A stretch of 39,284 nt of DNA from an uncultured Candidatus Saccharibacteria bacterium (GTDB lineage: Bacteria > Patescibacteriota > Minisyncoccia > Minisyncoccales > CAZPAG01). The stretch spans positions 6,127 through 45,410 of the forward strand of contig CAZPAG010000007.1 of NCBI GenBank assembly GCA_964584545.1, read 5' to 3'. The first letter of the stretch is position 1, and each line of letters opens with the position of its first letter. Shown here in pieces: positions 1 through 39,284 of the stretch. The position numbers were made by a program, and so were the translations under genes. Under the pieces are notes generated by a model. That model was given only the letters and a program-made list of their open reading frames with translations, did not search any database and was not told where the DNA came from.

Positions 1-87
1 TATGAGCTTCGCAAATAATATATTAAACATATTATGAGCTTCGCAAATAATATATTAAACATATTATGAGCTTCGCAAATAATATAT
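1..87. repeat. 32-bp tandem repeat, about 2.7 copies (unit tatgagcttcgcaaataatatattaaacatat)
   Basis: Units at 1-32 and 33-64 are identical. The third copy, 65-87, is identical and then diverges. The array touches the left edge of the window, so it may be longer. It lies immediately upstream of ftsX. Confidence 0.9.
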
Positions 88-109
88 CGGCGATATTTTG
101 TAAAAAATT

Positions 110-1018
110 ATGATAGTAGCGTTCAAGAGAATAATTAAATCGGGCTGGCAGGGGTTTTTCAGGGACGGCCATTTGGCTTTGGCCACTATTTTCATTTTGG
201 CTATGACCGTAATATTGATCGTCTCCTTCTTTTTTATGAAGGATATTGGAAGGGTCTTGATTTCTTCTTTACGGGAGAAGGTTGATATATCGGTCTATTT
301 CAAAGACGGTACTTCGGAAGATAATATTCTAAAGGCGGAAGAGGAGATTCTCCAACTTATTGAAGTCAAAGAAGTGAAATACGTTTCTGCTGAAGAAGCC
401 CTTGCTAATTTCATTGAAAAAAATAAAGACGATTTAGTTTTGATGGAGTCTTTGCAGGAAGTCGGGGGTAATCCTTTCTTGGCTTCCCTGGGTATCAAAT
501 CCCAACAGGCCAGCCAGTACGAAGCAATAAGCGCTTTTTTAAGCAAGTCTGATTTCAGAGATTCTATTGAGAAGATAGATTACTTCCAGAGAAAGTCGGC
601 CATAGACAAGATTTTCTCCGTAGCCAGTTTAGCTGAAAAATTCGGTATTTCTTTGGCAGTGATTTTGACAATAGTGGCGGTTTTGGTTACTTTCAATACG
701 ATAAGGCTTACTATTTACAACCAGAGGGAAGAGATTAAGATACAAAGGCTGGTGGGAGCTTCAAACGGGTTTATCCAGGGACCTTTTATATTCGAGGGAG
801 TGGTTTTGGGAACGGCTGCAGCTCTCATTTCTTTGATAGTTTTTTCCTTGACTTGTTGGATTCTGGCTCCTAAAGCCACTGTTTTGCTTTCGGATATAAA
901 TATCTTTCAGTTGTTTGTGCAGAGTTTCTGGAGCTTATTACTGATTCAGTTAATAACCGGGGTGGGCTTAGGAGTATTCTCCAGCTTGATTGCTATAAGA
1001 AAGTATCTGAAGGTATAG
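110..1018 (+). CDS. ftsX: Cell division permease-like protein FtsX
   Basis: 302-aa ORF with FtsX-family architecture: an N-terminal TM helix, a large extracytoplasmic loop (DISVYFKD...VKYVSAEEAL) and three C-terminal TM helices. Confidence 0.8.
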   Translation: MIVAFKRIIKSGWQGFFRDGHLALATIFILAMTVILIVSFFFMKDIGRVLISSLREKVDISVYFKDGTSEDNILKAEEEILQLIEVKEVKYVSAEEALANFIEKNKDDLVLMESLQEVGGNPFLASLGIKSQQASQYEAISAFLSKSDFRDSIEKIDYFQRKSAIDKIFSVASLAEKFGISLAVILTIVAVLVTFNTIRLTIYNQREEIKIQRLVGASNGFIQGPFIFEGVVLGTAAALISLIVFSLTCWILAPKATVLLSDINIFQLFVQSFWSLLLIQLITGVGLGVFSSLIAIRKYLKV

Positions 1019-1022
1019 TTAT

Positions 1023-1093
1023 TCCGGGTTCGTCTAATGGCAGGACAGTGGACTCTGAATCCACTAATCTTCGTTCGAATCGAAGACCCGGAG
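1023..1093 (+). tRNA. tRNA-Gln (anticodon CUG)
   Basis: Hand-folded cloverleaf. Acceptor tccgggt/acccgga. Anticodon stem gtgga/tccac with loop ctCTGaa. T arm cttcg-ttcgaat-cgaag. U1:A72 pair and discriminator G. No encoded CCA. Confidence 0.9.
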
Positions 1094-1142
1094 CAGACGA
1101 TTAACTCATTGAAGGTTATCTCAATAAAATAAAGCATAGCTC

Positions 1143-1161
1143 GTTGAGGATCGACCTCAAC
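1143..1161. repeat. Palindromic element GTTGAGG-N5-CCTCAAC (ATCGA-loop subtype)
   Basis: gttgaggatcgacctcaac: a 7-bp perfect inverted repeat around a 5-nt centre. It belongs to a family seen six or more times in the window. Confidence 0.9.
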
Positions 1162-1167
1162 AAAAAA

Positions 1168-1200
1168 CAGGCATCAGACTTAATGATGCTTGTTTTTTTT
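1168..1200 (+). terminator. Rho-independent terminator
   Basis: 9-bp stem caggcatca/tgatgcttg (one G-U pair), a 7-nt loop, then T8. Confidence 0.8.
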
Positions 1201-1247
1201 GCGGGAAGTGGTAATGTAGAAAACGATAAAATTAAGGAGGTAGCACG

Positions 1248-1553
1248 TTGAAAATTCCAGGACCTGAGGATGTGGGTAGCGCCTGGCCGTTACAGGGGAG
1301 CCAAAGACTCGTTTTTGAGGATATAATTGATAAAGTGCAGCGTTTCTTAGACGCGGCGGAACCTAGACAGAGGGATTACGAGGGGGAGATAAAGGTGAAT
1401 ATGCCTACTAATTTCTCTATGGATGAATCGGAAAAATTTGTAGCTGGCACCTTTGAAACCAAATTGAAAGGAGAAGGGTGGCGAGTCGCCACATTGAAAT
1501 CAGTTAATAAAACTATTTTGAGAATCACTTTTGAGTTCAAGTTACGCCGCTGA
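1248..1553 (+). CDS. Hypothetical protein (101 aa)
   Basis: TTG start preceded by a strong AAGGAGG (1233-1239) at 8-nt spacing. Followed by its own terminator. No family recognised. Confidence 0.6.
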   Translation: MKIPGPEDVGSAWPLQGSQRLVFEDIIDKVQRFLDAAEPRQRDYEGEIKVNMPTNFSMDESEKFVAGTFETKLKGEGWRVATLKSVNKTILRITFEFKLRR

Positions 1554-1580
1554 GATAGGCCAGCATGAGATTTATTCAAC

Positions 1581-1614
1581 CCCCGGAGTAGATGCTTCGG
1601 GGATTTTTATTTTA
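1581..1614 (+). terminator. Rho-independent terminator
   Basis: ccccg...cgggg stem followed by the atttttatttt tract. Confidence 0.6.
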
Positions 1615-1721
1615 GCTTGAAGTATTTTATATATAGAGCTAATCTAAAAATAGACTAGACGTAAAATTTCCAACTTGAATCCGAGTATCCCAGCAAATAA
1701 ATTTAATATCAAAAAACGAAC

Positions 1722-1754
1722 AAAAAAAGTACCCGTTCGGAAATCCGAACGGGT
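1722..1754 (-). terminator. Rho-independent terminator for the minus-strand 232-aa gene
   Basis: Perfect 10-bp stem acccgttcgg/ccgaacgggt with a 4-nt loop, followed on the minus strand by T7. Confidence 0.85.
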
Positions 1755-1777
1755 GTTCTATTTTGTCTCATTGCGAT

Positions 1778-2476
1778 CTATGCAACAGCATTAACGAAGG
1801 GGGATAACTCCCCGAAGGTTTGCTCACGGAGGCCGTGCATGCGACACACGGCAATCGCCCATTCAACGTCCTCTCGTCTGCCACCATATTGTTCATCCCA
1901 GACAATTTTTATCAAAGGGCTGTGGTCTTCCGGGAACTCGAGGCTTTTTTCTGCCAATTCCTTGCCGGATATACCTCCTCTTCTGGGCAATTTTCCTAAG
2001 AGGGAGAGAAAGAAATGGGCCATTTTAGAAACGACGAAAACTCCTGCAGGGCCTTGTTCGTCAGCGTCAAGTTGTTTGTACAGGAACAGATTTCCTATAT
2101 AACCTTTCTCAACGTAGAAGGGAGCAATCTGTTTTATCGTCGCTATTGGCATGCGCGGATGGTCGAGGTTGGAGAACCGGATAAATCGTGGCAGTTGTTG
2201 ACGCAAGAGGAAAGAGTGAATGTCTTCCGGGGTAATTTCGGAATCTCGGACCAATCCTCCTGGCGTATGATATTGCGCGGTGCTGAGCGAAGCATTGCTG
2301 TCCATAACATAGCCGACGGTTTTTGAAACAGTGCCAGTTTCTGGCATCTCCCAGTGAGCATTAAGAGTGCCACATGCGTGGAGCCATGGCTCGGGAGTAA
2401 GTCTGATAAGGTCGAGCACGAGCTTTCTCGATTTCTCTTCGTTACAGTGGATTCTAAAGAACAACATATTTTCCAT
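1778..2476 (-). CDS. Hypothetical protein (232 aa), GC-rich, likely foreign
   Basis: Long ORF. I place the start at the ATG at 2476 (MENMLFF...) because AAGGAGG lies 8 nt upstream. The TTG at 2494 in the ORF track lies just upstream of that Shine-Dalgarno motif, which then falls inside the extended reading frame. No family recognised. Confidence 0.65.
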   Translation of the reverse strand: MENMLFFRIHCNEEKSRKLVLDLIRLTPEPWLHACGTLNAHWEMPETGTVSKTVGYVMDSNASLSTAQYHTPGGLVRDSEITPEDIHSFLLRQQLPRFIRFSNLDHPRMPIATIKQIAPFYVEKGYIGNLFLYKQLDADEQGPAGVFVVSKMAHFFLSLLGKLPRRGGISGKELAEKSLEFPEDHSPLIKIVWDEQYGGRREDVEWAIAVCRMHGLREQTFGELSPFVNAVA

Positions 2477-2590
2477 TTGCAAATCCTCCTTCAAATGGTT
2501 GTTTATTTAATTCAAACTACCATTAAATAGATAAACGTCAAGCTTTCTCGCCATTAGGGGTGTTTTTGTTTTGGCTAATTCTCGGAATGA

Positions 2591-2672
2591 TTCCAACGTC
2601 GTCCTAGGCCCCTCTGACTTGCGTAATTCAAAAATCGCCACTTTGACGTTTTTTTGATAGAATAAAATATAT
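2591..2672 (+). repeat. Intergenic junction module, copy 1 (ttccaacgtcgtcc...aaaatcgcc...T-run...TGATAGAAT)
   Basis: Aligns by eye with 4612-4684. Shared blocks: ttccaac[g/a]tcgtcc, aaaatcgc, acg[t/g]tttttt, g[a/g]tagaata. Confidence 0.7.
2655..2663 (+). promoter_or_regulatory. Extended -10 promoter element TGATAGAAT
   Basis: TGnTAnAAT-type motif directly after a T-run. The same arrangement recurs at 4391, 4666, 7168 and 17986. Confidence 0.45.
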
Positions 2673-2679
2673 ACCACAC

Positions 2680-3141
2680 ATTCACGATTTAATAGATTTT
2701 GTAGTTGAGGCCTTTATTATCCAGGAAAATAGAGTACTTTTAATACGCCACAAGAAACTTGATAAGTGGTTACCAGTTGGCGGACATATTGAATTAGACG
2801 AGGACCCAGAAGAGGCTTTGCTTAGAGAAGTTAAAGAAGAGTGTGGCTTAGAGATAGAAGTTTTGGGCAAAAAGCCCGCAATTGAATCTGAAGGAACAAA
2901 ATTTTTATATACACCGTCGTTTTTAGATATCCACAAAATTTCAGAAACCCATAAACATATTGGGTTTGTGTATTTTGCAAAAGCTAAATCAAATAAGTTT
3001 ACATTTAATAGAGAAGAGCACAAAAGCATAAGATGGTTTAGTGAAGCAGACTTACAGAAACCCGAATTTAATCTTAGCTCAGCTGTTAGATTTTATAGCA
3101 GGGAAGCCCAAAACAGCCCGAATTTCCCCTTAGAAGCTTAG
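2680..3141 (+). CDS. NUDIX hydrolase; start codon unresolved (no ATG/GTG/TTG upstream of the NUDIX box)
   Basis: NUDIX box GGHIELDEDPEEALLREVKEECGL. The frame is open from 2647. The first canonical start is the TTG at 2818, which lies inside the box. The ATT at 2680 is only a guess. Confidence 0.6.
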   Translation: MHDLIDFVVEAFIIQENRVLLIRHKKLDKWLPVGGHIELDEDPEEALLREVKEECGLEIEVLGKKPAIESEGTKFLYTPSFLDIHKISETHKHIGFVYFAKAKSNKFTFNREEHKSIRWFSEADLQKPEFNLSSAVRFYSREAQNSPNFPLEA

Positions 3142-3165
3142 TTCTGGACCAGGGGTCACAGCAAG
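3101..3165 (+). repeat. Direct repeat B, copy 1
   Basis: gggaagcccaaaacagccc (19/19 identical to 4294-4312), followed by a related tail (gttctggaccaggggtcacagc vs gttcagaactgaggtacacagc). Overlaps the 3' end of the NUDIX ORF. Confidence 0.75.
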
Positions 3166-3168
3166 CAA

Positions 3169-3648
3169 ATGAATTTAAGTAAAATTAATTACAAATTAAT
3201 AGGACGTCTTAGGAATCTTGCTAAAACTTGTCTTGATAACGGTGACTATCTTGGATCATTTTTGTTAAAATTTATTTTATTAGAAGGAACGGTTGCGCAT
3301 ATAGTTGCTATGAGAGTCACTGATAAGCCCCAAGCAGACAATGATACAATTTCTAAATTCGAGCAAAGCCATCATTTTATAAATCTGATAGACTATTTCT
3401 ATCTTCTCACAAGCGATATAAAAGCATATAAGGAATTAGGGGAACTAAATAAAAGGAGGAACAAAATCGTTCATGAAATATTTGAATATCAAACCTACGA
3501 TCAAATTCTTCAGGAAGCCAGAGAATTATCTTTAAAAATTGAAGGATTAGATCAGTACCTCCTCAATACTTACTGGCCAAAAGCCAAAGATAGCGAACCA
3601 AAAATTAATCCCCCAACCGAGACGCCTAAGATAATTAATATCGGATAA
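3169..3648 (+). CDS. HEPN-like protein (putative RNase, Rx4H motif)
   Basis: 159-aa, largely helical-looking sequence with NKRRNKIVHE (R-N-x3-H, the HEPN catalytic signature) in the C-terminal half. Assignment rests on this motif only. Confidence 0.45.
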   Translation: MNLSKINYKLIGRLRNLAKTCLDNGDYLGSFLLKFILLEGTVAHIVAMRVTDKPQADNDTISKFEQSHHFINLIDYFYLLTSDIKAYKELGELNKRRNKIVHEIFEYQTYDQILQEARELSLKIEGLDQYLLNTYWPKAKDSEPKINPPTETPKIINIG

Positions 3649-3662
3649 ATTCATATAAACGT

Positions 3663-4256
3663 ATGTCATCATTAGCCATTAAGTTTTTCGCTCCCATTAT
3701 CGAACCAACTGCTAATGCGTTAATGAAAGTTTTGGACGACGCCATAAATGAAGGAATTAAAGAAATAATTTTATTAATATCCACTCCGGGTGGTAGTGTT
3801 TTCCACGGCATTAGTATTTATAATTATTTAAAAGGTTTACCGTTCGATAAAGTCACTACTCATAATTTTGGAAGCGTCGATTCTATCGGCGTAGTGATTT
3901 ACTGTGCCGGGAAACAGCGCTTCTCTTCTCCACAGGCCCGCTTTCTTATACATGGCGTATCAGCAAATTTTCCTCAACCCATAAGTCTTGAAGAACCACA
4001 ATTAAACGAAAGATTAAAGGGAATTAAAATCGACATTGAGAATATCGCAAAGGTTATCGCTGAGAATAGTGGTAAGACCGTAGAGGATGTGACAAAGGCC
4101 ATGCTTGAGAGGACAACCTTGAATCCGACGCAGGCGAAAGAGTGGGGATTGGTCCACGAAATTAAATCCGAAGTTTTTCCCGTTGGGACCCAGATCGTTT
4201 CAATAACAGCACCAGAGATTCCATTTAATCCTCCAAACCCACGCGCTTCGAGTTAA
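3663..4256 (+). CDS. ClpP/crotonase-fold serine protease (SDH / S14-S49-like)
   Basis: ISTPGGSV, GSVDSIG (candidate nucleophile Ser) and FLIHGV (candidate His) match the ClpP-fold motif order. 197 aa. Starts 14 nt after the HEPN-like gene. Confidence 0.7.
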   Translation: MSSLAIKFFAPIIEPTANALMKVLDDAINEGIKEIILLISTPGGSVFHGISIYNYLKGLPFDKVTTHNFGSVDSIGVVIYCAGKQRFSSPQARFLIHGVSANFPQPISLEEPQLNERLKGIKIDIENIAKVIAENSGKTVEDVTKAMLERTTLNPTQAKEWGLVHEIKSEVFPVGTQIVSITAPEIPFNPPNPRASS

Positions 4257-4293
4257 AATTTGACGACAAACCCTTTGACCGAGACGCATCACT

Positions 4294-4357
4294 GGGAAGC
4301 CCAAAACAGCCCTAATTTTTTCCTTAAAACTGGGGTTCAGAACTGAGGTACACAGCT
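4294..4357 (+). repeat. Direct repeat B, copy 2
   Basis: See 3101-3165. Lies 38 nt after the stop of the ClpP-fold gene. Confidence 0.75.
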
Positions 4358-4390
4358 AAAAATTTCAAGATTGAAGGGCTTGATTTTTTT

Positions 4391-4399
4391 TGATAATAT
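4391..4399 (+). promoter_or_regulatory. Extended -10 promoter element TGATAATAT
   Basis: Follows a T8 run. Lies 35 nt upstream of the small zinc-ribbon ORF. Confidence 0.4.
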
Positions 4400-4433
4400 T
4401 ATAGAAGGAAGGTATTAAAAAAGGAGAGATAAT

Positions 4434-4583
4434 ATGCAAGGGAATGATATCTGTTTAAACTGTGCTCTCAATGATCCAGAAAAAACGCATTGTAATGAAT
4501 GTATGATGAGGTATGTGCTTCAGGATAAAGAAAAGGAATCAAACGAAGAAATTATCCTCCAGCAAGAGGCCGCGCAGTTGTAA
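4434..4583 (+). CDS. Small CxxC...CxxC zinc-ribbon protein (49 aa); absent from the ORF track
   Basis: ATG preceded by AAGGAGAG. Translation: MQGNDICLNCALNDPEKTHCNECMMRYVLQDKEKESNEEIILQQEAAQL. The terminator overlaps the stop codon. Confidence 0.55.
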   Translation: MQGNDICLNCALNDPEKTHCNECMMRYVLQDKEKESNEEIILQQEAAQL

Positions 4584-4603
4584 AAAGCGGCCTTTTATTT
4601 TTT
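4567..4603 (+). terminator. Rho-independent terminator
   Basis: Stem aggccgc/gcggcct followed by ttttattttttt. Confidence 0.75.
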
Positions 4604-4611
4604 AAAATAGG

Positions 4612-4684
4612 TTCCAACATCGTCCCAGACCCCCAGCTATGAAAATCGCTAACCAAACGGTTTTTTGGTAGAATAGAATAAGAG
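4612..4684 (+). repeat. Intergenic junction module, copy 2
   Basis: Homologous to 2591-2672. Confidence 0.7.
4666..4674 (+). promoter_or_regulatory. Extended -10 promoter element TGGTAGAAT
   Basis: Same T-run + TGnTAGAAT layout as at 2655. Confidence 0.45.
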
Positions 4685-4714
4685 AAAGTAATAAATTAAT
4701 TATAAAATAGATCT

Positions 4715-4807
4715 ATGGATCAAGAATCTATTCAAATCCCTAAGCAAGAAGCATTAAAACAAATTGCAGACGTTTTAAGCGTTAGCATTGATGATTTAAT
4801 GAAGTAA
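4715..4807 (+). CDS. 30-aa ORF resembling the C-terminal half of an XRE-type HTH (possible controller-protein remnant)
   Basis: The sequence ...EALKQIADVLSVSIDDLMK resembles the recognition-helix end of XRE HTH proteins. A stop lies only 3 codons upstream of the ATG, so the first HTH helices are missing. Confidence 0.3.
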   Translation: MDQESIQIPKQEALKQIADVLSVSIDDLMK

Positions 4808-4813
4808 GAAAGT

Positions 4814-5290
4814 ATGAAAACTAACCATAAAATCATAATTGGCGATTCGCGTAATATGGCGGAATTACAAAATAAATCCGTTCATCTTGTCATCACTTCG
4901 CCACCATATTGGCAATTAAAAGATTACGGAACTTCGGACCAAATTGGTTTTAATGATAGCTACGAGGATTACATCAACAATCTTAATTTAGTTTGGAAAG
5001 AATGTCTTAGAGTGTTAAATGATGGTTGCCGTCTTTGTATAAATATTGGTGATCAATTTGCTCGTTCAGTTTATTATGGCCGTTATAAAATTATTCCTAT
5101 TCGAACGGAAATAATAAAATTTTGCGAAACCATAGGATTTGATTATATGGGTGCGATTATTTGGCAAAAAGCTACAACGATGAATACTACCGGTGGAGCG
5201 ACCATAATGGGTAGTTTTCCTTATCCAAGAAATGGAATAATCAAATTTAGCAAAACAATAAATCTTGATTTTCAATATAATACTCTATAA
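4814..5290 (+). pseudogene. Truncated beta-class N4/N6 DNA methyltransferase (motif IV TSPPY present, SAM-binding motif I region missing)
   Basis: VHLVITSPPYW, RLCINIGD and IIWQK...GSFPYPRNG are typical of the N6_N4_Mtase family. The ORF ends at 158 aa, before the expected C-terminal FxGxG module. Its last 44 nt overlap the convergent 335-aa gene. Confidence 0.7.
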
Positions 5291-6254
5291 TCATAAAATT
5301 GTATTTTTTAAGATTAGAAATTTTAGCTATACTTTTTTGAAAATAATCCCCAAGATATTTTTTAAGACGAATATTATTTTCATCTTTTAGAACAATTAAG
5401 AAAAAATTCATTTGCGTTTGATTTGTTTCAAGGCGATCGGAGTACAGAGAATATGTACAATATTTAACAATTTCCTTCTCAATTGCAGGAATCATACTTT
5501 TTTCTAACCCTGTTTTTTTAAGTTCAAGTACATTTGTATTATCTTTATTAAAAATTATAATATCAGAAGGATAGGCGTTGCCAAAAATAAATTGGTTGTA
5601 AATAGTTGAATAATTTAGTTCGTTTTTGGGATGAGTATTTAAAATATTATTTAGGCTATTATAAGTAACATCTTTTTGGCTTTTCAGGCAAAGGATGATA
5701 AATGCCTCTAAATCACTTTCGGAAGAAAAAAATAGTTTTTTGTATAATTTATTTTTGTCGGCAATGAATTTTTGATCGACTTTTAACTTATCGTGTTCTG
5801 GGATGTAATCTTTGTTATTTATCGATTCAGAATTATTCCCATAATTTTTTATAGTATCTAATATAAATTCACCCTCTTGCTTATTAAGACATATTGAATG
5901 CAAATGTTTATTTTGTTGTAATAAGCATATAAGATTAAAAGCAAAATCTCTTTTTTCAGAACCTATTCCATTTAAGTAAATATCTGTTTCGTTAATATAT
6001 TGTAATTTATCATATTCAATTTTAATCCTATAATAATACTTTTGACTTGGAAATATTATCTTTTTATCATAAAATAAAGTTTCTGTAACTTTAAATGGTC
6101 CATAAATGTTTTGCGATTTATAATTAAATTGTGAAATAAAAACAAAATCTCCAATTTCAATATTAGCAAGCCAGTTTGAACTAGTGGCTCCATAAATACC
6201 GTTCTCAATACATTCATTAGCAAATTTGACAGTTGTAAGAATATAATATCTCAT
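5247..6254 (-). CDS. Candidate modification-dependent (Type IV-like) nuclease: N-terminal PUA/EVE-like domain + C-terminal PD-(D/E)xK motif
   Basis: N-terminus MRYYILTT...IEIGDFVFISQ...IYGPFKVTE resembles EVE/PUA-like readers. C-terminus has PSDIIIF-x8-VLELKK (D...ExK). Very AT-rich (15 G/C in 5941-6000). Confidence 0.4.
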   Translation of the reverse strand: MRYYILTTVKFANECIENGIYGATSSNWLANIEIGDFVFISQFNYKSQNIYGPFKVTETLFYDKKIIFPSQKYYYRIKIEYDKLQYINETDIYLNGIGSEKRDFAFNLICLLQQNKHLHSICLNKQEGEFILDTIKNYGNNSESINNKDYIPEHDKLKVDQKFIADKNKLYKKLFFSSESDLEAFIILCLKSQKDVTYNSLNNILNTHPKNELNYSTIYNQFIFGNAYPSDIIIFNKDNTNVLELKKTGLEKSMIPAIEKEIVKYCTYSLYSDRLETNQTQMNFFLIVLKDENNIRLKKYLGDYFQKSIAKISNLKKYNFMIIEYYIENQDLLFC

Positions 6255-6301
6255 GCTATTATACTAGCGAGAGATATTATATTCGTCTAGTAAAATAAAT
6301 T

Positions 6302-6514
6302 ATGAAGAAAATCTTAAACCGACAATTTATTAAAAATAATGAAAGTCTTTTTATTCTTCATGATAAATTTTCTTTTTGGGATTTTTTTAAAATTCTAAGA
6401 AGGAGTAATTATGAGTCAGAACAAGCCTTAAATTTCATTTTCGCAAACTGTTCTTTAAGTGCCATTGTGTTTCAAGAATGTATCATAAACAATAGATATA
6501 AAAAATTAAGCTAA
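6302..6514 (+). CDS. Hypothetical 70-aa ORF; probably the 5' part of a gene interrupted by an in-frame TAA
   Basis: Same reading frame as 6635..7021. Only the single TAA at 6512-6514 separates the two open stretches. Confidence 0.35.
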   Translation: MKKILNRQFIKNNESLFILHDKFSFWDFFKILRRSNYESEQALNFIFANCSLSAIVFQECIINNRYKKLS

Positions 6515-6634
6515 AAATTTTATTTAGACAAAGCCTATCCAAAGCAGCATCTTGAGCAAATTGGAAAAACTTTATTTATTAAGGTTACTGATGTTTGTAA
6601 AGCCGAAATAGAAGATGTTACAGAAGAAGATTGT

Positions 6635-7021
6635 ATGAATTTCATATACAATTTGGTAATAAATAGAACTTTCGACGGTTATCAGTCAGAAATTCAGACA
6701 ATTTATGGACAACTTGAAAAAATTCTTGGAGTTAAAATCGAGCCCGCTCCCGATGAATGGGACAGAGGATATAATGTCGACTATTTCATTAAAATTCACG
6801 AGAAATATATCGGACTTCAAATAAAACCGGCAGGATTTGAATATATTACGCAAATAATCAATGAGAGAGAACAGCAGAAAAAGACGCACGAAAAATTTAC
6901 TACAAAATATGGCGGCAAAGTATTTTATATTATTTCAATAACCGAAGGTAAAAATAAGATTATTCATAATCCCGAAGTTATTGATGAAATTAAAAATGAG
7001 ATAAATAGATTGAGAAAATAA
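6635..7021 (+). CDS. Small PD-(D/E)xK-like nuclease domain protein (possible restriction endonuclease remnant)
   Basis: GYNVDYFIKIHEKYIGLQIKP fits a D...(E/Q)xK nuclease core. The frame is open for 40 codons upstream, back to the TAA at 6512. Confidence 0.4.
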   Translation: MNFIYNLVINRTFDGYQSEIQTIYGQLEKILGVKIEPAPDEWDRGYNVDYFIKIHEKYIGLQIKPAGFEYITQIINEREQQKKTHEKFTTKYGGKVFYIISITEGKNKIIHNPEVIDEIKNEINRLRK

Positions 7022-7057
7022 TTTATGGATAATTTTTGTATTTTTTCTTAAGGGGAT

Positions 7058-7076
7058 GTTGAGGATAGACCTCAAC
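7058..7076. repeat. Palindromic element GTTGAGG-N5-CCTCAAC (right island boundary)
   Basis: gttgaggatagacctcaac: 18/19 identical to 1143-1161, differing in the loop only. Confidence 0.9.
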
Positions 7077-7147
7077 AGAACGCCCTGCATTGGTTTGAGG
7101 GAGATGATATTAAAGAGTACGGGCCAGTTTTGATTAGTAACAAGGAG

Positions 7148-7168
7148 TCGCCAAAAGGGCGATTTTTT
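7148..7168 (+). terminator. Rho-independent terminator of the ATCGCC...GGCGAT family
   Basis: tcgcc-aaaag-ggcga followed by T6. Confidence 0.6.
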
Positions 7169-7176
7169 GATAGTAT
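7168..7176 (+). promoter_or_regulatory. Extended -10 promoter element TGATAGTAT
   Basis: Directly abuts the terminator T-run. Lies 31 nt upstream of the 7207 ATG. Confidence 0.45.
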
Positions 7177-7206
7177 GATAAAGCGGTAATATATTAACTA
7201 ATTTCT

Positions 7207-7737
7207 ATGAAAAAAATAATTATAACAGGCGCTGTTCTAATATTAATAATATCCGGAGTCGTAGTCTGCTTGGGGTACAACCTGAAAAAGGAAAATAAAC
7301 CCGTTGTGGTTGAAGAAACCTTGCCGATTCTTGGAAATAAAGCGCTGGACGGAGCGGTTACTAATTTCCTTTTGTCAAAACAGGATTTCAGCTGGAAAAC
7401 AGAAGAGGGGAGCACTAATTTCTGCGTTTTCCAGAACCTATATCCCGAAAAGGATCTTTTTCCGATATATATCTGGATAAGGTGCGGTGAGTTTAAAATG
7501 GTTGAAGGAGAGCTTAAAGAGTTAAGCGGTATGGCTTCTCCTATTAAGATTGATTACCCGAATGAATTATCTTATTACGATATTGAGAAGTTTTCTTATG
7601 AAAAGCCCGGGGATGGTTCTCTTTATGACAAAGACGTAAAGAGAATATTTCCCGAAGAGACATGGCCCAGGATGAGTTTTGATCTGAGTTATCTTAATAA
7701 TAAGATATTAGAGGCGGCTATCCAGGCCTTGAAATGA
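7207..7737 (+). CDS. Membrane-anchored hypothetical protein
   Basis: 176-aa ORF with an N-terminal TM/signal-anchor (IIITGAVLILIISGVVVCLG). No family recognised. Confidence 0.6.
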   Translation: MKKIIITGAVLILIISGVVVCLGYNLKKENKPVVVEETLPILGNKALDGAVTNFLLSKQDFSWKTEEGSTNFCVFQNLYPEKDLFPIYIWIRCGEFKMVEGELKELSGMASPIKIDYPNELSYYDIEKFSYEKPGDGSLYDKDVKRIFPEETWPRMSFDLSYLNNKILEAAIQALK

Positions 7738-7787
7738 ACTGTGTACAAGTTTTAAAAGAGTAGTATATTATAAATATACATAAACTT

Positions 7788-8270
7788 ATGAGCAAACTAA
7801 TTCCAATATTAATCGTAGTAGCCATAGTGGTGGGAGGAGTCTATCTTTACCAGAGCTATAATAAAAACAAGGCTCCAGTAGAAAATAATAACGAGCAGGC
7901 TACAACTACAGAAGAAGTAGCTAATAACAATAACTTCGAAATACAAGGCATGAAAGTAGAAATTTTAAAAGAAGGGACGGGGGAGGCAGCTAAATCAGGA
8001 GATACTGTCACCGTAAACTATGTAGGCACTTTTGAGGACGGAAATAAATTTGATTCAAGCATAGACAGGGGAGTTCCTTTTGCCTTTACTCTGGGAGCAG
8101 GAACAATTATTAAAGGATGGGATTTAGGGGTTGCAGGAATGAAAGCAGGAGAAAAGAGAAAGTTGACCATTCCTTCTAATTTAGCTTATGGAGAAGCGGG
8201 AGCAGCGGACGGCCTTATTCCGCCAAATGCCACTTTGGTATTTGAGATAGACTTATTAAGTATAAAGTAA
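7788..8270 (+). CDS. FKBP-type peptidyl-prolyl cis-trans isomerase, membrane-anchored
   Basis: GDTVTVNYVGTFEDGNKFDSS...FTLGAGTIIKGWD...GEKRKLTIPSNLAYG...LVFEIDLL is a canonical FKBP domain. There is an N-terminal TM helix. Confidence 0.9.
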   Translation: MSKLIPILIVVAIVVGGVYLYQSYNKNKAPVENNNEQATTTEEVANNNNFEIQGMKVEILKEGTGEAAKSGDTVTVNYVGTFEDGNKFDSSIDRGVPFAFTLGAGTIIKGWDLGVAGMKAGEKRKLTIPSNLAYGEAGAADGLIPPNATLVFEIDLLSIK

Positions 8271-8274
8271 AAAT

Positions 8275-8832
8275 ATGTCAAAAACCCAGGAAAATTTATT
8301 AAAAGCCATTGCCGGAGAATCAATGGCAAGAAATAAATATACTTACTATGCGGAAATTGCCGCAAAAGAAGGTTATATCTGGGTAGCCAAGGTTTTCGAA
8401 GAGACGGCAGACAATGAAAAGGTTCACGCCAAAGAGGAATTAGAAAGAATAAAAGGAAAAGCGGAAATGACAAATACTTATGATATCCATTCTTTGGGGA
8501 ATACTTTGGAAAATCTGAAAAATGCCGCTGCCGGAGAGAAATATGAATGGGGGACTATGTACCCTGAATTTGAAAAAGTGGCCAGAGAAGAGGGAAACGA
8601 GGACGCAGCTACTTTGTTCAAGGAGATAGGTGAGGTTGAAGAAAAGCACGAGGAAAGATTCAATATTCTGGCCGAACGCCTTGAAAAAGGAAAGATGTTT
8701 TCCAGCGAAACGGAAATAGAGTGGAAATGTTTGAACTGCGGCTATATACATAAAGGTAAATCGGCTCCTGACAGGTGTCCGGCCTGCCATAAACCCCAAG
8801 GATATTATATGGCTTTGGAGGTGGTTAGGTGA
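8275..8832 (+). CDS. rbr: Rubrerythrin
   Basis: N-terminal ferritin-like diiron domain (ExxH-containing helices) plus a C-terminal rubredoxin-type CLNCG...CPACH motif. Confidence 0.9.
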   Translation: MSKTQENLLKAIAGESMARNKYTYYAEIAAKEGYIWVAKVFEETADNEKVHAKEELERIKGKAEMTNTYDIHSLGNTLENLKNAAAGEKYEWGTMYPEFEKVAREEGNEDAATLFKEIGEVEEKHEERFNILAERLEKGKMFSSETEIEWKCLNCGYIHKGKSAPDRCPACHKPQGYYMALEVVR

Positions 8833-8868
8833 TTTGACACAAGAGGTTTTAACTCTTAGATTAAATCT

Positions 8869-10266
8869 ATGCGAAAGAAAGGTAAAAAAAGAGCTAAAAA
8901 GCCGGTAAAGAAACCGGTTAAAAAAACTCAGAAAGTTATTCTTGAGCCGGATAAAAAGAACGAACAGGTCAAGAAGACAAAGATAAGGGTTGTTGCTATT
9001 GGAGGCGGCGGAGGAAATATCGTTTCAGAGCTTTCTCAAATGGTTAAGAAAGCGACTTTTTTTGCCGCCAATACCGATCTGAAAGGGCTGAGGGAAGTTT
9101 CAAGAAGAGTAGAAAGGTTTTCTTTCGGCCAGAGCTTGACTCACGGTTTAGGAACCGGTATGAATCCTGATATCGGAGAAACGGCAGCTTTAAACGAGAA
9201 AGAAAGAATTAAGAAATTATTGCAAGGCCAGGATTTGGTAATACTGGTAGGATGCTTGGGCGGAGGAACGGCTTCCGGTGCTGCTCATGTTTTTGCCAAG
9301 ATATCAAGGAGTTTAGGAAATCTCACTTACGGAATATTCACCCTGCCTTTTAAGTTCGAAGGAGATAAAAAAATGGAGATTGCCAAAAACGCCCTTGAAA
9401 AGATAAAGACCAGGGTTAACGCTTTGAGTATTATTCCTAACGAAAGAATATTCCAGGTTATTAATAAAGCCACTCCTTTGAGACAGGCTTTGTCAGCCAT
9501 AAACAAGAATCTGGCTGAAAGTCTTGAAGGGTTAATAGAGATAATTTACGAGCCAGGTTTAATTAATATTGACTTTGCCGATTTAAGGGCGGTTTTGGAA
9601 GGGCAGGGAAGACTGGCTTATTTAAATACCGTTGAAGTCCAGAGAAAAGAGGGTTCGGCTGAAACATCCATTGAAAAGGTTTTAAATTCGCCTTTGTATC
9701 CTTATAAAATAAAAGGGGCAAAGGCTGTTTTATTTGATATCGGCGGGGAAAAGGGATTGTCTCTGGAAGAGGTGAACAAGATTTCAAAGACTATTTCCGA
9801 AGAGGCAAACAGGGAAGCTAAAATTATATTCGGCATTTCCCAGGGCAAGAAGTATTCAGACAAGATAAGGACGACTTTATTGGCTACGGGTTGCGGAGCT
9901 AAAGTATTCTCTTCCGGAAAGAAAAGGAAAACTAGAAAAAAGAAAGAAGCTCCGAAAGCTGAGAAAAAAAGTCCCGTAAAAAGGAGAAAGAAAACAAAGA
10001 AACCCCGTAAGGTTTCCAGAAAGAGAAAAATTAAGATAGAGATTAATAAAAAGCCCAAAGAAGAAATAAAAGCAGAACCTGTTGAACCTAAAAAAGAAGC
10101 GGCTTTGGCCTCTTTCGTATCTAATAAAACGGATTTTCTGGGCAACAAAATAAGGAAAAACGCTCTTCAGGTAAAAAAAGAGGTTGAGGAAGAAGAGGCT
10201 AAAATGATAGAAGAAGAAAAGGTTTGGGAGACTCCGGCTTTTCTACGCCAGAAAAAGATATCCTAA
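8869..10266 (+). CDS. ftsZ: Cell division protein FtsZ with Lys-rich N-terminal extension and Lys-rich C-terminal linker
   Basis: VVAIGGGGGNIV, GLGTGMNP, GGGTASGA (variant of GGGTGTG), NIDFADL (T7 loop), and a C-terminal ETPAFLRQK peptide. Confidence 0.9.
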   Translation: MRKKGKKRAKKPVKKPVKKTQKVILEPDKKNEQVKKTKIRVVAIGGGGGNIVSELSQMVKKATFFAANTDLKGLREVSRRVERFSFGQSLTHGLGTGMNPDIGETAALNEKERIKKLLQGQDLVILVGCLGGGTASGAAHVFAKISRSLGNLTYGIFTLPFKFEGDKKMEIAKNALEKIKTRVNALSIIPNERIFQVINKATPLRQALSAINKNLAESLEGLIEIIYEPGLINIDFADLRAVLEGQGRLAYLNTVEVQRKEGSAETSIEKVLNSPLYPYKIKGAKAVLFDIGGEKGLSLEEVNKISKTISEEANREAKIIFGISQGKKYSDKIRTTLLATGCGAKVFSSGKKRKTRKKKEAPKAEKKSPVKRRKKTKKPRKVSRKRKIKIEINKKPKEEIKAEPVEPKKEAALASFVSNKTDFLGNKIRKNALQVKKEVEEEEAKMIEEEKVWETPAFLRQKKIS

Positions 10267-10958
10267 GGTTTAATAGTCGTCCCTTTGAATTTTTTGCCAG
10301 ACAAGGCTTTCTCAAAGTTTTTAATCTCCGTGCCTTTGACCATAAAGACACGGATTTTTAGTTTCTCGGCCAGTTTTGCTCCGACCGGGTCAAAGGGAGT
10401 GGACAAGCCCGGTATCCATTTTGAACTTATGAGTTTTCTGTAATTTTTCCAGGTGATTTCTTTAAAAATACTGGCCTTTTTGAATTTAGCCGGGTCTTTG
10501 TCGTAGACGAATGAAACATTCCCCGCGTTGATAATTTCTTTTATCTTGAATTTTTCAGCGTAAAGAGTGGAAACGTAATCTGTTGACCAGCCCGGTCTGG
10601 AACCGGAAGCTATTAAAAGTTTCCAGTTTTTCTTAATGGGTTTGGCGGGATCTTTCAAGACAACGGGGTAGGCAGTTTCTCTGAAAATAGTCCTGAGTAG
10701 GTGGGCGTTTAACCTGGTGGAGTGTATCCCCAGCCAGTCCTTGTCTTCGTTGGATAATTTTGCCACTTTTGAAGCTGCTGACTGATATAATCTGCAGATC
10801 TTTCCGCCGCCCGAAACAATGACGAACTTATATCCTTTGCCGAGAAATTTTAAAATCATCTTCCTGAATTTTTTCAGAAAGACGGTATTAATTTCTCCGG
10901 CTTTGGGACAGATTATGGACCCGCCCAGGCTGATGACGATTGTTTTTTGGGAATTCAT
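10263..10958 (-). CDS. pyrH: Amino-acid-kinase family protein, archaeal-type UMP kinase-like
   Basis: VISLGGS..., VIVSGGG, SRPGWSTDYVSTLYAE resemble archaeal-type PyrH. 231 aa. Confidence 0.6.
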   Translation of the reverse strand: MNSQKTIVISLGGSIICPKAGEINTVFLKKFRKMILKFLGKGYKFVIVSGGGKICRLYQSAASKVAKLSNEDKDWLGIHSTRLNAHLLRTIFRETAYPVVLKDPAKPIKKNWKLLIASGSRPGWSTDYVSTLYAEKFKIKEIINAGNVSFVYDKDPAKFKKASIFKEITWKNYRKLISSKWIPGLSTPFDPVGAKLAEKLKIRVFMVKGTEIKNFEKALSGKKFKGTTIKP

Positions 10959-11103
10959 ACAATTTTTTAGATTTTAGCACCAATCAGGCCTTATTACAAC
11001 TTAATTTTTACTCTTTTTCCGTTTTTATGCTAAAATAAGCTAATGAAATCAGCTTGTTTCTGGCAAAATAAGCTAATAATAATCATAACTAACAACTAAA
11101 AAT

Positions 11104-11970
11104 ATGAACGAAACAAACAAAAATATTTTAAAAAATATCTACAAAGAGAGGCCTCAGAGCTCCAAGAAGTATGATTTCGGCTTGGTATTGGTTATCGGAG
11201 GGTCCGAGTTTTATTCTGGCTCGCCGGCCTTATCCGCCATGGCCGCTTTCAAATCAGGGGCTGACATGGTTAAAGTCATTGCCCCAAAGAGAGCGGCAGA
11301 TATCATTGCTTCTTTTTCTCCTGATATGGCAGCTTATCCTTTAGAAGGAGACTGGTTATGCAAGGAACACTTGGCAACCTTGCTTTCAATGGAAGAAGCC
11401 TCAAAAGCGGTTTCCGGAGGTAAAACAGCTGTGGTTATCGGAGGAGGGTCCGGCAGGACGGCTGAAACCCAGGAAACTATTCTGGAATTTTTAGAAGAGG
11501 TTTCGGTTCCTGTGGTAATAGACGCCGATGCCATTCATGCTGTGGCTAAAAAGCCGGAAGTGGTTTCTGGCAAGAATTTTTTGATAACTCCCCATACTTA
11601 TGAGTTTTTCGTATTGACCGGGAAAGAGGTTTATGAGTTGTCAGACGAAGAAAAGATAAAATTGGTCAGGGAAGAAGCGGCTCGTCTGAAAACAACCATA
11701 TTATTGAAAGGTAAAATTGACATAATATCTGACGGCAAGGACGTGGCAATAGACAGAGTCGGCACTCCGTACATGACAAAAGGAGGAACGGGAGACACTT
11801 TGGCCGGTATCTGCGGTGCTTTAATGGCTCGCGGTATTAGTCCTTTTGAAGCTGCTCAGGCCGGAGCCTATATCAACGGAAGAGCAGGAGAAATAGTAAG
11901 CCAAAGGCTGAAAGACGGCCTTTCGGCTACGGATTTAATAGAAGCCATACCCGAGGTTATCAGACAGTAA
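11104..11970 (+). CDS. nnrD: ADP/ATP-dependent NAD(P)H-hydrate dehydratase (YjeF C-terminal domain)
   Basis: KYDFGLVLVIGGS..., VIDADA..., KGGTGDTLAGICGALMARG are hallmark carbohydrate-kinase-fold YjeF_C motifs. Confidence 0.85.
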   Translation: MNETNKNILKNIYKERPQSSKKYDFGLVLVIGGSEFYSGSPALSAMAAFKSGADMVKVIAPKRAADIIASFSPDMAAYPLEGDWLCKEHLATLLSMEEASKAVSGGKTAVVIGGGSGRTAETQETILEFLEEVSVPVVIDADAIHAVAKKPEVVSGKNFLITPHTYEFFVLTGKEVYELSDEEKIKLVREEAARLKTTILLKGKIDIISDGKDVAIDRVGTPYMTKGGTGDTLAGICGALMARGISPFEAAQAGAYINGRAGEIVSQRLKDGLSATDLIEAIPEVIRQ

Positions 11971-12103
11971 ATATGCATCCCGCGCGATTAATGCATTGTA
12001 TGCGCGGGAACCCTGTCTATTTGATTTTATTTCATAAAATTATGAAAGAGTACGATATTATCATTATGCATCCCATCTTCAATGGGAGCCCTGTTAATGA
12101 TAT

Positions 12104-13033
12104 ATGAGTAATATATACGACCTTATCATTATCGGCGGTGGTCCGGCTGGGGTTTCGGCTGGTATTTATGCTGCCAGGAAGAATATTAATACCCTTTTGA
12201 TTACCAAGAATTTTGGAGGCCAGATAGCAAAGAAAGCGGTAATGATTGAAAATTATCTGGGATTTGAATCTGTCTCCGGATTGGATCTGATTCAGAAGTT
12301 TGAAAACCATCTGAGAAAGCAGAAAATTGATATTGAATTGGATGAAGTGACAAAACTGGAAAAGTCAGGAGATAATTTTTTAATTTCCACCAAGAATAAA
12401 AATAAGTTTGAGGCAGCTTCTGTTATTGTCGCTTCCGGGGCAGACCCAAGGCCTTTGGAGGTCCCTGGAGAAAAAGAATTTATCGGAAGGGGAGTGAGTT
12501 ATTGCCCGACCTGCGACAGTCCATTTTTTTCTAATAAGACCGTGGCTGTGGTAGGAGGAGGAAACGCCGCTTTTGAAGTGGCCCTTTCTCTAAGTGATAC
12601 CGTCAAAAAGGTATATATCCTGGAATGTTCTTCTTCTGCCTTGGCTGATGAAATAAACCAGGAGGAAGTTAAGAAAATCGGCAAGGTTGAGATCATATTC
12701 AATGCCCTGGTGAAACGGATAAAAGGAGGTAAATTCGTCGAGTCCTTGGTTTATAAAGATCGGGAGACTAATAACGAAAAAGAATTGGCAGTGGATGGTG
12801 TTTTTGTTGAAATAGGTTCCCAACCGGCAACCTCTTTTTTGAGAGATTTGGTTGATTTTAACGAGAGAGACGAAATAGTAGTTGATTCGGAAACCTGCCA
12901 GACCAAGACTCCAGGCCTTTTTGCCGCCGGTGACGTAAATATCGGGATAATTAAACAAATAGTTACGGCAGCCAGCGAAGGGGCAACAGCCGCTTTGTTC
13001 GCTTACCGGCATCTCAAATCGGATAAAAAATAA
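12104..13033 (+). CDS. trxB: Thioredoxin-disulfide reductase
   Basis: YDLIIIGGGPAGVSAGIYAAR, redox centre CPTCDS (CxxC), a second dinucleotide fold VAVVGGGNAAFE, and GLFAAGDV. Confidence 0.85.
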   Translation: MSNIYDLIIIGGGPAGVSAGIYAARKNINTLLITKNFGGQIAKKAVMIENYLGFESVSGLDLIQKFENHLRKQKIDIELDEVTKLEKSGDNFLISTKNKNKFEAASVIVASGADPRPLEVPGEKEFIGRGVSYCPTCDSPFFSNKTVAVVGGGNAAFEVALSLSDTVKKVYILECSSSALADEINQEEVKKIGKVEIIFNALVKRIKGGKFVESLVYKDRETNNEKELAVDGVFVEIGSQPATSFLRDLVDFNERDEIVVDSETCQTKTPGLFAAGDVNIGIIKQIVTAASEGATAALFAYRHLKSDKK

Positions 13034-13035
13034 TT

Positions 13036-13749
13036 ATGGGTTACTCAATAACCGGCGTAGCTTACCTGATATTGACTATTACTACAGGCCTTTTGGCTTA
13101 CCGCACTTTTCAGTATTGGAGCAAAGAAAAAGACACGGTAGCTAAAATCTGGTTTTTTGCCTGTTTATCTCTTTTGGGTTTTACGTTTTTTAAAACTATT
13201 GTAGGATTATTTTTTGCCAGGGATGCTCTTTTTTTAAGATTATCAATTGATACCAGTTCTTTTTTTCAGGCCATATCTTATTCGGCGCTGATTTACTTCG
13301 TTTTTTATGTTAAATTTTCCTCCCGTATTTCTCCTTGGTGGGGTGCCATCCCTGTATTTATTTTGGGGTTAGTCTCAACGTTTACTTCCCTTAGCGCTAC
13401 TTTCAGTCCTTTCATAGAGCCGAGCGGAGCTATTAATTGGGGAGTCCCGTCTTTTTTTTCTTTATCCATAATTTTGAGGGCTATCCTATTTTTTATTACT
13501 TTTGTTCCGGCGATTATTGTTCTTTCCGAACAGTTTAGGAAATCAGAAAATGTATACGCCAGAAGAAAGGCTCTCGGATTTATGCTGGTATTTTTCTCCG
13601 CTATAATAGTCGGGCTGTTTGATTTTCTGTTTATAAATCTTTTAAAATTAGACGCCATTTGGAGAGATGTAGGCTCTGTATCCTTATGTGTTGTCGTAAT
13701 AATTGTTTTGCTTTCAACCTGGAAGAAAAACGTTCCTGAAAAAGCATGA
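13036..13749 (+). CDS. Polytopic membrane protein, hypothetical
   Basis: 237 aa with about 7 hydrophobic helices. No family recognised. Confidence 0.6.
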   Translation: MGYSITGVAYLILTITTGLLAYRTFQYWSKEKDTVAKIWFFACLSLLGFTFFKTIVGLFFARDALFLRLSIDTSSFFQAISYSALIYFVFYVKFSSRISPWWGAIPVFILGLVSTFTSLSATFSPFIEPSGAINWGVPSFFSLSIILRAILFFITFVPAIIVLSEQFRKSENVYARRKALGFMLVFFSAIIVGLFDFLFINLLKLDAIWRDVGSVSLCVVVIIVLLSTWKKNVPEKA

Positions 13750-14942
13750 AAAAATCAAAAATTAATTTAAAAGCGAGAGAAATTTTAGATTCAAACGGAA
13801 AACCGACCGTGGAAATTTCCTTGTCTGCTGACTTCGGTGTTTTTTCCGCTTCCGTTCCTTCGGGAGAATCCGCAGGCAAATACGAAGCCGTAGAACTCAG
13901 AGACAAAGACGGAAGGGGAGTCTCGGCAGTTATTGAGAATATAGAAAAGATTATAGCTCCTGCCCTAAAAGAAGAAGATGTTTCAAACCAGGGAAGGATT
14001 GATGAAGTCTTGCTGGGCTTGGACGGAACAAAAAATAAATCGCACTTGGGAGCAAACGCGATTTTGCCTGTTTCAATGGTTTTCTGCCGGGCCGGAGCCG
14101 CTTTAAGAGGAATGCCTCTTTATCGGTATATTTCGGAAATAGCCGGCGAAAAATATTCTCTGCCCGGGCCTTCTTTCAACATGATAGAAGGAGGCAAACA
14201 TTCTGAAAGCGGTTTGGCCTTTCAGGAATTTATGGTCATACCTCAGAAAATATCTTTCAAAGAAAATTTGGAAACGGGAATTAGAATTTACGGGAGATTA
14301 AGGAAAATCCTGGAAAATAAATATGGGAAGGGAAATATTTCCTTGAGCAGCGAAGGGGCTTTTTCAGGGCCGGCTGACATATACGAAACACTTGATTTTA
14401 TCTTGGAAGCGGGCGAAGGAGAAGATTTTAAAGTAGCGATAGATTCTGCTTCGTCAAGTTTCTATAACAGCGGTTTTTACAGAGTAGGAGGAAAAAATCT
14501 TTCTAAAGAAAAGCTGGCGGATATTTATCGGGATATTGTCTCCCGTTATCCCATAGCTTCCATTGAAGACCCGTTTTACGAAGAAGATTTGGAGGGCGCG
14601 GGAGGATTGGACAATGTTACGATTTTTGGGGACGATACCACCGTTTCTAACGTTGAAAGGATGAAATTGGCCAAACAAAAAAACTTTTGCAGCGGTTTGA
14701 TTTTGAAACCGAATCAGATAGGCACGGTTTCCGAGGCCCTAAAAGCGGGAAAACTTGCGAAATCGTTCGGGTGGAAAATTATGGTGTCTAACAGGGCAGG
14801 GGAAACAGAAGATGATTTTATAGCTGACCTATCTGTTGGAATCGGAGCTGATTTTATTAAGTCCGGGGCTCCCTATCCCAAAGAAAGAATGGTAAAATAC
14901 AATCGGCTAAAGAAAATAGAAAAAGAGATATGTCGAAATTAA
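13746..14942 (+). CDS. eno: Enolase (short, divergent)
   Basis: AREILDSNGKPTVE...SVPSGESAGKYEAVELRD at the N-terminus, plus a C-terminal LKPNQIGT...SNRAGETED block. Confidence 0.9.
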   Translation: MKKSKINLKAREILDSNGKPTVEISLSADFGVFSASVPSGESAGKYEAVELRDKDGRGVSAVIENIEKIIAPALKEEDVSNQGRIDEVLLGLDGTKNKSHLGANAILPVSMVFCRAGAALRGMPLYRYISEIAGEKYSLPGPSFNMIEGGKHSESGLAFQEFMVIPQKISFKENLETGIRIYGRLRKILENKYGKGNISLSSEGAFSGPADIYETLDFILEAGEGEDFKVAIDSASSSFYNSGFYRVGGKNLSKEKLADIYRDIVSRYPIASIEDPFYEEDLEGAGGLDNVTIFGDDTTVSNVERMKLAKQKNFCSGLILKPNQIGTVSEALKAGKLAKSFGWKIMVSNRAGETEDDFIADLSVGIGADFIKSGAPYPKERMVKYNRLKKIEKEICRN

Positions 14943-15601
14943 TATTACTAAGGCATTTCCAATCGCAGTGGAATCTGGAAAATAGGTTCACCGGTTGGGT
15001 TGACGTTCCTTTATCAGAAAATATCGGAGAGAAAGTAAAAGAAGTCTCCCTGAAAATATCTGGTTTTAAAATAGACAAAATATATTCTTCGAATTTGTTC
15101 AGGAATAAGGACAGCGTGGCAAAGATATTGGAAACAGAGGGCAAATACCCTGTTTTTATTAGTCTTGATAAGGGCAAAATGAGAAATTGGGGAGGGTTTT
15201 CAGGCAAGTTGGGTTATGTACCGGTATATATTTCAGATCTTCTTAACGAGAGGTATTACGGCCAGTGGCAGGGAAGAGATAAAGAAGAAATAAAGAAAGA
15301 ATACGGCGAAGAGAATTTTAAATTATTGAGAAGGAGTTTCAGTGCGAGGCCACCGGGAGGAGAAAGCTTGAAAGACGTTTCATCCCGGGCAATCCACTTT
15401 TTAAAAAGTTTCATTGAAAGGGACTTAAAGGAAGGTAAGAATGTTTTGGCGGTAGCAAGCCATAATTGCTTGAGGGCTTTGGCAAAACACATTGAAAAAA
15501 TATCCGATAAAGATATAGCCGACCTTGAAATAGACGTCGGCGAGGCCGTCATTTATGAGTTTGACGACTTGTTAACGATGACGAAAAAAGAGTCTATTTA
15601 G
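14930..15601 (+). CDS. gpmA: Histidine-phosphatase family phosphoglycerate mutase
   Basis: [26 protein letters not shown] matches the RHG-type dPGM N-terminal signature (G to F variant). ASHNCLRAL contains the second His. Confidence 0.8.
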   Translation: [223 protein letters not shown]

Positions 15602-15665
15602 ACCCTTTACAAGAAGGCAAAAGTATGCTAAGGTTACAGATACGATAATAAATTAAGGTAAAATT

Positions 15666-16628
15666 ATGTCAAAAAACATCAAATATATCGTTATGGGTGT
15701 GGCCGCTCTGGCCTTGGTAGGTTGCGGGATTTTTTTCTATGCCAAAAATACAAGCGGTTCCATGGAAAAGGTAGCCGCAAAAGCGATAGAATATATTAAT
15801 AAAAATCTTCTTGATCCCGGGATGACCGCTTCCTTGGTAGACGTTGTTGAAGAGAGCGGATTATATAAATTCCGTCTTAAAATAGGAGATCAGGAGTACA
15901 ATTCTTACGTCACAAAAGACGGAAAGCTTTTATGGCCTGAAGACGGTATCAATCTGAGCACCACTACCGCTTCCCAAACAGGCTCAGTCAGCCAGGAAGC
16001 TCCAAAGAGCGACAAGGTTGACGTTAAATTATTTGTGATGTCCTATTGCCCTTACGGCTTTATGGCAGAGAAAGCATTTTTACCGGTATACAATCTGTTG
16101 AAAGACAAAGCGGAAATGGGAGTTTATTTCGTCAATTATGCTATGCACGATAAACAGGAGCTTGATGAGAATTTGACGCAGTATTGCATTCAAAAGAATG
16201 AAAAGGAAAAATATTCAGCCTATCTCGGTTGTTTTGTAAAAGAAGGAAATACAGCAGGATGTCTTACAGAGGCTGGAATCAATAAAACCACTCTTAATTC
16301 TTGTGTTTCGGAAACAGATTCCCAATATGGCGTTACAGCCGGTTATAACGACAAATCAACTTGGTTGAGCGGACAGTATCCCACGTTCAAAGTGAATGAT
16401 GATTTAAACCAGAAATACGGAGTGCAAGGATCTCCGACCTTAGTCGTCAATGACGCGGTTATTGGAATGAGTAGCTGGTCTCCAGAAGGGTTAAAGCAGA
16501 TTGTCTGCAACGCTTTTAACACTCCGCCGGCAGAATGTTCTCAAACCCTGTCTGACGAAGCTGCTTCTCCGGGATTGGGAGAATCTACGACTAACGCTAG
16601 CGCTAGCGCCGGAGGTTGTTCCCAATAA
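15666..16628 (+). CDS. Membrane-anchored thioredoxin-fold (DsbA-like) protein with CPYG site
   Basis: N-terminal TM helix. Thioredoxin-fold block KLFVMSYCPYGFMAEKAF...GVQGSPTLVVND. C-terminal low-complexity tail. Confidence 0.6.
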   Translation: MSKNIKYIVMGVAALALVGCGIFFYAKNTSGSMEKVAAKAIEYINKNLLDPGMTASLVDVVEESGLYKFRLKIGDQEYNSYVTKDGKLLWPEDGINLSTTTASQTGSVSQEAPKSDKVDVKLFVMSYCPYGFMAEKAFLPVYNLLKDKAEMGVYFVNYAMHDKQELDENLTQYCIQKNEKEKYSAYLGCFVKEGNTAGCLTEAGINKTTLNSCVSETDSQYGVTAGYNDKSTWLSGQYPTFKVNDDLNQKYGVQGSPTLVVNDAVIGMSSWSPEGLKQIVCNAFNTPPAECSQTLSDEAASPGLGESTTNASASAGGCSQ

Positions 16629-16635
16629 ATATTTT

Positions 16636-16869
16636 ATGACAGTTAAAGTATTTACCACCCCAAGCTGCCCTTACTGTTATACCTTGAAGGCATTTTTGAA
16701 AGATAGAAACGTGTCTTTTGAAGATGTTGACGTTTCTCAGGACGAAAAAATTAAAGATGAATTAGCTGAGAAAACCGGTCAGCTTTCCGTACCGATAGTC
16801 GAGATTGACGGGCAGTTTATCGTCGGCTTTGATAGGGAAAAAATTTGTAAACTTCTTAAAATTAGTTAA
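16636..16869 (+). CDS. Glutaredoxin-like protein (NrdH/YruB type)
   Basis: MTVKVFTTPSCPYCYTLKAFL...VPIVEIDGQFIVGFD. I start at the ATG at 16636, because the ORF-track start at 16501 overlaps the preceding gene. Confidence 0.85.
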   Translation: MTVKVFTTPSCPYCYTLKAFLKDRNVSFEDVDVSQDEKIKDELAEKTGQLSVPIVEIDGQFIVGFDREKICKLLKIS

Positions 16870-16876
16870 TTTTTTT

Positions 16877-17899
16877 ATGATAAAAGTTGCTGTTAACGGG
16901 TTCGGGCGTATTGGAAGGCCGGCTTTCAGGAGGATTTTTAATAATCATCCTGATTTGGAAGTGGTGGCTATTAATGACCTGACTGATACGAAAACCCTGG
17001 CCCATTTATTGAAGTACGATTCTGTTTACGGCATTTACCAGAAGCCGGTCAAATTTACAGATAATGAATTACTGGTTGATGGGACAAAGACCGGGAAAAG
17101 CGTTAAGGTTTTTGCCGAAAAGGACCCGTCAAAACTTCCCTGGAAAGAAATGGGAGTAGATGTCGTTTTAGAGTGCACAGGGAATTTTACCGATTACGAA
17201 GGAGCTAAGAAGCATTTATCAGCCGGAGCAAAGTCAGTTATTATCTCCGCCCCTTCAAGAGATCCTGATAAAATTCCTTCATACGTTTTAGGAGTTAACG
17301 AGGAAAAGTTCAATCCCGAGAAAGACAGCATAGTTGATATGGGATCCTGTACGACAAACTGTTTAGCTGCCGTGGCAAAGGTTCTTAACGATAATTTTAA
17401 GATCGTGAAAGGATTTATGTCTACCATCCACAGCTATACCAACGATCAGAAGATTTTAGATCTGCCTCACAAGGATTTAAGAAGGGCGAGAGCCGCTGCT
17501 TTGAATATCATTCCTACGACCACAGGAGCTGCAAAAGCCATTGGCAACGTTATCCCCGAACTTAAGGGTAAACTGGATGGCATCGCTTTCAGAGTCCCTA
17601 CTGCCACAGTTTCTGTTCTGGATTTAATTTGTGAATTAGAGAAGGAGACCACGGTTGAAGAAGTGAATTTTACTTTTAAAAAAGCCAGCAAACAAAAAGA
17701 AATGGAAGGGATTTTGGGCATAGAAGACGCTCAGCTGGTTTCTTCTGATTATTCGGGAAATTCTTTCTCGGCAATTGTTGATGCATCTTTAACTATGGTT
17801 AAGGATAATACCGTCAAAGTTGTCGCTTGGTATGATAACGAATGGGCTTATGCCTGCAGATTAGCTGACTTTGCTGAATATATCGGAAAGAAGCTATAA
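16877..17899 (+). CDS. gap: Type I glyceraldehyde-3-phosphate dehydrogenase
   Basis: MIKVAVNGFGRIGR, SCTTNCLAAVAKVL (catalytic Cys), WYDNEWAY. The start is set at the ATG at 16877, not the upstream in-frame start of the ORF track. Confidence 0.92.
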   Translation: MIKVAVNGFGRIGRPAFRRIFNNHPDLEVVAINDLTDTKTLAHLLKYDSVYGIYQKPVKFTDNELLVDGTKTGKSVKVFAEKDPSKLPWKEMGVDVVLECTGNFTDYEGAKKHLSAGAKSVIISAPSRDPDKIPSYVLGVNEEKFNPEKDSIVDMGSCTTNCLAAVAKVLNDNFKIVKGFMSTIHSYTNDQKILDLPHKDLRRARAAALNIIPTTTGAAKAIGNVIPELKGKLDGIAFRVPTATVSVLDLICELEKETTVEEVNFTFKKASKQKEMEGILGIEDAQLVSSDYSGNSFSAIVDASLTMVKDNTVKVVAWYDNEWAYACRLADFAEYIGKKL

Positions 17900-17931
17900 T
17901 TGAAGAATAACAATAAAAATTAGTTTTGAAG

Positions 17932-17954
17932 ATCGCCAGTCGGGCGATTTTTTA
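17932..17954 (+). terminator. Rho-independent terminator (ATCGCC-agtc-GGGCGAT + T6)
   Basis: Perfect hairpin followed by tttttt, directly after gap. Confidence 0.8.
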
Positions 17955-17965
17955 GTTGGGGACAA

Positions 17966-17994
17966 TAGGGGGGGGTTGACACCACATTTCACAT
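17966..17994 (+). promoter_or_regulatory. Sigma-70-type promoter (TTGACA, 17-nt spacer, TGATACACT extended -10)
   Basis: TTGACA at 17966-17971 and TACACT at 17989-17994 with TG at -15/-14. Lies 23 nt upstream of the abiEi ATG. Confidence 0.6.
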
Positions 17995-18016
17995 ATGATA
18001 CACTAATGTCATAGTT

Positions 18017-18628
18017 ATGAAAAGCAGAAAAAACCTTTTAGAACAGCTAAAATTTCTGCCTCACTTCGGTAAAAATACTGTTTACCAGCTCGGTAAGCAG
18101 TTGGGGCTTAAGGACTCTACGGTTGATACTTACATCAGTCGCTTCTTGAAGTACAAAGAAATTTACCGGCTCAAAAATGGATTATACGTGTCCGCGGATT
18201 TTTTTGATAAAAACAGAAATGACATTTCTTATTCTTTCTATCTTGCCAACGTAATTCGCACGCCGTCGTATGTAAGTTCGTGGGCGGCTCTTCAGTATTA
18301 CGATCTTACCACGGAAGCAATACGTTCTGTTGTCTCGGTCACGCCCAAGGTCACGAGAGATTATCAGACAAAGGCGGGCAATTTTGTATATCAGTCGATT
18401 AATAGAAAACTTTTTTCTGGTTTTTCTCTAACAAAAGGAAAGTTTGATTTTTTTATAGCCTCTCCTTCAAAAGCATTGTTTGACTTACTGTATTTTAGGA
18501 CTCGCCAGTTTCGCAGCCTTCCATTAGGGAAGATTAAAGCATTGGCTGAAGAATTACGGATAGACATTAATGAAATGGACAAGGAAGAGCAGGTAAAATT
18601 TTATACAATGATAAAAAAATATGAGTGA
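18017..18628 (+). CDS. abiEi: AbiEi-family antitoxin / transcriptional regulator (type IV TA)
   Basis: 203 aa with an N-terminal winged-helix-like region. It overlaps the downstream AbiEii gene by 8 nt, the typical AbiE operon layout. Confidence 0.65.
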   Translation: MKSRKNLLEQLKFLPHFGKNTVYQLGKQLGLKDSTVDTYISRFLKYKEIYRLKNGLYVSADFFDKNRNDISYSFYLANVIRTPSYVSSWAALQYYDLTTEAIRSVVSVTPKVTRDYQTKAGNFVYQSINRKLFSGFSLTKGKFDFFIASPSKALFDLLYFRTRQFRSLPLGKIKALAEELRIDINEMDKEEQVKFYTMIKKYE

Positions 18629-19889
18629 ACAGATTTTAACAATTCTAAAAAGAAAGCTTGATGATATTGCCGCTTTCGGCGGGATTGACGCGGAAACGCG
18701 TCGCAACGCCCTCAAAGAAGAGCTGCAGTTTTATGTTCTCAATTTCATCTATCATCATCCTGAATACAATAAGTGGATTATGTACGGCGGTTCCGCTCTT
18801 CGTATTATTCACGAACTCGATCGTATGTCGGTTGATCTGGATTTTGAAGTTTCTCACGCGATAACTGATGAGTTCTTGAAGGAGATGAAGAAGGAAATTG
18901 AAGATCATTTCACAAATGCATATGGCGCTGGAGAGGATTTTCTCACGGTGAAAATTACCACGGGTAGAGGATTGATTCTGAAATTTCACGTCGGCGAAGA
19001 ATTGAGCTTTGGGCATTCCTCAAAACAGGTACATGTAAAGCTTGATCTCAATCAGTTCGTCGCTCCCAAGACCGTCACCGAACGCCGGCCGATAAATCGC
19101 AATCAGTTCTCTTTCGTCATTATCACCTATAATATGGCCGCACTTATGGCAAGCAAGCTTGCAGCCATTTTCCTGCGCGGGACCCGTGGCGTAGGAGAAG
19201 CTGTTTATGAAGAAAAGGGGCGAGATGTTTATGATCTCCTTTGGTACATGGGCAAAAAGGTAGTGCCGGATTTTGATTACCTCGTAGCCAAAAGCATTGA
19301 CGCAAAAGATCCCCGCGCGCTTTTTGATAAAATCACGCTTCAAATGAACAAAGTGAGCGATAAGAATCTCGAACAGGACCTTTTGCCACTGTTTGCAGAT
19401 AGGACCTTTATTAAAAATTGGCTCAAAAATTGGCGAGAAAGTTATTTGCGACTTCTTGACGAATATAAAATTAACACCGTAACAGCATTGGAGAGTATAA
19501 GAGTGCGTCAGGATTTTCATACTGATAATTTTTCTTTTGTGTATCTGTATAGAACTGAGGAGGATAGGACGATACGAATTATTTATACTATCAGTGATTA
19601 CTGGATTGATTTTCGCGACGGCGATTTGCCGACGAAAGTAGACGATAAAATAATTCAGCTTGTTGAGGGCGAGATGAAAGATAAGTTGAGTGATAAATTG
19701 AAGCAGTATGCGACATTGTTCCATAAAAAAACAGAAGCATATCTTAGAAAAACAAACAAAATAATACTTGGCAATAGCCTAGTCACTAAAATTATCCGAA
19801 TGACGGCCGATAATTTGAATCAAAAAGAACAGATCGTGCTTAATAAATCGGCTCTGCTTTCTTGCGAGCTCGACGATTTGTTGAAATAA
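18621..19889 (+). CDS. abiEii: Nucleotidyltransferase AbiEii/AbiGii-family toxin with extended C-terminal region
   Basis: YGGSALRIIHELDRMSVDLDFEV is the family's GGTAL...R-S-DLDF nucleotidyltransferase signature. 422 aa. Confidence 0.8.
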   Translation: MSEQILTILKRKLDDIAAFGGIDAETRRNALKEELQFYVLNFIYHHPEYNKWIMYGGSALRIIHELDRMSVDLDFEVSHAITDEFLKEMKKEIEDHFTNAYGAGEDFLTVKITTGRGLILKFHVGEELSFGHSSKQVHVKLDLNQFVAPKTVTERRPINRNQFSFVIITYNMAALMASKLAAIFLRGTRGVGEAVYEEKGRDVYDLLWYMGKKVVPDFDYLVAKSIDAKDPRALFDKITLQMNKVSDKNLEQDLLPLFADRTFIKNWLKNWRESYLRLLDEYKINTVTALESIRVRQDFHTDNFSFVYLYRTEEDRTIRIIYTISDYWIDFRDGDLPTKVDDKIIQLVEGEMKDKLSDKLKQYATLFHKKTEAYLRKTNKIILGNSLVTKIIRMTADNLNQKEQIVLNKSALLSCELDDLLK

Positions 19890-19914
19890 AAACCGGACTT
19901 ATTTATTAAAGAAA

Positions 19915-19937
19915 ATCGCCAGTCAGGCGGTTTTTTT
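19915..19937 (+). terminator. Rho-independent terminator (ATCGCC-agtca-GGCGGT + T7)
   Basis: Hairpin plus T7, directly after abiEii. Confidence 0.75.
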
Positions 19938-19959
19938 GTTGCGCGGTTGATAAGGCCCT

Positions 19960-19978
19960 GTTGAGGCCAGGCCTCAAC
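19960..19978. repeat. Palindromic element GTTGAGGCCAGGCCTCAAC (GGCC subtype)
   Basis: Perfect 9-1-9 palindrome, identical to 38123-38141. Followed by an extra half-site ggcctcaac at 19981-19989. Confidence 0.9.
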
Positions 19979-20041
19979 AAGGCCTCAACAAGCTATTTAC
20001 AAAATTCCGTACGAGGTTTTATTTTTTTTCAATGAGTTGCT

Positions 20042-20060
20042 GTTGAGGCCTGGCCTCAAC
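20042..20060. repeat. Palindromic element GTTGAGGCCTGGCCTCAAC (GGCC subtype, opposite orientation)
   Basis: Exact reverse complement of the 19960 copy. Confidence 0.9.
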
Positions 20061-20086
20061 AGGCTAGTTTTTGCCGTTGAGCTGCT

Positions 20087-20105
20087 GTTGAGGTCGATCC
20101 TCAAA
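20087..20105. repeat. Palindromic element GTTGAGGTCGATCCTCAAA (ATCGA subtype, inverted, one mismatch)
   Basis: Reverse complement of the 1143 copy except for the last base. Confidence 0.8.
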
Positions 20106-20394
20106 GATCTTTTTAGGGCGCTTGATAGGGCCCTTTTATTATTCTAATTTGAAGCATAATTAGAATAGAATGGATTATAGGAGGATAGTCCATTAATCCA
20201 TGGTTTTACCGGCGGGCGCGAAAATTAAACGAAGCGTTTGGCACAGTTTTTAGCTGTGTTTTTTCTTTTTTCGAAAAATATTATTTGAGCAAAATATATA
20301 AAAAAAGGAGGTAAATAAAGGCCGATAAATCAAATAATATATAAAAACAAAGGTCGTTAGTGATAATTAAAATAACATAATTAAAAAAAATACC

Positions 20395-20979
20395 ATGAAA
20401 AAAATATTAATTAGTTTATCGATTATCGGCGCTGTGGCTGCAATAGCAGTTGGCGGCACAATCGCTTACTTCAGCGATACTAAAACCTCAACCGGAAATA
20501 CGTTTACTGCTGGAACATTGATATTTAATATTATTGATCCTGGAGAGGGAGGGCACAGGGTTTTCAATGTCACTGGCATGAAGCCTGGAGATACGGTCAC
20601 AAATTATCTGGTTGTAACAAACGATGGCACAATAGATCAAAAATGGAAAGCCTGGTTAACAGAAACAGGAGACGGGACATTAGATAATGAGTTGCAGGTA
20701 AGATGGACGATACATCCAACAGACTATACTACATTGCCTCCAGGGTATGTTAATGCCGGGCCTCCGAATAGCGTCATCAAGGATTGGACTTACATCGGAG
20801 CCTTAGGAGAAATGACTTGGGCAAGTCCAGGAGCAGTTGCTTTCGAGCCGGGTTGGGCCGCAGTTTATAAGATAGATGTAAAAATGGATGCAGATGCAGG
20901 TAATGATTACCAAAGCGCTAATTACACTGGGGACTTAAACTTCTTTGCGACTCAATACGAAAAGGGAGATTGGGAATAA
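20395..20979 (+). CDS. TasA/camelysin (peptidase M73-like) family fibre subunit with SipW-class signal peptide, paralog 1
   Basis: N-terminus MKKILISLSIIGAVAAIAVGGTIAYFSDTKTSTGNTFTAGTL. Internal MKPGDTVTNYLVVTNDG. C-terminal FFATQYE. Confidence 0.85.
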   Translation: MKKILISLSIIGAVAAIAVGGTIAYFSDTKTSTGNTFTAGTLIFNIIDPGEGGHRVFNVTGMKPGDTVTNYLVVTNDGTIDQKWKAWLTETGDGTLDNELQVRWTIHPTDYTTLPPGYVNAGPPNSVIKDWTYIGALGEMTWASPGAVAFEPGWAAVYKIDVKMDADAGNDYQSANYTGDLNFFATQYEKGDWE

Positions 20980-21017
20980 TTAATTACGGTTAAATGCCTT
21001 GTTAAGAAAAAATAATT

Positions 21018-21602
21018 ATGAAAAAGATAGTTATTAGTTTGGTTGTTATCGGCGTTGTCGGAGTTGTAGCCATTGGCGGAACTATTGCTTATTTCAGCGA
21101 TACTGAAACATCAACCGGAAACACATTCACTGCCGGGACTTTAGACTTGGGTAATATACCTCAGATAGCTATAATATCTTATAATAATGTTTATCCAGGA
21201 TGGAATTATCATGATGCCAGCCATTGGGGGTATGACCATATTAGTGCCGTTGTAGCCAGAAATAATGGTTCTCTGGCATTAAAATACAGAGTAATTGCAG
21301 CTACAACTACTCCGATTTCCGATTATGTATTAGATAATATCTTGGCCGCTGTTTATGTTGATGGTATTACTGGCACGAGTGGCCATGTGCAAAGATACAA
21401 GGGTACTCTTAGGGGCCTGTTCAATTACATTACAATAGATTCAAACTTCGATACCTCTCCACACACGGGTTGGTGGGGTAGCGGAGAGAGAGTGTTCTTT
21501 GAACTTGCCGTGCCTACGACAGTAGGAAATGAATTTCAGGGTCAGTCTGTTAATTTTAGTTTAAGATTCGAAGCAACTCAGACAAATAATCCTGCTTGGT
21601 AA
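21018..21602 (+). CDS. TasA/camelysin family fibre subunit with SipW-class signal peptide, paralog 2
   Basis: GGTIAYFSDTETSTGNTFTAGTL and C-terminal FEATQTN. Same length (194 aa) as paralog 1, but the core is strongly diverged. Confidence 0.85.
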   Translation: MKKIVISLVVIGVVGVVAIGGTIAYFSDTETSTGNTFTAGTLDLGNIPQIAIISYNNVYPGWNYHDASHWGYDHISAVVARNNGSLALKYRVIAATTTPISDYVLDNILAAVYVDGITGTSGHVQRYKGTLRGLFNYITIDSNFDTSPHTGWWGSGERVFFELAVPTTVGNEFQGQSVNFSLRFEATQTNNPAW

Positions 21603-21707
21603 TACTTAAAATTTTTTAGGTTGTCCAACGTTTGTCAAACTAGAGCAAAGCCTGATTTGGGGATGTTCTTCCTTTAAGATATAGTTTGGGCAACTTATAA
21701 AGATTTT

Positions 21708-22295
21708 ATGAAAAAATTATTAAAAATATTTTATTATATTCTAGTCGGTTTTCTCGTATTGATTGCGCTTTTGCTTATTTTTTCCGTTTTTCCGATTACC
21801 GGGAATTTTAAGGTCTTAACCGTGCTTTCCTGGTCAATGGAACCGACAATAAAAACAGGAGCGATAGTTGTCGCAAAGCCGGCAGATGATTACAAGATAG
21901 GGGATATTATTACCTTTGGGCCAGATACAAAAACACAGCCGCCAGTAACTCACAGAATAAACGACATTAAGGTTGTGGGAGGAGTCCCGGTTTATATAAC
22001 CAAAGGGGATGCGAACGAATCGCCGGATATCAGAGAAATCCAAAAAAACGATATCCTCGGGAAAGTTTTGTTCAATATCCCTTTTGTCGGGTACGCGGTT
22101 GATTTCGCCAAAAAACCAGTCGGGTTTATTTTAATCATCGCCGTTCCCGCAATAGTAATAGTTGCTGACGAGATAAGAAAGATATGGAAGGAGGTAATGA
22201 AATTAAAGGATAAGAAGAAAGATACAGAACAAGACAAGGAGATAGCAAGATTGAAACAGGAGATAGAAGAGTTAAAGGATAAAGGTAATTCATGA
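21708..22295 (+). CDS. sipW: SipW-type (S26B, archaeal/ER-like) signal peptidase I with charged C-terminal tail
   Basis: LSWSMEPTIKTGAIV (catalytic Ser), PVTHRI (His), TKGDANESPD. There is a second TM helix, then a Lys/Glu-rich coiled-coil-like tail. Confidence 0.85.
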   Translation: MKKLLKIFYYILVGFLVLIALLLIFSVFPITGNFKVLTVLSWSMEPTIKTGAIVVAKPADDYKIGDIITFGPDTKTQPPVTHRINDIKVVGGVPVYITKGDANESPDIREIQKNDILGKVLFNIPFVGYAVDFAKKPVGFILIIAVPAIVIVADEIRKIWKEVMKLKDKKKDTEQDKEIARLKQEIEELKDKGNS

Positions 22296-24427
22296 TTAAG
22301 TCTTTAGTAAAAATTATTTCAATATTATTGGTTGTAGGGCTGAACTGGGCCGGGCTTTCGGCCGTATGGCAAACCTCAGCTTATTTTAATGACGTAGAAA
22401 CCTCTTTGGTAAATACTTTTTCAGCAGCGAATTTGGATTTTTCGTTAAATGGCGGAGTGGATTTTTCGCCAGGGACATTAAATCTGGGAGGGTCAGCGAC
22501 GAGAAATATTTCTCTTCAAAATGATGGGAGTTTAGGATTTCAATATAAAGTTGGCTACGAAGAAGTTTCCGGCAATCTCTGCGATTATTTAAATTTAACA
22601 GCCGGAGTATATTCAGGACTATTGAAAGATTTTACCAATCAAGGGCCGTTTACTTTTTCTGGAACGCCAAGTTGGGATTTTACTGTGTCTTTGCCGTTAG
22701 ATGCTCCAGACGATTTACAAGGAGAAGTCTGTAATTTCAAATTTGTTTTTAACGGTTGGCAAGAAAATTTAACAGAGGGTCAAGGTTTCAGCGATACGGA
22801 AGAAATTACAAATACTATTTTGGCTGATTATTGGAATCCTCCAGTTGTTTTAAATGAAATTTTACCGAATCCTGAAGGAGACGATTGTTCTCTCTCGGGC
22901 ATTAACGGCGAATGGGTTGAAATTTATAACAAAACTTCTTCTCCGTTAGATTTGGCCGATTGGTATATCGAAGACGCAGACGGTAATAGAATTACCATAC
23001 AGACGATAAATACTTTAGGAGGTTCTACGACTATCGACGCCAACGGTTGGCTGGTGGTGTTCCTGAACTATTGTATTTTGGACAACACCGCAGATACGGT
23101 TAGTCTATATAATAACAATGGAGTTCAAGCTGATTCCTATTCTTACGCCGTACCGGATTATAATATTAATAATACCCCCGGCTCAACGAATGATATGGCA
23201 ATGTATTTGCCTCTGAACGGCGATACTAATGACCAAAGCGGAAACGGGAATAATGGGACGAATAATGGGGCCGTGTTTGAATCAGGCAAAATCAATCAAG
23301 GATTAAGTTTTGATGGAACAGATGATTATGTAAATTGTGGAACCAATGGGAGTTTGAATATTCTTAACGAACTTACGATAGAGGCATGGATAAACCCAGA
23401 CACAGTGCTTAAGTCTTATTATCATAGTTCAATAGTGGATCGTGGAAACAGCTACTGGTTCTTAATATTGAAGACAGGGGAATTGGCCTTTTTACGTTTC
23501 AATCAAAATGACCCAGAGACGGGTTATGGACGTTTTAGCCTTCTTTCTACTGCCGCCACCATTCCGACAGGAACATGGACTCATGTTGCTGCCACATATT
23601 CCGTATTCGGCGGAAACGCGGTAAAACTTTATATCAATGGAGAATTGAGCGGAGCAGGAAGCTTTACAAATGGGCCAATTGATAGCTCGGGCAGCGCTTT
23701 AACAATAGGAAATAGAATGGGTTTGCATAATTTCGATGGTTCTATTGACGAAATCAAGATATACAATCGAGCCTTAGATGATTCAGAGGTTGCAAGCCAT
23801 TACGGACAGGTTCCGGAAAATAAATCTTATGCCAGAATTCCAGACGGCAGTTCAAATTGGGTAGACCCTGTTCCTACGCCCGGCGGACCGAATATTGAGA
23901 TAGCAGAAATAAATAATTTTGCTGACGCAATAGAACTATCGGAGCAGAAAGAAATTTTTGTAATGGGTGAAATCGCAGAAGAAGAAGCTGTATCTGAAGA
24001 CACGGTAATCGGACAAATGGCCATTGGGCAAAATGGAGAATTAGCTATTATCACCGAAGAAATAACTACAACAGAAGAAAATCAGGGGCAAGGAGGAATA
24101 ATAGAGGAAATAAATGAAATAATTGATGAGGTAATTAATGAGATAGTAGACGAAATAATGCCGGATGAAGAAATAGGGGATGAAGTAGTTTTAGAATTAG
24201 AAGCTCCAGTTATCGAAGATGTCTCAATTATTGAGGAGGCGCCCGCAGATGAAATTCCGGTAATTGAAGAACAACCAGTAATTGAAACGCCGTCCGCAAC
24301 CGAAGAACAGCCGGTGATTGCGTCGGATAATGTTTCTGTTGAGCAAACTCCTGCGCCAGAGAGCGGAGGAGACAGTGGCGGAGGTGAAACGGTAAACGCG
24401 GCTCCATCAGACGGAGTAACAGAATAA
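22292..24427 (+). CDS. Large secreted multidomain protein: TasA-like N-domain + lamin-tail domain + LamG/concanavalin-like domain + acidic repeat tail
   Basis: SAYFNDVETSLVNTFSAANL (SipW-class N-terminus). VVLNEILPNPEGDD...GEWVEIYN...LADWYIED (LTD). LPLNGDTNDQSGNGNNGT...LSFDGTDDYV...LTIEAWI...WTHVAATY...FDGSIDEIKIYNRAL (LamG_3). C-terminal E/I/V-rich tail. 4-nt ATGA overlap with sipW. Confidence 0.8.
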   Translation: MIKSLVKIISILLVVGLNWAGLSAVWQTSAYFNDVETSLVNTFSAANLDFSLNGGVDFSPGTLNLGGSATRNISLQNDGSLGFQYKVGYEEVSGNLCDYLNLTAGVYSGLLKDFTNQGPFTFSGTPSWDFTVSLPLDAPDDLQGEVCNFKFVFNGWQENLTEGQGFSDTEEITNTILADYWNPPVVLNEILPNPEGDDCSLSGINGEWVEIYNKTSSPLDLADWYIEDADGNRITIQTINTLGGSTTIDANGWLVVFLNYCILDNTADTVSLYNNNGVQADSYSYAVPDYNINNTPGSTNDMAMYLPLNGDTNDQSGNGNNGTNNGAVFESGKINQGLSFDGTDDYVNCGTNGSLNILNELTIEAWINPDTVLKSYYHSSIVDRGNSYWFLILKTGELAFLRFNQNDPETGYGRFSLLSTAATIPTGTWTHVAATYSVFGGNAVKLYINGELSGAGSFTNGPIDSSGSALTIGNRMGLHNFDGSIDEIKIYNRALDDSEVASHYGQVPENKSYARIPDGSSNWVDPVPTPGGPNIEIAEINNFADAIELSEQKEIFVMGEIAEEEAVSEDTVIGQMAIGQNGELAIITEEITTTEENQGQGGIIEEINEIIDEVINEIVDEIMPDEEIGDEVVLELEAPVIEDVSIIEEAPADEIPVIEEQPVIETPSATEEQPVIASDNVSVEQTPAPESGGDSGGGETVNAAPSDGVTE

Positions 24428-24428
24428 T

Positions 24429-25622
24429 ATGGATAAAATAACAAAAACAATTTTAATCTTCTCGGTAGTATTCATAGGGATATCTCTTTTTGTTGCCCCT
24501 CCGGCTTTAGCCGCGGCTAATTTGGTTGTTAATTTTGAAAATAGTCCTTTATTTAATGAAGCGAATTTTGTTCCGGGAGAAAGCGTCAGCCGTTGGGTAA
24601 AAGTCGCCAATAACAGCGGCAGCGCTCAAAGAATTGCCGCAGAGACCGTAAGCGAAAATAATCCTGACAATTTCGCTTCTAAATTAAATTTGACGATTAA
24701 AGAAGGAGCGACAGTTATTTTTAACAATACTCTTGCCGCGTTTTTTGACCAGGGAGAAACTTATTTGTCTAGCTTATCTATCGGAGGCCAGACGCAGTAT
24801 GATTTTATAATCACTTTTGATTCTGGGGCAAATGACGATTATCAGGGAAAAATTTTAGGATTTGATATTATAATTGGGTTTGAAGGTACTGATGGCGGAT
24901 TACCTCCGCCTCCTTCAGGCGAAGGTGGCGGCGGAGGATTGCCTGTGGGTTTGACCATAGTGAATGAATCTAATCCATATATTGGAGAAACGAGCGTAAC
25001 TATAACGTGGAATACTTCATATGCCGCCACAAGCCAAGTGATATATTCTATAGCAGGGGAGACTCATATTTTAGATTTAACTGATAATGCCGGTACGCCC
25101 CCGACTTACGGGTATTCTCACACAACTCCGGAATACGATATAAGCCCGAAAGTTACTTACCATTCGGTCACTATCGCGGGGTTAACGTCGGGAACGACAT
25201 ATTACTATCGTGCGGTGTCGCACGGCTCATTGGCGATCAGCGAGGAATATAGTTTCGTTACAAAGGGCGTGGCTGGAGCAGCAACTACTGGCAGTGAAAC
25301 CGGAGAAACGGCAGAGGAAGTTAAAGGCACGACATCCTCGGGGAATCCTTTACCTTCAGAAGGCGAACAGGGGAATGTATTACCAGAAAATAGTGAGGGT
25401 TTATCTACCGGTACTAGTCAGGGAACAGAAGGGGGTGGAATTGGAGAAGCGGTAGAAAACAATGAAGAAAAAGGCGGAAACGCCCAAAACTCATGGCTGG
25501 CGGCAATTGGAGGAATACCTCTTGGTTGGAAGATTCTTTTATTAATACTTATTGTTGTCGGCTTGATGCTGCTAATCCTGTGGCTTATCGGGAAAAGAAG
25601 GAAAAAACGCACCAAAATTTAA
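24429..25622 (+). CDS. Secreted beta-sandwich + FN3-like protein with C-terminal TM anchor and basic tail
   Basis: Signal peptide ...ALAAANL. A TasA-like block FVPGESVSRWVKVANNSG. A Gly/Pro linker. An FN3-like block VTITWNT...TYYYRAVS. C-terminal WKILLLILIVVGLMLLILWLIGKRRKKRTKI. Confidence 0.7.
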   Translation: MDKITKTILIFSVVFIGISLFVAPPALAAANLVVNFENSPLFNEANFVPGESVSRWVKVANNSGSAQRIAAETVSENNPDNFASKLNLTIKEGATVIFNNTLAAFFDQGETYLSSLSIGGQTQYDFIITFDSGANDDYQGKILGFDIIIGFEGTDGGLPPPPSGEGGGGGLPVGLTIVNESNPYIGETSVTITWNTSYAATSQVIYSIAGETHILDLTDNAGTPPTYGYSHTTPEYDISPKVTYHSVTIAGLTSGTTYYYRAVSHGSLAISEEYSFVTKGVAGAATTGSETGETAEEVKGTTSSGNPLPSEGEQGNVLPENSEGLSTGTSQGTEGGGIGEAVENNEEKGGNAQNSWLAAIGGIPLGWKILLLILIVVGLMLLILWLIGKRRKKRTKI

Positions 25623-25641
25623 TACTAAGTATAAATAATTA

Positions 25642-25666
25642 ATCGGGGCTTTGCCCTGATTTTTTA
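25642..25666 (+). terminator. Rho-independent terminator ending the fibre locus
   Basis: atcggggc-tttg-ccctgat hairpin followed by T5. Confidence 0.7.
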
Positions 25667-25687
25667 TTTAAGGTATACTTGACTAAT

Positions 25688-27601
25688 ATGCAAAAGATTG
25701 GAGATTCGTACTATCCAAGCGAAGATTTCAAGAAGAAAGCCTGGATAAATAACGAGAAGATTTATAACGAAGCAGATAAGGATCCTGTTAAATTCTGGGA
25801 AAAACTGGCTAAAGATTTGGTTTGGAGAAAAAAATGGAAAAAAGCGTTTGAACATAGCCCTCCATATATAAAATGGTTTTTAGGAGGAAAACTGAATATC
25901 ACAGAAAGTGCTTTAGACCAGAATCTTAAGAAGAACAAGGAAAGGGTGGCTTTAATTTGGGAGCCAGAACCTGTCGGAGAGGACTCGTTATGTTTAACTT
26001 ACGGAGAGCTTTCAAAAAGAGTTTTTAAGTTCGCCAACGGATTGAGAAAACTGGGAGTCAAAAAAGGGGACAGAGTGGGTATTTATCTGCCGATGATTTC
26101 AGAAATCATAATCTCAATGATGGCCTGCGCTAGAATCGGGGCGGTCCATAGCGTTGTTTTTTCCGCCTTTTCCCCCCAGTCTTTGAAAGCGAGATTACAG
26201 GATGCTGAAGCCAAAGTTTTGATAACAGCGGACGGATATTACAGAAGAGGGCAGGTTATGAATTTAAAGCAGAATGCCGATGAGGGAGCAAAGGATACGA
26301 AAGTAGAAAAAATAATCGTAGTTAAAAGGGCGAAGAATGAAATTGTTTGGAATGAAGGCAGGGATATCTGGTATGACGATCTGGTAAAGGATGAAAAGAA
26401 TGTCTGTCAACCAGAGATAATGGATTCTGAAGATCCGATGTTTATTCTCTATACTTCAGGCTCCACCGGGAAGCCGAAAGGAGTTTTGCATACTTGCGGA
26501 GGATATGCAGTTCAGGCTAAATTTACCGGTAAATTCATATTTGATTTTCATAAAGAAGACGTTTTTTGGTGCACTTCAGACCCGGGCTGGATTACGGGAC
26601 ACACATACACTATTTATTCTCCTTTGATCAACGAAGTTCCTACCTTGATGTTTGAAGGAGCTCCTGATTTTCCTTCTCCTGACAGATGGGCCCAGATTAT
26701 CGAAAAGCATAAGGTGACTATTTTCTATACCGCCCCTACTGCCATAAGAATGTTTGAAAAATATGGGGCAGAAATTCTTAAAAATTATCCATTCGGGAGC
26801 TTACGGCTTCTGGGTTCGGTCGGGGAACCAATAGATGAATCGGCCTGGCTCTGGTATTTCAACGAGGTAGGAAAAGGAAAGTGTCCGATTGTGGATACCT
26901 GGTGGCAGACCGAAACAGGGGGAATCCTTATTACTTCTTTGCCGGGAGTGGGGCCTTTTAAACCCTCTTTTACAGGAAGGCCGTTCCCCGGGATAAAGGC
27001 TGATATTCTAGACGATAGCGGGAAGCCTTGCGAATCTGGTAAAGTCGGGAATTTGGTCATATTAAGCCCATTTTCACCGGGGTTGCTTAGGGATGTTTAT
27101 AAGAATCCTGATAAGTATCTGGAAACTTATTGGAGCAAATACGGCAAAGAGGTTTATTTCACTTCTGATGGCGCATACAGGGATGAAAACGGCTTAATCA
27201 GGATTATCGGCAGAGTTGACGATGTTATTAAGGTTGCCGGTCACAGGGTTTCAACCGGTGAATTGGAAGCCGCAGTAAACGACCATAAGGAGATAAGCGA
27301 GTGCGCCGTGGTGGGGATACCGGATCATATCAAAGGAGAGGTTCCTGTCGTGTTCGCGGTATATCTTGGCGGTAGAGTAGCAGAGGATATTAAAAAGGAG
27401 ATCGTTAATGCTATTAGAAAAGAAATAGGGCCCATCTCCTTGCCAAAAGAAATTTATCTGGTTCCTGATTTGCCCAAGACAAGATCTGGGAAAATAATGA
27501 GGAGGATATTGAGGAAATTGTTTACCGGAGAAGAATTGGGAGATTTATCTACTTTATCCAATCCTGAAATTGTAGAAAAAATTGAGTTGTTAATTAAATA
27601 A
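25688..27601 (+). CDS. acs: Acetyl-CoA synthetase (AMP-forming)
   Basis: YTSGSTGKPKGV AMP-binding motif, WWQTETGG, and a C-terminal TRSGKIMRR. The ATG at 25688 is preferred over the TTG at 25679. Confidence 0.92.
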   Translation: MQKIGDSYYPSEDFKKKAWINNEKIYNEADKDPVKFWEKLAKDLVWRKKWKKAFEHSPPYIKWFLGGKLNITESALDQNLKKNKERVALIWEPEPVGEDSLCLTYGELSKRVFKFANGLRKLGVKKGDRVGIYLPMISEIIISMMACARIGAVHSVVFSAFSPQSLKARLQDAEAKVLITADGYYRRGQVMNLKQNADEGAKDTKVEKIIVVKRAKNEIVWNEGRDIWYDDLVKDEKNVCQPEIMDSEDPMFILYTSGSTGKPKGVLHTCGGYAVQAKFTGKFIFDFHKEDVFWCTSDPGWITGHTYTIYSPLINEVPTLMFEGAPDFPSPDRWAQIIEKHKVTIFYTAPTAIRMFEKYGAEILKNYPFGSLRLLGSVGEPIDESAWLWYFNEVGKGKCPIVDTWWQTETGGILITSLPGVGPFKPSFTGRPFPGIKADILDDSGKPCESGKVGNLVILSPFSPGLLRDVYKNPDKYLETYWSKYGKEVYFTSDGAYRDENGLIRIIGRVDDVIKVAGHRVSTGELEAAVNDHKEISECAVVGIPDHIKGEVPVVFAVYLGGRVAEDIKKEIVNAIRKEIGPISLPKEIYLVPDLPKTRSGKIMRRILRKLFTGEELGDLSTLSNPEIVEKIELLIK

Positions 27602-27602
27602 T

Positions 27603-29984
27603 ATGGTAAAAGAACAAAAATTAGTCTTAAAATTTTCTGAAATATCCAAAAAGGACGTCGCTTTGGTCGGCGGAAAGAACGCCTCCTTGGGAGAGATGTT
27701 TTCTAATTTAGGAAAAAAAGGAATAAGCGTTCCTGACGGTTTTGCGACAACCAGCCATGCTTACTGGTATTTCTTAAAGAAAAATGGCCTTTTACCGAAA
27801 CTCAAAGAGATATTTAAAGAGCTGGACACAAAAGACGTTAATTCGTTAAAGAAGGTCAGCAAAGAAGCAAGAAGTCTGATTTTACGGTCGAAATTTCCGG
27901 AAGATTTAGAGAAAGAGATAATAAAATCGTATAGAGAATTATCCAAGAAATACGGCGTAAAATACACCGATGTGGCTGCCAGAAGTTCGGCAACGGCAGA
28001 AGATTTACCGTCGGCTTCGTTTGCCGGCCAGCACGAAACATATTTAAACCTCAAGGGAGAAAAAGAGGTTTTGGAAGGGGTTAAAAAATGTATTGCCTCT
28101 TTGTTCTTAGATCGGGCCATCTCCTACAGGGAAGAAAAGGGGTTTAACCATTTTAAAATCGCTTTATCTGTCGGAGTTATGAAAATGGTGAGGTCGGATT
28201 TGAGTTCTTCGGGGGTGATATTCACTTTGGATACCGAAACAGGGTTCAAAGACGTAGTTTTGATTAACGGTTCCTGGGGGTTGGGGGAAATGGTGGTGAA
28301 AGGTAGGGTTGTGCCAGACGAGTTTTTCGTTTTTAAAACAACTCTTAAAAAAGGATTTAAGCCCATAATTTCAAAGACCTTGGGGACCAAAAAAGTGAAG
28401 CTCATCTACAGCTCAAAAGAAACAAAAGAATTGGCGGTTTCCAAAAAAGATCGGGATAAGTTTGTGGTAAACGACAAAGAGATTTTACAACTGGCTAAGT
28501 GGGCTTGCGATATTGAAGACCATTACGGCCAGCCTATGGATATTGAGTGGGCAAAGGACGGCAAAACCGGGAAGCTTTTTATCGTCCAGGCAAGGCCGGA
28601 AACGATTCATACTGCAAAGATTAGCCAGAGCTATACCAGGTATGTTTCAAAAGGAAAGGGCAAGCCTATTTTGGAAGGGGAAGCTATTGGCTCAAAAATA
28701 GCCGTAGGCAAGGTGAAAATTATTCCCAATGTTTCTGAAATTAATAATTTTAAGCCAGGACAGGTTTTGGTAACCCAAATGACTGACCCGGATTGGACCA
28801 GCATTATGAAGCAAGCAAAAGCCATAATCACCGAAGAAGGAGGAAGAACCTGTCACGCGGCAATAGTCAGTCGGGAGCTGGGTATTCCTTGTATCGTGGG
28901 AGCAAGGCAGGCTACGAAGGTTTTGAAGCCGGGTCAGGATATTACCGTGGACTGCTCGGGCGGGCAGCAAGGCCTTGTTTTTGCCGGCCAGCTGGAGTTT
29001 GAAATTAAAAAGTACGATTTGAAGAAGATTCCCGAAACCAAGACAAAGATAATGATGAATTTGGGCCAACCGGATTCAGCTTTCTCAAATTCGTTTTTAC
29101 CGAATTCCGGAGTGGGATTAGCCAGGGAGGAATTCATTATCGCTTCTAAAATCCAGATTCATCCTCTGGCCTTATATAATTTTAATAAGTTAAAAAGTAA
29201 GGCTTTGAAAAAGAAGATTGAAGAAATTACAGTTGGCTATAAAGATAAGAAAGAGTATTTCATATCCAGGCTGGCTGAAGGAGTCGGAAAAATTGGAGCT
29301 GCTTTTTATCCGAAGCCCGTGATTGTCAGATTTTCTGATTTTAAAACCAATGAGTATGCCCAGTTGCTGGGAGGTGAATTTTTCGAACCGAAAGAGTCAA
29401 ATCCTATGATCGGCTGGCGGGGAGCTTCAAGGTATTATGACGAGAAATTCAAGCCGGCTTTTGAGATGGAATGTAAAGCGTTAAAAAGAGCGATAGAAGT
29501 CTTCGGTTTAAAAAATATCTGGGTTATGGTTCCTTTCTGCAGAACAGCTGAAGAAGGAAAGAAGGTACTGGATTTAATAAAGAAGTTTGGCTTGGAAGGA
29601 GACGGATTGAAAAAAATAGTTATGTGCGAGATTCCTTCAAATGTGGAGCTGGCAGAAGATTTTCTGGAGATCTTCGACGGGATGAGCATAGGCAGTAATG
29701 ACCTGACCCAATTGGTTCTGGGCTTGGACAGGGATTCGGCTTTGATTTCCCATATCGGAGACGAGAGGAACGAGGCGGTTAAAAAAATGATTTCAAAAAT
29801 AATCAGAGTTTGCAAAAAGAAGAAAAAATACTGCGGTATCTGCGGAGAAGCGCCGAGTTCCTTTCCGGAATTCGCGGAATTTTTGGTGGAAGAGGGGATT
29901 GAATCAATGTCTTTGAATCCTGATACGGTTATTCAAACTACGCTTACTGTCGCTAAAAAAGAAAAACAATTAAAAAATAAATAA
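27603..29984 (+). CDS. ppsA: Phosphoenolpyruvate synthase (pyruvate, water dikinase)
   Basis: N-terminal ATP-grasp GGKNASLGEM, phospho-His swivel domain GGRTCHAAIVSRELGIPCIVG, and a C-terminal PEP-utilising TIM barrel (GSNDLTQ). Confidence 0.92.
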   Translation: MVKEQKLVLKFSEISKKDVALVGGKNASLGEMFSNLGKKGISVPDGFATTSHAYWYFLKKNGLLPKLKEIFKELDTKDVNSLKKVSKEARSLILRSKFPEDLEKEIIKSYRELSKKYGVKYTDVAARSSATAEDLPSASFAGQHETYLNLKGEKEVLEGVKKCIASLFLDRAISYREEKGFNHFKIALSVGVMKMVRSDLSSSGVIFTLDTETGFKDVVLINGSWGLGEMVVKGRVVPDEFFVFKTTLKKGFKPIISKTLGTKKVKLIYSSKETKELAVSKKDRDKFVVNDKEILQLAKWACDIEDHYGQPMDIEWAKDGKTGKLFIVQARPETIHTAKISQSYTRYVSKGKGKPILEGEAIGSKIAVGKVKIIPNVSEINNFKPGQVLVTQMTDPDWTSIMKQAKAIITEEGGRTCHAAIVSRELGIPCIVGARQATKVLKPGQDITVDCSGGQQGLVFAGQLEFEIKKYDLKKIPETKTKIMMNLGQPDSAFSNSFLPNSGVGLAREEFIIASKIQIHPLALYNFNKLKSKALKKKIEEITVGYKDKKEYFISRLAEGVGKIGAAFYPKPVIVRFSDFKTNEYAQLLGGEFFEPKESNPMIGWRGASRYYDEKFKPAFEMECKALKRAIEVFGLKNIWVMVPFCRTAEEGKKVLDLIKKFGLEGDGLKKIVMCEIPSNVELAEDFLEIFDGMSIGSNDLTQLVLGLDRDSALISHIGDERNEAVKKMISKIIRVCKKKKKYCGICGEAPSSFPEFAEFLVEEGIESMSLNPDTVIQTTLTVAKKEKQLKNK

Positions 29985-30075
29985 TATGGCGGAGGTCAAA
30001 GTTTTAATAGAAGGATATACAAGTGCTCCGGTTGTAGTGGAGGGAGAAGAATAGAAAACATGCCCGACGATAACC

Positions 30076-30552
30076 TTGATAAAAGATAAAAATGTTATAA
30101 TGGTCGTTGATCCCGGAATGTTAGAAAACCAAGATATTCTTGTTGATGCTTTACGTGAAGATGGTTTATCTGTAAAAGATGTAAACATTATCTGTATAAC
30201 CCACGGCCACATGGATCATTACAGAAATATTGGGATGTTCCCCGTCGCAAAATCATTAGATCATGGAGGATTATACTTTGGGAACAGAGCGGTTGACTGG
30301 GAAGAACAATTTACAAAAAATATTAGAATAGTTAGAACACCGGGGCACAGCTATGACGGGATTACGCTTTTTGTGAAAACCGATAAGGGAATTATTGCCG
30401 TTTGCGGCGATGTTTTTTGGAGAGAAAATTTTCCGACAGACGATCCATACGCTAGCGATAAAGAAAAACTAGGAGAAAGTAGGAAAAAAGTTTTAGAAAT
30501 AGCTGACTGGGTTATTCCCGGCCATGGTGGAATGTTTAAAGTGATTAAATAA
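30076..30552 (+). CDS. MBL-fold metallo-hydrolase; N-terminal 22 codons separated by an in-frame TAG
   Basis: HxHxDH motif (THGHMDH). The same frame upstream reads MAEVKVLIEGYTSAPVVVEGEE-TAG-KTCPTITLIKDKNVIMVVDPG, starting from the ATG at 29986. Confidence 0.7.
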   Translation: MIKDKNVIMVVDPGMLENQDILVDALREDGLSVKDVNIICITHGHMDHYRNIGMFPVAKSLDHGGLYFGNRAVDWEEQFTKNIRIVRTPGHSYDGITLFVKTDKGIIAVCGDVFWRENFPTDDPYASDKEKLGESRKKVLEIADWVIPGHGGMFKVIK

Positions 30553-30563
30553 ATTTAAATAAT

Positions 30564-31550
30564 ATGTTTGATGTAATAACTTTTGGTTCAGCTACCCAGG
30601 ATTTATATGTAAAATCAAAGAAATTTTTGCCGGTTTTGAATAAGGTGTTTACTACGGGCAGAGGTATCTATTTTGAATACGGTTCAAAAATCGAAGCAGA
30701 GGATATTGTTTTTGCTTCAGGAGGAGGAGGAACAAACAGCGCAGCCGTCTTGGCAAAGCTGGGGTTAAAAGTTGCTTACTGCGGTATGGTCGGGGATGAT
30801 TGTTTTGGTAATTTGATAATAAAAGAGCTGGATAGATTTAAAATTAACACAAGTTTTATAAAAAAAACCAGTAAGAAGCCTACCAATATCTCTGTTTTCT
30901 TGACCTATCCCGGGAAAGACAGGACGGTGTTGGTTCACCGCGGAGCTTCGGATATCTTGTCTAAAAAAGATATTCCCTGGCAGAAGATTAAAAATACAAA
31001 ATGGTTTTATCTCGGCCCTTTTGCGGGAAAATTGGCAAATTTAACAGAGGGTTTAGTGAATTTTGCCAAGAAAAATAATATTAAAGTGGCTTTAAACCCG
31101 GGATACAACCAGCTAACTCTGCCTCAGCCGGTTTTAAAGAGAATATTAGCCAAAGTGGACATTCTAATTTTGAACAAAGAGGAGGCTTGTCTTCTTTCAA
31201 AAATTTCTTACAAAAAGGAAAAAAAGATATTCAGTAAGCTTGACAGGTTGGTTTCGGGAATCTGCATAATGACAAAAGGAGGGCAAGGCGCGGTAGTTTC
31301 TGACGGAACATATTTATATCGTGCGCCTTCTCTGGGGCTTAAGGTAGTCGACAGCACAGGGGCCGGAGACACTTTTGGAGCTAGCTTTGTGGCGGGCATA
31401 ATGGAGAAAGACGACATAACTTACGCCATACAGCTGGGAATGGCAAATTCCGCCTATAATATCGTTAAATTTGGAGCTAAAGTGGGCATACTAAAGAAGG
31501 GCCAATCCTGGCCAAAGGTTAAAGTATCAAAAGAATCATGTTCTATATGA
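30564..31550 (+). CDS. PfkB-family carbohydrate kinase
   Basis: GGGGTNSA near the N-terminus and DSTGAGDTFGASFVAG (PfkB signature 2). Adjacent to fba, so a sugar-phosphate kinase role is plausible. Confidence 0.8.
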   Translation: MFDVITFGSATQDLYVKSKKFLPVLNKVFTTGRGIYFEYGSKIEAEDIVFASGGGGTNSAAVLAKLGLKVAYCGMVGDDCFGNLIIKELDRFKINTSFIKKTSKKPTNISVFLTYPGKDRTVLVHRGASDILSKKDIPWQKIKNTKWFYLGPFAGKLANLTEGLVNFAKKNNIKVALNPGYNQLTLPQPVLKRILAKVDILILNKEEACLLSKISYKKEKKIFSKLDRLVSGICIMTKGGQGAVVSDGTYLYRAPSLGLKVVDSTGAGDTFGASFVAGIMEKDDITYAIQLGMANSAYNIVKFGAKVGILKKGQSWPKVKVSKESCSI

Positions 31551-32410
31551 CTATCAAAGATTACTTCAAAAAGGCGCAAAAAGAGAAATGGGCCATAGGC
31601 CAGTTCAATATCTCAAACCTTGAAACATTGAGGGCAGTAGTTAAAGCCGCCCAGAACCTTAAAAGCCCGGTTATTATCGGCACTTCCGAAGGAGAGAGCA
31701 AGTTTATAGGCCCAAGGGAGGCGGTAGCTTTAGTTGCCTCTTTCAGGAAGGAATATGGGCTTCCTATCTTTTTGAATCTTGACCACGGAAAGGATTTCGA
31801 TTATATTAAAGAGGTTATAGATTTAGGGTATGATGCTGTCCATTTTGACGGTTCTAAACTGGGTTTGGAAGAGAATATAAAAATAACCAGGAAAGTTGTA
31901 GAATACGGTTATAAAAAGAAAGTTTTTGTTGAAGGAGAAGTGGGTTCCATCGCCGGAACTTCCGAAATATTAAAGGAGATTCCCGAGATAAGAGAAGAAG
32001 ATCTAACCAGTCCGGAGCAAGCCCTTAAATTTGTAAAAGAAGCCAAAACGGATAGTCTGGCAATAAATGTAGGGACGCTTCACGGAATGGGAGTTTTGAA
32101 AAAAGACCCTAATATTAATCTTGGCAGGTTAAAGGAGATAAAAGATAAGGTGGGAGAAAAGGTGTTTCTGGTTTTACACGGAGGATCGGGGACGCAGGAG
32201 GAAGATATCAGGAAGGCGATAGAATTGGGGATTGTCAAAATAAATATCAATACCGAGTTGAGGGCGGCTTTCACAGATGCTTTAGAAAAAAGCCTGAAAG
32301 AGAATCCGGAGGAAATCACTCCTTATAAATATTTTCCCGAAGTGATAGATGCGGTTCAAAAAATAGTCGAGGGTAAGATAAAGCTATTTGGCTCAGATAA
32401 TAAAATTTAA
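31538..32410 (+). CDS. fba: Class II fructose-bisphosphate aldolase
   Basis: AIGQFN, LNLDHG, LVLHGGSG, and KININTEL. The start could also be the ATG at 31547. Confidence 0.88.
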   Translation: MFYMTIKDYFKKAQKEKWAIGQFNISNLETLRAVVKAAQNLKSPVIIGTSEGESKFIGPREAVALVASFRKEYGLPIFLNLDHGKDFDYIKEVIDLGYDAVHFDGSKLGLEENIKITRKVVEYGYKKKVFVEGEVGSIAGTSEILKEIPEIREEDLTSPEQALKFVKEAKTDSLAINVGTLHGMGVLKKDPNINLGRLKEIKDKVGEKVFLVLHGGSGTQEEDIRKAIELGIVKININTELRAAFTDALEKSLKENPEEITPYKYFPEVIDAVQKIVEGKIKLFGSDNKI

Positions 32411-32413
32411 ACT

Positions 32414-33079
32414 ATGTTAACTCTTAAAGTAAAAATTAGGAAGGATACCGGCAAGAAAGTGAAAAATTTAAGAGAAAAGGGCGTAATCCCTGGAGTTTTG
32501 TATGGCCCGAAAACAAAAAACGCTAGCGTGGAGATTGATCCCAAAGACTTTGAGAAAATCTATAGAGAGGCGGGGGAGAGCTCTTTGATCAGCCTGGAAA
32601 TAGAAGGGAAGAAGCTCCCGGTCCTTATCCATGATATCCAAAGAGACCCTGTGACCGATAGATTCACCCATGTTGATTTTTTCCAGCCGGCTTTAGATGT
32701 GGAGATCGTCGCCAAGGTTCCATTGGTTTTTGAAGGTTCGCCGCCGGCAGTGAAGGAACTGGGAGGAACTTTTATTAAAAATCTTTCCGAATTGGAAATT
32801 AAAGCTTTGCCTCAGAACCTTCCTCACGAGATAAAGGTGGACATTTCCGGCCTTAATACTTTTGAAGATAATATCCTGGTTAAAGATTTAAAACTGCCAG
32901 AAGGAGTAAAGGTTATGAAAGAGAAAGATTTGATTTTAGCTTTTGTTGCTCCTTTGGAGAAAGTCGAGGAAGAATTAGTGAAACCGGTTGAAGAAAAAGT
33001 AGAAGATATTGAGAAAGTGGAAAAACCAAAGAAAGAGGAAGTCCCTTCTGACACCGGTGCGGAAAAAGAAAAATCATGA
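32414..33079 (+). CDS. rplY: 50S ribosomal protein L25 / Ctc form
   Basis: LREKGVIPGVLYG...VLIHDIQRDPVTDRFTHVDF, with an acidic C-terminal extension. Confidence 0.88.
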   Translation: MLTLKVKIRKDTGKKVKNLREKGVIPGVLYGPKTKNASVEIDPKDFEKIYREAGESSLISLEIEGKKLPVLIHDIQRDPVTDRFTHVDFFQPALDVEIVAKVPLVFEGSPPAVKELGGTFIKNLSELEIKALPQNLPHEIKVDISGLNTFEDNILVKDLKLPEGVKVMKEKDLILAFVAPLEKVEEELVKPVEEKVEDIEKVEKPKKEEVPSDTGAEKEKS

Positions 33080-34476
33080 AGAAATTCCTAACTTTTCTGT
33101 TTCTGTCGTTACTTTTATCTTTAGGACTCGTTTTTTTGGAGGGGAGGACGGGTTTTTTCGTATATGCCGAGACTTCCTCGGATTGCGGCACTAAAGAAGA
33201 ATGTGAAGCGTTGCTGAAAGAGTATGAAGAACAAATTTCTCAAATTCAGGGCACTATCACAGAAACCCAGGAAGAAAAAAAGACTCTTCAAAATCAGGTA
33301 GATATTTTAAAAAGTAAAATTAACAAGCTGAATCTTCAAATCAAGCAGAGCAGCGTGATGATAAAAGACGTCGGCCTGCAGATAAATGACACCGAGGAAT
33401 CAATCGGAAAGACGTCGGTGAAAGTTGAGGGTTGCAAAGCTCAATTGGCGGATATCTTAAGGAGTATTTATGAAGAAAATCAGAAATCTTTAGTTGAGGT
33501 TCTGTTTTCCGAAGACACTCTTTCTGATTTTTTCGATAATCTGGTCAATTTGGAGATTTTAAATTCCAAGAATCAGGAGTTATTGAAAGAAATTAAAAAT
33601 TTGAAGGTTTCCCTGGAAGATCAAAGAGGTTCTCTGGATGACGAGAAGTCGGATTTAGAGAGGATTTTGACCATGCAAAAGCTCCAAGCGCAGGATAGCG
33701 CTTCCACCAAGAAAGAAAAAGATGTGCTTTTGGAGGAAACCAAGGGAAAGGAGTCGGAGTATCAGAAATTGCTGGCTGAAACTAAAAAAAGAGCAGAGGA
33801 AATACGCTCTAGAATTTTTGAAATCGCCGGAGTGTCTAAAGTGCCGACTTTCGGAGAGGCTTTGGATATAGCCAAGTCTATCTCAGGGCTTACGGGTATA
33901 AGGCCTGCTTTTCTGCTTGCTGTTTTAACCCAGGAGTCAAATATCGGAAAGAATGTTGGTCAGTGTTACTTGAAAGACACCAAAACAGGATCCGGTATAA
34001 ATATTAAAACAGGGGCAACGATAAAGAACGTAATGAAGCCTATGGGACTTTCCGGCAGAAGAGGGGATGTGGACGATTTCTTGGCTATAACAAAAGATCT
34101 GGGTAGGGATCCTTTCGCAACGCCGGTTTCCTGTCCTATCGCAAGCGTAGGAGGATACGGCGGGGCAATGGGGCCAGCCCAGTTCATCCCAACCACCTGG
34201 TCGGTTTATGCAGACGAGGTCGAGGATATAACCGGTAAGCCGGCTGATCCGTGGGACATTAAAGATTCTTTTTTGGCAGCAGCGCTTTATCTGAAGAAAT
34301 ACGGAGCGAGCTCTCAGAAGTCTGCCGATGAGTGGAGAGCGGCTTTAATATATTTTTCCGGTTCAACAAATTCTAAATACAGCTTTTATGGAGATTCTGT
34401 TTTAAGCATAGCCAAAAGATACGAGCAGGATATAAAAGACATAGAGGAAGCTTCTTTATCCAGTAAAAGCAATTAA
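33076..34476 (+). CDS. Secreted coiled-coil protein with C-terminal lytic-transglycosylase-like domain
   Basis: Signal peptide, a long heptad-like region, then AFLLAVLTQESNIG (catalytic-Glu ES motif) and AMGPAQFIP. Confidence 0.65.
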   Translation: MKKFLTFLFLSLLLSLGLVFLEGRTGFFVYAETSSDCGTKEECEALLKEYEEQISQIQGTITETQEEKKTLQNQVDILKSKINKLNLQIKQSSVMIKDVGLQINDTEESIGKTSVKVEGCKAQLADILRSIYEENQKSLVEVLFSEDTLSDFFDNLVNLEILNSKNQELLKEIKNLKVSLEDQRGSLDDEKSDLERILTMQKLQAQDSASTKKEKDVLLEETKGKESEYQKLLAETKKRAEEIRSRIFEIAGVSKVPTFGEALDIAKSISGLTGIRPAFLLAVLTQESNIGKNVGQCYLKDTKTGSGINIKTGATIKNVMKPMGLSGRRGDVDDFLAITKDLGRDPFATPVSCPIASVGGYGGAMGPAQFIPTTWSVYADEVEDITGKPADPWDIKDSFLAAALYLKKYGASSQKSADEWRAALIYFSGSTNSKYSFYGDSVLSIAKRYEQDIKDIEEASLSSKSN

Positions 34477-35519
34477 TCAAGGTTCGAGTTCTGGATGTCA
34501 GATGCTATTTCTTCCAGATTGCCGTCCAGTATTTTTTCCAGATTGTGCCAGCTTTTTTTGACGCGATGGTCAGTTATTCTGTCCTGCGGGAAATTATAGG
34601 TCCTTATTTTTTCAGCCCTTTTTGCTCCGCCAATCTGGGTTTTTCTTTTGCCTGACATTTTTGTTTCTTCTTCTTTCAGTTTTTTCTCCAAAATACGCAC
34701 CTCTAAGATTGATAGGGCGTTTTCTTTATTCTGGAGCATATTTCTTTCGCTTTGAGAGGCTACAACCATTCCTGTGGGTAGGTATGTTATTCTTACGGCA
34801 GTCATTCTTTTGTTAACGTATTGGCCTCCGGGGCCCGAAGAATGATAAGTATCAACTTTTAAATCTTCAGGCCTTATCTTGATTTCCGCTTTCTTGGGTT
34901 TTGGCAAAACGGCTACTGAAGCCGTGGATGTATGGATTCTGCCGTTTTTTTCGGTGGCAGGGATTCTTTGGACCCTGTGGACGCCCCCTTCATGTTTCAT
35001 TTTTGAGAAAACATCACTGCCCTTTAATTCAAAAATTATTTCTTTGAGACCGGAAAGTTCAGACGGCCTGGAGTCGAGAACTTTTTGCTTCCATCCTTTG
35101 ATTTGAGCGTATTTACTGTACATTTTAAACAGATCTCCGGCAAACAGGGCCGCTTCCTGGCCTCCTGTTCCCGCCCTTATCTCGATAATGGCGGCTTGCG
35201 GGATAGAAGGCGTTTCTATTACCTTTGACAGGTTTTCAATATCTTTCTCAAGGGACTTTTCTTTTTCCTGAAATTGGACTATTTCTGTTTCTGCCAAAGA
35301 CGCCAGATCAGGGCTTTCGTTGGCAGAGATTATCACCTTATTTTCCTCTATCCTGTTTCTTATCGTTTCAAGCTCTTTTATCTTTTCCATTGTCTTTTCC
35401 AGAGAACTTTTCCTTTTTGACAGCTCTTCAAACTTTTCGAAATCTGAAATCAACTCAGGGTCACTGAGTTGATTTAAAATGTCTTCGTATTCTTTTTTGA
35501 TTGATTCTGTATCAATCAT
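34473..35519 (-). CDS. prfA: Peptide chain release factor 1
   Basis: PAT tripeptide context ([14 protein letters not shown]) and GGQ motif ([11 protein letters not shown]). Confidence 0.92.
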
Positions 35520-35743
35520 CTTTTCTTCTTTGGGTCTTGCTTTTTGGCCAACCTCTTTCTGAATTTCTGGACTTGACCCATGGTATCAACCATTTTTTCC
35601 TTTCCGGAATAAAAAGGATGGCATTTTGAACAGACTTCAACCTCGATCAGTTCTTTGGTTGAGCCAATGGTAAAAGTATTCCCGCAGGCGCACTGGACTC
35701 GGGCGTTTTCGTAATATTTGGGATGTATTTCTTTTTTTGCCAT
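35516..35743 (-). CDS. rpmE: 50S ribosomal protein L31
   Basis: [11 protein letters not shown]...CACGNTF...[10 protein letters not shown]. The ATG at 35743 is preferred over the GTG at 35755, which would sit at the predicted transcription start. Confidence 0.9.
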
Positions 35744-35760
35744 AAGTTTAAGCACTTTTC

Positions 35761-35789
35761 ATCTTATCCAAGGAAAGTTAAAAAGTCAA
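35761..35789 (-). promoter_or_regulatory. Sigma-70-type promoter for rpmE-prfA (TTGACT, 17-nt spacer, TAAGAT)
   Basis: On the minus strand: TTGACT (35789-35784), a 17-nt spacer, TAAGAT (35766-35761). Confidence 0.55.
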
Positions 35790-35815
35790 CCTCCCTTGTC
35801 TTGATTCTAAAGTTA

Positions 35816-35824
35816 TGCTATATA
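35816..35824 (+). promoter_or_regulatory. Extended -10 element TGCTATATA immediately upstream of rpsB (predicts a leaderless or near-leaderless mRNA)
   Basis: The -10 hexamer ends at 35824 and the rpsB ATG is at 35832. There is no Shine-Dalgarno sequence. Confidence 0.4.
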
Positions 35825-35831
35825 TAGAGAT

Positions 35832-36554
35832 ATGTCAGAAACAGAGAAAAAAACAAAATCCACTGTTCGTGCACAGGAAAAAGATTTTAATTTAAACCTT
35901 GAAGAGATGGCAAAGGCGGGTTTGCATTTTGGCCACAGAACTTCAAATATAAATCCCAAAATAAAGCCATATATTTTCGGTACGAGGAACACTATCCACA
36001 TTTTTGACTTGGAAAAGACCGCAGAGAAGATGAAGGAAGCCCTGAAATTTATTAAGGAACTGGCTTCTGAGAACAAAGTTCTTCTGGTTGTCGGAACAAA
36101 AATCCAGGTTAAAAAGATGACAGAGGAGTTAGCCAAAGCCTGTGATTTGCCCTATGTCAGCGAAAGGTGGTTGGGAGGTACTTTTACTAATTTCGACACT
36201 ATTTTAAAGAGAATAGAGTATTTTAAGAGCTTGGAAAAGAAAAAGAAAGAAGGGGAGCTGGAAAAGTATACTAAAAAAGAGAGGGCTAAAATAGACAAGG
36301 TTTTGAAGGATTTAGAGACAAAAATAGGAGGGATAAGGAATCTGACTAAGCTCCCTGACGCCATATTTGTCTTAGACATGAAAAAGGACCTTTTGGCGGT
36401 AAAGGAAGCCAGGATGAAAGGAGTTAAAATCATCGGAATAGCTGATACGAATGTAGACCCCGAACTGGCTGATTATCCGATTCCGGCCAATGACGATGCG
36501 ATTTCTTCTGTAAAATATATTTTAGACAAAGTGGAAGAAGTCATATCAAAGTAA
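35832..36554 (+). CDS. rpsB: 30S ribosomal protein S2
   Basis: AGLHFGHRTSNINPKIKPYIFG...IHIFDLEKT...ERWLGGTFTN...VLDMKKDLLAVKEA. Confidence 0.93.
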   Translation: MSETEKKTKSTVRAQEKDFNLNLEEMAKAGLHFGHRTSNINPKIKPYIFGTRNTIHIFDLEKTAEKMKEALKFIKELASENKVLLVVGTKIQVKKMTEELAKACDLPYVSERWLGGTFTNFDTILKRIEYFKSLEKKKKEGELEKYTKKERAKIDKVLKDLETKIGGIRNLTKLPDAIFVLDMKKDLLAVKEARMKGVKIIGIADTNVDPELADYPIPANDDAISSVKYILDKVEEVISK

Positions 36555-36604
36555 TATAAGAACCTCGCTTCGCGAGAATCTTGTTTTCTCGCTATCGCTC
36601 AAAA

Positions 36605-37048
36605 ATGGTTTCAATTGACCAAATTAAAAAATTAAGGGAAGAAACAGAGGTTTCAGTAGGGGAATGCAGGAAAGCTTTGCTTGAAGCAAAGGGCGATTTT
36701 GGAAAAGCTAAAGAAATCTTGAGGAAAATGGGCAAGGAATTGGCAGAAAAAAAGGGCAACCGCGAGACAAAACAAGGTATAGTAGACAGCTACATCCATC
36801 CCAATAAAAAGATCGGAGTCCTCCTCGAACTGAACTGCGAAACTGATTTTGTAGCTCAATCTCCCGATTTTAAGAATTTAGCTCATGAAATTTGTCTTCA
36901 AATAGCCGGGTATCCGGACGAAACTCCTCTTTTGGAGCAGCCCTGGATAAAAGATCCCTCAAAAACCGTAAGAAATTTGGTTGAAGAATGCGTTGCTAAA
37001 TTAAGGGAAAACATCGTGGTAAAGAGAAGCGTAAAATATGAGCTTTAA
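36605..37048 (+). CDS. tsf: Elongation factor Ts (short form)
   Basis: IKKLREETEVSVGECRKALLEAKGDFGKAKEILRKMG (UBA-like N-domain), then GVLLELNCETDFVA. Only 147 aa when started from the ATG at 36605. Confidence 0.85.
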   Translation: MVSIDQIKKLREETEVSVGECRKALLEAKGDFGKAKEILRKMGKELAEKKGNRETKQGIVDSYIHPNKKIGVLLELNCETDFVAQSPDFKNLAHEICLQIAGYPDETPLLEQPWIKDPSKTVRNLVEECVAKLRENIVVKRSVKYEL

Positions 37049-37403
37049 TTTAGTAGTAGTAATCGTCTCTCTAATAAGCCTTGCCGGTGTATTGGTTATT
37101 GTTTTACGCAAAATGCCTGTTTTGCTTTCTTTACCTAAGGTTTCTCCTTTGAAAGGCGAGAATAAATTCCTGGCAAACCTCAAAGAGAAAGCTAAAGCTT
37201 TTAACCCTCTTAAGAATTTTTCTTACGAATTATTTCTACAGAAATTAATCTCAAGGGTAAGGATTTTAATTTTAAAAACAGAGAATAAAACCTTTAAATG
37301 GCTTCAGCATTTAAAGAAAAAACAGCAGGAGAAAAAGCTTGGAGAAGATAACTATTGGGAAGAGGTGAAAAAGCCTGCTGATGATAAAAACCTGCCGAGA
37401 TAG
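37038..37403 (+). CDS. Small membrane-anchored hypothetical protein
   Basis: 121 aa with an N-terminal TM helix. The 3' end overlaps tRNA-Thr by 10 nt. Confidence 0.45.
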   Translation: MSFNLVVVIVSLISLAGVLVIVLRKMPVLLSLPKVSPLKGENKFLANLKEKAKAFNPLKNFSYELFLQKLISRVRILILKTENKTFKWLQHLKKKQQEKKLGEDNYWEEVKKPADDKNLPR

Positions 37404-37465
37404 CTCAGCGGCAGAGCAACTGTTTTGTAAACAGTAGGTCGTGGGTTCGAATCCCTCTCTCGGCT
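37394..37465 (+). tRNA. tRNA-Thr (anticodon UGU)
   Basis: Acceptor gccgaga/tctcggc. D arm tagctcagcggcagagc. Anticodon stem actgt/acagt with loop ttTGTaa. T loop ttcgaat, with one U-U mismatch in the T stem. Confidence 0.85.
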
Positions 37466-37484
37466 CTCTTATTTTTAAAATCTT

Positions 37485-37910
37485 ATGAAGATTACAATTC
37501 TCGGAAGCGTAAAATTTGCTAAGAATTTAGTTGAAGTTTACAGAGAATTAGAAAAAATGGGCCATCAACCGATGATGCACGAAAAAATGTTTGGGATAGC
37601 AGACGGTACTGCCACGGCTATTATTGACGGCATAGAAAAAGACCACGCTAAATTGAAACGTCAAGAAGGATTTATTAAGTGGTGGCACAATTGTATTAAA
37701 AGCGGGGATGCAGTTTTAGTCTGTAATTTTGATAAAAAGGGCATAAAGAACTATATAGGCGGTAATGTCTTAATGGAGATAGGCTTCGCCCACGTTAATG
37801 ATAAAAAAGTATTTTTATTGAATCCTATGCCGGAAGAAGTCTCTTATACCGACGAATTAAAGGTCATGGTTGACGTAGTTTTAGACGGCGATTTAACAAA
37901 AATAAGCTAA
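37485..37910 (+). CDS. Nucleoside 2-deoxyribosyltransferase-like fold protein (hypothetical)
   Basis: 141 aa. MKITILGS...GGNVLMEIGFA...KKVFLL is reminiscent of the NDT-like Rossmann fold. Weak assignment. Confidence 0.35.
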   Translation: MKITILGSVKFAKNLVEVYRELEKMGHQPMMHEKMFGIADGTATAIIDGIEKDHAKLKRQEGFIKWWHNCIKSGDAVLVCNFDKKGIKNYIGGNVLMEIGFAHVNDKKVFLLNPMPEEVSYTDELKVMVDVVLDGDLTKIS

Positions 37911-37917
37911 TTTATAT

Positions 37918-38127
37918 ATGTCAAAAATTATTTTAGGTACAACTTCTCCTTACCGCAGAGAAGCTTTTTCGTTTTTGGGTATTGATTTTGAGGCAGAAGG
38001 AAGCAATGTTGATGAATCCCAGATAGACAGAAATAATCCTGAAGAATTGGTAAGTCAGCTTTCAAAATTAAAAGCCGAAGCTGTTGCTAAAAACCATCCT
38101 GCGAGGTTTCTGTTGAGGTTATGTTGA
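37918..38127 (+). pseudogene. maf: Maf-like nucleotide pyrophosphatase, 5' fragment only
   Basis: MSKIILGTTSPYRREAFSFLGIDFEAEGSNVDESQI...LSKLKAEAV matches a Maf N-terminus. Similarity stops near 38101, and the frame then reads through palindromic elements to a stop. Confidence 0.7.
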
Positions 38128-38141
38128 GGCCAGGCCTCAAC
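38123..38141. repeat. Palindromic element GTTGAGGCCAGGCCTCAAC
   Basis: Identical to 19960-19978. Preceded by the half-site gttgagg at 38112-38118. Confidence 0.9.
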
Positions 38142-38168
38142 AAGCTGCTTATGGACTGGCGCTGGGGC

Positions 38169-38196
38169 TTGACAAGGGTTTATAAAAAAGTAGAAT
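38169..38196 (+). promoter_or_regulatory. Sigma-70-type promoter (TTGACA, 16-nt spacer, TAGAAT)
   Basis: TTGACA at 38169-38174 and TAGAAT at 38191-38196. Confidence 0.6.
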
Positions 38197-38212
38197 GGAC
38201 TTTGTAGAGACT

Positions 38213-38263
38213 ATGGCAAAAAAGAAAGCAAAAAAGAAAAAATGCGGAGGTGGATGTGAGTGA
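38213..38263 (+). CDS. 16-codon micro-ORF MAKKKAKKKKCGGGCE (speculative)
   Basis: The ATG lies 17 nt after the -10 element and a hairpin plus T-run lies 28 nt after the stop. No Shine-Dalgarno sequence, as for other genes in this genome. Confidence 0.25.
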   Translation: MAKKKAKKKKCGGGCE

Positions 38264-38290
38264 ATAGGAGAGATAAAGGAATTTTTGCAA

Positions 38291-38316
38291 AATCAGGAAG
38301 TCTCCCTGATTTTTTG
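38291..38316 (+). terminator. Hairpin + T-run (terminator or attenuator upstream of 16S)
   Basis: aatcagg-aagtctc-cctgatt followed by ttttt. Confidence 0.5.
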
Positions 38317-38474
38317 TCTGTTTTAAAGGGCAAGAACATTGAAAAATTAATAGGTTAATTAGAGCCCTTCGGCAAACTTACATTTAATGTATGTTCTGTC
38401 GAAGTTATTAGTATTTTAGAGTTGCTCCGATTTTGCGAATTTTAAATTCGTAATATCGAAGTTAAATTCGATAT

Positions 38475-39284
<810 letters not shown>

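What the first reader, a model, noticed from the sequence alone, without database searches (positions are those of the whole stretch)
3101..4357. Two-gene HEPN-like + ClpP-fold serine protease module precisely bracketed by ~65-bp direct repeats
- **HEPN-like gene:** the 159-aa ORF carries an R-N-x3-H motif (RRNKIVHE), typical of HEPN RNases.
- **Protease gene:** 14 nt downstream lies a 197-aa ClpP/S49-fold protease with candidate Ser (GSVDSIG) and His (LIHGV).
- **Flanking repeats:** the pair is flanked by direct repeats sharing a 19/19 identical core, gggaagcccaaaacagccc (3101-3119 and 4294-4312), plus a related ~45-nt tail.
- **Hypothesis:** an RNase effector paired with a protease, inside a defence-rich island and with cassette-like boundaries, suggests a toxin/activator or abortive-infection pair. 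For example, the protease could license or remove an inhibitor of the HEPN nuclease. I do not recognise it as a named defence system.
Basis: partly seen in the sequence, partly recalled or inferred. Interest (0 to 1): 0.65.

Follow-up and report, generated by a model that had tools for sequence, protein, structure and literature searches.

The report
HEPN RNase gene beside short ClpP
A small toxin-type RNase gene (HEPN fold) and an unusual short ClpP-like protease gene sit together as a 1.2-kb inserted block in a Patescibacteria-like genome; both gene calls hold up, but the idea that they form one defence or toxin-control system rests on a single further example.

Summary
ORFs, motifs, the 14-nt spacing and the flanking direct repeat (19/19 core, 24/25 over 25 nt, weaker ~45-nt tail) are all present.

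- **Gene 1** belongs to a small, unannotated HEPN family. R97 and H102 are its only invariant residues, and N98 is nearly invariant. Other members sit mostly at the 3' end of restriction-modification operons.
- **Gene 2** is a short ClpP paralog with no N-terminal docking loops. It has Ser74 and His97, with invariant Arg150 where ClpP has Asp. Its closest solved relative is PpClpP1 (9UXT). The family is 60-90% identical across bacteria and archaea, usually lies among housekeeping genes, and is not a phage clade.
- **Repeat copy 1** is the 3' end of an upstream NUDIX ORF. Copy 2 reads as a second NUDIX 3' end that diverged by synonymous changes, so it looks like an insertion scar.
- **Pairing:** 1 of 8 other HEPN-family contexts has a ClpP-like gene directly downstream, only 33% identical to this one. 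None of 84 other protease loci has this HEPN.

I put a functional toxin-plus-protease module at about 0.4 and independent neighbours at about 0.4. The gene identities are secure and the system is unproven. The nearby restriction-modification genes are broken fragments.

The parts
2647..3141 (+). NUDIX hydrolase ORF. The frame is open from 2647, but the first ATG/GTG/TTG is at 2818, inside the Nudix box. Its last 14 codons are repeat copy 1.
   Evidence: Pfam NUDIX 7.5e-07. Frame and missing start read directly. GC3 0.297 against 0.407+-0.043 for core genes.
3101..3165 (+). Direct repeat copy 1: 19-nt exact core, 25 nt at 24/25, then a weaker tail. It covers the end of the NUDIX coding sequence and the 24 nt before the HEPN start region.
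3169..3648 (+). 159-aa standalone HEPN-superfamily protein, a predicted metal-independent RNase of toxin or abortive-infection type.
   Evidence: - Only R97 and H102 are invariant in the family; N98 is nearly invariant, and an E/D sits in helix 2.
- Pfam HEPN_Cthe2314 1.1e-3 and RiboL-PSP-HEPN 5.3e-3. AbiV 0.079. PADLOC CARF_HEPN 0.0076.
- AF2 pLDDT 89.5, all helical.
- PDB matches include HEPN structures 2q00, 1ylm, 7bxo/6m6u (HepT), 9oij (HepS), 4nqf, 1wol and 3o10, but all at E >= 0.1.
3457..3474 (+). Codons for R97-N98-K-I-V-H102, the Rx4H catalytic motif of the HEPN protein.
   Evidence: Read from the sequence. Invariance.
3663..4256 (+). 197-aa short ClpP-like serine protease (MEROPS S14 fold). 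Ser74 at 3882-3884, His97 at 3951-3953, and invariant Arg150 where ClpP has Asp. It lacks the N-terminal axial loops.
   Evidence: - Pfam CLP_protease 8.9e-23, 81.5 bits against a 20.2 cut-off.
- Far below every NCBIfam ClpP equivalog cut-off.
- Family alignment A1.
- Closest solved structure is 9UXT PpClpP1: sequence profile E 6e-25, Foldseek E 1e-18, TM 0.83/0.89.
- AF2 pLDDT 86.7.
4294..4357 (+). Direct repeat copy 2. It is non-coding here but reads WEAQNSPNFFLKTGVQN* in the register of copy 1, so it is a likely relic of a displaced or second NUDIX 3' end.

Best explanation
**What it is (shown)**
- A 1.19-kb two-gene block lies at the 3' end of a NUDIX ORF, in a compositionally mosaic variable region. 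That region runs from about 1.1 to 7.1 kb, next to tRNA-Gln, in a genome I infer to be Patescibacteria-like.
- Gene 1 encodes a standalone HEPN RNase of a small, unannotated family.
- Gene 2 encodes a short ClpP paralog of the PpClpP1 type.
- The flanking repeat is a recombination scar. Copy 1 is the present NUDIX 3' end. Copy 2 is the 3' end of another NUDIX allele that diverged under coding constraint.

**How it most likely works (inferred, not shown)**
- The two genes are co-transcribed.
- The HEPN protein is a growth-arresting RNase that cuts RNA through its R97/N98/H102 site.
- The co-encoded self-compartmentalised protease has no docking loops for an AAA+ unfoldase. It keeps the RNase level low by degrading it, for example through its disordered C-terminal tail (residues ~140-159).
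- When proteolysis is blocked or saturated, by phage infection or proteotoxic stress, the RNase accumulates and shuts down translation.
- This is a type VI-like toxin-antitoxin logic in which the module carries its own protease.
For: **Gene identities**
- See the parts list.

**Operon-like layout**
- Same strand, 14-nt gap, and no terminator-like or promoter-like site between the genes.

**Moved or kept as a unit**
- The repeat brackets exactly these two genes.
- The first differences between the copies are synonymous: CCG/CCT, TTC/TTT, TTA/CTT.

**Recurrence**
- P0123 is the second-closest HEPN homologue (42% identity). It is followed after 4 nt by a 190-aa short ClpP-like gene in an unrelated neighbourhood, L098.
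- That protease is only 33% identical to the window's, whereas the window's family stays above 60% across phyla.
- So the two pairs were probably not inherited as one unit. That makes two independent juxtapositions likely.
- My estimate is that ClpP-fold genes make up about 0.2% of genes. On that basis, one further hit in 8 contexts has a chance of about 0.016.

**Pattern in candidate-phyla-radiation (CPR) relatives**
- The same protease is tightly linked to small, variable partner genes.
- One partner family, with an N-terminal transmembrane helix, appears in three lineages on either side of the protease (L011, L014, L015; 38-57% identity).
- Other membrane proteins fill this position in L007 and L009/L010.
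- In the window the HEPN gene occupies that slot.

**C-terminal tails**
- Members P0124 and P0125, which sit beside restriction-modification genes, carry a C-terminal coiled coil, as does P0126 (context unknown). The protease-linked members have short basic or disordered tails (pLDDT about 62-65 for the last 20 residues).

**Precedents**
- Neutralising a toxin by proteolysis has a precedent in SocAB with ClpXP (PMC8832971).
- PpClpP1 is a tetradecamer with a widened pore and does not bind ClpX (PMC12900304).
Against: - None of 84 other loci of this protease family has a neighbour of this HEPN family (hmmsearch).
- In Dehalococcoidia the protease sits in a conserved housekeeping neighbourhood with LigA, TrmO, Pth and GNAT acetyltransferases. 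The family is therefore not a dedicated defence or toxin-antitoxin component.
- Seven of 9 HEPN-family contexts lack a ClpP-like gene. Five are beside restriction-modification genes. One sits with a minimal-nucleotidyltransferase-like gene and a second HEPN gene.
- The closest homologue (P0122, 56% identity) has no protease in the 1.6 kb downstream.
- GC3 differs: HEPN 0.281, protease 0.379, core genes 0.407+-0.043. This hints at different histories, although the difference is only about 2 standard errors.
- In L098 every gene, including the protease, has its own promoter-like motif. Adjacency there need not mean an operon.
- There is no PADLOC hit.
- Nothing here tests toxicity, RNase activity, proteolysis of the HEPN protein or co-transcription.
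Confidence: 0.4

Rival explanations
1. **Independent neighbours.** The protease is a resident, housekeeping-type ClpP paralog. The HEPN gene is a solo or orphaned defence-island RNase, of a family that normally guards restriction-modification systems in the manner of PrrC. It happens to lie next to the protease, and the two proteins do not act on each other.
For: - Housekeeping contexts, and 0 of 84 protease loci with this HEPN.
- Five of 9 HEPN-family contexts are beside restriction-modification genes. This matches the R-M linkage of at least 16 HEPN clades described in PMC3710099.
- The protease has genome-like GC3, while HEPN and NUDIX are AT-rich like the neighbouring restriction-modification fragments.
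- Most genes in this genome are closely packed, so a 14-nt gap is weak evidence for an operon.
Against: - A second HEPN/ClpP-like juxtaposition exists with a different protease lineage. I estimate its chance at about 0.016.
- The repeat brackets both genes together.
- An unregulated HEPN RNase normally needs a neutralising partner. No intact restriction-modification system, minimal nucleotidyltransferase or small antitoxin ORF is adjacent here.
Confidence: 0.4
2. **Activation model.** The protease licenses the nuclease. It either removes an inhibitory segment of the HEPN protein or destroys an unidentified inhibitor when triggered, so the protease acts as sensor or activator and not as antitoxin.
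For: - It rests on the same linkage evidence as the best explanation.
- Protease-triggered effectors exist in other defence systems (my own knowledge: CalpL in type III CRISPR, Craspase).
- The HEPN protein has a low-confidence C-terminal tail that could be clipped.
Against: - No inhibitor gene lies in the block.
- The protease has no sensor domain. It is a bare 197-aa ClpP fold.
- A constitutively assembled barrel protease fits poorly as a switch.
- It carries the same weak synteny statistics as the best explanation.
Confidence: 0.1
3. **Mobile cassette.** The block is a small element moved in trans by site-specific recombination, and the repeats are attL/attR sites. It would resemble an integrase-less element that rebuilds the 3' end of its target gene.
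For: - An exact 19-nt core is followed by diverged arms on one side only.
- The insertion rebuilds the 3' end of a protein-coding gene.
- The location is a variable region next to a tRNA gene.
Against: - No integrase or transposase domain was found in the ORFs of 1-9 kb.
- The core 19-mer was found nowhere else in the JGI metagenome contigs, apart from two unrelated high-GC chance hits.
- The repeats show no attC-like or other structure (z-scores -0.2 to 0.5).
- Nucleotide homology to relatives is confined to the protease coding sequence.
- The synonymous-change pattern is equally explained by recombination with a related genome that carried NUDIX followed by these genes.
- This rival concerns how the block arrived, not what it does. 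It is compatible with any of the functional readings.
Confidence: 0.25
4. **Phage remnant.** The protease is a prophage head-maturation (prohead) protease, and the block is a decayed prophage fragment.
For: The best PHROG hits are head-maturation protease families (phrog_94, 1.8e-26). NCBIfam phage ClpP-like models hit at 1e-13 to 1e-16.
Against: - Those hits reflect the shared ClpP fold and lie far below the cut-offs (50.7 against 120 bits; 60.9 against 475).
- No capsid, portal or terminase genes are nearby.
- IMG/VR contains only 33-38% identical relatives.
- The family has more than 2400 cellular members at 60-90% identity, in housekeeping contexts.
Confidence: 0.02

Closest known systems
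HEPN superfamily standalone RNases linked to restriction-modification systems (PrrC/RloC-type logic; the Pfam families HEPN_Cthe2314 and RiboL-PSP-HEPN, and AbiV, are the nearest profiles)
   Same: - It has the Rx4H motif with Asn after Arg, an acidic residue in helix 2, and a small all-helical domain.
- Relatives sit at the 3' end of type I, II and III restriction-modification operons and in toxin-antitoxin or abortive-infection islands.
   Different: - No Pfam, NCBIfam or PADLOC HEPN model reaches its cut-off.
- The window copy is not attached to an intact restriction-modification system.
- It has Ala, not K/R, at the +4 position of the Ex3[KR] motif.
- The family is tiny (19 representatives at 50% clustering). 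The members that carry a source name are from Patescibacteria or Paceibacterota.
PpClpP1 of Pseudomonas plecoglossicida (PDB 9UXT), a divergent N-terminally truncated ClpP paralog
   Same: - It is the best sequence and structure match.
- It shares the short N-terminus without ClpX-docking loops, the Ser/His positions (S73/H96 there, S74/H97 here), and the loss of the catalytic Asp (PMC12900304).
   Different: - Foldseek reports only 28% identity over the structural alignment.
- The third triad position is an invariant Arg here and Pro there.
- The window's family is a separate, extremely conserved clade spread over CPR bacteria, Chloroflexota, Desulfobacterota and archaea.
- Whether it forms mixed rings with a canonical ClpP in its host is unknown.
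Type VI toxin-antitoxin system SocAB (toxin removed by ClpXP through an adaptor antitoxin)
   Same: The proposed logic is the same: the toxin is held in check by continuous proteolysis rather than by a binding antitoxin (PMC8832971).
   Different: - Here the module would encode the protease itself and no adaptor.
- The toxin would be an RNase, not a replication inhibitor.
- None of this has been tested. It is an analogy, not a membership claim.
HEPN-MNT (HepT-MntA) type VII toxin-antitoxin pairs
   Same: Both have a small HEPN toxin in a two-gene module. HepT structures are among the structural matches (7bxo TM 0.49/0.58). One relative (L137) lies near a minimal-nucleotidyltransferase-like gene and a second HEPN gene.
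   Different: The window has no nucleotidyltransferase gene. The partner is a protease, and the gene order is HEPN first.

Membership tests
HEPN superfamily | Rx4-6H motif with a polar residue (N/D/H) after the Arg | tested here: met
   R97 and H102 are the only invariant columns among 19 homologues, and N98 is conserved at 90% or more. The definition is from PMC3710099.
HEPN superfamily | Conserved acidic residue in helix 2, typically as Ex3[K/R] | tested here: met
   The column of E39 holds E or D in all 19 sequences, and most distant members have R at +4. The window protein itself has Ala at +4. Proximity of E39 to the active site in the model could not be measured.
HEPN superfamily | All-alpha four-helix up-and-down bundle that resembles solved HEPN domains | tested here: inconclusive
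   The AF2 model is all helical (pLDDT 89.5, pTM 0.81). HEPN structures are among its Foldseek matches (2q00 prob 0.99, 1ylm, 7bxo, 6m6u, 9oij, 4nqf, 1wol, 3o10). However, the best E-value is 0.1 and TM-scores are 0.4-0.58.
HEPN superfamily | Profile match to a curated HEPN family above its cut-off | tested here: not met
   HEPN_Cthe2314 19.5 bits against 27.1. RiboL-PSP-HEPN 17.1 against 28.4. AbiV 13.3 against 27. Only 3 of 19 members hit each family.
HEPN superfamily | Metal-independent RNase activity | not testable with these tools
   This needs biochemistry.
ClpP / peptidase S14 | Profile match to the CLP_protease domain | tested here: met
   81.5 bits against a 20.2 cut-off, E 8.9e-23. 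Foldseek TM 0.7-0.89 to many ClpP structures.
ClpP / peptidase S14 | Ser-His-Asp catalytic triad | tested here: not met
   Ser74 and His97 are invariant. The position aligned to the third triad residue (Pro151 of 9UXT) is an invariant Arg150. The family is therefore at most a Ser-His dyad enzyme.
ClpP / peptidase S14 | Canonical ClpP orthology, with the N-terminal axial loops that dock ClpX/ClpA | tested here: not met
   Every NCBIfam ClpP model is far below its cut-off (for example TIGR00493 47 against 308.6 bits). Matches start at model positions 48-59. The protein aligns from its residue 8 to residue 30 of canonical ClpP chains.
ClpP / peptidase S14 | Double-heptamer barrel assembly | not testable with these tools
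   The nearest solved relative, 9UXT, is a homotetradecamer. No multimer prediction was available.
Phage head-maturation (prohead) ClpP-like protease | Passes the family model cut-off and lies in a phage structural gene module | tested here: not met
   NF045542 50.7 against 120 bits. No phage structural genes are nearby. Viral contigs hold only 33-38% identical relatives.
Two-gene toxin-antitoxin or abortive-infection module | Conserved adjacency of the two families across unrelated genomes | tested here: inconclusive
   HEPN-family contexts with a ClpP-like gene downstream: 2 of 9, counting the window. Protease-family loci with this HEPN: 0 of 84.
Two-gene toxin-antitoxin or abortive-infection module | Toxicity of one component neutralised by the other; phage protection | not testable with these tools
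   This needs expression and phage-challenge experiments.
Known anti-phage systems (PADLOC-DB 2.0) | Match to a system component model | tested here: not met
   The HEPN protein gives only CARF_HEPN at E 0.0076. The protease gives no hit. The L098 pair gives no hit.
PrrC-like guard of a restriction-modification system | Encoded within or directly after an intact restriction-modification operon | tested here: not met
   The nearest restriction-modification genes start 1.2 kb downstream and are truncated (methyltransferase 2-152 of 423; endonuclease 71-194 of 197). The feature is met for relatives P0124, P0127, P0143 and P0144, and in divergent orientation for P0125.
Integron cassette or site-specific integrative element | Recombinase gene and structured att/attC sites | tested here: not met
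   No recombinase domain in the ORFs of 1-9 kb. The repeats fold no better than shuffles. The core is not found at other sites.

The most novel reading that the evidence does not exclude
A new kind of toxin control. A HEPN RNase toxin would have, as its 'antitoxin', a dedicated ClpP-like barrel protease that needs no unfoldase and is encoded in the same operon. This would be one instance of a wider pattern in CPR bacteria, where the conserved short ClpP pairs with interchangeable small effector-like partners: membrane proteins in L007, L009-L011, L014 and L015, and HEPN here and in L098.
Probability: 0.25. Interest if true: 0.7.

Novelty: new member of a known kind. Interest (0 to 1): 0.4.

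Why it matters
- **If the coupling is real**, it adds a proteolysis-based way of holding a HEPN RNase in check. It would also give a first functional handle on a very conserved but uncharacterised short ClpP family found from CPR bacteria to archaea.
- **If the coupling is not real**, the result is still useful annotation:
  - a new restriction-modification-associated HEPN family, apparently centred on Patescibacteria;
  - recognition that the 'ClpP' here is a PpClpP1-type paralog with Arg in place of the catalytic Asp;
  - a clean example of an insertion that rebuilt the 3' end of its target gene.

Tried and rejected
- **Structured RNA in the repeats:** folding either strand of both copies gave z-scores between -0.2 and 0.5. 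Rfam found nothing in the region. Rejected.
- **Promoter or terminator role for the repeats:** the consensus scans were at background level.
- **Widespread mobile-element end:** the 19-mer hit only two unrelated high-GC contigs in the JGI metagenome contigs. No 'empty site' was recovered.
- **Conserved flanks around the protease in relatives:** nucleotide homology stops at the coding-sequence borders, window 3662-4229.
- **Word-indexed protein search with the HEPN protein alone:** it found only the query itself. Relatives came from the exhaustive HMMER search.
- **Phage or plasmid origin:**
  - the HEPN protein has no relative in IMG/VR contigs or plasmids, and its model has no structural match among predicted viral protein structures (BFVD);
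  - the protease reaches at most 38% identity in IMG/VR and 32% on plasmids;
  - the one plasmid context I inspected is a phage-plasmid lysis region with no bearing on this case.
no such NCBIfam hit appeared.
- **Missing Shine-Dalgarno as a sign of foreign origin:** most genes in this genome lack one.
Full report
**1.

The + strand carries a 159-aa ORF (3169-3648) and a 197-aa ORF (3663-4256), separated by 14 nt.

The 19-mer GGGAAGCCCAAAACAGCCC occurs exactly twice in the 39-kb window, at 3101 and 4294, even when 3 mismatches are allowed. Shuffles predict 0.03 copies. The repeat finder extends the match to 24/25 over 25 nt.

The following ~45 nt are similar but only modestly so. The local alignment score was reached by 64 of 5000 shuffles and by 73 of 5000 random genomic 60-mers. 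The sequences upstream of the two cores are unrelated.

**2. What the repeat is**

Copy 1 is not intergenic. It is the last 14 codons of an upstream NUDIX ORF (Pfam NUDIX 7.5e-07), reading ..REAQNSPNFPLEA*. Copy 2, read in the same register, gives WEAQNSPNFFLKTGVQN*.

The first differences after the identical stretch are synonymous: CCG/CCT Pro, TTC/TTT Phe, TTA/CTT Leu. That pattern is expected if the two copies are 3' ends of two NUDIX alleles that diverged while both were coding. It is not expected from a local duplication that then drifted.

The simplest reading is that a block came in by recombination and supplied a new 3' end for NUDIX, pushing the old 3' end 1,193 bp downstream. Two routes fit:
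- a site-specific event at the 19-nt core;
- homology-facilitated illegitimate recombination with a relative that carried NUDIX followed by these genes.

I could not tell these apart. No recombinase domain is present in the ORFs of 1-9 kb. The core is not found elsewhere in JGI metagenome contigs, apart from two unrelated high-GC chance hits. The repeats have no RNA or DNA structure beyond shuffles and no promoter or terminator signal above background. No 'empty site' was recovered.

**3. Gene 1 is a HEPN protein**

- The word-indexed search found only the protein itself, on 10 contigs of the same organism.
- The exhaustive HMMER search of 1.84 billion representatives found 19 relatives at E <= 0.001.
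- In their alignment the only invariant columns are R97 and H102, with N98 at 90% or more. This is the Rx4H motif with the polar residue after Arg that defines the HEPN active site (definition in PMC3710099).
- The helix-2 acidic residue is E or D in all 19 sequences, and most distant members show Ex3R. The window protein has Ala at +4.
- Curated HEPN profiles hit only below their cut-offs: HEPN_Cthe2314 1.1e-3, RiboL-PSP-HEPN 5.3e-3, AbiV 0.079, PADLOC CARF_HEPN 0.0076.
- An AF2 model built on the alignment is confident (pLDDT 89.5, pTM 0.81) and all helical, with a low-confidence tail after residue ~140.
- Foldseek against the PDB gives no significant E-value (best 0.1). Even so, HEPN proteins recur among the matches: 2q00, YutE 1ylm, HepT 7bxo/6m6u, HepS 9oij, 4nqf, 1wol, sacsin 3o10.

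I accept HEPN superfamily membership on the motif evidence. The fold evidence is consistent but not decisive.

**4. Gene 2 is a short, non-canonical ClpP paralog, not a phage protease**

- It passes Pfam CLP_protease (81.5 bits) but falls far short of every NCBIfam ClpP equivalog and of the phage ClpP-like models.
- More than 2400 homologues exist at E <= 1e-10, and the best 120 are 63-91% identical. Genome hits span Wolfebacteria, Yanofskybacteria, Peribacteria, Dehalococcoidia, Thermodesulfobacteriota, Actinomycetota, Clostridia, Nitrospirota, and archaea (Methanophagales, Thermoplasmatales, Halobacteria, Bathyarchaeota) at 59-75% identity.
- The alignment has invariant THNFGSVDSIG (Ser74) and RFLxHGV (His97).
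- The closest solved structure by sequence profile (E 6e-25, against about 1e-12 for canonical ClpPs) and by fold (E 1e-18, TM 0.83/0.89) is PpClpP1 (9UXT).
- PpClpP1 is described as a divergent paralog. It lacks the N-terminal ClpX-docking loops, has a Ser-His-Pro 'triad' and a widened axial pore, and works in mixed rings with canonical ClpP (PMC12900304).
- In the window's family the residue aligned to that Pro, and to the Asp of ClpP, is an invariant Arg150.
- IMG/VR holds only 33-38% identical relatives and plasmids at most 32%. The prophage head-protease reading is rejected.

**5. Are the two genes a system?**

*From the protease side.* An HMM of the HEPN family finds no neighbour in 84 other protease loci.
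- In Dehalococcoidia the protease lies in a conserved housekeeping neighbourhood. TrmO is directly upstream in 15 loci and LigA is upstream on the opposite strand in 20. GNAT acetyltransferases or a multi-pass membrane protein lie downstream, and Pth and a NUDIX gene sit a few kb away.
- In CPR relatives the context changes from genome to genome, but the protease is usually tightly joined to a small unannotated gene.
- One such partner family has an N-terminal transmembrane helix and occurs on either side of the protease in L011, L014 and L015 (38-57% identity).
- Other membrane proteins take this place in L007 and L009/L010.

*From the HEPN side.* I obtained nine distinct contexts, including the window.

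| HEPN member (identity to window) | Locus | Context |
|---|---|---|
| window | - | NUDIX, HEPN, short ClpP-like |
| P0123 (42%) | L098 | radical SAM, HEPN, 4 nt, 190-aa ClpP-like, serpin |
| P0122 (56%) | L097 | no protease in 1.6 kb downstream; only 129 nt upstream available |
| P0124 | L101 | methyltransferase, HNH, HEPN (contig ends) |
| P0125 | L102 | next to a divergent MmeI-type enzyme, in an island with AbiEii, HicA and NYN genes |
| P0127 | L104 | methyltransferase, AAA_15, ResIII, HEPN, then Mrr |
| P0143 | L093 | methyltransferase, ResIII, HEPN, serine recombinase |
| P0144 | L095 | HsdS, AAA_15, HsdR, HEPN |
| P0128 | L137 | next to a second RNxxxH protein, near a minimal-nucleotidyltransferase-like gene |

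The family's main association is therefore with restriction-modification systems. This matches the PrrC-type 'second line' arrangement proposed for many HEPN clades.

*The L098 case matters.* Its protease is only 33% identical to the window's, although it is closer to this family (110 bits) than canonical ClpP is.
- The window's protease family evolves very slowly and the HEPN family evolves fast. A pair inherited together should therefore show the protease more conserved than the HEPN, and the reverse is seen.
- Two independent juxtapositions are thus likely.
- Given the window's pair, I estimate the chance of finding a ClpP-fold gene directly downstream in one of 8 further contexts at about 0.016. 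This assumes ClpP-fold genes make up about 0.2% of genes.

*Counterpoints.*
- In L098 every gene, including the protease, is preceded by its own ~30-nt promoter-like motif.
- In the window, the HEPN GC3 (0.281) is atypical while the protease GC3 (0.379) is genome-like (core genes 0.407+-0.043).

**6. Mechanism**

*Shown:* the gene identities, the catalytic-type residues, the operon-like spacing, the insertion scar and one recurrence.

*Inferred:* the HEPN protein is a growth-arresting RNase. In this lineage it is held in check by the co-encoded barrel protease, which has no unfoldase-docking loops. The protease would degrade it, perhaps through its disordered C-terminal tail. Loss or saturation of proteolysis would release the RNase.

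This resembles type VI toxin-antitoxin logic (SocAB with ClpXP), except that the protease is built into the module. I give it 0.4.

The main rival, at 0.4, is that the two genes are independent neighbours: a housekeeping-type ClpP paralog and an orphaned restriction-modification-type HEPN gene.

**7. Surroundings**

The block lies in a mosaic region between tRNA-Gln (1023-1094) and core genes that start near 7.2 kb. GC ranges from 0.50 to 0.25 across it.

The 'defence island' is mostly wreckage:
- the methyltransferase ORF covers residues 2-152 of a 423-residue model;
- the MjaI-type endonuclease ORF covers 71-194 of 197;
- an unannotated 335-aa ORF of 25% GC lies between them on the opposite strand.

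The NUDIX ORF itself has no canonical start codon before the Nudix box.

**8. Verdict**

Its system hypothesis is neither refuted nor established. The finding is best filed as a new member of the HEPN superfamily next to a PpClpP1-type ClpP paralog. There is a modest but real hint of functional linkage, which is worth a genome-wide neighbour census and a simple toxicity-rescue experiment.

Noticed in passing
window 4814-7021: A MjaI-like type II restriction-modification system is broken. The methyltransferase ORF 4814-5290 matches only residues 2-152 of a 423-aa model, and the endonuclease ORF 6635-7021 only 71-194 of 197. Between them lies a 335-aa ORF on the minus strand (5247-6254) with GC 25%, GC3 0.185 and no family hit. 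It probably replaced the middle of the system.
   Followed up: partly
window 2647-2818: The NUDIX reading frame is open from 2647 but has no ATG, GTG or TTG until 2818, which lies inside the Nudix box (GGHIELDEDPEEALLREVKEECG). The gene either uses a non-canonical start or is a pseudogene.
   Followed up: partly
L098 1-10453 (locus of HEPN homologue P0123): At least nine consecutive genes are each preceded by a conserved ~30-nt motif, CAAAAGGTCAAAAATTAATTGAAAAATAAAAA(T)ATG, at a fixed distance from the start codon, and several intergenic gaps are exactly 57 nt. It looks like a genome-wide promoter, possibly for leaderless mRNAs. A weaker copy lies inside the 3' end of the HEPN gene, just before the protease start.
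   Followed up: partly
L011 5423-5998, L014 (ORF just downstream of the protease), L015 (ORF upstream of the protease): A conserved, unannotated protein family with an N-terminal transmembrane helix (motifs RDAAxLILQEIRxAE and PTNSWNxNxH; 38-57% identity) lies next to the short ClpP in three CPR lineages, on either side of it. L007 and L009/L010 have other membrane proteins in that position.
   Followed up: partly
L029, L033, L038, L041, L058, L067, L068, L082 (Dehalococcoidia loci), and L007 7512-8594: A ~390-aa protein follows the protease in about 10 loci, including one CPR locus where the source annotation calls it DUF8173. It has an N-terminal membrane anchor, a repetitive G-D-rich middle part and four C-terminal membrane helices. 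This may be a conserved functional partner of this ClpP family.
   Followed up: no
L033, L038, L039, L041-L043, L051, L058, L082, L091: A NUDIX gene (29-39% identical to the window's) lies about 3-5 kb upstream of the protease in ten Dehalococcoidia loci. A NUDIX ORF is also the immediate upstream neighbour of the block in the window. This may be coincidence.
   Followed up: no
L137 4118-6220: The HEPN homologue P0128 is followed, with a 4-nt overlap, by a 172-aa protein that carries its own RNNVAH motif. A 163-aa protein with a nucleotidyltransferase-like GS...DxD motif lies upstream. Together they look like a HEPN/HEPN/minimal-nucleotidyltransferase cluster.
   Followed up: partly
window, all genes: Most genes in the window have no Shine-Dalgarno sequence. 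The two ORFs with a strong one (1248-1553 and the 49-aa ORF near 4435-4584) both lie in the variable region.
   Followed up: no
window 1778-2494 (minus strand): A 238-aa ORF has GC 0.48 and GC3 0.515, well above the genome, and no family match. It is another foreign piece of the mosaic region next to tRNA-Gln.
   Followed up: no

Follow-up and report, generated by a model that had tools for sequence, protein, structure and literature searches.

The locus at positions 20395 to 25622 of the window, the 39,284-nucleotide stretch of DNA analysed here, raises a simple question: can five genes specify a complete extracellular fibre? The first-pass annotation had proposed a fibre of the TasA/SipW type, encoded by a CPR-like genome. 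The latter point is borne out by the Paceibacterota names of the nearest homologues of the cassette proteins, and by the presence of CPR-style 16S expansions. As for the fibre itself, the five genes form an operon, and its most likely product is a thin protein fibre related to TasA of Bacillus biofilms, sticky at the tip and anchored in the membrane. We assign a probability of roughly 0.7 to the reading in which the operon specifies an extracellular fibre of the TasA type, assembled by donor-strand exchange and tethered to the cell.

The five genes are tightly packed on the forward strand, as are all features described below, and each predicted open reading frame was confirmed. They are g1 (20395-20979, 194 aa), g2 (21018-21602, 194 aa), g3 (21708-22295, 195 aa), g4 (22292-24427, 711 aa) and g5 (24429-25622, 397 aa). 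The g3/g4 junction is an ATGA overlap at 22292-22295, read as 'tcATGAtt', and g4 is separated from g5 by one base at 24428 ('TAA t ATG'). The terminator expected to close the locus was also found; a 9-bp GC-rich hairpin followed by a T-run at 25641..25661 resembles an intrinsic terminator and marks the operon end. Upstream of g1 is a 505 bp spacer (19890..20394), in which terminator-like palindromes close the preceding AbiE genes. The spacer has terminator-like hairpins at 20040-20062 and 20240-20260 and the palindrome TGTTGAGGCCWGGCCTCAACA is repeated. The cassette promoter is presumably located in the A/T-rich final ~130 bp of this spacer; a promoter scan upstream of g1 gave no convincing match to a σ70 site. 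Base composition gave no signal of recent horizontal acquisition (GC 0.41 in the cassette and 0.396 in the window).

The g1 and g2 products are TasA-type subunits, as had been suggested. Both match PF12389 (50.8 bits for g1 and 47.9 bits for g2, Pfam cutoff 22.5) and TIGR04088, the SipW-cognate signal (38.9 and 42.1 bits respectively, cutoff 19). The motif GGTIAYFSDT[K/E]TSTGNTFTAGTL is found in each protein, and the C-termini read FFATQ in g1 and FEATQ in g2. Alignment with TasA places a SipW-type signal at residues 1-24 of g1, with cleavage predicted between GGTIA and YFSD, and a donor-strand segment at residues 25-43 (nt 20467-20523). The donor-strand segment of g2 is at nt 21090-21146. A profile of the g1 family aligned with solved TasA (5OF1/8AUR) at E 3e-12 and over nearly the full length, spanning positions 45-217 of the 235 in the profile and chain residues 5-205. 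The C-terminal F-E-A-T-Q strand falls inside this alignment. AF2 models cover g1 and g5 as monomers. The g1 model has a pLDDT of 85, with residues 26-43 forming a low-confidence coil. In Foldseek searches, its best PDB match was the TasA fibre 8AUR (E 7e-7, TMq 0.57), followed by AbpA (7UEG) and then other donor-strand pilins. Thus, model and fold matches give g1 the TasA-like jelly-roll that the first-pass annotation had anticipated. The TasA equivalog NF046066, with a cutoff of 450 bits, was not reached by either protein (21 bits for g1 and 34 bits for g2). Judged by sequence, g1 and g2 are members of the TasA family and not TasA orthologues.

The two subunits are 33% identical overall and nearly identical over the first 42 aa. 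Recent gene conversion was rejected as an explanation because there are 16 synonymous differences within the first 45 codons. Hence, the N-terminal likeness is attributed to selection. The core of g2 has diverged fast, with a signal and donor strand nearly identical to those of g1. Elsewhere, g1 orthologues at 70% and 55% identity sit in the same cassette; for the second paralogue, identity in relatives is only ~30%. We consider g1 to be the candidate major shaft subunit and g2 a candidate minor or adapter subunit.

PF12389 is named for a metalloprotease, and Pfam aligns no more than the N-terminal 60-80 residues. Both points would suit a reading in which the proteins are non-polymerising monomers, secreted or at the cell surface (such as camelysin-like proteases or lectins), with nothing but SipW-dependent export in common. 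This is very improbable. The match of the family profile to TasA extends through the C-terminal strand, and the fold matches are fibre-forming pilins. Furthermore, the donor-strand segment is the best-conserved part of the TasA-type subunit family, and the comparison of g1 with g2 shows it to be under purifying selection. A metalloprotease ('Peptidase_M73') identity was rejected; HExxH is absent from all five proteins, and both fold and sequence match TasA fibres.

The middle gene, g3, had been described as encoding an S26B SipW-type peptidase, and the data agree. The protein scores 123.4 bits against TIGR02228 (archaeal-type signal peptidase, cutoff 51.85) and contains the SWSMEP, THRI and GDANESPD motifs. 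Its nearest PDB relatives are SEC11A/SEC11C (E 1e-8). The alignment pairs SWSMEP with SGSMEP, and also pairs HR and KGDxN (KGDAN in g3), so that the motifs of the catalytic Ser and His coincide with those of SEC11. There are TM segments at the N- and C-terminal ends and a charged C-terminal tail. Against the Bacillus SipW equivalog NF046067, g3 scores 117.7 bits, under the cutoff of 190. In 36/36 complete cassettes, a gene of this type separates the tasA genes from g4. We class g3 as a dedicated signal peptidase I of the ER/archaeal type (S26B, SipW-like).

The 711-aa g4 product begins with a SipW-like signal (residues 1-30), a donor-strand motif, YFNDVETSLVNTFSAANL (residues 31-~50), and a TasA-like head (residues 28-178, nt 22373-22825). 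The motif reported as its SipW-class N-terminus, SAYFNDVETSLVNTFSAANL, is present. The assignment of g4 to these families by HMM stood only in part. The curated cutoffs were narrowly missed (21.6 against 22.5 for PF12389 and 18.7 against 19 for TIGR04088), but hhalign matched the N-domain to the TasA family at 99.4% (E 9e-22), with the donor-strand columns included. A protein 51% identical to g4 (P0245) carries the NCBI name 'TasA family protein'. The head is followed by an LTD (residues 183-300, nt 22838-23191; 57.5 bits) within which a LamG domain is nested (residues 301-505, nt 23192-23806; Laminin_G_3, 109.5 bits). The LTD closing strand, KSYARIPDG...PTPGGPN, is at residues 508-534 (nt 23813-23893). 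An acidic tail with a net charge of -49 occupies residues 536-711 (nt 23897-24424). The domain composition is thus as first described. LamG is a minority decoration, present in 5/36 cassettes; the conserved core of g4 is the TasA-head and LTD. We regard g4 as a minor subunit and a candidate for tip adhesin and nucleator. The adhesin role of the LTD and LamG domains is assumed from domain type only.

The g5 product starts with an ordinary AXA signal peptide (residues 1-28). There follow a TasA-like β-sandwich that has no donor strand (residues 30-155, nt 24516-24893), an FN3 domain (residues 175-282, nt 24951-25274) and a disordered Gly/Glu/Ser/Thr linker (residues 284-363, nt 25278-25517). A TM helix (residues 365-392, nt 25521-25604) and then a basic tail, KRRKKRTKI, complete the architecture. 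The g5 product is a type-I membrane protein. The FN3-like domain matches Pur_ac_phosph_N with 46.4 bits, and in the AF2 model two domains predicted with confidence precede a disordered linker and a helix at the C-terminus. No TIGR04088 signal or PF12389 match was found in g5. Indeed, neither Pfam nor NCBIfam detects the TasA-like domain, which was revealed by profile-profile comparison; hhalign matched it to the TasA family at 97.4% (E 1.5e-11), and solely to the TasA columns past the donor strand. Searches with the g5-family profile against the PDB returned low-complexity and FN3 matches only. In Foldseek, the best matches of the g5 model were generic tandem β-sandwiches, WxLIP first (E 2e-6), and 8AUR was a modest match at rank 28 (E 5e-5, TMt 0.42). 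The earlier description of a TasA-like/FN3 protein with a C-terminal TM anchor is therefore sound. Taken together, the HMM, profile-profile and fold comparisons show that four of the products, those of g1, g2, g4 and g5, belong to the TasA superfamily.

The division between strand donors and anchor recurs across the families. A strict donor motif occurs in 60/75 TasA ORFs, 36/64 g4 ORFs (more with variants) and 0/77 g5 ORFs; these counts are for a strict regular expression, a relaxed version being too permissive (6/77 g5 matches). A C-terminal TM segment is found in 70/77 g5 ORFs and in none of the TasA or g4 ORFs. Because g5 is the only membrane-anchored and the only donor-less component, it fits the part of a terminal acceptor. 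We consider g5 a candidate for the cell-proximal terminal acceptor and anchor.

These parts suggest an assembly scheme. By homology and analogy, g1, g2 and g4 would be exported by Sec via the SipW-type signal peptide. On the same basis, g3 would cleave just ahead of the Y-F-S/N-D segment and so free the N-terminal strand. The first strand would be given by g4, which would hence nucleate the polymer and occupy its distal tip, with LTD and LamG displayed as an adhesin. Serial strand donation by g1 would form the shaft, to which g2 would contribute as a minor or adapter subunit. The acceptor domain of g5, having no donor strand, would capture the last free strand and end the polymer. The FN3 spacer, flexible linker of ~80 residues and TM helix of g5 would tie the fibre to the cytoplasmic membrane. 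Polymerisation itself, its polarity, the placement of g4 at the tip and g5 at the base, and any attachment to host cells are all inferred.

The strand-donating TapA of B. subtilis is thought to be cell-proximal, which is opposite to the polarity proposed for g4. In that system, the TasA donor strand (residues 28-38) inserts into the next subunit, and the first strand comes from TapA (PMC9674648). A reversed topology can be drawn for the present locus, with g4 as a TapA-like cell-proximal nucleator, held at the envelope by LTD/LamG or the acidic tail, and g5 not as a permanent anchor but as a membrane-bound assembly platform or chaperone with a transient hold on the donor strands of subunits just exported. 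We think this unlikely. In g4, neither a TM segment nor an LPxTG motif nor a recognised domain for wall binding was found. Conversely, g5 alone has a membrane anchor and alone has no donor strand, which matches TafF in the tafi system.

The cassette is present in at least 107 GTDB species representatives among the genomes scanned, almost all Patescibacteria; the scan used family-specific peptide patterns and so cannot decide whether the anchor is CPR-restricted. A synteny survey across Patescibacteria had been suggested as a check. The order tasA(1-3)-sipW-g4-g5 was found in 36/38 GTDB loci with enough flank, and the genes either side differed. Almost all of the full-order loci are in Patescibacteria. 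Since the gene order recurs in independent genomes to this extent, the cassette is not a chance arrangement. In loci with short flanks, a g4-type gene is directly upstream of g5 in 24/24 cases, and g4/g5 junctions across loci are overlapping or tightly spaced. The anchor family comprises 895 clusters at 50% identity. There are 1 to 3 tasA genes per cassette and many encode tandem-domain proteins. Such variation would also be compatible with bundles of TasA-like fibres released as a biofilm-matrix scaffold, in the manner of Bacillus, with g4 and g5 as co-located surface proteins of accessory function only; TasA and archaeal ABP/tafi filaments do bundle and support biofilms. However, g4 and g5 are hardly ever found unlinked from tasA and sipW, the genes overlap, and the TasA-like domains in both proteins argue for a place in the polymer. 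We consider a released scaffold distinctly improbable and favour the tethered fibre.

The first-pass annotation was not aware of any description of such a system for this lineage. The system is less novel than was supposed there. Literature searches found no characterisation of TasA/SipW/LTD systems in CPR, and the cassette genes are unmentioned in the main text of an mBio 2024 Paceibacteria metatranscriptome paper. However, NCBI already auto-annotates these genes in Paceibacterota as 'TasA family protein'. Furthermore, a 2022 paper reported TasA homologues from Patescibacteria and listed the phylum among those bearing TasA (PMC9245690). In the literature searched, type IV pili were the only CPR/Patescibacteria attachment appendages with experimental support. 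The cassette is a second candidate CPR fibre, light in machinery, with five genes and no need for an ATPase or secretin. It offers a testable candidate for host contact or biofilm building by ultrasmall cells. A bolder reading, which we advance tentatively and regard as doubtful, is that the cassette encodes a hitherto unrecognised, Patescibacteria-wide, membrane-anchored, non-type-IV pilus, which would be a main host-attachment organelle of Paceibacteria-type episymbionts, with g4 tips and the fast-evolving second pilin setting host specificity. The g4 tip modules in that reading are swappable: LTD alone, LTD with nested LamG, and others.

Several known systems invite comparison. The B. subtilis tapA-sipW-tasA operon (Diehl 2018, Boehning 2022) shares the PF12389 family, the jelly-roll fold, a donor strand directly after a SipW-type signal and an operon-encoded S26B-type peptidase. 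It likewise has an accessory protein with a TasA-like donor strand. However, its gene order is unlike tasA x n - sipW - g4 - g5, and a TapA homologue was not detected in the CPR cassette. Unlike the Bacillus accessory protein, g4 adds a full TasA-like head, an LTD and, in some genomes, LamG, whilst nothing in Bacillus corresponds to g5, the TM-anchored, donor-less TasA-like/FN3 protein. Scores fall short of the equivalog cutoffs for TasA and SipW (34 against 450 and 118 against 190 bits), and the host belongs to the CPR. Archaeal bundling pili (AbpA/AbpB, Pyrobaculum; Wang 2022 PNAS) are also built from a TasA-like jelly-roll pilin by donor-strand complementation, and a multi-domain TapA-like minor protein is likewise present. 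Among the fold matches of g1, AbpA (7UEG) ranks second, with sequence similarity at the profile or fold level only. The ABP locus has no dedicated signal peptidase, and no TM-anchored acceptor has been described.

More distant parallels concern single features. The WxLIP proteins of Firmicutes WxL clusters (DUF916-DUF3324-TM) have, like g5, two β-sandwiches and then a C-terminal TM, and bind their partner by β-strand insertion (PMC10599100). However, TM-scores with g5 are low (0.18-0.27) and no sequence-level relation was detected. In an AF2 model, WxLIP donates a strand to WxL rather than accepting one, and no fibre is involved. Chaperone-usher (type 1/P) pili are also polar donor-strand-exchange polymers with a lectin-bearing tip and a dedicated terminating subunit. 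Their chaperone, usher and outer membrane have no match here, and the protein families are unrelated; membership was rejected, there being no chaperone or usher domains in the five genes or their neighbours. The polarity is also opposite, since their tip adhesin accepts a strand and the tip proposed here donates one. Sortase-assembled pili were similarly rejected: the last 60 residues of the five proteins have no LPxTG-like motif, and no sortase is among the annotated neighbours.

The closest functional analogy, though not membership, is with haloarchaeal tafi (TafA-TafG; Galeva 2025 iScience; Sonani 2025 PNAS), which has the same parts list and proposed logic. It comprises a major pilin, a pilin-like adapter and a signal peptidase I, TafD. 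The tip protein TafC has a pilin-like N-domain and laminin-G. TafF is pilin-like with a C-terminal TM helix; it serves as acceptor for the final donor strand and as the anchor of the fibre. The tafi pilins assemble by strand donation, confirmed by cryo-EM (PMC12337348), and are structurally related to AbpA/TasA. The LamG tip and TM anchor had been presented as what sets the present locus apart. Both parts are indeed present, but tafi already combines a dedicated signal peptidase with a LamG tip (TafC) and a TM anchor (TafF), and a tip/adapter/shaft/peptidase/anchor model has been proposed for it (PMC11821415). Conversely, tafi uses Tat signals in an archaeal host, whereas the bacterial cassette is of the Sec/SipW type, without a twin-arginine motif, and has extra LTD and FN3 modules. 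Sequence comparison detected nothing beyond LamG (TafC model NF052521, 41.3 against 410 bits). Membership of the Tat-dependent tafi group was hence rejected; there is no RR in the first 35 residues of g1-g5 and the TafC match is LamG alone. The tip/shaft/anchor logic proposed for tafi also occurs in a Sec/SipW-dependent bacterial form, which supports a broad and ancient TasA-superfamily pilus design in single-membrane organisms.

The five genes of the fibre cassette are co-oriented, as the first-pass annotation had claimed, and occupy positions 20395-25622 of the forward strand. The TasA-family genes g1 (20395-20979) and g2 (21018-21602) each encode 194 aa. They are followed by the peptidase gene g3 (21708-22295; 195 aa), by g4 (22292-24427; 711 aa), which encodes a TasA-head protein with LTD and LamG domains, and by g5 (24429-25622; 397 aa), which encodes a TasA-like/FN3 protein with a C-terminal TM helix. 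An ATGA stop/start overlap joins g3 to g4, a 1-nt gap separates g4 from g5, and a terminator hairpin (25641-25661) lies 3' of g5 and closes the locus. All of these features had been proposed earlier and all were seen in the sequence, as was every peptide motif quoted. The genes g1, g2 and g3 all lack a preceding Shine-Dalgarno-like sequence (20380-20394, 21003-21017 and 21693-21707). A strong AAGGAGGT occurs at 20307-20314, with no start codon after it.

The GC content of the cassette (0.41) is close to that of the window (0.396). The window is chromosomal; its genes include FtsX, ClpP, FtsZ, enolase, GAPDH, PPDK, RF, S2 and EF-Ts, together with a 16S gene represented by its 5' part. The nearest named homologues are Candidatus Paceibacterota proteins. 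The partial 16S rRNA gene (38475-39284) has expansions of 62 nt and 108 nt in the V1/V2 helices, and its 515F primer site reads CAGCAGGAGCGGUAAUAC, not CAGCAGCCGCGGUAAUAC. Such expansions, and a deviant 515F site, are typical of CPR.

Other features of the window were also recorded. Immediately upstream of the cassette (18017-19889) is a gene for an AbiEii nucleotidyltransferase toxin (422 aa) with an overlapping upstream partner (203 aa), for which there was no Pfam match. Together they probably make up a toxin-antitoxin or abortive-infection pair of the AbiE type. A perfect palindrome of 21 nt, TGTTGAGGCC(W)GGCCTCAACA, is repeated in intergenic regions, where chance would yield 0 matches. 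It is exact at 19959-19979, 20041-20061 and 38122-38142, and has 3 mismatches at 7057-7077. The 505-bp spacer preceding g1 is crowded with three of them, counting degenerate copies. The palindrome could be a REP-like element or, alternatively, a shared terminator hairpin. Between 4000 and 8000 the GC content is low (0.32). Within this segment are a short fragment of an N6_N4 DNA methylase (4814-5290; 158 aa) and one of an MjaI restriction endonuclease (6635-7021), the latter matching the C-terminal half of the profile only. The segment looks like a decayed restriction-modification island.

Both g1 and g2 passed the curated cutoffs of PF12389 (TasA/Peptidase_M73) and TIGR04088 (SipW-cognate signal), and on these matches the locus belongs to the TasA family (PF12389). 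The Pfam match spans only the N-terminal third of each protein. Hence, the remainder was examined separately. A profile of the g1 family, built from 98 members, aligned with solved Bacillus subtilis TasA (5OF1, 8AUR; E 3e-12) across profile positions 45-217, including the C-terminal F-E-A-T-Q strand. In the PDB, the AF2 model of g1 (pLDDT 85) matched the TasA fibre 8AUR best (E 7e-7, TMq 0.57), followed by the archaeal bundling pilin AbpA (7UEG) and by other donor-strand pilins, among them CanA, Sulfolobus threads and CFA/I. Residues 26-43 of the model are low-confidence coil and correspond to the TasA donor strand and linker. The donor strand of B. subtilis TasA spans residues 28-38, right after the SipW cleavage site (PMC9674648). 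Cleavage of g1 and g2 at ...GGTIA|YFSD, as predicted from the alignment, would expose a homologous strand. That the products are instead secreted, non-polymerising proteins or proteases is highly improbable.

The two subunits share 33% identity overall and are near-identical over residues 1-42. The N-terminal stretch contains 16 synonymous differences in 45 codons, which rules out recent gene conversion; the identity is therefore kept by selection. Full-length g1 orthologues in related cassettes are 70% and 55% identical, and the second tasA paralogue, between the same genomes, only ~30%. This pattern would fit a constrained major subunit and a fast-evolving minor or adapter subunit. Other cassettes have 1-3 tasA copies, many with tandem TasA domains.

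The g3 product scored 123 bits on TIGR02228, against a cutoff of 52, and in the PDB it is closest to SEC11A and SEC11C. We assign it, from these matches, to the ER/archaeal-type signal peptidases I (S26B peptidase family). The profile searches bore out the TasA-type and SipW-type calls of the first-pass annotation.

Pfam found LTD and Laminin_G_3 domains on g4, as expected from the earlier description of a TasA-head protein, and hhalign matched its N-terminal 150 residues to the TasA family (99.4% probability, E 9e-22). The alignment takes in the donor-strand columns. Predicted cleavage at ...QTSA|YFND would expose a strand homologous to the TasA donor strand. By domain order, LamG is nested inside the LTD (22838-23893; residues 183-534): the strand that closes the LTD (KSYARIPDG...PTPGGPN, beginning at residue 511) stands after LamG in g4 and straight after the LTD in LamG-less orthologues. 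In the N-domain of the family C147 is invariant and C97 at least 90% conserved; the two may form a disulfide. The protein closes with a Glu/Ile/Val-rich acidic tail of 176 residues (23897-24424; residues 536-711; net charge -49), in which no recognisable domain or anchor was found. The tail may bind cations, act as a spacer or interact with the envelope.

The AF2 model of g5 contains two confident beta-sandwich domains (30-155 and FN3, 175-282). A disordered Gly/Glu/Ser/Thr linker of ~80 residues connects them to a TM helix (365-392), after which the chain ends in a basic tail. The N-domain has no match in Pfam or NCBIfam. hhalign related it to the TasA family (97.4%, E 1.5e-11), in an alignment that begins past the donor-strand region, and to the g4 N-domain (97.2%). 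Foldseek matched the model to the TasA fibre at E 5e-5, amid many generic tandem-sandwich matches. The g5 family comprises 3757 clusters (50% identity) at E <= 1e-10 and 895 at E <= 1e-30; the best 150 are nearly all full-length, at about 380-450 aa. The representative search also yielded giant proteins, P0388 (4418 aa) and P0441 (4053 aa), with as many as 28 repeats of the g5-type FN3 module.

The five-gene cassette also occurs, with different neighbours, in the contigs with 70% and 55% g1 identity. Scanning GTDB species representatives with a g5 profile confirmed 107 relatives, and 79 loci were kept. Almost all are from Patescibacteria (Paceibacterota, Nealson-, Campbell-, Portnoy-, Gribaldo-, Buchanan-, Doudna-, Morani-, Wolfe- and Woesebacteria, and CPR3). 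A few matches are on 2.6-12 kb contigs in bins named for other phyla, which may be mis-binned. Synteny is retained: of 38 loci with 4.5 kb or more of upstream sequence, 36 have tasA, sipW and a g4-type gene 5' of g5 in the same orientation. With 1.5-4.5 kb upstream, a g4-type gene directly precedes g5 in 24/24. Spacing between g4 and g5 varies from an 89-nt overlap to a 79-nt gap, the majority of junctions being within about 30 nt. A released matrix scaffold, to which g4 and g5 are merely accessory, is improbable. LTD is present on g4 in 30/36 cassettes and LamG in only 5/36; the LamG of the window is therefore a lineage-specific decoration of the putative tip.

One locus (L008) has a second, smaller cassette (16355-19487, reverse strand) in a genome already having a full one. 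It encodes TasA, SipW, a g4 N-domain plus LTD protein (372 aa) and a g5 N-domain-only protein lacking FN3 (299 aa). Another (L045) has an additional sipW and LTD pair. Thus, some CPR genomes encode more than one such system. In a third, from a relative (L005), a secretin-domain gene (PF00263; 8167-9507) is directly upstream of the orthologous cassette. This is unexpected, since that lineage is usually considered single-membrane.

We counted a strict donor motif, [small]-[YFW]-F-[STNHQ]-D, and C-terminal TM helices across the window, its relatives and the 79 GTDB loci. The motif was found in 60/75 TasA ORFs and 36/64 g4-type ORFs (more with visible variants, for example ALFDD or AFFGD), and neither group had a C-terminal TM. 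Among g5-type ORFs the motif was found in 0/77 and the TM in 70/77; some without it are truncated by contig ends. These proteins bear ordinary AXA signal-peptidase sites. Hence, g5 would be able to accept a strand, not to donate one, and only g5 is membrane-bound. The g4 protein would be able to donate a strand, and it alone has obvious binding modules. Read most simply, this asymmetry suggests a polar fibre. It would start with g4 as tip and nucleator, continue with a g1/g2 shaft and end with g5 as terminal acceptor and anchor. The g3 peptidase would free every donor strand at the membrane, where fresh subunits emerge. It is unlikely, though the least so of the alternatives to the polar fibre, that the topology is reversed or that g5 serves as an assembly platform instead of an anchor.

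Sortase-dependent and chaperone-usher-dependent pili were ruled out for the cassette. NCBI pipeline names in Paceibacterota and related MAGs already include 'TasA family protein', 'SipW-dependent-type signal peptide-containing protein', 'lamin tail domain-containing protein' and 'fibronectin type III domain-containing protein'. Patescibacteria were listed among phyla with PF12389 homologues (Wang et al. 2022; PMC9245690). A full-text literature search found no description in CPR of the five-gene operon, of a donor-less TM-anchored TasA-like protein or of a TasA-head/LTD protein. Both the fibre family and the principle of its assembly are known; the accessory pair (g4 and g5) and its phylum-wide conservation are undescribed. 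The interpretation offered by the first-pass annotation is supported, and its claim to distinctiveness is softened by the existing automatic annotation and by the haloarchaeal Tat-fimbriae (tafi).

In build, g5 resembles WxLIP of the Firmicutes WxL clusters. The cassette would work like the B. subtilis TapA-SipW-TasA system, in which TapA is thought to provide the first strand (PMC9674648). TasA and SipW orthologue status was rejected, the scores lying below the equivalog cutoffs. So was tafi membership: the Tat motif is absent and similarity to TafC is confined to the LamG domain. In the tafi model, TafC (pilin-like N-domain and laminin-G) is at the tip, TafE is the adapter, TafA forms the shaft, TafD is a dedicated signal peptidase and TafF, with a pilin-like domain and a C-terminal TM, terminates and anchors the fibre (PMC11821415). 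Strand donation was confirmed in Natrinema by cryo-EM (PMC12337348). In its predicted working, the cassette would resemble tafi even more closely than TapA-SipW-TasA.
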